Virus genome (UHGV): UHGV-1746005
Length of the DNA: 20,218 nucleotides
Strand: one strand, 5' to 3'
Source of the DNA: a virus
Shown: positions 1 through 20,218 of the stretch, piece by piece
Layout: each line of letters starts with the position of its first letter
Position numbering within the stretch: position 1 is the stretch's first letter
Notes under the pieces: model-generated
What the model was told of the DNA's origin: nothing
Databases searched by the model: none
Seen by the model: only the letters and a program-made list of their open reading frames with translations
Made by a program: the position numbers and the translations under genes

Positions 1-403
1 GCTCTTCCGACGTGCTGTTAGTGGCACTACTGAGCTGAGTGATGCCTTTCGCTGTCAATGAAGCTGTTGGCACACCAGTAATCTGATTCCAGGGATGTGT
101 ATGACTGGATGGTGCCTTTCCGGCTGCTAGATCGTATGCAGCTTTAACCGCTTTTGGCGTTGCAGCTAATGTTTCAGAAGTGCTGTTGGTGTCGCTACTG
201 AGCTGAACTATCCCTTTTTGTGTCGTGGTTGCATCCTGGGCTGTATACTTCCCGTTAGCCAGGTCATATGCAGCCTTGACAGCTTTCGGTGTGGCGGCCA
301 GCACTTCAGACGTGCTGAGCTGAACTAATCCCTTTTGCGTTGTGCTTGCATCCTGCGCCGTATACTTGCTTTTCGCCAGATCGTAGGCTTTTTTAACTGC
401 CAG
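1..403 (-). repeat. Intragenic tandem collar repeats of the tail fiber (about 3 units of ~40-45 codons)
   Basis: Recurring DNA and protein units, e.g. AVKKAYDLAKSKYTAQDASTTQKGLVQLS / AVKAAYDLANGKYTAQDATTTQKGIVQLSS / TAKGITQLSSATNSTSEE. Confidence 0.6.
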
Positions 404-988
404 CGAACTTGCAGCGACATCACTTCTGGTACTGGTTACAGAGTCGGAAATTTCAATGCCTATCGTGAGATCGATGCGGTCGGATACATCTATCATTTCC
501 TGAGTAATAGCAGATACGCCAGCAGGGATATTCACCGTACAAACAAGCAGTTCCCCATCTCCTAACTGATATGAATCGGTATAGGTTCTGGCAACAAATT
601 CAGCCGCATGAATATGTGACGCGGTATTAACCTGATAAGAATCTTCTCCAAGGAGGTATCTTCCCTTCAGCACAATTGCATATTTCTTACCTGCGCTAAG
701 TGCAAGAGAAATATCCTTACGCTGCTGAATAGTTACCTGGTAGAATTCACCAATATTCACTGACGCCGCGCCAGCGGTTTTATCACCATCCACTGAGGTG
801 ATTAACAGGTTCATTCCACCGCCAGGCTTAGGCAAGAAACCAGCATAAAATCCCGGGTCAACAATTCCCCTGAATTTTCGGTTTAGAGCGGCTGACAGAT
901 ATGGTTCGTGGTATTGCACATCAGCCACCAGAGCCAACGACTCGGGTGATGGGTAAGTAACCGATGTAACAACTGTAACGTCATTCAT
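1..988 (-). CDS. Phage tail fiber protein, N-terminal 329 aa in window (gene continues beyond window start); P1 S / side-tail-fiber type
   Basis: Minus-strand frame open from ATG at 988 (SD AAGGA 9 nt upstream) to position 1 with no stop; hand translation verified at both ends and mid-gene. Residues ~196-329 carry repeated collar motifs (TAQDA(S/T)TTQKG(L/I)VQLSS..., LAATPKAVKAAYDLA) typical of phage tail-fibre repeats. Not in the ORF track because no stop lies in the window. Confidence 0.75.
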   Translation of the reverse strand, partial: MNDVTVVTSVTYPSPESLALVADVQYHEPYLSAALNRKFRGIVDPGFYAGFLPKPGGGMNLLITSVDGDKTAGAASVNIGEFYQVTIQQRKDISLALSAGKKYAIVLKGRYLLGEDSYQVNTASHIHAAEFVARTYTDSYQLGDGELLVCTVNIPAGVSAITQEMIDVSDRIDLTIGIEISDSVTSTRSDVAASSLAVKKAYDLAKSKYTAQDASTTQKGLVQLSTSEVLAATPKAVKAAYDLANGKYTAQDATTTQKGIVQLSSDTNSTSETLAATPKAVKAAYDLAAGKAPSSHTHPWNQITGVPTASLTAKGITQLSSATNSTSEE

Positions 989-999
989 CAAGCATATCC

Positions 1000-1434
1000 T
1001 TATGCTGTAGTCGAGTTTATGGCCATAACTGCGGTATATGTTTTGCCCACATACAGCGAGTCTTCTTGGACACAAATAATGGCGATTGGCTTATTCTCGT
1101 TATCCAGAACAACCAGAGTGTTGAATGGGTAGTTTTTCCCTTCCTGCAACTGACTTTGATCAAGGTCCATTCGGACAGTAATTATCCCGCCTGAGTAGGT
1201 TGGGACGAGGTTGATGGTGCAAAATTGACTGGTCAGTTCTGCCAGATCGAAAGCCTTTGGCAGTTCTCCAATCTCATAAGTGCCATCTCCTTTCTTAGTA
1301 ACCAGTGAACTGGTACCGAAAACGGCCTTGCTGATTAAAAATCGAGAGCCTTTGTTAATGGACGATTCAGCGCGCCGCTGATAGTAATAGTCCAACAACT
1401 GACTCTTATAGAGGTTTGTTGAGACGTCAGACAT
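1000..1434 (-). CDS. Tail-fiber-associated / baseplate-distal protein, 144 aa, function unassigned (position equivalent to P1 gene R)
   Basis: ORF immediately upstream of the fibre gene in the same operon; its stop at 1000-1002 lies 12 nt from the fibre start. Call is by synteny only. Confidence 0.5.
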   Translation of the reverse strand: MSDVSTNLYKSQLLDYYYQRRAESSINKGSRFLISKAVFGTSSLVTKKGDGTYEIGELPKAFDLAELTSQFCTINLVPTYSGGIITVRMDLDQSQLQEGKNYPFNTLVVLDNENKPIAIICVQEDSLYVGKTYTAVMAINSTTA

Positions 1435-1484
1435 GATTTTCCCTAATCAATGTTGTGAAGCCTCATTGTAAGATAAGTAACTTG

Positions 1485-1509
1485 TCACCCCGCCCTGCGG
1501 ACGGGGTGA
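1485..1509 (-). promoter_or_regulatory. Intergenic GC-rich hairpin between tail genes (8-bp stem TCACCCCG/CGGGGTGA, 9-nt loop)
   Basis: Perfect inverted repeat directly after the stop of the 279-aa gene (1513) and before the 144-aa gene start (1434); no clean U-tract, so more likely an attenuator or RNA stability element than a full terminator. Confidence 0.3.
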
Positions 1510-1512
1510 TTG

Positions 1513-2352
1513 TCACGCATCGCTATCCAACAGCAAATCATCTGCGCGGGTGCGATCAAACGTAGGCGTTGCTTTCACAATAGTGCCGCCCGGCGTTGCA
1601 GTGATCGGGGCGTTAATCGACGTAACTTCAGTAAGCGAAGTTGTATCCGAAGTTTCAAACCAGCAGAATGCTTTTTCGGTATCAGAAATCTCATTCAAAG
1701 TGATCATGTCGGCCTGTTCATTTACAACAACCGACAAATAGAGCGTAAGCCCATCAAACACTATATGCAGTGGCAGTAGAGGCTTTACGAACTGATTAAA
1801 CTTTCTGAGAATTTCTTCTGTAATTGCGGACTGATCTATCGTTCCAGTAATACCCATTGTCCGGGCCAGGTCGTTTATGGGAATACTGATCATTCCTCTG
1901 GAAGTCAGAAACATCTCGCCGAATGTGCCGCCGGTGGTTTCCAGTGTGCTTTCTGGAATCAGGACCGTGCCATAGGGATGACGTTCAAAGTCCACCGGAG
2001 CATATATGGGATCCCATAAAACCGATATACCGTTAAATTCGCGATAAATTGTCTGGTTTATAGGGCGTTCAGTACCCTTAAAATGGATCTCATCAAACCG
2101 CTGTTGTAACAACATCGGAACGGAAGATGAATTCGACGTTCTGATAGTAAAAAACTGGCCAAGTTCATTTGTCCTAGTCTCCAGATCCTCCTTGCTCATG
2201 GAGAAAATAGACTTCCGGTTGGTAATTCGCTCCAACCATGGGTCAACAAAGGTGTCCATCATTGACTGAACCAAATCAGCCAATGATTTATAAAGTAATG
2301 ACTTTTGCTTAGCTGATGTAAGCCGGTTATTAAACCAGGAACGTTGCATCAC
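1513..2352 (-). CDS. Baseplate/tail morphogenesis protein, 279 aa (function unassigned)
   Basis: Start overlaps the stop of the upstream 477-aa gene (2349-2352), indicating translational coupling within the tail operon. Confidence 0.55.
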   Translation of the reverse strand: MMQRSWFNNRLTSAKQKSLLYKSLADLVQSMMDTFVDPWLERITNRKSIFSMSKEDLETRTNELGQFFTIRTSNSSSVPMLLQQRFDEIHFKGTERPINQTIYREFNGISVLWDPIYAPVDFERHPYGTVLIPESTLETTGGTFGEMFLTSRGMISIPINDLARTMGITGTIDQSAITEEILRKFNQFVKPLLPLHIVFDGLTLYLSVVVNEQADMITLNEISDTEKAFCWFETSDTTSLTEVTSINAPITATPGGTIVKATPTFDRTRADDLLLDSDA

Positions 2353-3782
2353 TCCTCCTCATACGAAATATTAAAGGTGGAGTTTTCTGTATCCAGATAA
2401 ACGAAATCGTAAAAGCCGTTGGACTCATTCCACTCGACAAATTCCAGATAAAAGTCGCGGAAATAACCCAGCGTTTCGATAAATGCCCAAACGTCTTTTT
2501 TCTTGATTAGGATGTACTTGCCGACACGGTTCGGATCAAAGAAAGTTGAGTCACGCCCAAATTTTGTTTCCAGTGCCGACTTCAGCTCATCAGTCACGTT
2601 CTCAATGGTCAGGCTTGCCGATATCCGCCCAGTGATGGTGATCTTAAAGGGTAGTTTTCTGACCTCTTTATACGAGAATTTCTTGTTCAACTCATTCGGC
2701 ACCTTCTTAAAGGCAGCCAGGATCATTTCTTCAAGCTCTGACTGGCTTTTGTTTGGATGCCATCCTGAAATAAATATCTTATTGATATTCCGAACATTAT
2801 AAGCACCATCTAATTTCTCTTGCTGGCCTTCGCCCCATGCCTTTACCCAGGACAGTCCCGGGATGTTACGCACCAGAAAATACGTATAGTCCCCGCCCCA
2901 TACGACCTGATCATCATAGGCAAGGTAATATTGTGCACGATTACGTGTGATCTCCGTTGTTTCGGCATCGGTACCTGCGGTTATGGGTGTCGTTGTCTTA
3001 ACTGAAATCAAATTAGCTAAATTAGCCGCAGAATCGACAGGAGTCAGGTTTTGGCCAGCAACCAGGGTTATATCTCCGTTGGTGCACCATACCTTAAGTG
3101 TAATGGTCGAGCCTTCTGGCGGTATTTGCCCAATTAGCCCATCACCGAATCGAACCCCCAACTGCTCGGATGGCTTATAAAACTCAACGTAGACCTGGCT
3201 TTTACTACCGGCTAACCGGAACATAGTGCTGGAAGACCACTGCGTGGTCTTACCATCGGTCGTCACGAATACTTCCAGCTTATAGCAGACAGCAGTGAGA
3301 GCCTTTGATAACACGACTTCCAGAAATTCTTTGGCTGCCGTAACGGTATATGTCACCTCCTGGATTTCCAACTGTGCCACTTCTACCGTACCGGTGCCGT
3401 CAACCAACCTGCATACATCCATAGTCATGTAAGGGTACTGGTCGTCAGATATTAAAGGCATATTTTTGGGGATTACCGCTGGGGCATCTTCACTTGTGGC
3501 GGTGATCTCAATCATCCCCGATGACGGTGTTGGCTTGGTACCAACGTAACTATTCGTTTCTGCCGCTGCCAAGATAGAGGAACGCCGCGTCGCGGTCGAT
3601 ATAAAGCCTTCAGCCAGCGCCGCATCGGCATACTGAAAGCACCTGTAGACAATCTGGGTAATAAACAATGTCAGCATCGAGACAAATTGAGAGCCGACAA
3701 ACTTCGACCAGAATGAATCTTTCTCGACAAGCTCTTCAAACTCTGCACGAATACTGTCTTTAGTCGGTGTTGTTTTACTCAT
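2349..3782 (-). CDS. Baseplate protein, 477 aa (possible gpJ/gp6-like wedge protein)
   Basis: 4-nt overlaps with both neighbours (3779-3782, 2349-2352); sits directly after a gp25/GPW-like small protein, matching the W-J-I order of contractile-tail baseplates. Family assignment is weak. Confidence 0.55.
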   Translation of the reverse strand: MSKTTPTKDSIRAEFEELVEKDSFWSKFVGSQFVSMLTLFITQIVYRCFQYADAALAEGFISTATRRSSILAAAETNSYVGTKPTPSSGMIEITATSEDAPAVIPKNMPLISDDQYPYMTMDVCRLVDGTGTVEVAQLEIQEVTYTVTAAKEFLEVVLSKALTAVCYKLEVFVTTDGKTTQWSSSTMFRLAGSKSQVYVEFYKPSEQLGVRFGDGLIGQIPPEGSTITLKVWCTNGDITLVAGQNLTPVDSAANLANLISVKTTTPITAGTDAETTEITRNRAQYYLAYDDQVVWGGDYTYFLVRNIPGLSWVKAWGEGQQEKLDGAYNVRNINKIFISGWHPNKSQSELEEMILAAFKKVPNELNKKFSYKEVRKLPFKITITGRISASLTIENVTDELKSALETKFGRDSTFFDPNRVGKYILIKKKDVWAFIETLGYFRDFYLEFVEWNESNGFYDFVYLDTENSTFNISYEEE

Positions 3783-4138
3783 AGCACCACGTCCTGTGTG
3801 ATAGTTATATCCCTGATACGAATGGATATTTTCAACTTATCAAAAGCATCTCCCTCGGCTACTGACAAGCCAGAAATCGGTATGTCAGGTAAATCTACCG
3901 TCAGTTTTTGCAACAGCATTGCCTCAACCGCAATTTGAACATGCGACAAGTTGGTCGGTTCGTGTTTAAACTGCGGTAAAACATTGCCCCATGACGGATC
4001 TCCGTATACCTCACCCTGATAAGTGTTTAGCCACTCATATAAACGAGCGCCCCAGGCCTCCTCCTGGGACTCATACGTTTTTACGCCGGATAACTCCAGC
4101 GTCAGCAAAGGATCAATTTCGTTATTGTTGGCCATCAA
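3779..4138 (-). CDS. Small baseplate protein, 119 aa (possible GPW/gp25-like)
   Basis: Size and motif YGDPSWGNVLPQF resemble the gp25/GPW G-x-P-x-F/W-G-x-x-L signature; start overlaps the stop of the SLT-domain gene (4135-4138). Confidence 0.5.
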   Translation of the reverse strand: MMANNNEIDPLLTLELSGVKTYESQEEAWGARLYEWLNTYQGEVYGDPSWGNVLPQFKHEPTNLSHVQIAVEAMLLQKLTVDLPDIPISGLSVAEGDAFDKLKISIRIRDITITQDVVL

Positions 4139-7100
4139 TCAACTCTCGCGTAGTCATTCATCAACGGATCATCAATTGACAGTGGCACCGTGCGCATAAC
4201 GCCCGGTTGAGGCGTGCTGACCTTTACGACAGTTCCCTGGCCTTTCGCCGAGTCTTTAGTGTGCTCTTCAATCCTGGCAAGCAATGAGGTCATCTGCGCA
4301 AACAGCCGCTTCGTTTCACCATCAAGTGAAACGGTATTATCAGCCAACTGCATTGTCGGCTTGGCACCGGAGCCGCCAAGGTCACTAATAACCTGTCCGT
4401 CTATCTGCATACGACCGGTTGGTTGCTGCAAATCGTTGGCGGCAGTCGTCACCAGGGACGTGGAGGCTGGTTCAGGCGCATTATTTTTCCGCATCCCCGG
4501 CGAGTTGCGGAGTTTATCGAATAGTCCATCAATCCCCATTTGTGCGCCGAGTTGGTCAAAGTAACTTGAGTTGCTGGCCACCGGACGCGCCTCTTCAACT
4601 GGCATCGGAGTATCAACATACACATTGCCAGCTGCTGTTGCGGTCCCCTTCCCTCGTGCACGTTCTTCGAGCGTTCCCTGAACGACTTCCCGACGCATAC
4701 CCCGGCCATTCATGAATTTGTTGACCAGATCGTTAACACCAACAGCATTGCCAATTTTGTCTACCAGACCGCCTTTCTCAAACGGGCTATCACCAGGGGT
4801 AAACGCCAGGCCAGTAGACTGATCGATAACAGCGTTATCAGGCAGCTTTTCGTGAATTGCTGGTGCGCTATGATCTACCTTAGAGCCATAAACGGCACCA
4901 TTATTGAGCATCTGCTGATACCCTCTGACACGAGTAACATATTCGCCGGTACCGGCGACTACTCTCCCCTTATCAACATGCCCCATACCAGCATGATAGG
5001 CAGCTATTGCACGACCCTGATCACCGTTATAACGGTTCATCAGCATACTTAGGTATCTGGCGGCACCATCAGCTGCTTTTCGTGTATCCATGGCATCAGC
5101 ATCGCTGAGTCCAAGATCCTCCCTTGTACCTTTAGTGATCTGAAAAGCCCCAAGGGCAGATGAAAGTTTGTTCCCGTTTTTGTCTACTGGATTTCCAGTT
5201 CTCTGGCCTGCACTAGACTCTGCGGATGCAACTGCTGACAGAATCCCTTTTTCAAGCCCATACTTACGTTCAAGCTCATCAAAATAATCGGCATTGTCAG
5301 AAATCCATTGGTATCCGGCAGCATTTAATTTTGGCAAAGAAACATCCTTGCCATTGTTAAATCGACGTTTATCTATCTCATATGCACTTAATGCTTCCTC
5401 CTTACCTGTAGCAGACTGGCCCAAGGCAGCATCAATTGTTTGTGCTGCTTTATTTCCTGTTTCTACGGCATTTGCCTTGATAATCTGATTGGCAGTTTCT
5501 TTAACTGTTTTATTGCTATCTTTCGCTGTATCTAGGGATGCATTTACAACACGAGTGACAATATTACCCTTTTTAGGGGTATATTCAGTTTTAGGAGCAT
5601 TGCCCTCCTGACGTTCTTTAGCAGGTGTTTTTAATTCAGGTTTAACCTCTTTCGCATCCGCTTTTTTGACTAGCTTTGATGCAACCCAGGCTACAGGGGT
5701 GCTCTGAACAGCGGCATCTACAACTTCACCTGAAAGCTCTTTTGCGGCACTCCATAGATTACTGCCAGCCTCTTTAATGTATTTCCCTGGGTTCTTAATG
5801 AAATCAATTGCACTATTAATTGCATCACTGAAAACCTGTTTCAGGTTATCGACAGTAAAGAAGTTTTTGATGGCGTCTAATTTTTCGTTCAGATTCTTTG
5901 TAGTGTCACTGAACCAGGCTGAAATAGCATCGCCAATCTTGGCTGTGTAATCGTTGAATGTTGTGGATATGGTGTCACCAAGGTTAGAAATATATGTTTC
6001 TAAATTGGTAATCCCACTATCAATGGCCTGGGCAATACTTTCCGTCGAAAATGATTGCAACATATTGCCGATATCCTCAAATCCAAGTGATTTGAGAACG
6101 CCACCAATGGCATTGCTAATACCAGATACCAGTCCTCCCATATCGAGAACGTTAGCCAGTGTATAAGCCGCTTTTTGCTGAAAAGATGGATCTTCCCCAT
6201 CCTTAAGCCCAAAGGTCCGACGTTGTGCTTCTGTATCATTCCAACCGGTTACCGCATCATAGATACCTCCAGCCACCGTGCCGACTAGCGGAATTGCGCG
6301 TAAAGCCCCCTTTGCAAAAGCCTTAACACCTAGTTTCTCCAATCCCTTAGTTGCAAGTTTTCCGGCACCGCGAGTAGCCAATTCGCCAGCTTCTTTGGCA
6401 GCAGCTTTTTTCCCACCAAAGCCCAATAAGCTTGCAACTTTTTTTATACCTAAAGCGCCTAGTGCCATCGAGCCAACTTTCTTTAGTGCCCCACGGCCAA
6501 AAATAAGGGAAGCAATACCACCGGCCCCCTTCCCTAACAGGCTAAATAATTTGGACAGCAAGCCGCCCTTCTTTTTCCCGGTGTTTTTGGCTATCTGATC
6601 AAGGGCGCTGAGAATCTTGTCATTGCCCTCTTTAATTTCGCTGGTCTGATCCTGAAGTTCCTGAACCGTCCGTTTTTGGGTGTTAACCTGAACGACATCG
6701 GCACTACTTTGCGATTTACGCCTAAAAAAACCTTTTCTACGGCTGTTATCGTCATTGCCACGAATCACATCGGCAATTGACTTTCTGGCACCATTAAGCG
6801 AACCGCCAACTTCTTTTGATATTCCGCCAAGCTCCTTTCCTGCTGCCCACAATGGACCAGCAACGGCATAACCTAAAGCATCGACGGCACGAGTCTCTGA
6901 AGGGTTACCTATGCCTTCAGCTACTTTTGACAGTTTTTTTAATAAACCCGATTCAGCATTTAGACGCTCATCATCCTCTTTGCGCCTGGCCTTTTCAGCA
7001 CGTTCAGCACGGGCATCTTCCGCTGCGGCCTTACTCCCTGACTTTCCAATAAAACGACCACGCGCATCGCGTTGGTTTTGGCTTTTTTGCGCACCGCCTT

Positions 7101-7812
7101 TTTGACCGAACATTTCGCGAGCGTGTTCGGCTGCTTCGGTCCGTTGCGCCTTTACATCTTCTGTTATAGCCTTCCTGCGTCTTTTTTTACCCTTTGGTGT
7201 AGTTGATTTGGCCTGCTGTTCCTGTTGAGCAATGCCCTCCTGAACTACACGAGAAACGTCCCCTAAATTAAGCCGTTTCATTGCGTCAACAATAGGGTCT
7301 ACTGATGGCGCATTGGCCACAAAGTCTGGCCGGGAATTTTCGATTGTTCGATTTAATGCCGACACACTGCGAGATACTGGGTCAACCGTTGCAACGCGTT
7401 CCCCTTTCAAATCACGAGCGAGTTTGACCGTTTCTAACCGCTGTGCTTTAACATCCTCTGTTATTGCCTCTCTTCGTCTATTTGGGGGATTGTGCGCTGT
7501 TGGTGCAGCCTGCTGTTCACGGTTAGTGACTTTGTCCTCCCGTATACGAGAAACGCCCCCTAAATTAAGCCGTTTCATTGCGTCAACAATAGAGTCCACT
7601 GATGGCGCATTGGTCACAAAGTCAGGACGTGAATTTTCGATTGTGCGATTTAATGCCGACACACTGCGAGAGACAGGATCAACTGTAGCAACTCGCCCCC
7701 CTTTCAAATCTTCAACGGCTTCCCGAATACCTGCAAGCTCTTCCAGCTCTTTTGCGCTGGCGGTTTCAACCGTCCTTATCACATCGTCAATGTTGGCGTT
7801 TTTTCTTTCCAT
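4135..7812 (-). CDS. sit: Tail tape-measure-like protein with internal lytic transglycosylase (SLT) domain, 1225 aa; resembles P1 Sit
   Basis: SLT hallmarks in residues ~835-960 (DNA about 4930-5310): catalytic-type E-S in AVASAESSAG, GAFQITKGT, AAYHAGMG. Central glycine-rich hydrophobic segments typical of tape-measure proteins; basic coiled N-terminus with a tandem internal duplication. Confidence 0.8.
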   Translation of the reverse strand: MERKNANIDDVIRTVETASAKELEELAGIREAVEDLKGGRVATVDPVSRSVSALNRTIENSRPDFVTNAPSVDSIVDAMKRLNLGGVSRIREDKVTNREQQAAPTAHNPPNRRREAITEDVKAQRLETVKLARDLKGERVATVDPVSRSVSALNRTIENSRPDFVANAPSVDPIVDAMKRLNLGDVSRVVQEGIAQQEQQAKSTTPKGKKRRRKAITEDVKAQRTEAAEHAREMFGQKGGAQKSQNQRDARGRFIGKSGSKAAAEDARAERAEKARRKEDDERLNAESGLLKKLSKVAEGIGNPSETRAVDALGYAVAGPLWAAGKELGGISKEVGGSLNGARKSIADVIRGNDDNSRRKGFFRRKSQSSADVVQVNTQKRTVQELQDQTSEIKEGNDKILSALDQIAKNTGKKKGGLLSKLFSLLGKGAGGIASLIFGRGALKKVGSMALGALGIKKVASLLGFGGKKAAAKEAGELATRGAGKLATKGLEKLGVKAFAKGALRAIPLVGTVAGGIYDAVTGWNDTEAQRRTFGLKDGEDPSFQQKAAYTLANVLDMGGLVSGISNAIGGVLKSLGFEDIGNMLQSFSTESIAQAIDSGITNLETYISNLGDTISTTFNDYTAKIGDAISAWFSDTTKNLNEKLDAIKNFFTVDNLKQVFSDAINSAIDFIKNPGKYIKEAGSNLWSAAKELSGEVVDAAVQSTPVAWVASKLVKKADAKEVKPELKTPAKERQEGNAPKTEYTPKKGNIVTRVVNASLDTAKDSNKTVKETANQIIKANAVETGNKAAQTIDAALGQSATGKEEALSAYEIDKRRFNNGKDVSLPKLNAAGYQWISDNADYFDELERKYGLEKGILSAVASAESSAGQRTGNPVDKNGNKLSSALGAFQITKGTREDLGLSDADAMDTRKAADGAARYLSMLMNRYNGDQGRAIAAYHAGMGHVDKGRVVAGTGEYVTRVRGYQQMLNNGAVYGSKVDHSAPAIHEKLPDNAVIDQSTGLAFTPGDSPFEKGGLVDKIGNAVGVNDLVNKFMNGRGMRREVVQGTLEERARGKGTATAAGNVYVDTPMPVEEARPVASNSSYFDQLGAQMGIDGLFDKLRNSPGMRKNNAPEPASTSLVTTAANDLQQPTGRMQIDGQVISDLGGSGAKPTMQLADNTVSLDGETKRLFAQMTSLLARIEEHTKDSAKGQGTVVKVSTPQPGVMRTVPLSIDDPLMNDYARVD
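7150..7743 (-). repeat. Tandem in-frame duplication (2 x ~297 bp, 99 codons) inside the N-terminal region of the SLT/tape-measure gene
   Basis: Near-identical blocks at ~7211-7413 and ~7508-7710 (e.g. CCCCTAAATTAAGCCGTTTCATTGCGTCAACAATAG...), with weaker similarity extending to ~7150 and ~7743. Protein repeats: KGGRVATVDPVSRSVSALNRTIENSRPDFV(T/A)NAPSVD(S/P)IVDAMKRLNLG. Confidence 0.85.
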
Positions 7813-7893
7813 GATCTTATCGCCTACCGCTTCGGTTTAAGTTTTTCTTCCAGTTTCTCCAACAGGAAAAACGCATAGGATTCAGTGAGCCTT

Positions 7894-8775
7894 TCAGCGT
7901 CCTGAATCGGTATACCCCCATACAAAACCAGGTTGGATACTAAGGTCTGATAGCTTTTCAATCCCCACCTGTGGAATGAAGTCGGTAGCCCGAAAGGGCA
8001 CCCACAGACGGGTAAACGCACCCTCTGTGGACTCCTTTTTGTCCTGGTTTGGGCATTTATGCGGCGGGAGACGAAGACGCATTTCACCTTTATCGATGTA
8101 GCACGGTAAACCATGTTCGAGCTTTTCATGAGCCAGTCGGATGTGTGCCGCCAGCTTCATAAATTCAGTATCAATGGCCATCCGTTTAATCGTTTCATAA
8201 CGACGCTCAGCCTGATCTTCACGAGTACCGCTAACATCGTTATAAAGCTCACACTGATAAGCGAATTCCCAAAAACGCAAATCAACGATCGCTTCTTTGA
8301 ATTCCGCGTCGTCTTCAGGTGGCAATGCTGCACGGCGCATCTCCAGCATTTCCATTGCCCAACCATCAAGCGGCACGATACGCCATTGATAAGGCACGCC
8401 CTCTACAGACACCTCAATATCGTCAATGAACGGTTCCACTTCCAGGACCTGGATATCTTCAGCCAGAGCATTCATATCGCAATCGTAATAATGCTCTTTA
8501 CCGCAATGTTTACAGGTGTAGGTGAATGTCTCGACCGGTGTTTCACGGGAGCCGGTAAATATCCACCATAACGCGGTAATCCGGTCCTGCGCCGTCCATG
8601 TCAGGGGATCATGTTTCGCGGGTTCAGCCAGCAAGGCTTTTAAATATGCCGTTGTCTGTTGTTCTTGTTCCTCCGGTGTTATCGAGTTGAAACGCATCGC
8701 ATCAGCAATATTTGGCTGACGGAACTGGATCAATTCAGTTGGCCGCGATGGTAGCGGGAAAAGGGGTAAAAGCAT
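7894..8775 (-). CDS. Tail morphogenesis protein, 293 aa, directly upstream of the tape-measure gene (possible assembly chaperone; unassigned)
   Basis: Position immediately 5' of the tape-measure gene; contains a CxxC...C cluster (CKHCGKEHYYDC). A +1-frame ORF (7824-8129) overlaps its 3' end. Confidence 0.5.
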   Translation of the reverse strand: MLLPLFPLPSRPTELIQFRQPNIADAMRFNSITPEEQEQQTTAYLKALLAEPAKHDPLTWTAQDRITALWWIFTGSRETPVETFTYTCKHCGKEHYYDCDMNALAEDIQVLEVEPFIDDIEVSVEGVPYQWRIVPLDGWAMEMLEMRRAALPPEDDAEFKEAIVDLRFWEFAYQCELYNDVSGTREDQAERRYETIKRMAIDTEFMKLAAHIRLAHEKLEHGLPCYIDKGEMRLRLPPHKCPNQDKKESTEGAFTRLWVPFRATDFIPQVGIEKLSDLSIQPGFVWGYTDSGR

Positions 8776-8789
8776 CCTTGCTCCTTAAT

Positions 8790-9401
8790 TCAAAGAGAAA
8801 AACTAAAGCCCAGAAGGGAAGCCAAAGAACTTGAGGATTGGTTAAACGTGCTGTGCAATGCGAAGGTCATTGGGAATGACTTAAATTCCGTGACCTGATC
8901 CCGCGCATAGGTGACATCGCCGGTAGTAACCGGGAATACCGTCATCTCATTTTCCAGTTTGGTTAAACCGGAAGACAGCAACCGATAAATACGCACATTG
9001 AGCAAATATTTAGACGGTATATTCCCGGTACCGTCCGGATTGATCACCCGACTTTTTGCCGTCTTAAACCAGTCCAAAACGAGGCCATCAACGGTATCCC
9101 TGACCATCATTGTTATCTGCCCAGGCGAACGCTCCGTTGGTTGAAGGATATTCCCTCCGCCGATTTTAATCGTTTCATATTCGATGCTGTAATCGTGGTA
9201 GGTAATATCTTTGGCAAAGAAGTCTGCCCCCTCCAGTCCATCAACTTCGACAGAGAACTGCCATCCTTGCGCGAACAGCATTTTGTTCATGATGATTGAC
9301 GTCAGCTTACCAACTTCCCGCTCACCAACGCCGGAGCCAAATAATGTCGTCGTTAATGCCGAAGATACATAAGACTTTACTGAAGCAACATTAAGCCCCA
9401 T
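8790..9401 (-). CDS. Virion/tail structural protein, 203 aa (unassigned)
   Basis: Long ORF with 14-nt spacing to the downstream gene; part of the same minus-strand operon. Confidence 0.5.
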   Translation of the reverse strand: MGLNVASVKSYVSSALTTTLFGSGVGEREVGKLTSIIMNKMLFAQGWQFSVEVDGLEGADFFAKDITYHDYSIEYETIKIGGGNILQPTERSPGQITMMVRDTVDGLVLDWFKTAKSRVINPDGTGNIPSKYLLNVRIYRLLSSGLTKLENEMTVFPVTTGDVTYARDQVTEFKSFPMTFALHSTFNQSSSSLASLLGFSFSL

Positions 9402-9411
9402 ATCAGCCCCC

Positions 9412-10019
<608 letters not shown>

Positions 10020-10132
10020 TAGTCATTTGTTCATTGAGTAGGAATATTGTTGTCCGGGGGGTAATCAGTGTAGGTGGAATGAGGGATATGATATGGTTAT
10101 CACATAATCAGGTTGTTTTGAGTAAAACAATA

Positions 10133-10159
10133 AAACGCCCTTTAATGGGCGTTTTTTTA
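10133..10159 (-). terminator. Rho-independent terminator (potentially bidirectional) downstream of the secreted-protein operon
   Basis: AAAACGCCC-TTTAAT-GGGCGTTTT followed by a T-run on the plus strand (TTTTTTT) and a U-rich tract on the minus strand; lies 28 nt beyond the stop at 10187. Confidence 0.6.
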
Positions 10160-10186
10160 AACTTAAATTGACTATCCTTTCAAATA

Positions 10187-10966
10187 CTATTTTAATTCTA
10201 TGTAATTTTTAAATTCTCCCTCATATTTATACATGATGCTATCAAATCCTTCCATTACATCAACGAATTGTTGTGAACATTCCGGCTTCCAAGGCGTACA
10301 CTTACGAACCATATCCATTTTTTTCTTATCCTTCGTTGTATCGACTAAGGATAGGTACCCTATAAAATTCATCATCTGAACAGGATCTTGATTTGTGAAT
10401 ATATATTTGACGTTTTGCTTAGTAGGCGAAAAAGAATCAAAAGCAGGGAACATATATTCACCAGAAAAAGAGAGTGCAGCATCAATGACGTCTGTTGCAG
10501 GAGTGCAGTTGCTCAGAATTGGCACTAAGCTAAAATTAGCACCGGAGCACACTGCATATATATCATCCCCTTTTTTTAGTTTTAACAGAGAGTCTTGCTT
10601 TGAATCCAATATTTTCAATTTGATATAATTTAGTGGCGTTGCATTTTCCCCTGGAGTAAATAATTCTACAATTGGTTTATTATTCACCATTCTTATGGAT
10701 TTTATTTCACCATACACAATTGGAATTGTGTTCCATTTTTCCTGAGCAGCAAATTCATTATCTTTAAAATCATTAACCAACTCAGATGGCAAATGATAAC
10801 CAAATTGATTGTTCATTGCTTTCGAAGCAAATCCAGACAAATAGAATGCCCTTACTAAATCATAATCTTTCTTTGAGGTAGAAAGCCAATCTGGCAATTT
10901 ATTATCAGCTATCGCGCTTCCAGCAAAAATAGCACAACAAAATGTTATTACATTAAATAATTTCAT
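10187..10966 (-). CDS. Exported (periplasmic) protein, ~259-aa precursor with Sec signal peptide; unknown function; superinfection-exclusion (Sim-like) candidate by position
   Basis: Strongly AT-rich gene. Likely start is the ATG at 10964-10966 giving MKLFNVITFCCAIFAGSAIA|DNK (n-h-c regions, AxA cleavage motif); the track ORF begins upstream at a GTG. Six or more Cys in the mature part. The upstream gene's stop (10974) overlaps the start region. Confidence 0.6.
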   Translation of the reverse strand: MKLFNVITFCCAIFAGSAIADNKLPDWLSTSKKDYDLVRAFYLSGFASKAMNNQFGYHLPSELVNDFKDNEFAAQEKWNTIPIVYGEIKSIRMVNNKPIVELFTPGENATPLNYIKLKILDSKQDSLLKLKKGDDIYAVCSGANFSLVPILSNCTPATDVIDAALSFSGEYMFPAFDSFSPTKQNVKYIFTNQDPVQMMNFIGYLSLVDTTKDKKKMDMVRKCTPWKPECSQQFVDVMEGFDSIMYKYEGEFKNYIELK

Positions 10967-10973
10967 TTTCCAT

Positions 10974-11291
10974 TCACTCATTAATCGGTTTAAACTCACT
11001 AATTAATTCACCAAGACTATTTGGGTATGCTTTATAAATAACATACTCCGAAGAGCCATCTGAATATTGGTAAACCCCATAACAGACCAGTTTATTTATT
11101 CCTTTCTGAATAGTTTTTTGATTATAAGAATCAACCACTGTTATTCCATATGACGATAATATTTCGTTATATTCTTCAATAAGAGCTTTTCTTGTTTCCA
11201 CTGAATTGCAATCTACCTTCGAAAAGTCAACTTCATCAGCAAAAACATTAAATGTTAAAAAGGAAAGCACTAAAAACAAACGAATCAGCAT
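10974..11291 (-). CDS. Small exported protein, ~105 aa with signal peptide; unknown function
   Basis: Likely start at ATG 11289-11291 (SD AGGAG 7-11 nt upstream) giving MLIRLFLVLSFLTFNVFA|DEV; AT-rich; same operon as the 259-aa gene. Confidence 0.55.
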   Translation of the reverse strand: MLIRLFLVLSFLTFNVFADEVDFSKVDCNSVETRKALIEEYNEILSSYGITVVDSYNQKTIQKGINKLVCYGVYQYSDGSSEYVIYKAYPNSLGELISEFKPINE

Positions 11292-11312
11292 AAATCCACT
11301 CCTACGCATGGA

Positions 11313-11444
11313 TTAATAGTCATTGATCGCAAAGGCGTAAACGTGCCCAAGGTATTTCGTATAATCGGTACAAATCTCCTTTACGCTTGATGCTGCATTA
11401 ACAGTCCCAGCCATAAATAATAACGGTAGTAATAGTTTTCTCAT
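11313..11444 (-). CDS. Short ORF (43 aa) with signal-peptide-like N-terminus, first gene of the secreted-protein operon
   Basis: Not in the ORF track (below size cut-off); ATG at 11442-11444 with SD AGGTGAGG; MRKLLLPLLFMAGTVNA|ASS...; stop TAA lies 19 nt before the next start. Confidence 0.4.
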   Translation of the reverse strand: MRKLLLPLLFMAGTVNAASSVKEICTDYTKYLGHVYAFAINDY

Positions 11445-11540
11445 TATAACCTCACCTGCCTTATAACTCATTTAGGGTACATATTTTCGCCTTTAAAAAA
11501 AAGAGGTTATTAGATCCAACTGTGTATTTATTAAACAAAT

Positions 11541-11557
11541 AATGCTCTAATAAATTT
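11541..11557 (+). promoter_or_regulatory. C1-repressor-operator-like 17-mer (AATGCTCTAATAAATTT) upstream of the immunity-operon promoter
   Basis: 16/17 match to the P1 C1 operator consensus ATTGCTCTAATAAATTT (recalled from the literature); a second near-identical copy is at 13212-13228, with similarity extending ~20 bp further (TTTT(T/C)TAAGT...GAAT). Confidence 0.6.
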
Positions 11558-11595
11558 GTATTTTTAAGTCGCGAATGCTATCTTTTCGCATCATA

Positions 11596-11624
11596 TTGAC
11601 CTTTTAATCGTTCAGGCTTATAGT
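11596..11624 (+). promoter_or_regulatory. Sigma70-type promoter for the leader/icd/ant transcript (-35 TTGACC, 17-bp spacer, -10 TATAGT)
   Basis: -35 at 11596-11601 and -10 at 11619-11624 with optimal spacing; ~40 bp downstream of the operator-like 17-mer and ~240 bp upstream of the Icd-like start. Confidence 0.45.
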
Positions 11625-11699
11625 TCCACCGTCGTAGCAAATTCTGCGACCGGGTTTGACAGCCTGAATGTTAGTGCGGACAACCGCAGATTTCCGATA

Positions 11700-11815
11700 T
11701 TGCGGTATTTTTGTGTCCGTAAACCGCGTTACGCCCGAATTATGGTGGGGCGTGATGGGGAGGCTTCGGCCTGCTGGTTTCACTAACGCCAGTCTGTCAA
11801 CCCTGTCACGTCCTG
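11700..11815 (+). ncRNA. Candidate c4/CI-type antisense regulatory RNA within the leader (boundaries approximate)
   Basis: Structured GC-rich leader: hairpin ACGCCC...GGGCGT (11731-11753), UUCG-tetraloop hairpin AGGC-TTCG-GCCT (11761-11772), and tandem CTGTCA elements (11794-11799, 11803-11808) complementary to TTGACAG copies at 11655-11661 and 11823-11829. Confidence 0.3.
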
Positions 11816-11870
11816 CCACCTGTTTGACAGCGGGTAGCAGGTTGTTAAACCTGTTAGTGAGGCCGTAACT

Positions 11871-12092
11871 ATGGTTAATGCCAATCCTTGCACACGCCCA
11901 GAATTCATCTGGCGTTTCTATTCCTGTAAAAAACACCACTATCACTTCGTTATCGCAGCAACTGAAGACGAAGCACGCTCTCAATTGCCTGATGGCCCCT
12001 GCATTTTTACTGCCCGTTTTTCTACTAACTCGCGCAATTCACTTAGTTACTGGAACCTCCCCTTCTCTGCCGACGTTCAGGGGGGTTTATGA
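11871..12092 (+). CDS. icd: Icd-like / Ash-family small protein (73 aa)
   Basis: 73-codon ORF with SD GAGG; motif ...EFIWRFY...FVIAATEDEARSQL... resembles Icd-like proteins; sits between the structured leader and the antirepressor gene as in P1 immI (recalled). Confidence 0.55.
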   Translation: MVNANPCTRPEFIWRFYSCKKHHYHFVIAATEDEARSQLPDGPCIFTARFSTNSRNSLSYWNLPFSADVQGGL

Positions 12093-12152
12093 AAAAAACC
12101 TCTCGTCACCCGTAATGAAATAGCCGAAGCGATCGCTTTGCATACTGCCTGT

Positions 12153-13133
12153 ATGCCGACACGGGAGATCCCCGGCGCAATTGCTAACTATTTCATGATA
12201 ACCAGGCGTTTTTATACCCGAACAGATAAGGCTGTGATCAACAGGCTACTGATAGCCGAGATCAGGGATTATTTGATTGAACAAGGACGTCTACGTTACG
12301 CAACAGTGGCAGCAGAAATAAGAAAGGAGGCACATAGAATGACCGGTAATAATTTGAATGTTGAAAAAACAGCACCTGTTACGTCAGCTACGCCAGCACC
12401 AGCCGTGAATATCATCCCCAACACCGGAGACACAATCGACAGCCAAACATTGTTGAAGATGGTCAATGAGGCACGCAAGTTATGTGGAGAACCAGAGGTT
12501 AGAAACAATAAATTCATCGAAAAAATACTCGATGAACTTGAAGGTGAATTTTACACAAAAAGTGCAAAATCCCATGGCACAAGGGCTGGGCGCTCTTTTG
12601 AGGTCATCACCATGACCTACAAACAAGCCCTGCGAGTCGCCGCGCGCGAGTCAAAAGCGGTCCGCCGTTCGCTGATCGACAAACTGGAAGAATTGCAGCA
12701 GGCAAACTCCCCTGCCCCATCGATCCCCCAAACATTACCAGAAGCTCTACGCCTGGCTGCCGAGTTGGCAGAACAGAAAATGCAGCTGGAACAACAGCTG
12801 GTGGCCGCAGCCCCTAAAGTCGATTTTGCCGACCGGGTATCAGTGGCTAATGGAATCCTGATCGGGAACTTTGCAAAGGTCGTTGGACTTAAGCAAAACG
12901 CCCTTTTCTCATGGTTGCGCCAGAACGGCATTCTCATGGCTTTTGGTGCGCGCAAAAACGTACCGCGCCAGCAGTACATTAACGCCGGGTATTTCACGGT
13001 GAAAGAAGTGGTGCTGGATGATGAAAATGGCTACCAGATACGGCTGACGCCCCAATTAACGGGTAAAGGCCAGCAGTGGTTAACTCGCAAGCTACTTGAT
13101 GCTGGTTTGTTAAAACCAGTAGCAATAGGTTAA
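12153..13133 (+). CDS. ant1: Phage antirepressor with C-terminal KilAC (ANT) domain; long form 326 aa from ATG 12153, nested in-frame short form 264 aa from ATG 12339
   Basis: C-terminal PQTLPEALRLAAELAEQK...NFAKVVGLKQNALFSWLRQNGIL...GYFTVKEV...LTGKGQQWL matches the KilAC domain and is paralogous to the C-terminus of the next gene. The internal ATG at 12339 has a very strong SD (AAGGAGG); the upstream in-frame part has no obvious SD. Confidence 0.7.
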   Translation: MPTREIPGAIANYFMITRRFYTRTDKAVINRLLIAEIRDYLIEQGRLRYATVAAEIRKEAHRMTGNNLNVEKTAPVTSATPAPAVNIIPNTGDTIDSQTLLKMVNEARKLCGEPEVRNNKFIEKILDELEGEFYTKSAKSHGTRAGRSFEVITMTYKQALRVAARESKAVRRSLIDKLEELQQANSPAPSIPQTLPEALRLAAELAEQKMQLEQQLVAAAPKVDFADRVSVANGILIGNFAKVVGLKQNALFSWLRQNGILMAFGARKNVPRQQYINAGYFTVKEVVLDDENGYQIRLTPQLTGKGQQWLTRKLLDAGLLKPVAIG

Positions 13134-13144
13134 CAAAAGAAAAA

Positions 13145-13168
13145 AACCTGCCAGCAAACTGGCAGGTT
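13145..13168. terminator. Intergenic terminator hairpin (ACCTGCCAG-CAAA-CTGGCAGGT), stronger in the minus orientation
   Basis: 9-bp stem, 4-nt loop; plus-strand tail TTTCTG (weak), minus-strand tail TTTTTTTCTTTT (strong). Confidence 0.5.
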
Positions 13169-13211
13169 TCTGAGCAGATCGTCCAACCCGATCTGGATCG
13201 AGCCAGAAAAA

Positions 13212-13228
13212 TTTGCTCTAATAAATTT
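13212..13228 (+). promoter_or_regulatory. C1-operator-like 17-mer (TTTGCTCTAATAAATTT) upstream of the kilA-like gene
   Basis: 16/17 match to the recalled consensus; ~70 bp upstream of ATG 13298; equivalent in position to the operator controlling kilA-repL in P1. Confidence 0.6.
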
Positions 13229-13246
13229 CGTTTTCTAAGTGCAAAG

Positions 13247-13270
13247 AATCACCATTTCGAGCTGGTGATT
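13247..13270 (+). promoter_or_regulatory. Palindrome AATCACCA-N8-TGGTGATT in the kilA-like leader
   Basis: Perfect 8-bp inverted repeat between the operator-like site and the RBS (GGAG) of the KilA-N gene. Confidence 0.3.
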
Positions 13271-13297
13271 GAAGGTTGATGCAAATTTGGAGAAAAA

Positions 13298-14098
13298 ATG
13301 CAACAAACATTCAATGCGGATATGAATATATCAAACCTTCATCAAAATGTCGATCCTTCAACCACTCTGCCCGTTATTTGTGGTGTTGAAATTACGACCG
13401 ACCGCGCTGGCCGTTACAACCTTAATGCTCTACACAGAGCGAGCGGACTCGGTGCCCATAAAGCGCCAGCTCAATGGCTAAGAACGCTGTCAGCTAAACA
13501 GCTCATCGAAGAGCTTGAAAAAGAAACTATGCAGAATTGCATAGTTTCGTTCGAAGGCCGTGGCGGCGGCACTTTTGCCCATGAATTGCTCGCTGTGGAG
13601 TACGCAGGCTGGATTTCTCCCGCGTTTCGGCTGAAGGTAAACCAGACATTTATCGACTATCGAACCGGAAGATTACAACCTGCTATTCCGCAGAGTCTCC
13701 CTGAAGCTCTCCGTTTGGCTGCCGACCTGGCAGAGCAAAAGCAACGGCTGGAGCAAAAAATGCTTATGGATGCACCTAAAGTCGAATTCGCTGAACGCGT
13801 TGCTACCGCCAGCGGGGTTCTAATCGGCAACTATGCCAAAGTGCTCGGCCTGGGCCAAAACTATCTCTTCACCTGGTTGCGTGATAACGGAATTCTGATC
13901 GCAACCGGTGAACGCAGGAACGTCCCCAAACAAGAATACATATCCCGTGGGTATTTCACCCTTAAAGAAACCGTGATCGATACAAGCAATGGAAGCAGGA
14001 TTTCTTTCACGACTCGTATAACCGGCAAAGGTCAGCAGTGGCTGATGAAGCGATTGCTTGATGCTGGTGTGCTGGTACCTGTCGCGGCAACGCGCTAA
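13298..14098 (+). CDS. kilA: KilA-N + KilAC domain protein (266 aa), P1 KilA-like
   Basis: N-terminal KilA-N signature (GRYNLNALHRASG...WLRT...GGGTFAHELLAVEYAGWISPAFRLKV); C-terminal KilAC shared with the upstream antirepressor (PQSLPEALRLAADLAEQK...GYFTLKET...ITGKGQQWL). SD GGAG; the length equals the 266 codons I recall for P1 kilA. Confidence 0.8.
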   Translation: MQQTFNADMNISNLHQNVDPSTTLPVICGVEITTDRAGRYNLNALHRASGLGAHKAPAQWLRTLSAKQLIEELEKETMQNCIVSFEGRGGGTFAHELLAVEYAGWISPAFRLKVNQTFIDYRTGRLQPAIPQSLPEALRLAADLAEQKQRLEQKMLMDAPKVEFAERVATASGVLIGNYAKVLGLGQNYLFTWLRDNGILIATGERRNVPKQEYISRGYFTLKETVIDTSNGSRISFTTRITGKGQQWLMKRLLDAGVLVPVAATR

Positions 14099-14127
14099 CA
14101 GACGTAGTAAGAACCACCAGCATTGTA

Positions 14128-14973
14128 ATGCTGGCTAAAGTCACTTTCCTGAGCTGTATAACGATGAGCGATTTTACTTTTTCTGGCTATGAATTGGCCT
14201 GCTTTGTAACACACTCCGGTCTATCCCGTAGCGCCGGGCATATCCTGTCGCAATGTGCAAATCTCGCGGCAACAACCAGTGAATACTTCATTCACAAGCC
14301 TCACCGCCTGATCGCGGCAGAAACTGGTTATAGCCAATCAACCGTCGTTCGTGCATTCCGTGAAGCTGTAAACAAAGGAATCCTGTCTGTAGAGATTGTT
14401 ATCGGCGATCACCGTGAACGTCGCGCTAACCTGTACCGGTTTACACCATCCTTTTTGGCCTTCGCACAACAAGCCAAAAATGCGCTGATTGAAAGCAAAT
14501 TAAAGATCTCTTCAGCGGCAACCAAGGTTAAAGCTGTTCTCGCTAAGACATTGGCTTTATTTAATTTTTTATCCACACCCCCATGTCAAAATGATACCCC
14601 CTCCCCCTGTCAGGATGACGTGGCAATAAAGAATAAGAAGTCACAAGTTAAAAAAACAAAAAGATCAGTTTCCGGCGGTGCCGGAACGAGCAGACTCAAA
14701 AAATTGACTTCATGGATCGCTGAGACAAAAGCAAAGGCTGACAATCTGCGGTTATCCAAAAAACGCGCACAAAAACATGAGTTCAAGCAGAAAGTAGAGG
14801 CGGCAGCGCGGAAATATGCTTACCTGAAGAACAAGCGTTCTCCTGATATTGGCGGGGTATCAAACTTCGATAATTTGCCGCATTGCATGACGGTAAACGA
14901 AGCTCTTAATGCGGTTTTAGCCAAAAATAAAGATAACGAAAAATGGGGTATACCGGTAGGATTCAGAGGGTGA
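14128..14973 (+). CDS. repL: HTH DNA-binding protein (281 aa), RepL-like lytic replication initiator candidate
   Basis: Helix-turn-helix IAAETGYSQSTVVRAFREAVNKGIL; Lys-rich C-terminal half; follows the kilA-like gene by 29 nt; length equals the 281 codons I recall for P1 repL. Contains an internal C5/TGTCA repeat block (14577-14613). Confidence 0.55.
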   Translation: MLAKVTFLSCITMSDFTFSGYELACFVTHSGLSRSAGHILSQCANLAATTSEYFIHKPHRLIAAETGYSQSTVVRAFREAVNKGILSVEIVIGDHRERRANLYRFTPSFLAFAQQAKNALIESKLKISSAATKVKAVLAKTLALFNFLSTPPCQNDTPSPCQDDVAIKNKKSQVKKTKRSVSGGAGTSRLKKLTSWIAETKAKADNLRLSKKRAQKHEFKQKVEAAARKYAYLKNKRSPDIGGVSNFDNLPHCMTVNEALNAVLAKNKDNEKWGIPVGFRG

Positions 14974-14976
14974 TAG

Positions 14977-14993
14977 ATTGCTCTAATTATAAC
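14977..14993 (+). promoter_or_regulatory. Degenerate C1-operator-like half-match (ATTGCTCTAATTATAAC)
   Basis: First 11 nt match the recalled consensus and the remainder diverges; lies between the repL-like stop and the AT-rich operon. Confidence 0.25.
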
Positions 14994-15141
14994 CATGCAT
15001 ACTTTCAACACCTCTAGTTTGCCATGAGGAAAACTCATAGGCGTCCTGGTAAGATGACGTAGTTAGCAAATCAGAACGTCCAATTATTGCAATTAATAAA
15101 CAACTAACGGACAATTCTACCTAACAATAAGTGGAGTTAAC

Positions 15142-15846
15142 ATGTTGAACCGAAGAACATTTAATGTATTCTGCGATGAATCCTGTCACCTACTAAATGA
15201 TCATAATAAAGTCATGGTATTGGGTGCGCTTTGGTGTCCTGGCACTATCACAAAAAAAATTGCTAGAGACATCAAGGGATTAAAATTAAAACACAATTTA
15301 AAACCTGATTTCGAAATCAAGTGGACTAAAGTATCTGCGTCCAAAGTTGAATTTTACTTAGAGGTCGTAGATTACTTCTTCAGCAACCCAGCATTGCGCT
15401 TTAGAGGTGTTGTTGTTCCTGATAAAGAGCAACTGGACCATGCTCGATTCCATCAAGATCATAATACTTTCTATTATAAGATGTTTTTTTATGTCTTAAA
15501 AAACATAATAGAAAGTAACAACACATACAATATCTACCTAGATATAAAAGATACTTTAGGTATTGAAAAAATTGAGAAATTAAGAGGAGTTCTTCACAAT
15601 GATCGCTATGATTACAATCATGAGTCGATAAACAGAATTCAACATATACGATCTCATGAAGTGCAACAATTGCAGCTAACGGATCTTTTCATTGGTGCGT
15701 TAGGCTACGTTCATCGAGGAATGAATAGCAACGCGGGAAAAATCCAAGTCATAAACAGGATAAAATCACATACAAACAGGGAGTTACTAAAAAGCACTCT
15801 TCCAACAGAAAGTAAATTTAATATTTTCGTGTGGGAGGCTCGCTGA
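15142..15846 (+). CDS. Hypothetical protein (234 aa), DUF3800-like by N-terminal motif; first gene of an AT-rich two-gene operon
   Basis: ATG with SD GGAG 6 nt upstream; AT-rich by hand count (about 25-35% GC); N-terminal FNVFCDESCH resembles the x-DES-G start I recall for DUF3800 proteins (unverified); the TGA stop overlaps the next ATG. Confidence 0.6.
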   Translation: MLNRRTFNVFCDESCHLLNDHNKVMVLGALWCPGTITKKIARDIKGLKLKHNLKPDFEIKWTKVSASKVEFYLEVVDYFFSNPALRFRGVVVPDKEQLDHARFHQDHNTFYYKMFFYVLKNIIESNNTYNIYLDIKDTLGIEKIEKLRGVLHNDRYDYNHESINRIQHIRSHEVQQLQLTDLFIGALGYVHRGMNSNAGKIQVINRIKSHTNRELLKSTLPTESKFNIFVWEAR

Positions 15847-16310
15847 TGCTTCAAATGCCAGATTTATTGTACTTCAATGGAAGTTGGCAAGAGTATATAG
15901 ACGATGTATATGATGTTGTTAGAGAAGATATTTTAATCTCTAATATAACGTTTAAGGGTCTCCCTGTTCGATTACGTTATTCACCGGAATATGATGGGAA
16001 AGAGTTCGGATTTTGGCATTTAGTATCAGAGGGAAAAATAGAAGAAGAACGAATACCTGATCTTGAACGGTGTAAGCGGATCCGCTGGATCGCGCATATG
16101 ATAAGGAATTATGACCATTGCGATATATCATGTTGGTCTGAAAGACGAGGACCAACTGAAGAGTGGGTAATCTGGAACGAGTGTGAAAACTACGTTGTTG
16201 TGCTATCCGCACGTAGAGACTATTGGCTTCTCAAAACAGCCTATGTTGTAACCTATGACAGTAAAATCAGAACACTCAAACAAAGCAGAAAAAGAGCACT
16301 TGGGACATAA
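15846..16310 (+). CDS. Hypothetical protein (154 aa), translationally coupled partner of the DUF3800-like gene
   Basis: ATG at 15846-15848 overlaps the upstream stop (TGATG); strong SD GGGAGG at 15833-15838; contains R-x5-H (RIRWIAH) and RNYDH motifs; the track ORF starts at an upstream GTG. Confidence 0.55.
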   Translation: MLQMPDLLYFNGSWQEYIDDVYDVVREDILISNITFKGLPVRLRYSPEYDGKEFGFWHLVSEGKIEEERIPDLERCKRIRWIAHMIRNYDHCDISCWSERRGPTEEWVIWNECENYVVVLSARRDYWLLKTAYVVTYDSKIRTLKQSRKRALGT

Positions 16311-16318
16311 AAAAGCTG

Positions 16319-16348
16319 AACCCGACACATATTGCTATGTATCGGGTT
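16319..16348 (+). terminator. Probable terminator hairpin after the two-gene operon
   Basis: AACCCGACACA-TATTGC-TGTATCGGGTT (imperfect 10-bp stem) beginning 9 nt after the stop; the downstream U-tract is interrupted. Confidence 0.4.
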
Positions 16349-16476
16349 CGATCGCTCTTTCTACGCATGGTAGATGAGTAAGGTAAATCTAACCGATCTA
16401 CTTTAGCTTTTCAATAGCTAGCTATAACTTTCCGCACATATTCTTCTGATAATTCCAGTATGGCGGTTGGGTTTTC

Positions 16477-16773
16477 TTATGCTTTCCTGCGCAGAGGCGC
16501 ACACTTATTCAGCAATAATAAATGTAATTCTTTGTTATCCCTAAGTATTTCGACACACCAATATCGTAACGTGTTCACTTCAAGTGTAGCCAGCACCTTA
16601 TGTCGAAGTCCTCCCTCCCCTGCACATAACGATGGCCGACATTCTGCTAAGGCACATAACCATGTATTGGCATCATAGAGAATCCAATAATGCTCCTCTG
16701 AAATAGTTTTGCATCCAATTATTTCGAATCTTCGTTCTATCGTTTCAGGAGAGTATGAAAAATCAATTTCCAT
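16477..16773 (-). CDS. Orphan hypothetical ORF (98 aa), convergent with the two-gene operon
   Basis: Only the ORF itself; no convincing SD or promoter; Cys/Trp-containing, moderately protein-like composition. Confidence 0.25.
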   Translation of the reverse strand: MEIDFSYSPETIERRFEIIGCKTISEEHYWILYDANTWLCALAECRPSLCAGEGGLRHKVLATLEVNTLRYWCVEILRDNKELHLLLLNKCAPLRRKA

Positions 16774-16812
16774 AATATGCTCAAAATTTCGCTATACCGG
16801 CATAATTTAAGC

Positions 16813-16837
16813 ACAAAAAAGCTCCCGTAGGAGCTTT
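16813..16837 (-). terminator. Strong rho-independent terminator ending the right-hand structural operon
   Basis: On the minus strand AAAGCTCC-TACG-GGAGCTTT followed by TTTTTTGTGC, ~20 nt after the stop of the 169-aa gene (16857). Confidence 0.65.
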
Positions 16838-16856
16838 AAAATACAAGGGGTGACTC

Positions 16857-17366
16857 TTAATCCCACTCAATCCAGTTGTAAACGATACGAAGTGACGGGC
16901 GCACAGCGGCAGTCACATCTTCGGTACTAAAGTCGATTGCATCACTGTAGATTTTGCAGTCCAACATTTCAATTGTTGTAGCAGCTTTTGTCACAGCGTT
17001 AACCCCGGAAGATTTGGATTCAGGGGTAGCAGCCATCGTGATATCAACATAGTCCTTCGCCGCAATGCGATCCTTGATGAACTGAAGAATATCGCCTTCG
17101 ATAGTCTCCACGCACTGGACCTGGATTTCCCCAGAGTTTCGAATTGGTCCGTGCTGGTTGAACTTCACACCATTCGGACCATAGTCCTCCACATCCTCGC
17201 GTGTCATTTCAGGGATTTGCGACGTGCGAACCAGTACGCTGATATCTTCATGGCCTGCAAAAGTGAGCTGGAATTCAGAAGATACCAGTCGTTCGCCTTT
17301 GGCCGCGTTGGCAGTATAGCGGCCCTTAATAAATTTACGGTTTCCCTTAGTGTTATTGTGCCCCAT
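16857..17366 (-). CDS. Virion morphogenesis/structural protein, 169 aa (unassigned)
   Basis: Last gene of the minus-strand operon before the terminator; 11-nt spacing from the upstream gene. Confidence 0.55.
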   Translation of the reverse strand: MGHNNTKGNRKFIKGRYTANAAKGERLVSSEFQLTFAGHEDISVLVRTSQIPEMTREDVEDYGPNGVKFNQHGPIRNSGEIQVQCVETIEGDILQFIKDRIAAKDYVDITMAATPESKSSGVNAVTKAATTIEMLDCKIYSDAIDFSTEDVTAAVRPSLRIVYNWIEWD

Positions 17367-17377
17367 ATAAAATCCTT

Positions 17378-17959
17378 TTACTGGAACGCCCGAACAATAT
17401 CGGAGCTGTTATATATCGAAGAACCGGTCAACTGGAGGTTGACGGTGTTTTTCAGGAAATATCCATTACTGTCCCTTGGCGCATCGAGATCAAAACTTAA
17501 GTCCTGGATGGCGACATCGGTGATGTTGATCCGGCGACCAATGTTTAGCGTCACGCGCTCCGGGATTCGACCACCAACATTGGCCGCTTTTAGTTCCGGG
17601 CTAATCATGGCTGTCAACGCGGCGATAGCGCCTGAAACTTCAATGAATGGATTGTTCAAAGCAATGAAAGTTACAGGCAGCGTGAACGTCGGCGGAGTCC
17701 CCCCTTCCCAAACCATTAAGCTATTCCAACGGGCAACCGACGTTGTTTCAGTACCTACTTGCACAAAACCACCCAGAGCACCAGAAACAGATCCCATGGA
17801 CATACCGGTAAACGGCGCTTCCCAATTCTGGGCCATGTTCATTGCCGCTCCCTGGCTGATATATCCGGTAACCTGGTACTGAGAGTTCGTTAAAGTAACT
17901 TTCAGAAATGGCGATACACCGTCAGCCTGGCTGTAAACCCCATAAGGTATAGGTGCCAT
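17378..17959 (-). CDS. Virion morphogenesis/structural protein, 193 aa (unassigned)
   Basis: Long ORF in the same operon; Gly/Ser/Thr-rich composition typical of structural proteins. Confidence 0.55.
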   Translation of the reverse strand: MAPIPYGVYSQADGVSPFLKVTLTNSQYQVTGYISQGAAMNMAQNWEAPFTGMSMGSVSGALGGFVQVGTETTSVARWNSLMVWEGGTPPTFTLPVTFIALNNPFIEVSGAIAALTAMISPELKAANVGGRIPERVTLNIGRRINITDVAIQDLSFDLDAPRDSNGYFLKNTVNLQLTGSSIYNSSDIVRAFQ

Positions 17960-17994
17960 TCAAGTTAAAGGCCGGAGTTCTCCGGCCTCCTCCT

Positions 17995-18810
17995 TTAGCC
18001 AAGGCGCTTACGGCGCAGTTTCATTGACTTTTTGCGGGCAAGTTTTGCCGCGCCGGTCTGGGCTTTTCGACGCGCTTTTTTCAGCGCCGATTTTTGAGCC
18101 GCAGTCAGACGTTTTTTACGCAGGCGTTTACGGATGAGTTTGATCTCACCGTTACGAACAACCTTCTTAAATGCTTCAGTCAGCATTTCATCAGAAGTGC
18201 CAGCAACAACAAACGCCGCTTCCAGTTCGTCGCGGTCGTCGCTATCTAAACCAGCGATAGAGGCACCAACATCAGCAGCAGCGTCGTCGTCTTCATCGTC
18301 AGCCAGTGCTTCGATCAGGTCATCATCTACACCGCATGCTGCGAGGAAGTCAGCAACATTTGCCCATGCTTCGTTATAGGCATCGTCCTGTTCTTCTGTA
18401 ACTTCGGAGTCGTCGTCATCAGAGATACCAGCGATAGCCTGAACGAAACCATCAAGGGAGTCGAAAGTCAGATCACCGCTATCAGCCCAGGAGAAAACGG
18501 CGTCGGCCGCATCACTCAACGCATTCTGCATAGCACTTCGATTTGCAGCTTCCAGAATCATCTGGTGCGCCTGTTCGACGGTCCATTCTTTACCGTCTTT
18601 CCCTTCCAGGATTTGCTCTGGAGCCGGGGCAGATGGAACGTTATCGTTAGTCTGTGCCGCCGGTTCCGGATTATTATTAATAACCGGATCTGTTGGCGGT
18701 TCGGCGCTTGCTCGGGCAGACTCCATCAGCTGCACAGGATCAGAGTTCAAAGCGAAACGGGACAGTCCATTCCCCAAAAATGCCCCGGATTGAAAAAAGT
18801 TTTTGCTCAT
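17995..18810 (-). CDS. Highly acidic protein with polybasic C-terminal tail, 271 aa (scaffold/internal-protein-like; unassigned)
   Basis: Asp/Glu-rich centre (DDDDSEVTEEQDD, ADDEDDDAAAD) and a C-terminal ~55 residues dominated by K/R (KLIRKRLRKKRLTAAQKSALKKARRK...RRKRLG). Confidence 0.55.
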   Translation of the reverse strand: MSKNFFQSGAFLGNGLSRFALNSDPVQLMESARASAEPPTDPVINNNPEPAAQTNDNVPSAPAPEQILEGKDGKEWTVEQAHQMILEAANRSAMQNALSDAADAVFSWADSGDLTFDSLDGFVQAIAGISDDDDSEVTEEQDDAYNEAWANVADFLAACGVDDDLIEALADDEDDDAAADVGASIAGLDSDDRDELEAAFVVAGTSDEMLTEAFKKVVRNGEIKLIRKRLRKKRLTAAQKSALKKARRKAQTGAAKLARKKSMKLRRKRLG

Positions 18811-18819
18811 TGTATTCCC

Positions 18820-20091
18820 TTACTTAATAAGCAGCGGTACGCCCTGGATACGACGGGCTACGCCAGTCGGGCAGCAGGCCCAGACTACTTCCCATTTATC
18901 GAATTCCGCCTGCGTAACTTTCAGCACATACGGTTCTGTACCGTCAGCATCGGGATCACGAGGAGCCACCAGAGCGCCGGAGGCGACAAAGCGATCTAAA
19001 AGTTTGGTCATCCCTTTAGTCAGGCCAGCCGCAGTAATACCGTCCGGGCTATGCTTCATCTGTCGGGCTAACTGGACAAAGAAACGACTGATTGCATTCA
19101 TCAGGGATGGGACGTGCTGGAAGTGCAGATAGTTATCCTGCGTGCAGCAAGTTAAAGCATCGTCGATGATCATCTGGCCAGAGGTGCCAACAGATACTTT
19201 ATTGAGACGGCCCTTGACCATTGCTTCTTCGTCCGGGGTATCTTCCGGATACAGCGGTTGAATTGACGCACGAGCAATGACGGCACGTTCTTCACCAGCC
19301 GGTGAGTAATGCCAACCGCCGACATCAGAGTTTTTCTTGACGCCACGAGCTTTCGCCGCATACGCCACGCCAGACAGACCAAAGACCACACGGGATTGGG
19401 TCCATTTGTCTTTGCAGGAGAACGGGTAGTGATAGACAGAACAGCTTACATAATCGGTACCAAGTAAACCGGTATCCTCAACAGCTGGTAGTGCTTCTGC
19501 GTACGTTAATGTCGGTTTGACATCAAAGAAGCCATCAATCAGGCGATCTGCACAGATTTTACCTAATGCGGTGATAGCCGCATTGTCATAGCAGCCCAGG
19601 CCAAGAACAGCGGTGTACATGTACGGCGCATTGTTCAGCACTTTCACCGCACGCAGGTACGCAGCTGTTGATATTTTCGACTGATCACCGTTGGTACCAC
19701 CAGTGAACGCCAACGATTTTTTATTTGTTACTTTCGCCGTCGAAATCAGCTCTTCATTAACAACCGCGCGCAGATATTTAGAACGGGCTTCCAGAGCCGT
19801 AGGCAGATAACACAAGCGGCCCATGTCATCTTTCGCTTCTTCCGCCAAAGACACAGTGTGTGTCTCCAGGGTCGTTACCACGCCGAGCGAAGTCGTCTGG
19901 GTCAGTTTTAAGAGGAAGCGTTCATTACCCGCGCTGTCCGCTGTTGCCGTTTCGATGGTTAACTCACGGGTAGGTGAAATACACGGATCACCATCATCAA
20001 CGTAGATAGCAAAGGCTTCGCCGCTATCAAGTTCAATTTCAGAACCGTATGGCAACGCACTGTAAGCCGGTTCGCCTGATTCATCGAACAT
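18820..20091 (-). CDS. Virion structural protein, 423 aa (unassigned; could be a baseplate, sheath or capsid component)
   Basis: Long ORF with ATG at 20089-20091 and an in-frame stop 29 codons upstream; 9-nt gap to the downstream acidic-protein gene. Confidence 0.55.
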   Translation of the reverse strand: MFDESGEPAYSALPYGSEIELDSGEAFAIYVDDGDPCISPTRELTIETATADSAGNERFLLKLTQTTSLGVVTTLETHTVSLAEEAKDDMGRLCYLPTALEARSKYLRAVVNEELISTAKVTNKKSLAFTGGTNGDQSKISTAAYLRAVKVLNNAPYMYTAVLGLGCYDNAAITALGKICADRLIDGFFDVKPTLTYAEALPAVEDTGLLGTDYVSCSVYHYPFSCKDKWTQSRVVFGLSGVAYAAKARGVKKNSDVGGWHYSPAGEERAVIARASIQPLYPEDTPDEEAMVKGRLNKVSVGTSGQMIIDDALTCCTQDNYLHFQHVPSLMNAISRFFVQLARQMKHSPDGITAAGLTKGMTKLLDRFVASGALVAPRDPDADGTEPYVLKVTQAEFDKWEVVWACCPTGVARRIQGVPLLIK

Positions 20092-20218
20092 AATAATCGG
20101 GAACTTCGCATCATCCGGAACAGCACGGACAACATAACCAGACGTTTGCTGAATAGCTTCGTAGGCACTGTTGCAAAGTTAGCGATGAGGCAGCCTTTTG
20201 TCTTATTCAAAGGCCTTA

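Follow-up and report, generated by a model that had tools for sequence, protein, structure and literature searches.

The sit gene of P1-like phage-plasmids contains a copy-variable, in-frame repeat of 99 codons, of which natural P1 relatives have one, two or three units. The window analysed here, a stretch of 20,218 nt (UHGV virus genome UHGV-1746005), carries two units in the N-terminal part of Sit, and this two-unit allele is old, selected and common. The explanation that accounts best for the observations as a whole, and towards which we lean, is that of a selected repeat whose copy number changes by unequal crossover, and each unit of which would lengthen the predicted tail ruler.

The window shares 95–99% nucleotide identity with P1, P7, RCS47 and phi456, sit genes included. 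The initial annotation had assumed a P1-like origin and an SLT/tape-measure gene, and both are supported by this identity, by a match to Pfam PF01464, by the P1 record, which annotates sit as "putative tail ruler", and by recent P1 papers, which treat Sit as the tape-measure protein (PMC9024508, PMC12810830). The gene and its neighbours are the following.

4135..7812, minus strand: sit, 1225 aa, P1-type structural injection transglycosylase, predicted tail tape-measure protein
4969..5286, minus strand: SLT lytic transglycosylase domain of Sit, aa 843-948 (Pfam PF01464, E = 2e-14)
4846-5454, minus strand: divergent cassette enclosing the SLT domain, aa 787-989 (alignment to P1, P7 and phi456)
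6301..6567, minus strand: Gly-rich hydrophobic segment of Sit, aa 416-504 (sequence and alignment)
7894..8775, minus strand: pmgB, directly upstream of sit (phrog_1854), proposed tape-measure chaperone
8790..9401, minus strand: tub, tube initiator/tail-tube-like protein (phrog_1842, P1 annotation, PMC12810830)
3779-4138, minus strand: pmgA, baseplate wedge gene directly downstream of sit (phrog_1896/phrog_1369 pair, P1 annotation)
2349-3782, minus strand: bplA, baseplate wedge gene downstream of sit (phrog_1896/phrog_1369 pair, P1 annotation)

Sit belongs to the orthologue group of P1 Sit (PHROG 2533): it matches the full-length profile phrog_2533 (E = 0, aa 133-1225 on profile positions 34-1130 of 1130, in two matched stretches), its SLT domain lies in the C-terminal third, and the gene is flanked on the same strand by pmgB/tub and pmgA/bplA. 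The extra repeat unit falls outside this single-copy profile. The position of sit, between tail tube/chaperone and baseplate genes, is that of a tape-measure gene; the role of PmgB as tape-measure chaperone is a proposal of PMC9024508. A frameshifted chaperone of the lambda G/GT type upstream of sit was considered and rejected as unsupported: the 101-codon open reading frame that overlaps the 3' end of pmgB is in the +1 frame, and past the in-frame C CCA AAC heptamer the -1 frame stays open for about 30 codons before it is closed.

The closest reference is P1 Sit (YP_006507.1, 1140 aa), encoded by the orthologous gene, which belongs to the same operon (pmgC-tub-pmgB-sit-pmgA-bplA). The two proteins share an identical leader (none of 102 nt differs), their C-terminal 200 aa show about 96% identity, with 10 differences in alignment columns 1051-1254, and the second repeat unit of the window has the linker type found in the single unit of P1 and P7. 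The window differs from P1 by having two units instead of one, by its SLT cassette, which is only about 40% identical over aa 787-989, and by the other allele of the Gly-rich segment, which occurs in two allelic forms and with an 8-aa indel among relatives. The N-terminal region is organised as follows.

7711..7812, minus strand: single-copy N-terminal leader, aa 1-34 (MERKN...REAVE), outside the repeat
7414..7710, minus strand: repeat unit 1, the "A" unit, aa 35-133
7546-7710, minus strand: core of the A unit, followed 3' by the A-type linker, AITEDVKAQR and the LETVKLAR junction at 7414-7545
7117..7413, minus strand: repeat unit 2, the "B" unit, aa 134-232
7249-7413, minus strand: core of the B unit, followed by the B-type linker (..KSTTPKGKKRRRK), AITEDVKAQR and TEAAEHAR at 7117-7248

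The repeat is direct, head-to-tail and far beyond chance. Its start-to-start spacing of exactly 297 nt, or 99 codons, preserves the reading frame. At this offset, 149 positions match in the best 165-nt window, against 74 at the next-best offset of the real gene and at most 75 in 20 codon-shuffled sit genes. A repeat search paired 7202-7413 with 7499-7710 (212 nt, 83%), and the best register, which fits the protein similarity, is 7117-7413 and 7414-7710. Tandem Repeats Finder at default settings reported no array; the repeat is seen by the repeat search and by the offset scan. The initial annotation was right in describing an in-frame tandem repeat of about 297 bp in the N-terminal region of the 1225-aa protein. 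It placed the units at 7150-7743, 33 nt away from the best register: the first 11 codons of that interval (ELAGIREAVE..) are not repeated, and the leader to which they belong shows no similarity at the 99-aa offset. The description of the units as near-identical does not hold either, since they are identical at 222 of 297 nt (75%) in that register and at 231 (78%, or 66 differences) in the corrected one, and only the core reaches about 90%. The repeat contains no promoter-like site and no Rfam match, and its terminator-like sites are at chance level only.

Each unit consists of a conserved 55-aa core, a diverged 26-aa basic and proline-rich linker and the invariant motif AITEDVKAQR. The A and B proteins are identical at 72 of 99 positions (73%), and the divergence is unevenly distributed. 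The cores (165 nt) are about 90% identical in nucleotides and 93% in amino acids, with a dN/dS of 0.10 and a dS of 0.35, while the linker-containing 3' part (132 nt) is only 62% identical in nucleotides, with a dS of about 0.9 for the linker. In AITEDVKAQR, six of ten codons carry a synonymous difference and none a nonsynonymous one; in the linker as in the motif, synonymous sites are close to saturation. Purifying selection acts on both units.

No homologue of the unit was found outside P1-like Sit: phmmer over 1.84 billion representatives returned five matches, four of them P1-like and the fifth, a Firmicute surface protein, due to chance, and the matches of a word-indexed search were confined to close relatives within Sit, for the most part incomplete fragments. 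Neither set of matches includes an outgroup for polarising the duplication. A PDB sequence search with one unit gave no meaningful match, the best E being 1.8. Residues 1-300 were modelled from the single sequence with AF2; the model, of low confidence (pLDDT 57, pTM 0.19) and read here for secondary structure, consists mostly of helices joined by disordered linkers.

The initial annotation had suggested comparing the copy number with that of P1-like relatives, and these do differ. P1 and P7 have one unit, the present stretch, phi456 and 673R5 have two, and 813R1, pEC15-3, pXH987 and pRIVM_C029554_1 have three; an intact three-copy open reading frame of 1338 aa is annotated in NZ_CP068934. A unit-unit junction, the mark of at least two units, is present in 137 of the 479 sit-bearing plasmids of PLSDB (about 29%) and in 198 of 470 sit-bearing complete E. 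coli genomes (42%), and a sample of IMG/VR contained 18 two-copy and about 61 one-copy alleles. More than 130 complete, independent plasmids share the two-unit structure, and they come from E. coli, Salmonella, Shigella and Klebsiella; three-copy alleles account for at most 8 of the 137 multi-copy plasmids. The frame is generally kept: the N-terminal segment is open in 66 of 70 one-copy, 22 of 24 two-copy and 3 of 4 three-copy alleles, and the two- and three-copy segments that are not open have lengths off by 1–3 nt. Sit proteins come in lengths of 1124–1140, 1225–1231 and 1338 aa, in steps of 99 aa and in otherwise near-isogenic backgrounds. The two-copy phage phi456 is plaque-forming (PMC10967188). 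In the literature, 813R1 and 673R5 come up in one preprint, which deals with phages found within clinical-isolate genomes. Full-text searches with sit and P1-like terms, a scope outside which the 2004 P1 genome paper lies, gave no account of a repeat polymorphism in P1.

The comparison of alleles points to recombination between units. The middle unit of three-copy alleles is a chimera of a B core and an A linker, with two different switch points; these alleles have at least two origins, with different breakpoints. Single-copy alleles show several A-to-B switch points, the single unit of P1 is itself an A5'/B3' chimera, and core patterns are broadly mosaic across alleles. These patterns fit repeated unequal homologous crossover, or gene conversion, in the conserved core of about 165 nt. 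Minisatellite or VNTR-type coding repeats change their copy number by unequal homologous recombination. The Sit repeat resembles them in that the frame is kept, the copy number is strain-variable and chimeric units occur in expanded or contracted alleles, but it is limited to 1–3 copies, and it is not a homogeneous array since its terminal units are strongly differentiated in their linkers.

The A-type linker is confined to multi-copy alleles (in PLSDB, 137 records have the linker and 137 the junction). The extra A unit is old or foreign, as a divergence of 38% separates its linker from all B linkers. Across its carriers this linker is almost invariant (135 of 137 PLSDB copies are at least 99% identical, and the pairwise difference is 0.5%, versus 5.7% for linker B), and therefore the two-unit haplotype has spread recently in the sampled population. 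We had first read the A5'/B3' chimera of P1 as the clear product of a deletion from a two-copy allele. This reading was weakened by the ten-fold lower diversity of linker A compared to linker B and by the broadly mosaic core patterns: P1 may be such a deletion product, and the low diversity of linker A suggests that the two-copy haplotype is the younger one.

What the repeat does depends on what Sit does. Sit was detected in P1 virions by LC-MS/MS and its N-terminal two-thirds are predicted to be helical (PMC9024508); the authors of the cryo-EM study put it in the lumen of the tail and baseplate, where the density was not resolved into Sit (PMC12810830). The P1 tail has 53 rings of 40 Å and a 2100-Å tube with a 40-Å lumen (PMC10304247). 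At 1.5 Å per residue the 1140 residues of P1 Sit span 1710 Å, short of the 2100-Å tube, and therefore the relation between length and residues is not simple in P1. The paper on phi456 shows a micrograph and gives no measurement of its tail (PMC10967188), and the supplement of the P1 virion proteomics lists no positions of Sit peptides.

In the mechanism that we favour, the copy-variable repeat lies directly behind the 34-aa leader of Sit, the SLT-bearing predicted tape measure of P1-like myophages. The leader and the C-terminal SLT/baseplate end would anchor the two ends of the ruler, so that all the sequence between them would contribute to the length. With every additional unit the ruler would gain 99 residues, which is about 15 nm at 1.5 Å per residue or about 18–19 nm at the empirical 1.84–1.97 Å per residue of P1, and would correspond to 4–5 additional 40-Å rings of tube and sheath beyond the 53 of P1. 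That an extra unit gives a longer tail is a reasonable expectation by analogy with TP901-1, in which a duplication engineered into the N-terminal part of the tape measure gave a tail about 30% longer and kept the titre (PMC5099701).

The kind of event is an ordinary one, since tape-measure proteins are known to gain and lose units in their evolution (Belcaid et al. 2011, PMC3271669). Like the tape measures described there and that of TP901-1, Sit has an in-frame tandem duplication, here in a long protein that is predicted to be helical and is assigned to the tail lumen. In TP901-1 the duplication is engineered, tolerated and lengthens the tail proportionally (PMC5099701). The repeats of these systems are short, 11 or 18 aa, and marked by aromatic residues, whereas the Sit unit has 99 aa arranged as core, linker and motif, lies directly behind the N-terminal leader and is polymorphic, with one to three copies, within one phage species complex. 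T5 pb2 and Tmp of mycobacteriophage TM4 (cited in PMC9024508) also combine a ruler-like N-terminal or central part with a peptidoglycan hydrolase domain toward the C-terminus; the resemblance is one of architecture, and Pfam and NCBIfam scans give no sequence-family link.

It is rather unlikely, in our opinion, that the repeat is real and selected and yet lies outside the ruler, as an N-terminal adaptor or docking module at the head-proximal end. Candidates for its partner are PmgB, as the proposed chaperone, gp24, which is the terminator, the neck, and also the DNA end, which would be contacted through the basic KKRRRK/NRRR stretch; extra copies would change valency or be tolerated slack in a tail of the same length. 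The strong purifying selection on the core and on AITEDVKAQR is as for a binding surface, and the misfit of P1 Sit to 1.5 Å per residue also goes in this direction; so does the constancy of the neighbour, the same PmgB accession adjoining one-copy and three-copy sit. On the contrary, the extreme N-terminus is the invariant 34-aa leader and not the repeat, the weak AF2 model predicts no globular domain but extended helices with a disordered linker, and a 40-Å lumen would leave little space for about 99 slack residues per chain. The tape measure of TP901-1 can be cited on both sides, since assembly requires its N-terminal 154 aa and some 127 of its residues do not contribute to tail length, but the N-terminal duplication did lengthen the tail (PMC5099701).

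It is improbable that Sit is no tape measure at all and acts as an ejected internal or periplasmic transglycosylase, similar to T7 gp16, as annotated in some GenBank records, the repeat being irrelevant to tail length. The names "protein inside capsid D" and "internal (core) protein" are indeed given to it in some records, and among its PHROG matches are "internal virion protein with endolysin domain" and "endolysin". No curated tape-measure family matches Sit in Pfam (SLT only), NCBIfam (a sub-threshold MltF only) or PHROG, and a relaxed Pfam scan of aa 1-800 gave chance-level matches only. However, sit lies in an operon of tail-tube and baseplate genes, the sole other candidate, gp6, is a baseplate hub protein and too short (PMC9024508), Sit is placed in the baseplate lumen by the cryo-EM authors (PMC12810830), and a protein of 1140–1338 aa that is predicted to be largely helical and has Gly-rich hydrophobic segments resembles a tape measure.

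The copy number of the window itself is very unlikely to be wrong, whether because a unit was duplicated spuriously or because a third one collapsed. The initial annotation saw the repeat as a hotspot of assembly collapse, which is weakly supported. Adjacent units of three-copy alleles share 255–327 nt exactly, so that short-read assembly could collapse three units to two, and many Sit proteins in databases are partial fragments at contig ends. The two units of the window have a longest common exact run of 36 nt, which makes their collapse unlikely. Moreover, the identical all-A/all-B pattern is found in pMTY1586 and in two IMG/VR contigs, E. coli EC11 carries a full-length sit that is 99.8% identical, and three-copy alleles are rare, as counted above. 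The residual assembly risk is that of a hidden third unit only.

A recent slippage or duplication that added a P1-type unit in this genome, which the initial annotation had proposed and which the exact head-to-tail spacing and the single unit of reference P1 could evoke, is refuted by the divergence of the units (66 of 297 nt, core dS 0.35, linker dS about 0.9 near saturation, far from the near-identity expected of a recent product), by an A linker that is never single-copy in any P1-type allele, and by the presence of the same structure in the E. coli genomes counted above and in the PLSDB plasmids, which come from four genera. Divergence, distribution and mosaic unit patterns thus leave neither recent slippage nor assembly artefact supported.

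As a model and as a transducing phage P1 is a classic, and resistance genes are widely carried by P1-like phage-plasmids. The sit gene of reference P1 is only one of several common forms, the longer form being present in 29–42% of natural elements. Annotators and assemblers should therefore expect 297-nt length variants in sit, and three-copy alleles, not two-copy ones, can collapse in short-read assemblies. The natural alleles with one, two and three units are a ready-made series for asking whether the predicted ruler Sit sets tail length. Tentatively, natural P1-like phage-plasmids could fall into three tail-length classes, with about 53, 57–58 and 61–63 sheath rings, set by one, two or three copies of the head-proximal 99-aa module of Sit and interconverted by unequal crossover. 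If this is true, laboratory P1 would represent the shortest class only, the allelic series would be the first direct proof that Sit is the ruler of P1, and it would show how a protein of 1140 aa measures a tube of 2100 Å.

On the evidence of its sequence, the window is a segment of a P1-like (Punavirus) phage-plasmid. The 1-kb piece around the repeat is 95–99% identical to P1, P7, RCS47, SJ46 and phi456, and the minus-strand genes follow the order of the annotated P1 record: a tail-fibre assembly gene, a gp16-like gene, bplA, pmgA, sit, pmgB, tub and pmgC, then the sim/c4-icd-ant immunity region. Two KilAC-type antirepressor ORFs (12138-13133 and 13298-14098) come after the C4/a1b1 elements. 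The initial annotation had placed a duplication in an SLT/tape-measure gene, and the gene identification is supported; the protein has an SLT domain and matches the Sit PHROG over its full length.

Features of the window
4135-7812, minus strand: sit, the repeat-bearing gene, 1225 aa
first 34 residues of Sit, minus strand: single-copy leader, outside the repeat
7414-7710, minus strand: unit 1 (the A unit), aa 35-133, register set by protein similarity
7117-7413, minus strand: unit 2 (the B unit), aa 134-232, register set by protein similarity
Sit aa 843-948, minus strand: SLT domain (domain match)
7824-8129, minus strand: 101-codon ORF in the +1 frame over the pmgB 3' end, its stop 12 nt before the sit start
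11618-11823, plus strand: C4 antisense RNA (RF01695) and a1b1 target element (RF03163) of the P1 immI region, intact

A small ORF is annotated in the phi456 record at the same position as the 101-codon ORF. A G/GT-type frameshift chaperone at pmgB is unsupported: although pmgB has the heptamer C CCA AAC in frame, its -1 frame stays open for only about 30 codons.

The direct repeat in sit has a spacing of exactly 297 nt. The best 165-nt stretch at this offset has 149 matches, all other offsets in sit give at most 74, and 20 codon-shuffled sit genes reach at most 75; Tandem Repeats Finder did not detect the 297-nt repeat in the window. The tandem duplication is real, although the coordinates first proposed (7150-7743) are 33 nt off the protein-defined register and the description of the units as near-identical was overstated, since only 231/297 nt and 72/99 aa agree. 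Each unit consists of a 55-aa core (51/55 aa identical between units), a 26-aa basic/proline-rich linker (IREDKVTNREQQAAPTAHNPPNRRRE in one unit vs VVQEGIAQQEQQAKSTTPKGKKRRRK in the other), and AITEDVKAQR, which is invariant, with xExxxxAR after it. Over the 132-nt 3' part, which contains the linker, the two units are 62% identical.

Between the two cores dS is 0.35 and dN/dS 0.10 (11 synonymous and 4 nonsynonymous codon differences), while the linkers have a dS of about 0.9 and a dN of 0.63. In the AITEDVKAQR motif, six of the ten codons carry differences, every one of them synonymous. Protein-level selection has thus long maintained both copies, which excludes a recent slippage event; the recent event initially considered is not supported.

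Comparing copy number in relatives, as had been proposed, showed that P1-like sit has one, two or three units. A single unit is present in P1 (Sit of 1140 aa) and P7 (1130 aa), two in phi456 (1231 aa), 673R5, pMTY1586 (1229 aa) and the window, and three in 813R1, pRIVM_C029554_1 (intact 1338-aa ORF), pEC15-3 and pXH987-OQX. Phage phi456, with its two copies, makes plaques (PMC10967188). In PLSDB, the sit N-terminal region occurs in 479 plasmids, 137 of which contain the unit-unit junction; linker A (that of unit 1) is found in the same number, 137, so that no single-copy allele with it is seen among the sit-bearing plasmids, and in 8 records there are two such sites. Of 5426 complete E. coli genomes, 470 contain sit and 198 the junction; alleles sampled from IMG/VR comprised 18 with two copies and about 61 with one. 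Open frames are present in 66/70 one-copy, 22/24 two-copy and 3/4 three-copy segments, and the others, whose lengths are 1–3 nt off, look like sequencing errors.

There is a small residual chance that a third unit is hidden by assembly collapse in the window, since adjacent units of three-copy alleles are exactly alike over 255–327 nt; however, such alleles account for at most 8/137 multi-copy plasmids. The two units that we see share no exact stretch longer than 36 nt and should not collapse. Their all-A/all-B pattern recurs in pMTY1586 and two IMG/VR contigs, and E. coli EC11 has a full-length sit 99.8% identical to that of the window, and the reading as an assembly artefact is not supported. 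Draft assemblies often break inside sit, and many Sit entries in databases are N-terminal pieces labelled "partial", 168–517 aa long, at contig ends.

At the 66 sites where the two units of the window differ, we scored relatives as A (like unit 1) or B (like unit 2). Where there are three copies, the middle unit is chimeric, with a B core and an A linker, the expected product of unequal crossover of unit 2 with unit 1 of another molecule. Its switch point lies either between unit positions 97 and 114 or between 155 and 166, which indicates that expansion to three copies happened at least twice. Single-copy alleles are A at the core 5' end and B after, with several switch points (e.g. L037, L069), and some of them (L037, L067, L068 and L081) have a B linker identical to the variant in two-copy alleles; contraction or allelic exchange would account for both patterns. 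In two-copy alleles, the core of unit 1 is a mosaic of A and B tracts. Mean pairwise difference is ten-fold lower for linker A (0.5%) than for linker B (5.7%), and 135/137 linker A copies in PLSDB are at least 99% identical, which suggests a recent spread of the two-unit haplotype. The 38% divergence of its linker implies that the A unit is old or foreign. Protein database searches found no homologue of the unit outside P1-like Sit, hence no outgroup for the ancestral copy number.

Other parts of sit are mosaic too. The SLT cassette of the window (4846-5454, Sit aa 787-989) is about 40% identical to those of P1, P7, phi456 and pMTY1586, with flanks above 90%. It also occurs in single-copy Sit proteins (database protein P0023, 1124 aa), and plasmids of O157:H7 and others have sit matches of about 3375 nt, some 95% identical, which is a single-copy length; the SLT module therefore assorts independently of repeat copy number. 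Among complete E. coli genomes, that of strain EC11 alone has the window's full combination. A Gly-rich hydrophobic segment (6301-6567, Sit aa 416-504) has two distinct allelic forms with an 8-aa indel, one in the window and phi456, the other in P1, P7 and pMTY1586, and is a further mosaic block. Among odd records, protein P0021 (493 aa) has the Sit leader as its first 28 residues (MERKNANIDDVIRTVETASAKELEELAG, exact) before unrelated sequence, and may result from a chimeric assembly or from fusion by recombination; P0022 (1009 aa), which begins within the unit-1/unit-2 junction (MTEDVKAQRLETVKLAR...) and tracks Sit to about aa 220 before unrelated sequence, is another chimeric or rearranged sit. 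In the complete plasmid NZ_CP182160.1, sit carries an inserted IS1, suggestive of a defective prophage.

Sit is predicted to be the tape-measure protein. The P1 record annotates it as a "putative tail ruler"; it is found in virions and the N-terminal two-thirds are predicted to be largely helical, and gp6, the alternative candidate, is a baseplate hub (PMC9024508). The authors of a cryo-EM study put Sit in the lumen, its density not being resolved (PMC12810830). Curated tape-measure HMMs gave no match to Sit. An AF2 model of aa 1-300, of low confidence, has helices separated by disordered linkers, without a globular domain. The chief alternative to the ruler reading is a head-proximal docking module, whose units would add nothing to tail length. 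The ruler arithmetic of P1 is itself unsettled: tube and sheath comprise 53 rings of 40 Å, 2100 Å in total (PMC10304247), i.e. 1.84 Å per residue for 1140 aa, which exceeds what pure helix allows (1710 Å at 1.5 Å per residue); the congruence of Sit and tail length was argued from a 120-nm tail (PMC9024508).

As for the ruler reading, duplication in the N-terminal part of the TP901-1 tape-measure protein makes the tail proportionally longer and the titre is kept (PMC5099701). The same PmgB accession (a proposed chaperone) stands beside one-copy and three-copy sit genes, so that a change in copy number needs no compensating change in PmgB. Our literature search found no account of sit varying commonly between one, two and three copies among P1-like elements. 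The phenomenon is of a known kind, an internal duplication in a tape-measure gene, and such proteins are recognised to evolve by duplication and loss of units (PMC3271669). By inference, each extra unit would lengthen the tail by 150–190 Å, i.e. 4–5 rings.

Follow-up and report, generated by a model that had tools for sequence, protein, structure and literature searches.

The block of three genes at positions 10187-11444 of the window, the 20,218-nucleotide stretch of virus genome UHGV-1746005 that was analyzed in this study, was identified by sequence comparison as almost certainly the simABC operon of bacteriophage P1, located in its native slot of a P1-like phage-plasmid. Window positions 10100-11600 were aligned to phage P1 46698-48199, annotated as simC, simB, and simA, with a nucleotide identity of 99.5% over 1501 bases, and the "sim region" record of 1990 in GenBank (M34382) also matched the block. 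Over the lengths annotated in P1, the residues identical to P1 were 52 out of 52 in SimA, 111 out of 111 in SimB, and 263 out of 264 in SimC, where the single change placed a K at residue 215 (window nucleotide 10322) in the position of an N in P1. Eight nucleotide differences from P1 were found in the 1.5 kb, including one non-synonymous and seven synonymous or intergenic differences, and three of these eight fell in an A-run on the 5' side of the terminator stem. The original prediction had proposed a Sim-like exclusion candidate beside immI, and the block proved to be the P1 sim operon itself at the same position. Its impression that the sequences were unfamiliar did not hold, as they have been available in GenBank since 1990 and are included in the P1 genome annotation. 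No evidence against the identification as P1 sim was found in the comparisons of sequence, synteny, or literature, and the sim operon in the window is an already known one and an ordinary find.

The similarity to P1 extended to the entire region. The whole window matched P1 37168-56760 with an identity of 97.7% over 92%, and its gene order was that of P1: S, R, 16, bplA, pmgA, sit, pmgB, tub, pmgC, simCBA, c4, icd, ant1/2, and kilA, followed by repL, rlfA/B, pmgF, bplB, pmgG, 21, and 22. The nearest plasmid records were P1-like E. coli plasmids with 99% identity.

Several observations were made outside of the sim block. The part of the tail-fibre gene S with internal repeats (window 1-315) had a 75% match to P1 over 126-271 and none for 1-125. 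The sit gene, which encodes the tape-measure/transglycosylase protein (approximately 4846-7413), was mosaic relative to P1: positions 4846-5450 had no P1 match, while 5451-7413 were 84.6% identical to P1 and approximately 97% identical to phi456, vB_EcoM-673R5, and SJ46. This mosaicism may be of relevance if the injection machinery is the target of Sim. A second low-GC island at approximately 15000-16000 (33-37% G+C) corresponded to rlfA/rlfB, which is also described as hypervariable in P1-like phage-plasmids (PMC9603915). Additionally, cross-matches to P1 revealed a nucleotide similarity of approximately 66% between 12738-13007 and 13700-13969, in ant1/2 and kilA, respectively, consistent with a shared KilA-C/Ant domain. 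The last 55 bases of the window (20164-20218) formed the left end of IS26 (GGCACTGTTGCAAAGTTAGCGATGAGGCAGCC...), with the junction at 20163/20164 located in gene 22, at the equivalent of P1 56760 and approximately 82 codons into this tail-sheath gene. The closest plasmid, AP024695, has an uninterrupted gene 22, and the IS26/gene-22 junction was found in no PLSDB plasmid. Since gene 22 is broken by IS26, the source element is probably a tail-defective P1-like plasmid that is unable to form virions.

All three sim genes were encoded on the minus strand. The simC gene (10187-10966), known as the superinfection-exclusion or "superimmunity" gene, encodes a 259-aa precursor, while simB (10974-11291) encodes a 105-aa predicted exported protein that the P1 annotation lists as a "putative superimmunity accessory function", and simA (11313-11444) is a 43-aa ORF composed of a signal peptide (residues 1-17) and 26 further residues. 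The tight spacing and AT-richness described in the original prediction were recovered, with intergenic gaps of 7 nt between simC and simB and 21 nt between simB and simA, and a G+C content of 33.5% in 10187-11444 as compared with 46.8% in the remaining window. Two sets of longer reading frames were also considered. The ORF list, which used further-upstream starts, included simC with 270 aa, simB with 111 aa, and simA with 52 aa, while the starts annotated in P1 corresponded to window positions 10981 for simC (264 aa; 15 nt further 5'), 11309 for simB (111 aa), and 11471 for simA (52 aa). Hence, the 43-aa ORF, which had been described as missing from the ORF track, was in fact present there as a 52-aa ORF beginning at an upstream ATG. 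The shorter starts (259, 105, and 43 aa) that had been chosen were nevertheless better supported by three lines of evidence: strong Shine-Dalgarno sequences were located 7 nt before the start of simA (AGGTGAGG) and 5 nt before the start of simB (TAGGAGTGG), homologues shared the start residues of the shorter ORFs (MRKLLL.. and MKI.N..), and the database cluster of SimC, with 777 member sequences, had a length of 259 aa.

The three consecutive minus-strand ORFs with n/h/c signal peptides were confirmed by the ORF list and by analysis of the N-termini, each of which included a charged n-region and a hydrophobic core (Kyte-Doolittle 10-residue maximum of 2.35-2.67). Cleavage sites of the A-x-A type were identified at VNA/A in SimA, VFA/DE in SimB, and AIA/DN in SimC, where the slash marks the point of cleavage, and no lipobox or later membrane-spanning segment was found in the sequences of the three proteins. 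SimA, SimB, and SimC are predicted from these features to carry Sec-type export signals with signal-peptidase-I sites.

Comparison with homologues identified the P1-type simA as an apparent truncated 5' remnant, composed of the signal peptide and approximately 24 shared residues, of an exported protein of 179-215 aa. The first approximately 41 residues of SimA shared an identity of 93% with the 215-aa gp35 of vB_EcoM-Ro157c2YLVW and 90% with the 215-aa protein of L004 (Logan SRR14689322), as well as 69% with the 179-aa protein of L005 (GCA_053108235.1). Similarly, SimA matched only the first 41 of the 213 positions of the profile phrog_3933. After the residues ...HVYAFA, the SimA of both the window and P1 ends with INDY and a stop codon, whereas the homologues run on. 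Full-length genes of the SimA family were located at 1993-2640 of L002, the Ro157c2YLVW locus, 1921-2568 of L004, and 4411-4950 of L005. In L005, the genes are ordered as ant, icd, an IS605-type TnpB gene, the 179-aa SimA-family gene, a simB homologue, a simC homologue, and pmgC, so that the SimA-family gene leads a three-gene operon with the two homologues. The simplest reading of this arrangement is an ancestral operon with three full-length exported proteins, where the P1 lineage has lost most of the first. As the exclusion described in the literature occurs with the short P1 form, the full-length SimA is evidently not required. Alternatively, simA could be functional, with its 26 mature residues acting as a secreted peptide in exclusion: its Shine-Dalgarno sequence is strong and its signal peptide intact, the ORF is 100% conserved across the P1-type cassettes, and the P1 annotation gives it a "putative superimmunity accessory function". 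This alternative is considered unlikely, since the alignment to the homologues of 179-215 aa ends abruptly at the INDY-stop, and since the conservation of simA weighs little among P1 copies that are near-identical.

The truncated simA and its two neighbors occupied a region with sharp boundaries. On the left, homology to P7, SJ46, Ro157c2YLVW, L004, and L005 had its edge at 10030, just past LPsit, the late promoter of pmgC-tub-pmgB-sit (10010-10028, minus strand; P1 annotation 46608-46626). On the right, similarity to P7 and SJ46 restarted at 11543, at the C1 repressor operator Oc4 (AATGCTCTAATAAATTT; 11541-11557, plus strand; P1 annotation 48140-48156). Because homology ends at 10030 and restarts at 11543, positions 10031-11542 were delimited as a discrete, exchangeable cargo slot of low G+C content (33%), which is filled here by the simABC cassette. 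The inserted AT-rich cassette of the original prediction has already been published, as simABC entered the literature in 2022 as low-GC hypervariable region 4 among 54 P1-like phage-plasmids (PMC9603915). The slot of P7 (L003 1153-2217) contained a DUF5384 signal-peptide protein and an outer-membrane lipoprotein, and that of Ro157c2YLVW (L002 1465-2640) contained the 215-aa gp35 and the 158-aa YfjT-like (PF27224) gp34, both of exported type. In L004, a 107-aa ORF, simB, simC, and gp35-like and gp34-like genes were stacked in the slot, with L004 209-532 noted among them. The LPsit-Oc4 slot always carried genes of envelope or exported proteins in the P1-like phages compared (P7, Ro157c2YLVW, and L004). 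The full sim cassette was found in 136 of the 480 matching PLSDB plasmids, where its genes were mostly labelled "hypothetical protein".

This distribution bears on the role of the cassette. It could represent general lysogenic-conversion cargo, with a main role in another envelope function that concerns unrelated phages, colicins, or host fitness, and with P1 exclusion as a multicopy side effect; the unrelated exported proteins in the slots of P7 and Ro157c2YLVW, the presence of the full cassette in just the 136 plasmids, and the purely putative annotation of a role for SimB would all fit such cargo. We regard this as distinctly improbable, given that the literature ties P1 exclusion specifically to sim, and that family searches indicated no other function: no match to the defence models of PADLOC-DB 2.0 was obtained for SimA, SimB, or SimC, and no NCBIfam match was obtained for SimC or SimA, while SimB had two far-sub-threshold chance matches in NCBIfam.

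The regulatory sites around the operon are likewise those of P1. As originally predicted, the operon ends in its own intrinsic terminator (10155-10122, minus strand), a hairpin of nine pairs (five G-C) with a 6-nt loop and a U-run, for which a folding energy of -13.9 kcal/mol was calculated (z = -3.97; 0 of 200 shuffles as stable). PsimA (TTTAAT..TCTAAT), a sigma-70 promoter predicted in the P1 annotation (48108-48134), was placed by alignment at 11509-11535 on the minus strand, and it is weak; neither the annotated PsimA nor the annotated PsimB was recovered by a consensus promoter scan. Oc4 is situated just upstream of the predicted -35 element of PsimA and does not overlap the promoter, and the promoters of c4-icd-ant diverge from this point. 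The operon is transcribed away from c4-icd-ant, in agreement with the divergence from the immunity promoter that had been noted. Additionally, an in-silico scan has placed two adjacent predicted ArgR boxes within P1 simC (47270; window approximately 10671) and a single one where simA and simB adjoin in P1 (47906; window approximately 11307) (PMC2409434). Lying upstream of LPsit, the sim terminator is predicted to insulate the tail operon. The three exported proteins could also be read as accessories to morphogenesis or injection that belong to the tail operon pmgC-tub-pmgB-sit, as the sim genes lie immediately upstream of it on the same strand. This assignment was rejected as extremely improbable, since a strong terminator and LPsit, a late promoter of its own, stand between the sim genes and the tail operon, since a genome-wide CRISPRi screen found simA, simB, and simC dispensable for plaque formation and lytic growth of P1 but pmgC, tub, pmgB, and sit essential (PMC10695390), and since P7, SJ46, and most P1-like phages lack the cassette.

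Superinfection exclusion is the preferred role of the cassette, although the original designation of the three proteins as exclusion factors stood only in part: simC is the only documented exclusion gene, whereas simB carries only the annotation "putative accessory function" and simA appears to be a remnant. The genetics of sim date from 1982, and what was named "superimmunity" was later shown to be superinfection exclusion; the sequence followed in 1990 and the P1 genome annotation in 2004. In the work of Maillou and Dreiseikelmann in 1990, the Sim protein (orf2, simC) was reportedly made as a precursor and then processed. The exclusion phenotype was reportedly seen with multicopy clones, so that its strength in a single-copy prophage may differ, and adsorption is said to be unaffected by sim. 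More recently, simC has been named the "superinfection exclusion gene" with reference to Maillou & Dreiseikelmann 1990 (PMC2409434), and Sim is presumed to bar the DNA of superinfecting P1 from the cytoplasm, with reference to work of 1982 and to Kliem & Dreiseikelmann 1989 (PMC8546580).

Both simB and simC were found to be under purifying selection, with dN/dS values of 0.18-0.33 against two diverged homologous operons, and of 0.18-0.20 for simB alone. SimB includes a signal peptide at residues 1-18 and two cysteines, C28 and C70, that were invariant in the alignment of homologues. SimC is composed of a signal peptide (residues 1-20), a helical N-terminal segment, an OB fold at approximately residues 58-156, and a C-terminal helical region with Cys223 and Cys230, which together with C140 and C154 make up four cysteines of the mature region that are kept across its few homologues. 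The conserved cysteine pairs of SimB and SimC would fit folding in the oxidising periplasm. The predicted structure of SimB was poor (pLDDT 51, pTM 0.32).

The relatives of SimC were few. When 1.84 billion representatives were scanned exhaustively with HMMER, only 15 matches were obtained at E <= 1e-3, of which P0002 (84% identity), P0017 (39%), and P0026 (29%) were near full length and resembled most of SimC, and the others were fragments or comprised the OB domain only. A word-indexed homology search with SimC returned only four clusters, a profile search for further full-length SimC members added none, and no relative with a solved structure emerged when PDB sequences were searched with a profile (best E of 0.16). 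As the SimC family is very narrow, the alignment available for structure prediction was shallow, and the SimC model, built from an 8-sequence alignment, was of moderate confidence (pLDDT 67.6, pTM 0.52).

SimC matched the Pfam family PF12869 over profile positions 52-144 of 146 with a score of 19.1 bits (E = 0.001), which is below the gathering threshold of 23.5. The family was matched by four of the eight SimC-family members (best E of 2e-14), and it was present in the precomputed annotation of P0026 and P0027. The central motif of SimC, E-x-x-N-D-F-x-x-N-E-x-A-A-x-x-K-W/Y ... G-x-I, is that of PF12869, "tRNA_anti-like", and the modelled five-stranded OB barrel superposed on the solved PF12869 member 3f1z. 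Viral structural neighbors of the SimC model were tRNA_anti-like or lipoprotein entries. SimC is accordingly modelled as containing a central OB fold of the PF12869 type. One BFVD neighbor of the model (E of 3e-4, with a low TM-score) was named "host cell surface-exposed lipoprotein", a name given to Ltp-type proteins, and the possible structural resemblance between SimC and Ltp is taken as a lead.

A mechanism that combines the published phenotype with the modelled fold is weakly suggested. After Sec export, the processed SimC would be located in the periplasm, where the surface of its OB fold may bind either the incoming injection apparatus, such as the tail-tube tip or the Sit transglycosylase/tape measure, or the envelope target of this apparatus. 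Binding of SimC would then abort genome transfer after adsorption. SimB could be a co-evolving periplasmic partner of SimC, for example as a stabiliser or a specificity subunit, and the P1-type simA would be a remnant, minimal or without function, of a third exported component that was formerly full length. A broader reading combines two proposals, namely that P1 sim is a decayed three-component periplasmic operon, formed by a SimA-family protein of approximately 180-215 aa, SimB, and SimC, and that the exported OB fold of the PF12869 type is a widespread, unrecognised exclusion module that jams periplasmic genome delivery and is perhaps common to Ltp-type and other prophage lipoproteins. This reading, which draws on the gene order of two diverged elements, a model of moderate confidence, and weak structural neighbors, is put forward tentatively, and as a whole is more doubtful than probable. 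The OB fold of SimC, the joint conservation of simB with simC, the truncation of simA, and the exact limits of the cassette are new here and provide handles on the action of Sim, and they help to annotate the "hypothetical proteins" at the sim locus in most records of P1-like plasmids.

Among known systems, the closest is P1 itself, where the likeness of simC, simB, and simA (P1_gp041-043; M34382; NC_005856 46786-48070) includes the flanks, the orientation, the terminator, and the near-identical sequence. P1 differs from the present element in other regions, as the latter carries a mosaic sit and an IS26 in the sheath gene. More distant sim operons are those of L005 and L004, where the simB-simC pair is located directly upstream of pmgC, as in P1, and the signal peptides and cysteines are conserved. 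SimB and SimC share identities of 59% and 47% with L005, respectively, and of 92% and 83% with L004. In contrast to the 43-aa stump of P1 and the window, both of these elements encode a full-length SimA-family protein (179 aa in L005 and 215 aa in L004). Compared with the PF12869 lipoproteins, such as the putative nucleic-acid-binding protein of Klebsiella pneumoniae (PDB 3f1z), SimC is distinguished by a predicted signal-peptidase-I site in place of a lipobox, and by extra helical regions at its N- and C-termini. Sequence kinship of the sim proteins to other exclusion proteins was found in none of Pfam, PHROGs, PADLOC, and NCBIfam. The likeness of Sim to T4 Imm and Sp, P22 SieA, T5 Llp and HK022 Cor, and Ltp of the Streptococcus thermophilus phage TP-J34 is one of functional analogy only, as these superinfection-exclusion proteins are envelope proteins of phages or prophages that act at adsorption or later to stop infection before the DNA reaches the cytoplasm.

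Follow-up and report, generated by a model that had tools for sequence, protein, structure and literature searches.

Operators of P1 and their counterparts in the window

In the lambdoid CI/Cro system, as in phage P1, a prophage master repressor occludes the early lytic promoters. The lambdoid operators are palindromic and clustered at OL/OR. In contrast, the P1 operators are asymmetric, and the approximately 20 annotated sites of this 17-mer family are dispersed over the genome, many of them solitary. The annotated P1 operators span 10-17 matches of 17 to the consensus ATTGCTCTAATAAATTT. This consensus is quoted verbatim in PMC8546580, where the dispersed operators are counted as 22, and the original prediction had given it correctly.

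The DNA analyzed here, hereafter the window, is a stretch of 20,218 nucleotides from the virus genome UHGV-1746005. Positions 11400-15200 are 98.9% identical to phage P1, with 100% of the query covered, and judged by its sequence the window belongs to a phage-plasmid of the P1 type that is nearly identical to P1 itself. The order in the window appears to be tail genes, sim, immI, the lytic replicon, rlfAB and more tail genes. Three 17-mers are found, all on the plus strand as had been predicted: Op51 (Oc4; AATGCTCTAATAAATTT) at 11541-11557, Op53 (OrepL; TTTGCTCTAATAAATTT) at 13212-13228 and Op55 (Orlf; ATTGCTCTAATTATAAC) at 14977-14993. Op51 and Op53 each match the consensus at 16 of 17 positions, which bears out the earlier claim. 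Op55, foreseen as a degenerate third copy, is indeed present and matches at 12 of 17 positions ungapped; its bases 1-11 are exact, and every mismatch falls within an unrelated 3' hexamer. All three sites are inside the range of the annotated P1 operators.

The 17-mers are identical to those of P1 (AF234172 / NC_005856), and so are their order, orientation, spacing and flanking promoters and genes. The operators are without any difference and only a few flanking bases differ. The spacer of promoter P53 reads gagcca in the window and gggtca in P1, and the repL stop codon is TGA in the window and TAA in P1. P7 (AF503408) has these three sites at corresponding positions, under the names Op(c4), Op(rep) and Op(rap). 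The P7 sequences of Op53 and Op55 are identical to those of the window, whereas Op51 starts with TC in P7 and with AA in the window. To the left of Op51, P7 has upf50.0/upf50.5, a different module from the simABC genes of the window type.

In the window, the consensus with at most 3 mismatches occurs 2 times vs 0.09 expected, and the exact core TGCTCTAAT occurs 3 times vs 0.22 expected. Neither count was attained in any of 100 shuffles, and the motif is more frequent than chance allows. Both strands of the window were also scanned with a weight matrix that left these three sites out and used only the remaining 17 annotated P1 operators. Op51, Op53 and Op55 rank first to third with 25.2, 21.4 and 15.3 bits, and the next site scores 10.5 bits. 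Motif bases 1-11 hold approximately 16 of the 21 bits of information. The Op55 score alone was matched in 18 of 200 dinucleotide shuffles (9%).

The motif is AT-rich, includes a -10-like TCTAAT, and its third copy is by itself just marginally above chance. These points would fit the view that no common protein binds the copies and that AT-rich, promoter-like sequence has simply recurred by chance. Such a recurrence is exceedingly improbable in view of the shuffles, the identity of the sites to operators in the curated P1 and P7 records, the many annotated P1 sites sharing the same 17-mer family, and the near-invariance of the sites in a population with variable flanks. For Op51 and Op53 it is ruled out by record annotation and literature.

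Op51 and Op53 had further been said to share about 20 similar bases downstream. They do have TTTTnTAAGT in common at +4 to +13, with 8 of 9 bases identical at +4 to +12, but the extent was overstated, as the ungapped identity overall is 10/23. A T-rich tail (approximately TTTTTAAG at +4 to +11) is found downstream of most monovalent operators; it should be noted that this is an empirical feature from this analysis and not a published criterion. In the 17 other operators, T occupies 56 of 85 bases at +4 to +8 (binomial P ~7e-9 against 0.35). The match to TTTTTAAG is 8/8 for Op51, 7/8 for Op53 and 3/8 for Op55.

A tblastn search of the window gave no c1, lxc or coi, and on the P1 map c1 lies approximately 42 kb away. 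The cognate repressor is therefore inferred from relatives. The nearest complete relative is plasmid CP088419.1, which differs from the window in one column across 11391-15143 and encodes C1 (99.3% identical), Lxc (100%) and Coi (100%). Thus, the C1-like repressor expected in the element is absent from the window itself and is present by proxy in this plasmid. CP088419.1 also holds all but one of the P1-annotated operator sites at 12 bits or more. The missing operator is the weak Oc1b half-site, which is below the threshold in P1 too.

We are highly confident that the three motifs represent Op51, Op53 and Op55, asymmetric 17-bp operators of C1 in a P1-type phage-plasmid, with C1 encoded far off in the immC region of the same element. 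The identity with annotated P1 and P7 operators, the excess over chance, the positions of operators relative to promoters, the population conservation and the finding of c1, lxc and coi in CP088419.1 come from this analysis; that C1 binds and represses at Op51 is taken from the record annotation, and that it does so at Op53 from the literature as well. Since the three sites are annotated as C1 operators in P1 and P7, the interpretation given in the original prediction is the established P1 immunity circuit, and the motif finding is correct but already known. It is a rediscovery of a textbook circuit in a P1-like plasmid of a kind common in E. coli, and a case of a real dispersed operator family being recognisable from raw sequence alone.

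Op51, Op53 and the lytic operons

The P1 record AF234172 lists Op51 as 'monovalent C1-controlled operator Oc4; former Op51', which 'controls expression of c4'. Promoter P51a (P2c4) was transferred from the P1 annotation (L001 1656-1685, offset +9899) to 11555-11584 on the plus strand, and at this position its -35 element is overlapped by the 3' end of Op51. A second promoter, P51b (P1c4; TTGACC-17-TATAGT), is located at 11596-11624 on the plus strand, scores 10/12 in a consensus scan and coincides with the P1 annotation. In a lysogen, C1, aided by the co-repressor Lxc, would occupy Op51. Because the 3' end of Op51 overlaps the P51a -35 element, C1 bound there is predicted to shut off the c4-icd-ant operon.

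The C4 antisense RNA is the secondary immunity repressor of ant. Its gene (11738-11823, plus strand) was identified with Rfam RF01695 at 68.8 bits vs a gathering threshold of 45 and matches the P1 c4 annotation, and its a1/b1 target sites (11618-11670, plus strand) were identified with RF03163 at 57.0 bits vs 46.7. According to Rfam, both sit between Op51 and icd, as in the immI region of P1 and P7. The icd gene (11871-12092, plus strand), orthologous to the annotated icd of P1, encodes a cell-division inhibitor and is translationally coupled to ant. The ant1/ant2 antirepressor gene follows at 12089-13133 on the plus strand and contains an ANT/KilAC domain (Pfam, 7.7e-31). Between ant and Op53 there is a terminator-like hairpin with a 13-bp stem at 13142-13171, reported by the scan on the minus strand with a T tail.

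An alignment with P1, P7, RCS47 and CP088419 revealed that ant1 is frameshifted in the window. A7 replaces A6 at 12092-12098, and this extra A relative to P1 leads to a stop after 8 codons. The A7 is unique to the window and is found in 0 of 58 other loci; ant2 (12339-13133) is intact. The frameshift may inactivate the antirepressor gene and, if real, one route out of lysogeny would be weakened.

The P1 record describes Op53 as OrepL, former Op53, which 'controls expression of kilA and repL'. Promoter P53 (PkilA; 13194-13222, plus strand) is annotated in P1 with a -35 TGGATC and a -10 TCTAAT, and its sequence is conserved in the window. The -10 lies within Op53, and near P53 there are GATC Dam sites at 13177, 13190 and 13196. 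Two genes follow on the plus strand, both annotated in P1: kilA at 13298-14098 (Pfam KilA-N 2.8e-21, ANT 2e-32) and repL at 14128-14973, which encodes the lytic replication initiator and contains oriL, the lytic origin. An antisense promoter, P53as (PaskilA; TCGACA-17-TATATT), is located at 13325-13353 on the minus strand and scores 10/12 with TG in the consensus scan. The consensus scan, independent of the P1 annotation, placed both P51b and P53as where P1 has them annotated.

C1 bound at Op53 blocks P53, and hence expression of kilA and repL, in lysogeny (PMC9948254, citing Eliason & Sternberg 1987, Velleman et al. 1987). As Op53 contains the P53 -10, bound C1 would be expected to shut kilA-repL in the window as well, and lytic replication from oriL with it. 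It had been proposed that the antirepressor operon and kilA/repL are under a single repressor, and this agrees with the AF234172 annotation at the orthologous positions.

Op55 and the rlfAB cargo

Op55 begins 3 nt past the repL stop codon. It is recorded in P1 as 'monovalent C1-controlled operator Orlf; former Op55', ahead of rlfA/rlfB, and the P7 record names its counterpart Op(rap). The open reading frames rlfA (15142-15846; Pfam DUF3800 7.6e-14) and rlfB (15846-16310), both on the plus strand downstream of Op55, are AT-rich variable cargo with a GC content of 0.34-0.40 vs 0.45-0.53 for c4-repL. They are exchanged for other cargo in 71 of 84 IMG/VR loci, and both were scored non-essential by CRISPRi (PMC10695390).

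A consensus promoter scan found no promoter-like site overlapping Op55, and a terminator scan found no terminator-like site between repL and rlfA. The only predicted rlfA promoter, PrlfA, is located approximately 95 nt downstream of Op55 in the P1 annotation. Any function of Op55 we infer from the sequence, and as a putative operator it possibly controls the rlfAB cargo operon. It appears to be a half-strength site with the 11-nt core intact, directly after repL. In view of the lack of a terminator between repL and rlfA and of a promoter over Op55, it would most likely serve as a weak roadblock at which C1 hinders read-through from repL into rlfA/rlfB, or as an auxiliary C1 anchor. A classical promoter-occluding operator seems less likely.

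Alternatively, Op55 may not be a working operator. It could be a vestigial half-operator, the 11-nt core of which was left at the end of the repL module by downstream cargo exchange, and rlfA/rlfB would then be controlled only via read-through from Op53 or by their own promoter. The match of just 12/17, with the mismatches all in the 3' hexamer, speaks for this, and P1-like homology stops exactly after ATTGCTCTAAT. The next bases are TATAAC in 13 of 84 loci and CTGGAG-type in 71 (CTGGAG in 70, CTGGGG in 1), and neither TATAAC nor CTGGAG resembles the consensus AAATTT. The distant PrlfA and the lack of promoter overlap fit as well, as does the 9% of shuffles that match the matrix score. In addition, Op55 is without the downstream T-tract found at most operators, and SJ46 is wholly without the site. 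However, the curated P1 and P7 records both list a C1-controlled operator here, Op55 being its historical name, and bases 1-11 hold most of the motif information. Moreover, the annotated operator Op99c also matches at 12/17 and scores lower than Op55 (15.6 vs 16.5 bits). On balance, a vestigial Op55 is a realistic possibility, though short of an even chance.

Borders of the conserved c4-repL block

Homology across the conserved c4-repL block runs from Op51 base 3 to Op55 base 11, and AT-rich variable cargo flanks the block on both sides. The GC content steps at Op51 and Op55 from 0.30-0.35 to 0.45-0.53 and then to 0.34-0.40. Bases 3-17 of Op51, which lie outside the search pattern, are invariant in 72 of 73 IMG/VR loci. 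Among 34 haplotypes the minor-allele fraction is 0.004 for Op51 bases 3-17 and 0.002 for Op53, whereas 127 of 150 columns vary in the 150 nt upstream of Op51.

The low-GC flanks of c4-repL are published variation hot spots, namely variable regions 4 (simABC) and 5 (rlfA-rlfB-pmgF) (PMC9603915; PMC6906374). The word 'operator' occurs 0 times in these two papers. That the operator cores bound the c4-repL block to the base may be a modest new observation and, like the ant1 frameshift, of possible interest to phage-plasmid researchers.

Besides binding C1, the operator cores could be the joints at which P1-like phage-plasmids preferentially exchange modules, either by short shared homology or by survival of operator-keeping recombinants. 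Homology between sim-type and P7-type elements begins at Op51 base 3, homology ends at Op55 base 11, and the GC steps coincide with these two sites. A third case is Ro157c2, where homology to P1 begins at the first bases of Op2b. Across three genome comparisons, 3 of approximately 52 distinct P1 breakpoints lie inside a 17-bp operator, whereas a uniform distribution of breakpoints along the genome would place approximately 0.2 there. However, 3/52 is not clearly enriched under an intergenic-only null, with intergenic DNA estimated at roughly 10% of the genome. Most breakpoints are away from operators, and none is at an operator in the comparison of P1 with CP088419. Few independent events are needed, as there are two or three alternative flanks per junction, and the pattern at Op51 and Op2b would also arise if purifying selection acted on whichever functional element comes first in a transcription unit. 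We therefore consider it unlikely that the cores are preferred joints.

Slightly more doubtful still is a fuller version, in which the C1 operator cores are exact mosaic joints and Op55 is a half-operator that cargo exchange has produced or kept in place. The cores would then serve as docking points, through micro-homology or selection for repressor control, for swapping of AT-rich modules such as sim, rlfAB and their alternatives. Operator cores coincide to the base with the edges of two variable regions that are already published, which suggests how accessory cargo might be swapped beside or under prophage control, and in relatives the cargo so swapped may include resistance genes.

C1 operators in the c4-repL region

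The three 17-mers lie exactly where the original prediction placed them, all on the positive strand: AATGCTCTAATAAATTT at 11541-11557 (site 1), TTTGCTCTAATAAATTT at 13212-13228 (site 2) and ATTGCTCTAATTATAAC at 14977-14993 (site 3). The operator consensus of the P1 repressor C1 with which it had compared them, ATTGCTCTAATAAATTT, is correct and stands verbatim in PMC8546580, where the C1 operator is given as an asymmetric 17 bp sequence and 22 operators are counted in P1. Allowing up to three mismatches, the consensus gave two matches in the window against 0.09 expected. These are sites 1 and 2 only; site 3 was missed because it has five mismatches, all within its last six bases. The 9-mer core common to all three sites, TGCTCTAAT, has three occurrences in the window where 0.22 would be expected. 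No shuffle reached the two consensus matches or the three core matches, so the motif count is above chance.

The 20 monovalent operators annotated in P1 were extracted, and the 17 outside the window were used to build a weight matrix. When all positions on both strands were scored, the sites ranked first to third, at 25.2, 21.4 and 15.3 bits. The score of site 3 alone was met by 18 of 200 dinucleotide shuffles. Therefore, sites 1 and 2 are unambiguous, and site 3 is credible mainly through its position and annotation. The next-best matrix matches in the window reach at most 10.5 bits, inside the shuffle range (mean 11.9), and no more operators are expected there since P1 annotates none else in 37-57 kb.

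The curated record of P1, AF234172, lists the orthologous 17-mers as sites bound by 'phage repressor C1'. These are Oc4, formerly Op51, which 'controls expression of c4', OrepL, formerly Op53, which 'controls expression of kilA and repL', and Orlf, formerly Op55. All three 17-mers are base-for-base equal to those of P1. The P7 record has the same three sites, named Op(c4), Op(rep) and Op(rap). P7-type genomes carry upf50.0/upf50.5 in place of the simABC of the window. The annotation of Op51 and Op53 supports the proposal that one repressor controls both the antirepressor operon and kilA/repL. The evidence supports reading the 17-mers as C1 operators, which for P1 and P7 is established textbook knowledge.

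Two further sites in AF234172 score in the operator range and are unannotated: ATTGCTATAATTATTTG at 1485-1501, upstream of c8 (19.0 bits), and ATTGCCCTAATGTATTT at 17166-17182, at the 5' end of darB (17.2 bits). Going by matrix score, they may explain why PMC8546580 counts 22 operators against the 20 annotated.

The whole window has its counterpart in P1 37.2-56.8 kb by alignment, and its nearest relatives are E. coli plasmids, e.g. AP024695.1 and the IncY plasmid CP088419.1, at 99.1-99.2% identity. The region 11400-15200 is 98.9% identical to phage P1 over its full length and 96-98% identical to P7, JL22, RCS47, SJ46 and other Punavirus genomes. In brief, the window starts with tail-fibre, baseplate and sit genes followed by simCBA, all on the negative strand; then come c4, icd, ant1/2, kilA, repL, rlfA and rlfB on the positive strand, and a second set of tail genes on the negative strand. 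Rfam independently places the C4 antisense RNA at 11738-11823 and its a1/b1 targets at 11618-11670. Pfam assigns ANT/KilAC to Ant2, KilA-N and ANT to KilA, and DUF3800 to RlfA. The C-terminal halves of ant (12738-13007) and kilA (13700-13969) are paralogous, with approximately 66% DNA identity, and both hold a Pfam ANT/KilAC domain.

A tblastn search for c1, lxc (the co-repressor) and coi found none of them in the window. For c1 this is expected, as the P1 map has the gene at 93.2-94.1 kb. The closest complete relative, CP088419.1, differs from the window in one alignment column across 11391-15143. Its C1 is 99.3% identical and its Lxc and Coi are each 100% identical. Of the P1-annotated operator sites it is missing just one, the weak Oc1b half-site, which does not reach the threshold of 12 bits in P1 either. 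The C1-like repressor that the original prediction requires in the element is thus found by proxy, in the nearest complete relative, and not directly.

Op51, Op53 and the immunity circuit

Annotation transfer and sequence place the 3' end of Op51 over the -35 element of P51a (11555-11584), one of the c4 promoters. The second, P51b, TTGACC-17-TATAGT at 11596-11624, was recovered by an independent scan. The -10 element of the kilA promoter P53 (TCTAAT, 13217-13222) is placed inside Op53 in the same way; the P53 -35 element (TGGATC) is conserved, as are three GATC Dam sites nearby. The promoter scan also recovered P53as, the antisense promoter within kilA, at 13353-13325. In lysogeny, C1 at Op53 blocks P53 and hence expression of kilA and repL (PMC9948254). 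C1 binds dispersed operators with an affinity raised by Lxc, and its antagonists are Coi and the Ant1/Ant2 complex (PMC8546580, PMC8198154). From the promoter layout and this literature, the circuit is thus the known P1 one. In it, C1 represses both the lytic replicon and ant, a secondary antagonist of C1 itself that is also gated by the C4 RNA.

Across 11391-15143 the window departs from CP088419.1 at a single place, where one more A immediately follows the ant1 start codon (12089-12098), giving A7 where P1, P7 and CP088419 have A6; RCS47-type genomes read AAAACA. It shifts the ant1 frame to M-K-K-T-S-R-H-P-stop, that is, a stop after 8 codons. The ant2 gene (12339-13133) is intact despite A7, and A7 was found in 0 of 58 other loci. 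Either the homopolymer was misread in sequencing or Ant1, one antirepressor subunit, has recently been inactivated.

Sites 1 and 2 had been described as sharing about 20 further similar bases downstream. That length did not hold, and the similarity is confined to TTTTnTAAGT at +4 to +13, which is 11561-11570 for Op51 and 13232-13241 for Op53. Downstream of most monovalent P1 operators, e.g. Op68, Op83, Op86a, Op88, Op99e and Op2b, there is a T-rich tract that ends in A-A-G/T, approximately TTTTTAAG at +4 to +11. At +4 to +8 of the 17 other operators, T occupies 56 of 85 bases; with a T frequency of 0.35, the binomial P is ~7e-9. Several annotated promoters have their -35 hexamer (TTGATT or TTGTTT) at the 3' edge of the operator, and this hexamer makes up part of the tail; the remainder falls in the promoter spacer. 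Op55 is without the tail (3/8). Since a T-rich tract trails most monovalent operators, the functional footprint of the C1 motif may be nearer 25-28 bp than 17. A private duplication as the origin of the tail shared by Op51 and Op53 was considered and rejected, as many other operators have this T-rich tail too.

The third site, Op55

Op55 begins 3 nt downstream of the stop codon of repL. The sole predicted rlfA promoter, TTGCAA-17-GACAAT at 15087-15115, is located approximately 95 nt downstream of it. Our scan gave no promoter overlapping Op55, and by eye the -35 candidates 17 nt upstream of TCTAAT/TATAAC are poor; nor did it give a terminator-like site between repL and rlfA. A full-text literature search under the names Op51/Op53/Op55, and for Op55 with the C1 repressor, returned nothing relevant.

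The 3' hexamer of Op55, TATAAC, is unlike the consensus AAATTT. It counts in favour of the site that bases 1-11 hold approximately 16 of the 21 bits of motif information. The annotated operator Op99c also matches the consensus at 12 of 17 positions, and with a lower score (15.6 bits vs 16.5 bits for Op55). The best inference we can offer is that Op55 binds C1 weakly and serves as a roadblock or auxiliary anchor. A serious alternative, which we hold to be quite possible if somewhat doubtful, is that it is a vestigial half-operator. We also considered a bivalent Op55 with an inverted partner, as in Op72ab and Op99ab; this was rejected, since the reverse complement of 14988-15004, read by hand, shares no more than about 4 of its 17 bases with the consensus.

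Conservation and module borders

IMG/VR contigs were gathered by flank-only patterns, which gave 84 loci for the repL end and 73 for the region downstream of Op51. Bases 3-17 of Op51, outside the search pattern, are identical in 72 of the 73 loci. The 25 nt upstream of Op51 (11516-11540), around the predicted PsimA -35, are hypervariable, with >35 variants in 73 loci. For the whole block, minor-allele fractions were taken from an alignment of 34 distinct haplotypes. They are 0.135 in the 150 nt upstream of Op51, 0.004 in Op51 bases 3-17, 0.002 in Op53 and 0.24-0.27 directly after the Op55 core.

The P7-type homology begins at base 3 of Op51 (11543), and on the right-hand side homology ends after ATTGCTCTAAT, at base 11 of Op55 (14987). 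GC content steps at the same two points, being 0.30-0.35 in sim, 0.45-0.53 in c4-repL and 0.34-0.40 in rlfAB. Past the Op55 core, 13 of the 84 loci have TATAAC and rlfAB, and the other 71 have a CTGGAG-type sequence (CTGGAG in 70, CTGGGG in 1) and other cargo, the alternative junction reading ATTGCTCTAATCTGGAG... In the literature the flanking stretches are described as variable regions 4 and 5 of P1-like phage-plasmids (PMC9603915, PMC6906374), and operators are mentioned in neither of the two papers. A third junction at an operator edge is found in phage Ro157c2 (L142 739), where P1 homology begins at the first bases of Op2b.

The exact match of module borders to operator cores is the sole angle of this analysis that is possibly new. 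Operators as general mosaic breakpoints were rejected: the comparison of P1 with CP088419 gave 0 breakpoints at an operator, and three genome comparisons gave only 3 among approximately 52 distinct breakpoints. This is far above the whole-genome uniform expectation of approximately 0.2 but not clearly above the intergenic-only expectation. In addition, the borders at Op51 and Op2b would be accounted for, with no role in recombination, by selection that preserves the leading functional element of each transcription unit. Because the intergenic-only excess is not clear and selection would suffice for Op51 and Op2b, we treat the coincidence of borders and operators as a lead, not a result.

The hypervariable stretch 11516-11540 holds an imperfect inverted repeat, TTGTG(C/T)A...T(G/A)(C/A)ACAA. 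Some haplotypes read ATTGCACAAATAATGCT here, a second weak operator-like sequence overlapping Op51; its counterpart in the window scores only 4.9 bits.

The sit ORF (tape-measure/transglycosylase; 4135-7812, negative strand) encodes 1225 aa; its P1 and CP088419 counterparts have 1140 and 1124 aa, respectively. Two BLAST pieces of sit share approximately 300 bp in P1 coordinates (44010-44308), an overlap that fits an internal tandem duplication. The stretch 5451-7413 is only 84.6% identical to P1. Window positions 1-317 match, at 99.4%, three consecutive copies in the CP088419.1 tail-fibre gene (2044-2960), which are spaced at 300 bp. In P1 they match just partially, at 75%, to repeated elements of gene S. 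The stretch 1-317 is a variable-number repeat in the constant part of the tail fibre.

Follow-up and report, generated by a model that had tools for sequence, protein, structure and literature searches.

A c4 antisense-RNA locus of the phage P1 type and the covariation of its two antisense segments with their targets

Organization of the window and the immI locus

The whole stretch of DNA analyzed here (the window) has 20,218 bases. It is 97.7% identical to phage P1 (AF234172, positions 37168–56760) over 92% of its length, and the closest records to the whole window are E. coli plasmids, at approximately 99% identity. Judging from these matches, the window is part of a P1-type phage-plasmid, and the stretch flagged in an earlier note on this DNA lies within immI. 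The minus-strand genes R, 16, bplA, pmgA, sit, pmgB, tub, pmgC, and simCBA, placed by comparison with P1, are followed by c4, icd, ant1/2, kilA, repL, and rlfAB on the plus strand and then by pmgF, bplB, pmgG, 21, and 22, all in the P1 gene order. The immI segment (11560–12140) is 99.7% identical to that of P1, and the alignment of 11530–11900 with P1 has a single base difference, G11654. The best-matching E. coli RefSeq plasmids agree with 11540–12400 completely save one base, the extra A of ant1 described later. The c4/icd-ant locus is found in 569 of 5426 complete E. coli genomes (approximately one in ten) and is nearly always plasmid-borne.

P1 features were moved onto the window through the alignment, a window coordinate being the L001 coordinate + 10059. 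The P1 record annotates Oc4, P2c4, P1c4, a1, b1, c4, a2, b2, icd, and ant1/2 at positions matching those given below, all of which are on the plus strand. For comparison, viral contigs were scanned for the exact 20-nt c4 core, which gave at least 120 loci, a sample biased by the exact-core requirement. Adding the window and the P1, P7, D6, and RCS47 records gives 117 copies with full flanks among the matches listed. The 117 copies represent 52 distinct 280-nt sequences (aligned to window 11612–11891), and the formal counts were made on 51 of them.

Operator, promoters, and leader

The locus begins with the C1 repressor operator Oc4 (formerly Op51; AATGCTCTAATAAATTT, 11541–11557), which is taken over from the P1 annotation and is identical to that of P1. 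The operator overlaps the promoter P2c4 (formerly P51a, 11556–11584), also annotated in P1 and identical in sequence. The second promoter, P1c4 (formerly P51b, 11596–11624), consists of TTGACC (−35, 11596–11601) and TATAGT (−10, 11619–11624) separated by 17 nt. It agrees with the consensus at 10 of 12 positions in the consensus scan, and the near-consensus promoter proposed earlier at these positions therefore coincides with an annotated P1 promoter. P51b is constitutive, and P51a is under C1 control.

The leader module containing a1 and b1 occupies 11631–11712, as delimited by the Rfam c4-a1b1 and isrK matches. Two hairpins (11631–11650 and 11651–11666) form its 5' part. The a1 target, UUGACAG (11656–11662), is located in the loop of the second hairpin, and the b1 target, GUUAGUG(C) (11670–11677), in the linker. 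Both targets are annotated in P1 and covary with the antisense segments a' and b' of c4, respectively, as described later, though the upstream a1/b1 copy is still labeled 'putative' in the P1 record. A terminator-like hairpin of 6 bp (11683–11688 paired with 11701–11706) and a U-run (11708–11712) follow. A smaller hairpin of 4 bp (11676–11687) overlaps both the end of b1 and the 5' strand of the terminator-like hairpin. In the 51 sequences, 99.5% of the pairs of the two 5' hairpins are formed, and four of these pairs are changed on both sides. The 251-nt leader folds at −108.8 kcal/mol with z = −6.05 against shuffles, so that the structured leader expected in the earlier note is borne out by folding.

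The decamer GTTTGACAGC, given in that note as a repeated target, occurs exactly twice in the 20,218 bases, at 11654–11663 and 11822–11831. Shuffles lead one to expect 0.03 matches, and two matches were obtained in none of 100 shuffles. The second copy ends 41 nt before the ATG of icd at 11871, in agreement with the distance of approximately 40 nt that had been claimed.

The base at 11654 should be noted. It is G in the window, in P7, and in 50 of the 51 relatives, and T in the laboratory P1 records AF234172 and OP279344. Since G11654 pairs with C11663 to complete the stem of the a1 hairpin, laboratory P1 is the odd one out. For P1vir, a substitution 'near the C4 binding site' has been published.

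The c4 RNA and its antisense segments

The c4 RNA itself (77 nt, 11744–11820) is located by the Rfam C4 match, the P1 misc_RNA annotation, and the fold. The C4 model (RF01695) aligns over its full length (1–87 of 87) with 11738–11823 at 68.8 bits, against a gathering cut-off of 45, and c4-a1b1 (RF03163) matches 11618–11670 at 57 bits, against a cut-off of 46.7. A c4-type antisense RNA in the icd-ant leader had been predicted from the sequence, with a covariance-model search as one check. Both models score above their cut-offs, and the P1 annotation and the near-identity of immI with P1 agree with the prediction.

The c4 RNA folds at −42 kcal/mol (z = −4.55, likewise beyond shuffles), and the minimum free energy and centroid structures are the same. 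Three helices make up the fold. A stem of 17 bp closes the molecule, a hairpin of 4 bp carries the UUCG tetraloop noticed before (AGGC-UUCG-GCCU, 11761–11772), and a second hairpin, of 6 bp, has a loop of 9 nt and is separated from the closing stem by seven unpaired bases. The 27 pairs of c4 are formed in 100% of 1377 cells (pairs in sequences), that is, in all 51 distinct relatives, and because the closing stem hardly varies, the covariation evidence for the fold is weak.

Two segments, both unpaired in the fold, face the targets. The loop of the second hairpin contains the b' segment, CACUAAC (11781–11787), which is the exact complement of b1 and b2 and covaries with them. The a' segment, CUGUCAA (11794–11800), is the single strand that joins the second hairpin to the closing stem, and it covaries with a1 and a2. 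Each has its exact complement twice, UUGACAG at a1 and a2, and GUUAGUG (GTTAGTG on the plus strand) at b1 (11670) and b2 (11853); the b set was absent from the earlier note. The arithmetic chance of a given 7-mer is approximately 0.007 in the 113 nt upstream and approximately 0.004 in the 60 nt downstream, and the chance that both segments would have both copies is therefore negligible.

The wiring proposed before was different. In CTGTCAACCCTGTCAC, which is indeed present at 11794–11809, two tandem CUGUCA units (11794–11799 and 11803–11808) were each assigned to one UUGACAG, so that a single RNA would bridge both targets. Both units are literally complementary to UGACAG, and the isolated duplex of the second unit with a2 is calculated at −6.3 kcal/mol, against −7.3 kcal/mol for a' with a2. 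The first unit stands as an antisense segment, namely a'. The second, however, is paired in the fold as part of the 3' strand of the closing stem and does not covary with a2. Against a2, 83% of 306 cells are paired and two cells are changed on both sides, which 100 of 500 shuffles also reach, and two positions are unpaired in 29 and 23 of the 51 sequences. The only variable base of this unit, T11804, is C in 29 of the 51, and the corresponding stem pair is G-C in those 29 and G-U in 22. P7-type elements combine UUAGCAG targets with a second unit that reads CCGUCA. Moreover, the tandem arrangement leaves the perfectly covarying b1/b'/b2 set unexplained. We rejected the tandem-unit pairing, which on the 51 sequences is no better than shuffles, and regard such bridging as very improbable.

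The more extended pairing described for the first target, approximately 13 bp with one bulge and one mismatch, is real as a calculated duplex (RNAduplex, −19.5 kcal/mol for the a1 region; −13.1 kcal/mol against the a2 region). Six of the 13 pairs use bases inside the stems of c4 itself, and one of the pairs (11652–11803) is A·C in 17 of the 51 relatives.

c4 is a textbook regulatory RNA, first described in 1990. Before that year the region was viewed as encoding a small protein repressor, and a 66-aa ORF initiated by ATG (11668–11868) is open in the window; GenBank X15639 still carries 'c4: CDS'. Among the 51 distinct relatives, however, the length and frame of this ORF are kept in just 18; 28 have a length change of 1 or 2 nt, 25 are interrupted by an internal stop codon, and in several the ATG is replaced by ATA. 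No NCBIfam family matched the ORF. The variable positions are compensatory RNA pairs and not synonymous sites, and published work has shown c4 to be an RNA (cited in PMC8198154 and PMC5320573). Since it is disrupted in most of the 51 relatives and matches no family, the ORF was rejected as the c4 gene; a protein repressor encoded here is hardly conceivable.

Targets a2 and b2, icd, and ant

Downstream of c4, the a2 target, UUGACAG (11824–11830), and the b2 target, GUUAGUG(A) (11853–11860), are annotated in P1 and covary with c4, b2 being evident from the sequence as well. The position of b2 should be noted. Its 7-mer (11853–11859) runs into the icd Shine-Dalgarno sequence GAGG (11859–11862), 8 nt before the ATG. 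Because b2 reaches the ribosome-binding site of icd, it is the part that would explain a translational block.

The icd gene (11871–12092), recognized from the ORF list, its translation, NCBIfam, and the P1 annotation, encodes a cell-division inhibitor of 73 aa. Icd matches NCBIfam phage_ICD_like at 52.6 bits, against a cut-off of 25; a search of Pfam with Icd gave no family. The stop codon of icd overlaps the start of ant1 in ATGA (12089–12092). The ant1/ant2 antirepressor gene (12089–13133) is assigned from the alignment with P1, P7, and RCS47, from its translation, and from Pfam, in which the ORF matches the ANT/KilAC domain at 106.6 bits.

The start of ant1, ATGAAAAAAACC (12089–12098), has a run of seven A (12092–12098), against six in P1, P7, and RCS47. 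Translation of the window from the P1 start gives MKKTSRHP followed by a stop, frameshifted by the extra A. Among the matches listed, the seven-A form is found in none of 124 loci, and the six-A form in 32. The start of ant2 (ATG at 12339) is intact, and in-frame ATGs at 12153 and 12195 also remain. The extra A is either a sequencing error in the homopolymer or a frameshift private to this element, by which Ant1 would be uncoupled from icd. If the base is real, the switch in this element would govern icd but not a normally coupled Ant1.

Covariation of c4 with both sets of targets

The pairing of a' with a2 and of b' with b2 is complete in the 51 sequences (100% of 714 cells), and 8 of the 14 pairs, corresponding to 175 cells, are changed on both sides. 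None of 500 shuffles reaches this result, and slid registers pair at 27–51%. Upstream, a1 with a' and b1 with b' likewise give 100% of 714 cells paired, and two-sided changes affect 8 of the 14 pairs, in 175 cells; again none of 500 shuffles reaches the result, and slid registers pair at 27–40%. Taken separately, a1 pairs with a' in all 51 distinct relatives and covaries with it, and b1 pairs with b' in all 51, with 6 of its 7 pairs changed on both sides. Since a1 and b1 covary with c4 as strictly as a2 and b2 do, the upstream copy is under selection.

Between P1 and P7, each of a1, a', and a2 has exactly two base differences, as has each of b1, b', and b2, and the differences always compensate. 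Among the 117 copies in the matches listed, the variable positions form three blocks that change together. The three copies of a and of b agree throughout, save one G·U in b1 of L063. The a alleles among the matches listed are UUGACAG (P1), UUAGCAG (P7), and UUAGUCG (L063). The b alleles, at least eight, include GUUAGUG (P1), GAUUGUG (P7), and ACUUACG (D6), in addition to ACGAAUG, GUACAUG, ACUUGUG, GUUCAAG, and AUCAAUA. With three a and at least eight b alleles, at least 13 a × b combinations are found in the 117 copies among the matches listed. L063 and L105, the two relatives that diverge most, have alleles of their own in an otherwise complete layout, and b2 is beside the Shine-Dalgarno sequence in both.

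These combinations suggest that immI specificity in P1-like elements would be modular and that the immunity types would greatly outnumber the two classical ones of P1 and P7. A list of immI specificities other than those of P1 and P7 was looked for in the open-access literature and not found.

The long-range pairing in the minimum free energy fold of the whole leader gives a different result. It joins 11653–11666 with 11838–11851 (14 bp), the latter in the spacer between a2 and b2, and was rejected as no better than shuffles. In the 51 sequences 97.3% of its cells pair, and the helix is broken in D6-type sequences; the GA/AG swap between P1 and P7 is tolerated because the partners are UU, which can wobble.

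Assignment of the element and comparison with P7 and P4

The phage P1 c4/immI operon (AF234172, 48140–49731) is essentially the same sequence as the window element, and all of its parts match. The differences are G at 11654 and the extra A at the start of ant1 and, in the surroundings of immI, the sit gene, the tail-fiber end, and the IS26 end of the element in the window. All the sequence- and fold-based features that define the C4 family are present, as is the operon context of the family, an icd-antirepressor leader downstream of a C1-controlled promoter. On these grounds, we consider the stretch to be P1's own c4 antisense-RNA switch, which silences the antirepressor in lysogeny, with a probability of roughly 0.96, and none of the results speaks against this assignment. 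Since the element carries the a and b alleles of P1 itself, it is, by its alleles, the known c4 locus of P1 and not a new member of C4, and its immI specificity would be that of classical P1.

The c4 of phage P7 (AF503408) has the same architecture and the same RNA scaffold, but its a is UUAGCAG and its b is GAUUGUG, and a' and b' are altered correspondingly. The layout shared with the P4 CI system, to which the element had also been likened, is retained in part. By description, P4 CI is an RNA processed from an untranslated leader, and a segment inside it (seqB) pairs with an upstream and a downstream copy of its target on the same transcript, in the order seqA-CI-seqC; it differs in acting by premature transcription termination and on the P4 replication genes, not on icd-ant (PMC4825925). 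The best Rfam family for the window element is C4, and the downstream genes are icd and ant rather than P4 genes. The element is hence not filed under P4 CI, which may be regarded as an analogue in layout only.

A c4-type element can accordingly be recognized by a reader who has the sequence alone. The value added here lies in the corrected wiring, with two different antisense segments and b2 on the ribosome-binding site, and in a clean comparative demonstration of the three-way covariation. The number of a × b combinations and the IsrK-like a1/b1 leader described below are potentially of interest to specialists in phage-plasmids.

Proposed mechanism and the possibility of attenuation

Transcription from P51a, overlapped by the C1 operator, and from P51b would run via the structured leader into icd and ant, and the 77-nt c4 would be cut out of the leader transcript. 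In the folded c4, b' in its hairpin loop and the single-stranded a' would be exposed and would pair with a2 and b2 of a transcript of this type. The targets occur once more, as a1/b1, upstream of c4. Since b2 runs into the Shine-Dalgarno sequence, icd would not be translated. Since ant1 starts on the stop codon of icd and needs icd translation, no antirepressor would then be made, and lysogeny and immunity would hold. Biere et al. are said to have found in 1992 that, when icd is untranslated, transcription is prematurely terminated as well.

Several of these steps are described in the literature on P1. RNase P releases c4 from its precursor at the GGU that opens the closing stem, b' occludes the ribosome-binding site while a' binds the upstream sequence and adds specificity, expression of ant requires expression of icd, and Ant antagonizes the C1 repressor (PMC5320573, PMC8198154, PMC12197685). 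The four bases by which P1 and P7 differ prevent cross-reaction and make the two phages heteroimmune (PMC5320573). The primary work (Citron and Schuster 1990/1992, Hartmann 1995, Heinrich 1994-95) is summarized in PMC5320573 and PMC8198154. In the window, GGU is found at 11744–11746, and the sequence is identical to that of the processed RNA of P1. From the identity with P1, we infer that the element represses icd/ant and confers immI-specific immunity.

A different emphasis would make the element mainly an attenuator of the P4 CI type, in which c4 bound at a1/b1 (and a2/b2) terminates transcription instead of blocking the ribosome-binding site. The layout matches seqA-CI-seqC, and between a1/b1 and c4 there is a hairpin with a U-run (11683–11712) that the Rfam isrK alignment models as a terminator. 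This hairpin is kept with different stems in the divergent relatives L105 and L063, the small hairpin at 11676–11687 overlaps the end of b1 and competes with b1, and the strict covariation of a1/b1 points in the same direction. However, the terminator-like stem has just 6 bp and a 12-nt loop, and it is invariant within the P1 group, so that its comparative support is thin. The position of b2 directly on the icd Shine-Dalgarno sequence, here and in L063 and L105, fits a translational block, and translational repression is what the P1 literature describes (PMC5320573, PMC12197685). Attenuation as the main mode of action is thus unlikely; termination could be a layer added to the translational block rather than an alternative to it.

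Likeness of the a1/b1 leader to IsrK

With a relaxed threshold, the whole Rfam isrK model (RF01394) aligns to 11631–11712 at 44.5 bits, below its cut-off of 50; the E value, for a search of 161 nt, is 6e-9. The alignment spans the expected start of the P51b transcript, the two 5' hairpins, b1, and the hairpin modeled as a terminator with its U-run. An isrK match directly upstream of C4 is also found in P7, D6, and L105, at 51.3 bits and above the cut-off in L105. The module at 11631–11712 is therefore treated as homologous to isrK and is not filed as a member.

The terminator-like hairpin and U-run, with their short stem and wide loop, would make a weak terminator. The consensus terminator scan of the window did not call the hairpin at 11683–11712, because the loop has 12 nt. 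L105 and L063 keep the hairpin and the U-run with different stems, with an A-U to U-A swap and with CCACC/GGTGG plus U7, respectively.

The isrK model comprises two hairpins at the 5' end, a linker, and a hairpin with a U-run treated as a terminator, and the leader in the window aligns with all of these parts. In the IsrK/STnc1160/orf45-anrP region of Gifsy-1, short IsrK arises by termination, and read-through gives an mRNA containing a processed RNA of approximately 80 nt and, beyond it, a small ORF that shares AUGA, as its stop, with the start of the antirepressor gene (PMC4825925). The downstream RNA of approximately 80 nt and the AUGA overlap of small ORF and antirepressor thus have parallels in the window. 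The difference is that the short, terminated IsrK activates translation in trans, a role that is not established for the P1 leader. The authors of the IsrK work liken IsrK to seqA of P4 and do not mention P1 c4 (PMC4825925).

This likeness raises the tentative and somewhat doubtful possibility that the a1/b1 leader is an IsrK-type module with a role of its own, either as a decoy that titrates c4 or as a c4-dependent attenuator. As a decoy, a short RNA starting at P51b and terminated at approximately 11712 would titrate c4 as an anti-antisense RNA and help to turn icd-ant on. As an attenuator, the leader would respond to c4 bound at b1, which would open the 11676–11687 hairpin and favor the terminator at 11683–11706.

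Features of the element outside immI

Several relatives have two c4-type loci per contig or genome (L017/L052, L055/L064, and L014/L077), as do the phage records JL22, RCS47, D6, and Ro157c2YLVW; the window has one. Two such loci were likewise noted for a D6-like plasmid (PMC6799933).

The sit gene (4135–7812) has an ORF of 1225 aa in the window and of 1140 aa in P1. The segment at 4846–5450 has no blastn match to P1, and that at 5451–7413 is merely 84.6% identical, while the flanks are 97–98% identical. The central part of sit, especially 4846–7413, looks like a mosaic replacement.

At the left end, positions 1–314 are not P1-like, and only 126–271 can be aligned, at 75.5% identity. This segment is at the 3' end of the tail-fiber gene S region and probably represents a different tail-fiber variant. 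At the right end, the last 56–59 bases (20160–20218) match the end of IS26/IS15, which is found in thousands of plasmids. The P1 homology breaks off at 20163. This position is within gene 22 (tail sheath, minus strand), the 5' end of which is therefore cut off. With a tail-sheath gene truncated by IS26, the element may be a defective phage-plasmid.

Follow-up and report, generated by a model that had tools for sequence, protein, structure and literature searches.

The rlfA–rlfB Locus

The window, i.e., the whole stretch of viral DNA analysed (UHGV virus genome UHGV-1746005; 20,218 nucleotides), contains two AT-rich genes on the 3′ side of repL that, judged by DNA identity, are the rlfA–rlfB pair of phage P1. 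Identity in this region reaches 96.9% with P1, 98.1% with P7, and 99.9% with JL22, and bears out an earlier suggestion, made from the letters of the window only (the sequence-only reading), that the pair could be rlfA–rlfB. The genes and the elements preceding them are the following:

14977..14993, plus strand: C1 repressor operator (Op55/Orlf in P1; Op(rap) in P7), ATTGCTCTAATTATAAC, 4 nt past the repL stop
15087..15115, plus strand: PrlfA, a weak predicted sigma-70 promoter (TTGCAA-17-GACAAT, 8/12), predicted in the P1 annotation
15142..15846, plus strand: rlfA (rapA in P7), encoding a DUF3800 protein of 234 aa whose fold is RNase H2-like
15846..16310, plus strand: rlfB (rapB in P7), encoding the obligate partner, 154 aa, alpha+beta, no Pfam family

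Both genes overlap by 1 nt (TGATG at 15844–15848) and are translationally coupled, and SD-like sequences precede rlfA (GTGGAG, 15131–15136) and rlfB (GGGAGG, 15833–15838); the sequence-only reading had correctly located the coupled genes with their overlap and had credited each with an SD. The start of rlfB is the ATG at 15846, and an alternative GTG at 15831 would yield a protein of 159 aa. Alignment of the region upstream of rlfA across contexts shows only patchy similarity around the SD. The computed GC content is 35.0% for rlfA and 39.1% for rlfB (GC3 34% and 33%), compared with 45.3% for repL, 49.9% for kilA, 48.2% for bplB, and a mean of 45.8% for the window, and just 6.8% of equal-sized sliding windows match this AT-richness. 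Thus, the GC content does drop here, though less than the 25–35% counted by hand had suggested.

The C1 operator is annotated in the P1 and P7 records and its sequence is identical in the window, although its 3′ half is too diverged for a consensus scan, which misses it. Likewise, the sequence of PrlfA is kept in the window and scores under the scan threshold of 9/12. In P1vir RNA-seq data, rlfA and rlfB group with early lytic genes. Because of the C1 operator, the weak PrlfA, and this early-lytic grouping, RlfA and RlfB may be made mainly in lytic growth, which would be unusual for a prophage defence gene.

Dispensability of rlfA–rlfB and the Slot after repL

The P1 record (NC_005856) describes rlfA and rlfB as "possibly associated" with lytic replication, a label that is positional, and RlfB is termed a "replication protein" in PHROGs and RefSeq and its homologs "oxidoreductase" at NCBI. 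According to the original annotation, both genes would aid the lytic replication of P1 from oriL, for example if the RNase H-like RlfA processed a transcript or R-loop activating the origin inside repL. Such a function would agree with the location of the genes directly 3′ of repL and behind a C1-controlled operator, with their early-lytic co-regulation, with the RNase H2-like fold of RlfA, and with the database label on RlfB. However, CRISPRi in P1 indicates that rlfA and rlfB are non-essential for plaque formation (PMC10695390), and the part of P1 that matches the lytic replicons of PAC vectors extends only to 51736, short of rlfA, which starts at 51740 (P1 coordinates). Moreover, many P1-like phages keep repL and lack rlfAB, rlfAB is widespread without repL, and among the 80 genome loci analysed below, none of which was picked via repL, the nearest neighbours are mainly restriction–modification (R-M) and toxin–antitoxin (TA) genes. 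Neither a requirement of rlfAB for repL/oriL nor its co-inheritance with them was found in the comparison of P1-like phages and the CRISPRi data, and a replication accessory is considered highly improbable.

In other P1-like phages, the slot after repL is occupied by IS, unknown ORFs, or the hok-like MokW instead of rlfAB. This slot comparison, together with the GC values, supports the view of the pair, in the sequence-only reading, as cargo of low GC content occupying a variable slot. Two loci with truncated genes gave no information on TA polarity, P0104 being a deletion with CNF1-like cargo and P0023 a frameshifted assembly.

RlfA and RlfB Proteins

RlfA matches Pfam DUF3800 (PF12686) over residues 8–189 with 53.1 bits (cut-off 21; E 7.6e-14), which confirms that FNVFCDESCH at its N-terminus, previously likened to a DUF3800 motif, is indeed the N-terminal motif of this family. 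The invariant residues of RlfA include D12, E13, S14, C15, and H16, E58, K60, and W61, and further D134, K136, D137, Q167, S171, and D181, with Q178 being near-invariant (at least 90%). DUF3800 proteins are characterized by an N-terminal DE and a C-terminal QxxD motif (PMC7736814), both of which are found in an alignment of 40 sequences, where D12/E13 are invariant and Q178-x-x-D181 is conserved. The fold of RlfA is RNase H2-like, shared with the RNase HII/H2A family, and D12/E13 at the end of β1, D134 after β4, and D181 in the helix after β5 lie where an RNase H2 fold would put its DEDD residues, a correspondence of positions along the fold rather than a residue-level superposition. At the sequence level, neither RlfA nor RlfB matches solved structures; a profile search of RlfA against PDB sequences found no RNase H, and hhalign of RlfA with an E. 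coli RnhB sequence gave a probability of 0.14. NCBIfam contains no match for either protein.

The RlfB family is recognized by the signature F56-W57-H58...R69...R75...R78...W81...W97, and the predicted model (pLDDT 91) is of the alpha+beta type, its C-terminal part forming a four-stranded sheet. A Pfam scan of 72 family members gave no match save one to DUF4258 at E 0.042, and a profile search of RlfB against PDB sequences was negative. The R-x5-H of RIRWIAH in RlfB had been likened to HEPN-type RNase motifs. R78 is at least 90% conserved; however, position 84 is variable (H/W/F/A and others), and it is H58 that is invariant in the family. A HEPN assignment is untenable, given the variable H84 and a model that is not all-alpha. 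The similarity of RlfB to the RelE/ParE–colicin D (BECR-fold) RNase toxins was not significant in a Foldseek search on PDB, and a RelE/colicin D assignment is a weak lead.

A Small RNA Gene Convergent with rlfB

The hairpin that follows rlfB belongs to a small RNA gene, previously unannotated, which is a strongly supported third part of the rlfAB module; the two-gene operon of the sequence-only reading was, therefore, incomplete. Its elements are the following:

16309..16379, minus strand: small RNA gene, ~70 nt (covariance model 58.3 bits, E 1.7e-13)
16318..16349, minus strand: P2, intrinsic terminator hairpin of the small RNA; 7/7 counted P2 pairs covary
16355..16378, minus strand: 5′ hairpin, P0 (CUC/GAG) around P1 (UCUAC/GUAGA), with a conserved CAUGY loop
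16386..16414, minus strand: promoter of the small RNA, TTGAAA (16414–16409), 17-nt spacer, TAGATT (16391–16386)

The predicted start of the RNA is at about 16379 (promoter scan), the gene corresponding to about 52976–52906 in P1 (NC_005856), and its layout is 5′-A-CUCAUCUACCAUGCGUAGAAAGAG-CGAUC-[terminator hairpin]-AGCUUUUUU-3′, the U-tract overlapping the stop codon of the convergent rlfB. The hairpin at 16318–16349 (dG −19.8 kcal/mol, z = −5.2 against shuffles) had been noticed before as a hairpin after the second gene; its U-run is on the minus strand and, thus, it is a minus-strand terminator, which is also positioned to terminate pmgF transcription. In the promoter, TTG at −37 to −35 and TAnnnT at −14 to −9 are conserved across 103 distinct loci, with at least 8 of 12 matches in 88 of them.

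The structure of the RNA is supported by covariation. The family comprises 86 distinct sequences linked to the module, and covariation is seen at 12 of its 15 pairs. In the alignment, 94.5% of the cells are paired compared with 79.6% in shuffles (0/500 reach 94.5%) and ~47% in slid controls, and double-change cells number 184 against 49 expected. In the 5′ hairpin, whose helix is 98.4% paired, pairs 8:21, 9:20, and 10:19 show 13, 25, and 2 double changes, respectively (RNAalifold, pair counts), plus 25 G–U pairs. The strand of the RNA is fixed by G–U pairs. The RNA (121 matches with nhmmer) is conserved from Proteobacteria to Chloroflexota, its 5′ half being nearly invariant across phyla, and it remains ~93% identical where the RlfA and RlfB proteins are just 64–75% identical.

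With the covariance model, each A–B locus whose downstream stretch is long enough has exactly one copy of the small RNA; five P1-like loci lacking rlfAB and the rest of the 1.1 Mb contain no copy. In bacterial loci, the RNA was seen only beside rlfAB, and no locus with an intact B is without it; two P1-like contigs (L113 and L114) with a truncated B have lost the RNA and kept A. In three loci the RNA is inverted, and it is therefore an independent gene. Rfam 15, whose motifs include DUF3800-I (RF02969), DUF3800-IX (RF02968), drum, and skipping-rope, gave no relevant match in the window region (E ≤ 10) or in 12 other RNA-containing loci (E ≤ 1).

Two other interpretations of this gene were discarded. 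A type I TA system with an antisense RNA does not agree with the inversion in three loci, nor with duplex energies that are no better than those of shuffled RNA, both at the rlfA start (−15.6 vs. −16.6 kcal/mol) and at the rlfB start (−14.8 vs. −15.0 kcal/mol). A small peptide, in turn, is contradicted, as judged by eye, by the invariance of all three codon positions together with compensatory changes in the stems, which indicate RNA structure instead.

Linkage and Genomic Context of the Module

The rlfA–rlfB pairing is obligate in 111 of 111 loci from many phyla, B lying directly 3′ of A in all 80 genome loci and A directly 5′ of B in all 31 viral loci, the latter having been picked via B. 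Both proteins match the PADLOC candidate PDC-M04 (PDC-M04A with RlfA, E 2.2e-95; PDC-M04B with RlfB, E 3.5e-51), and the adjacent, co-oriented genes with their 1-nt overlap have the PDC-M04 layout; what the module has beyond PDC-M04 is an RNA for which PADLOC has no model. In the literature searched, neither PDC-M04 nor rlfAB had been put to an experimental test, and other PDC candidates have had mixed outcomes on testing, some having failed (PMC12409345). Type I R-M genes are present in the flanks of 41 of the 80 loci, and the pair is located between hsdM/S and hsdR in 12 of the 45 loci with full flanks. Further neighbours are a P4-like satellite, RhuM, SymE, MazEF/PIN, and a pAgo, and most copies of the module are chromosomal and lie, in many phyla, within R-M operons and defence islands. 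The earlier label of a candidate defence system accords with the PADLOC matches and with these contexts, and the function of rlfAB is most likely one of conflict or defence, of the TA or abortive-infection kind. A reverse transcriptase (RT) beside A–B in Algoriphagus was considered as a sign of a retron, a reading that was rejected given that the association is sporadic (RT near 2 of ~111 loci).

The module could also be a pure addiction system with an RNA antitoxin, in which post-segregational killing would stabilize P1 plasmids, satellites, and islands with no meaningful anti-phage activity. In E. coli, nearly all of its places (123 of 128) are on P1-like plasmids of low copy number, a hok/mok-like gene takes the same slot in other P1-like phages, TA genes are often neighbours, and the gene pair is translationally coupled, as would be expected for addiction. 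Nevertheless, its location inside type I R-M operons and defence islands points to phage conflict, as do the RNA copies in tRNA arrays of lytic-type phages, and P1 already has phd-doc, which is among the conserved P1 genes (PMC9603915). An exclusive role in addiction seems, on balance, unlikely.

Orphan Copies of the Small RNA in Phages

The full small RNA is also found without A or B in at least 66 viral loci, among diverse phage genes; of 46 loci scanned, about 20 have it within a tRNA array or next to one. Such orphans are present in SPbeta, as two tandem copies, in phi3T, and in Vibrio phages such as 1.084.O and 1.121.O. These loci come from an exact-pattern scan, biased to the most conserved core of the RNA, and the absence of A and B nearby was judged by subfamily HMMs, which divergent partners could escape. 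Clustering of the flanking ORFs of the 66 loci revealed no shared protein partner; the largest cluster, a ~370-aa protein in 20 of the 66, stems from the relatedness of the phages. Downstream of the orphan RNA in SPbeta-like loci, there is a YonJ-like exonuclease. A precedent exists for phages with orphan antitoxins (PMC11825919).

The orphans bear on two further explanations. In the first, the small RNA would not inhibit the RNase H/Piwi-like RlfA but serve as a cofactor that guides, scaffolds, or activates it, forming a ribonucleoprotein that recognizes a conserved nucleic-acid target, and the orphans would be decoys titrating the proteins or the molecules sensed by the system. DUF3800 domains are repeatedly found together with structured RNAs, retron RTs, and Cas12a2/a3, the near-invariant 5′ half is what would be expected of an RNA contacting conserved proteins or a conserved target, and the 1:1 linkage of the RNA with rlfAB holds throughout. 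However, a near-invariant RNA would be unable to guide a nuclease to diverse phages, a conserved complementary target was not found, the RNA shows no complementarity to the translation starts of its own module, and tandem copies of an activator or guide carried by phages are harder to explain than those of an antidote; an RNA-dependent nuclease is a rather unlikely alternative.

In the second, the module and the orphan RNAs would neutralize a host RNA-targeting defence, for instance by supplying or repairing the attacked RNA. Phage tRNA arrays can offset tRNA-targeting defences, and the presence of the small RNA in such arrays, the carriage of the module by phage P1 and a P4-like satellite, and its seemingly early-lytic expression would fit a counter-defence or RNA-maintenance role. 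Nonetheless, most copies are not in phages but in chromosomal R-M operons and defence islands, and the RNA does not behave as a housekeeping one, since its bacterial copies stand only beside rlfAB, which makes this role very unlikely.

Proposed Mechanism and Significance

The preferred explanation, with a probability of about one half for the whole of it, is that rlfA, rlfB, and the small RNA form a self-contained, horizontally mobile three-part TA-like defence module, rather than a lytic-replication accessory, and that this module is optional cargo of P1-family phage-plasmids. RlfA would be a DUF3800 nuclease, as predicted from its RNase H2-like fold and conserved acidic residues, and RlfB, in which one His is invariant and Arg residues are conserved, would be its obligate, coupled partner. 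The constitutive small RNA would bind and hold back the RlfA–RlfB nuclease until infection removed or outcompeted it, e.g., via transcription shut-off or RNA decay, and the freed RlfA–RlfB could then attack RNA or RNA–DNA hybrids, aborting the infection. The same RNA-restrained nuclease would also stabilize the P1 plasmid or a genomic island, and phages carrying only the RNA, in tRNA arrays or as the tandem copies of SPbeta, would be suppliers of antidote. An inhibitory role of the RNA is suggested by these distribution patterns, and a role as cofactor, guide, or trigger would fit the linkage equally well. The most novel proposal, that an RNase H-fold (DUF3800) complex is restrained or programmed by a ~70-nt RNA, and that phages counter this new kind of module by carrying the RNA, is put forward tentatively. 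As a whole, the sequence-only reading holds for the identity of rlfAB, the DUF3800 assignment, and the variable cargo, and gives way on the HEPN motif and the two-gene extent.

P1 is among the phages most used in genetics, and the label of rlfA and rlfB is still purely positional; both genes can now be re-filed under a mobile conflict module of hundreds of species. The rlfAB genes and the PDC-M04 candidate were already known, the new elements being the small RNA gene and its orphan copies in phages. Should the small RNA indeed hold back a nuclease with an RNase H fold, the module would represent a new architecture among RNA-antitoxin and abortive-infection systems and the first functional handle on DUF3800 proteins that travel with structured RNAs, and the orphan RNAs, whether in phage tRNA arrays or in SPbeta, phi3T, and Vibrio phages, would make up a novel anti-defence RNA class. 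Moreover, if the phage-carried RNA counters the module, a widespread and unrecognized RNA-based counter-defence would exist across several host groups. An RNA-gated module would, if true, give a function to DUF3800-associated RNAs and to unexplained P1 genes. Even if the mechanism differs, the RNA family merits curation on account of its covarying pairs and conserved promoter.

Comparison with Known Systems

The closest counterparts are P1 rlfA–rlfB and P7 rapA–rapB, as annotated by Lobocka et al. 2004 (NC_005856, AF503408), with the same genes, position, and C1 operator; the P1 records have nothing annotated between rlfB and pmgF and, hence, the small RNA gene is absent from them. PDC-M04 of PADLOC comprises the same two adjacent, co-oriented genes in defence-island contexts but, unlike the rlfAB module, it is a two-protein computational candidate without an RNA component.

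ToxIN type III systems are reportedly known together with phage-borne pseudo-antitoxin RNAs. As in ToxIN, a protein nuclease (putative in rlfAB) is tied to a small structured RNA, and RNA-alone copies are found in phages; the rlfAB module shares with type III TA systems a small structured RNA obligately adjacent to its protein genes. However, whereas the ToxIN RNA consists of tandem repeats that precede the toxin gene in the same orientation, with a terminator between them, the rlfAB RNA is a single-copy, downstream, and convergent gene with its own promoter. In addition, the module has two proteins, with an RNase H-like rather than a ToxN/Kid-like fold, and toxicity and RNA binding are putative in its case.

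PrrC is an anticodon nuclease embedded in type I R-M. Like PrrC, rlfAB can be part of a type I R-M operon, where it stands between hsdM/S and hsdR, a position that suggests a second-line defence coupled to restriction; unlike PrrC, to which it has no sequence or fold relation, the P1 copy is not beside an R-M operon.

The DUF3800-associated RNA motifs DUF3800-I to -XI (Weinberg et al. 2017, PMC5737381) are likewise structured RNAs genetically linked to DUF3800 genes, located on either strand and ending with an intrinsic terminator. The small RNA is set apart only from those present in Rfam 15 (DUF3800-I and -IX), and their description mentions neither an RlfB partner nor orphan copies in phages. 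Finally, type VII retrons, predicted to act in defence, have a DUF3800 effector (Mestre et al. 2020, PMC7736814), so that, as in the rlfAB module, a DUF3800 RNase H2-like protein is paired with a non-coding nucleic acid; the rlfAB module, however, has no RT and, in contrast to the type VII effector, which lacks QxxD according to the same study, RlfA keeps this motif.

The rlfA-rlfB Pair Is Optional Cargo of P1-like Elements

The gene pair downstream of repL is the rlfAB pair of phage P1, one of the two identities that the sequence-only reading had allowed, since the region shares 96.9% DNA identity with P1 rlfA-rlfB, and also 98.1% with P7 rapA-rapB and 99.9% with the phage-plasmid JL22. The layout is as that reading had described it, with two ORFs that overlap at TGATG (15844-15848), where the rlfA stop meets the rlfB start, and with Shine-Dalgarno-like sequences before both starts (GTGGAG for rlfA, GGGAGG for rlfB).

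Features of the rlfAB region and of the P1-like immunity region in the window
11541-11557 and 13212-13228, plus strand: near-consensus C1 operators found by scanning (one mismatch each; chance mean 0.09)
11618-11670, plus strand: C4 a1/b1 target element (Rfam, 57 bits)
11738-11823, plus strand: C4 antisense RNA of the P1 immunity region (Rfam, 68.8 bits)
14977-14993: C1 operator just after repL, annotated in P1 and P7, identical in the window
15142-15846, plus strand: rlfA, 234 aa
15846 (ATG)-16310, plus strand: rlfB, 154 aa
16414-16386, minus strand: predicted promoter of the small RNA, TTGAAA-17-TAGATT

The C4 RNA and its a1/b1 element match the expectation for a P1-like immI region, and the operator at 13212-13228 occupies the position of the kilA/repL operator Op53. 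The AT-richness claimed for the pair is genuine but milder than had been counted by hand: GC is 35.0% in rlfA and 39.1% in rlfB, against a window mean of 45.8% (repL 45.3%, kilA 49.9%, bplB 48.2%), and just 6.8% of windows of equal length are equally AT-rich. A second and stronger AT-rich island, at about 10000-11600 (GC 0.31-0.34) just upstream of the C4/immI region, is probably the variable sim (superimmunity) region, which is counted as low-GC variable in P1-like elements (PMC9603915).

The P1 record describes rlfAB as 'possibly associated with lytic replication', a label that is positional only. Both genes are non-essential for P1 in a genome-wide CRISPRi screen (PMC10695390), the match to the lytic replicon of PAC vectors stops just before rlfA (P1 record), and published comparisons count rlfA-rlfB-pmgF among the eight regions of P1-like elements that are both variable and low in GC (PMC9603915; PMC6906374); all of this argues against a replication role. 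The originally annotated function in lytic replication is now very unlikely. Direct comparison confirmed that the slot is variable: RCS47 holds an IS605-family element and an ORF of unknown function, Ro157c2YLVW, phi456, and MH422554 hold small ORFs and the hok-like MokW, and 673R5 holds an unrelated ORF. In an E. coli P1-like element (L129, 5760-8426), rlfA is cut to 141 aa, and a large, oppositely oriented toxin gene of CNF1/ToxA_N-like type stands in place of rlfB and the small RNA described below. Moreover, the module is present in 121 of 5,426 complete E. coli genomes, with 123 of its 128 places on plasmids. The pair is optional, horizontally acquired cargo. The gene pmgF (16477-16773, minus strand) converges on a terminator shared with the small RNA, and its gain and loss coincide with those of rlfAB in P1-like elements; outside these elements it is no part of the travelling unit, since conservation stops at 16379.

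A Conserved Small RNA Gene Completes the Module

The hairpin expected behind rlfB is present at 16318-16349 (dG -19.8 kcal/mol, z = -5.2), with its U-run on the minus strand. Across unrelated contexts, the roughly 68 nt that follow the rlfB stop codon are around 93% identical among P1, a Citrobacter chromosome, a P4-like satellite, and Biostraticola, whose proteins share only 64-75% identity, and the similarity ends abruptly at 16379. Iterated nhmmer searches placed this element in 121 places, covering essentially every A-B (rlfA-rlfB) locus and always abutting the B stop codon, so that the module consists of three parts and not of two genes, as previously supposed. The consensus of 86 aligned sequences is 5'-AG-CUCAUCUACCAUGUGUAGAAGGAG-UAACG-[variable hairpin]-GCUUUU, for which RNAalifold predicts a closing stem (CUC/GAG), a second stem of 5 bp capped by a conserved CAUGU loop, and a terminator hairpin, with compensatory changes in 12 of 15 pairs. 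Paired cells reach 94.5%, compared with 79.6% in shuffles (0 of 500 attain the observed value) and 46-50% with partners slid, and 184 double-change cells were counted against 49 expected.

G-U pairs are frequent (for instance, 25 at pair 10:19 and 51 at pair 40:60) and would turn into A-C mismatches if the opposite strand were transcribed; together with a U-run that follows the hairpin on the minus strand only, they indicate that the RNA is transcribed convergently to rlfB. Sequence conservation is lost upstream of its 5' end, but a sigma-70 promoter keeps its position there, with TTG at -37 to -35, TAnnnT at -14 to -9, and A/G as the predicted first nucleotide; 88 of 103 distinct loci have it. 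In three viral loci the RNA is inverted relative to rlfB; it is thus a gene in its own right, not a structure within a 3' UTR. In each of 87 A-B loci the covariance model detects a single copy (E 1e-6 to 3e-19); it detects none in five P1-like loci without rlfAB, none at a pair-deleted locus, and none elsewhere in 1.1 Mb.

The P1 and P7 records carry no annotation at this position, and none of the Rfam 15 families, DUF3800 motifs among them, matches the RNA. It is new relative to the motifs curated in Rfam, and could conceivably coincide with an uncurated DUF3800 motif; DUF3800 genes are described in one report as associating with diverse structured RNAs, listed without assigned functions (PMC5737381).

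The Proteins

RlfA, a DUF3800 protein, is predicted to adopt an RNase H2-like fold, in line with published predictions for DUF3800 (PMC7736814, PMC10910872). A search for a sequence-level link to RNase H made none, and RlfA is thus classed by its fold rather than assigned to the family. RlfB matches no Pfam or NCBIfam family; its own family falls into 1,778 clusters at the 50% identity level, and every member is a stand-alone protein some 150-190 aa long. Across a diverse alignment, H58 and W97 never vary, and conservation is at least 90% at F56, W57, R69, R75, R78, and W81; the histidine of the HEPN-like R-x5-H motif proposed earlier, H84, is variable, and that proposal falls. The names 'replication protein' (RefSeq P1/P7, PHROG 16230) and 'oxidoreductase' (many NCBI records) have drifted onto RlfB without support from these analyses. 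In PADLOC, both proteins strongly match the candidate defence system PDC-M04, for which no experimental test was found in the literature searched. One viral locus (L126, 5695-6555) has a single ORF matching both the RlfA and the RlfB HMM; either a fusion or an artefact of frameshifting could explain it.

Genomic Neighbourhood

An RlfB homolog lies directly downstream of RlfA, usually overlapping it, in 80 of 80 genome loci from many phyla, and, conversely, each of the 31 viral loci picked through RlfB has RlfA immediately before it. Among 121 immediate neighbours in 31 loci, type I methylase, specificity, and restriction subunits are the commonest families; type I restriction-modification genes occur in the available flank of 41 of 80 loci, and A-B sits between hsdM/S and hsdR in 12 of 45 loci with full flanks. 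Reverse transcriptases are sporadic neighbours only. The order is hsdR-MazE-PIN-A-B-hsdM-hsdS in one Anaerolineales genome, hsdMS-RT-A-B-hsdR followed by pAgo in Algoriphagus, and RhuM-A-B-SymE in Citrobacter, in one case within a P4-like satellite. Such neighbours are typical of defence islands, and the module to which rlfAB belongs is widespread and resides in defence neighbourhoods.

In Citrobacter, a Virulence_RhuM gene is directly upstream of A-B (7988-9016 in L002, L003, L005, and, likewise, L004), and a SymE toxin gene is downstream; the RhuM-domain candidate PDC-S05 is reported to protect against T7, T5, and T4 (PMC12881386). The edge of another A-B-RNA locus (L041, 1-54) holds the 3' end of a tmRNA gene, which suggests an island integrated at ssrA.

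Orphan Copies of the RNA in Phages

The 24-nt core of the RNA was matched exactly at 116 loci in IMG/VR, only 27 of them with rlfB adjacent and 66 with room on both sides and neither A nor B. The covariance model recovers the full structured RNA in all 66 orphan loci, which have no fixed promoter and retain the AG before CUCAUC. Around them lie phage genes of ordinary kinds (DnaB-like helicase, Sak4-like annealase, exonuclease, integrases, large terminase, and anti-repressor), with no common protein partner found among them, and about 20 of 46 scanned orphan loci lie inside or abut co-oriented tRNA arrays. Among cultured phages, SPbeta, phi3T, and relatives of these two Bacillus subtilis phages carry the core without annotation, and so do the Vibrio phages 1.084.O and 1.121.O. 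In SPbeta, two tandem copies (L247, 3002-3126, corresponding to about 59530-59654 of SPBc2 NC_001884, reverse strand) lie in the gap between yonN and yonK-yonJ, a 1.7-kb unannotated stretch downstream of the yonO RNA polymerase gene, yonJ encoding an exonuclease. In related viral contigs (L155, L161, L185, and L239), a second CTCATGTACCATG element lies right behind the first.

Possible Function and Comparison with Known Systems

Neither the gene pair nor its standing as a defence candidate is new; the apparent novelty lies in the obligate small RNA, including its structure, strand, and promoter, and in the orphan copies that SPbeta, phi3T, and phage tRNA arrays contain. Both make the role of rlfAB, and the joint travel of DUF3800 genes with RNAs, directly testable. 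No rlfAB phenotype was found in the literature searched. We infer, at roughly even odds, that the module serves defence in a toxin-antitoxin-like manner: the RNA would restrain an RlfA-RlfB nuclease, and phage-borne copies could serve as antidotes. Every intact rlfB is accompanied by the RNA, and in two P1-like contigs where rlfB is truncated the RNA is gone and rlfA is kept, which favours this reading; an RNA acting as cofactor or guide of an RNA-dependent nuclease fits the linkage equally well. The RNA has no complementarity to the translation starts of the module, a point in favour of protein binding over antisense action. As a caveat to the defence reading, the C1 operator and expression with an early-lytic pattern suggest that the proteins may be made mainly in lytic growth. 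A counter-defence function and a pure addiction module are further rivals to the toxin-antitoxin-like defence reading. In favour of antidotes, a component that occurs alone in phages would behave like known orphan antitoxins, such as the ToxI mimics that phages carry. A precedent for orphan antitoxins in phages is described in PMC11825919. Moreover, in other P1-like phages the same slot is occupied by a hok-like system, itself governed by an RNA antitoxin, which also points towards the toxin-antitoxin-like reading.
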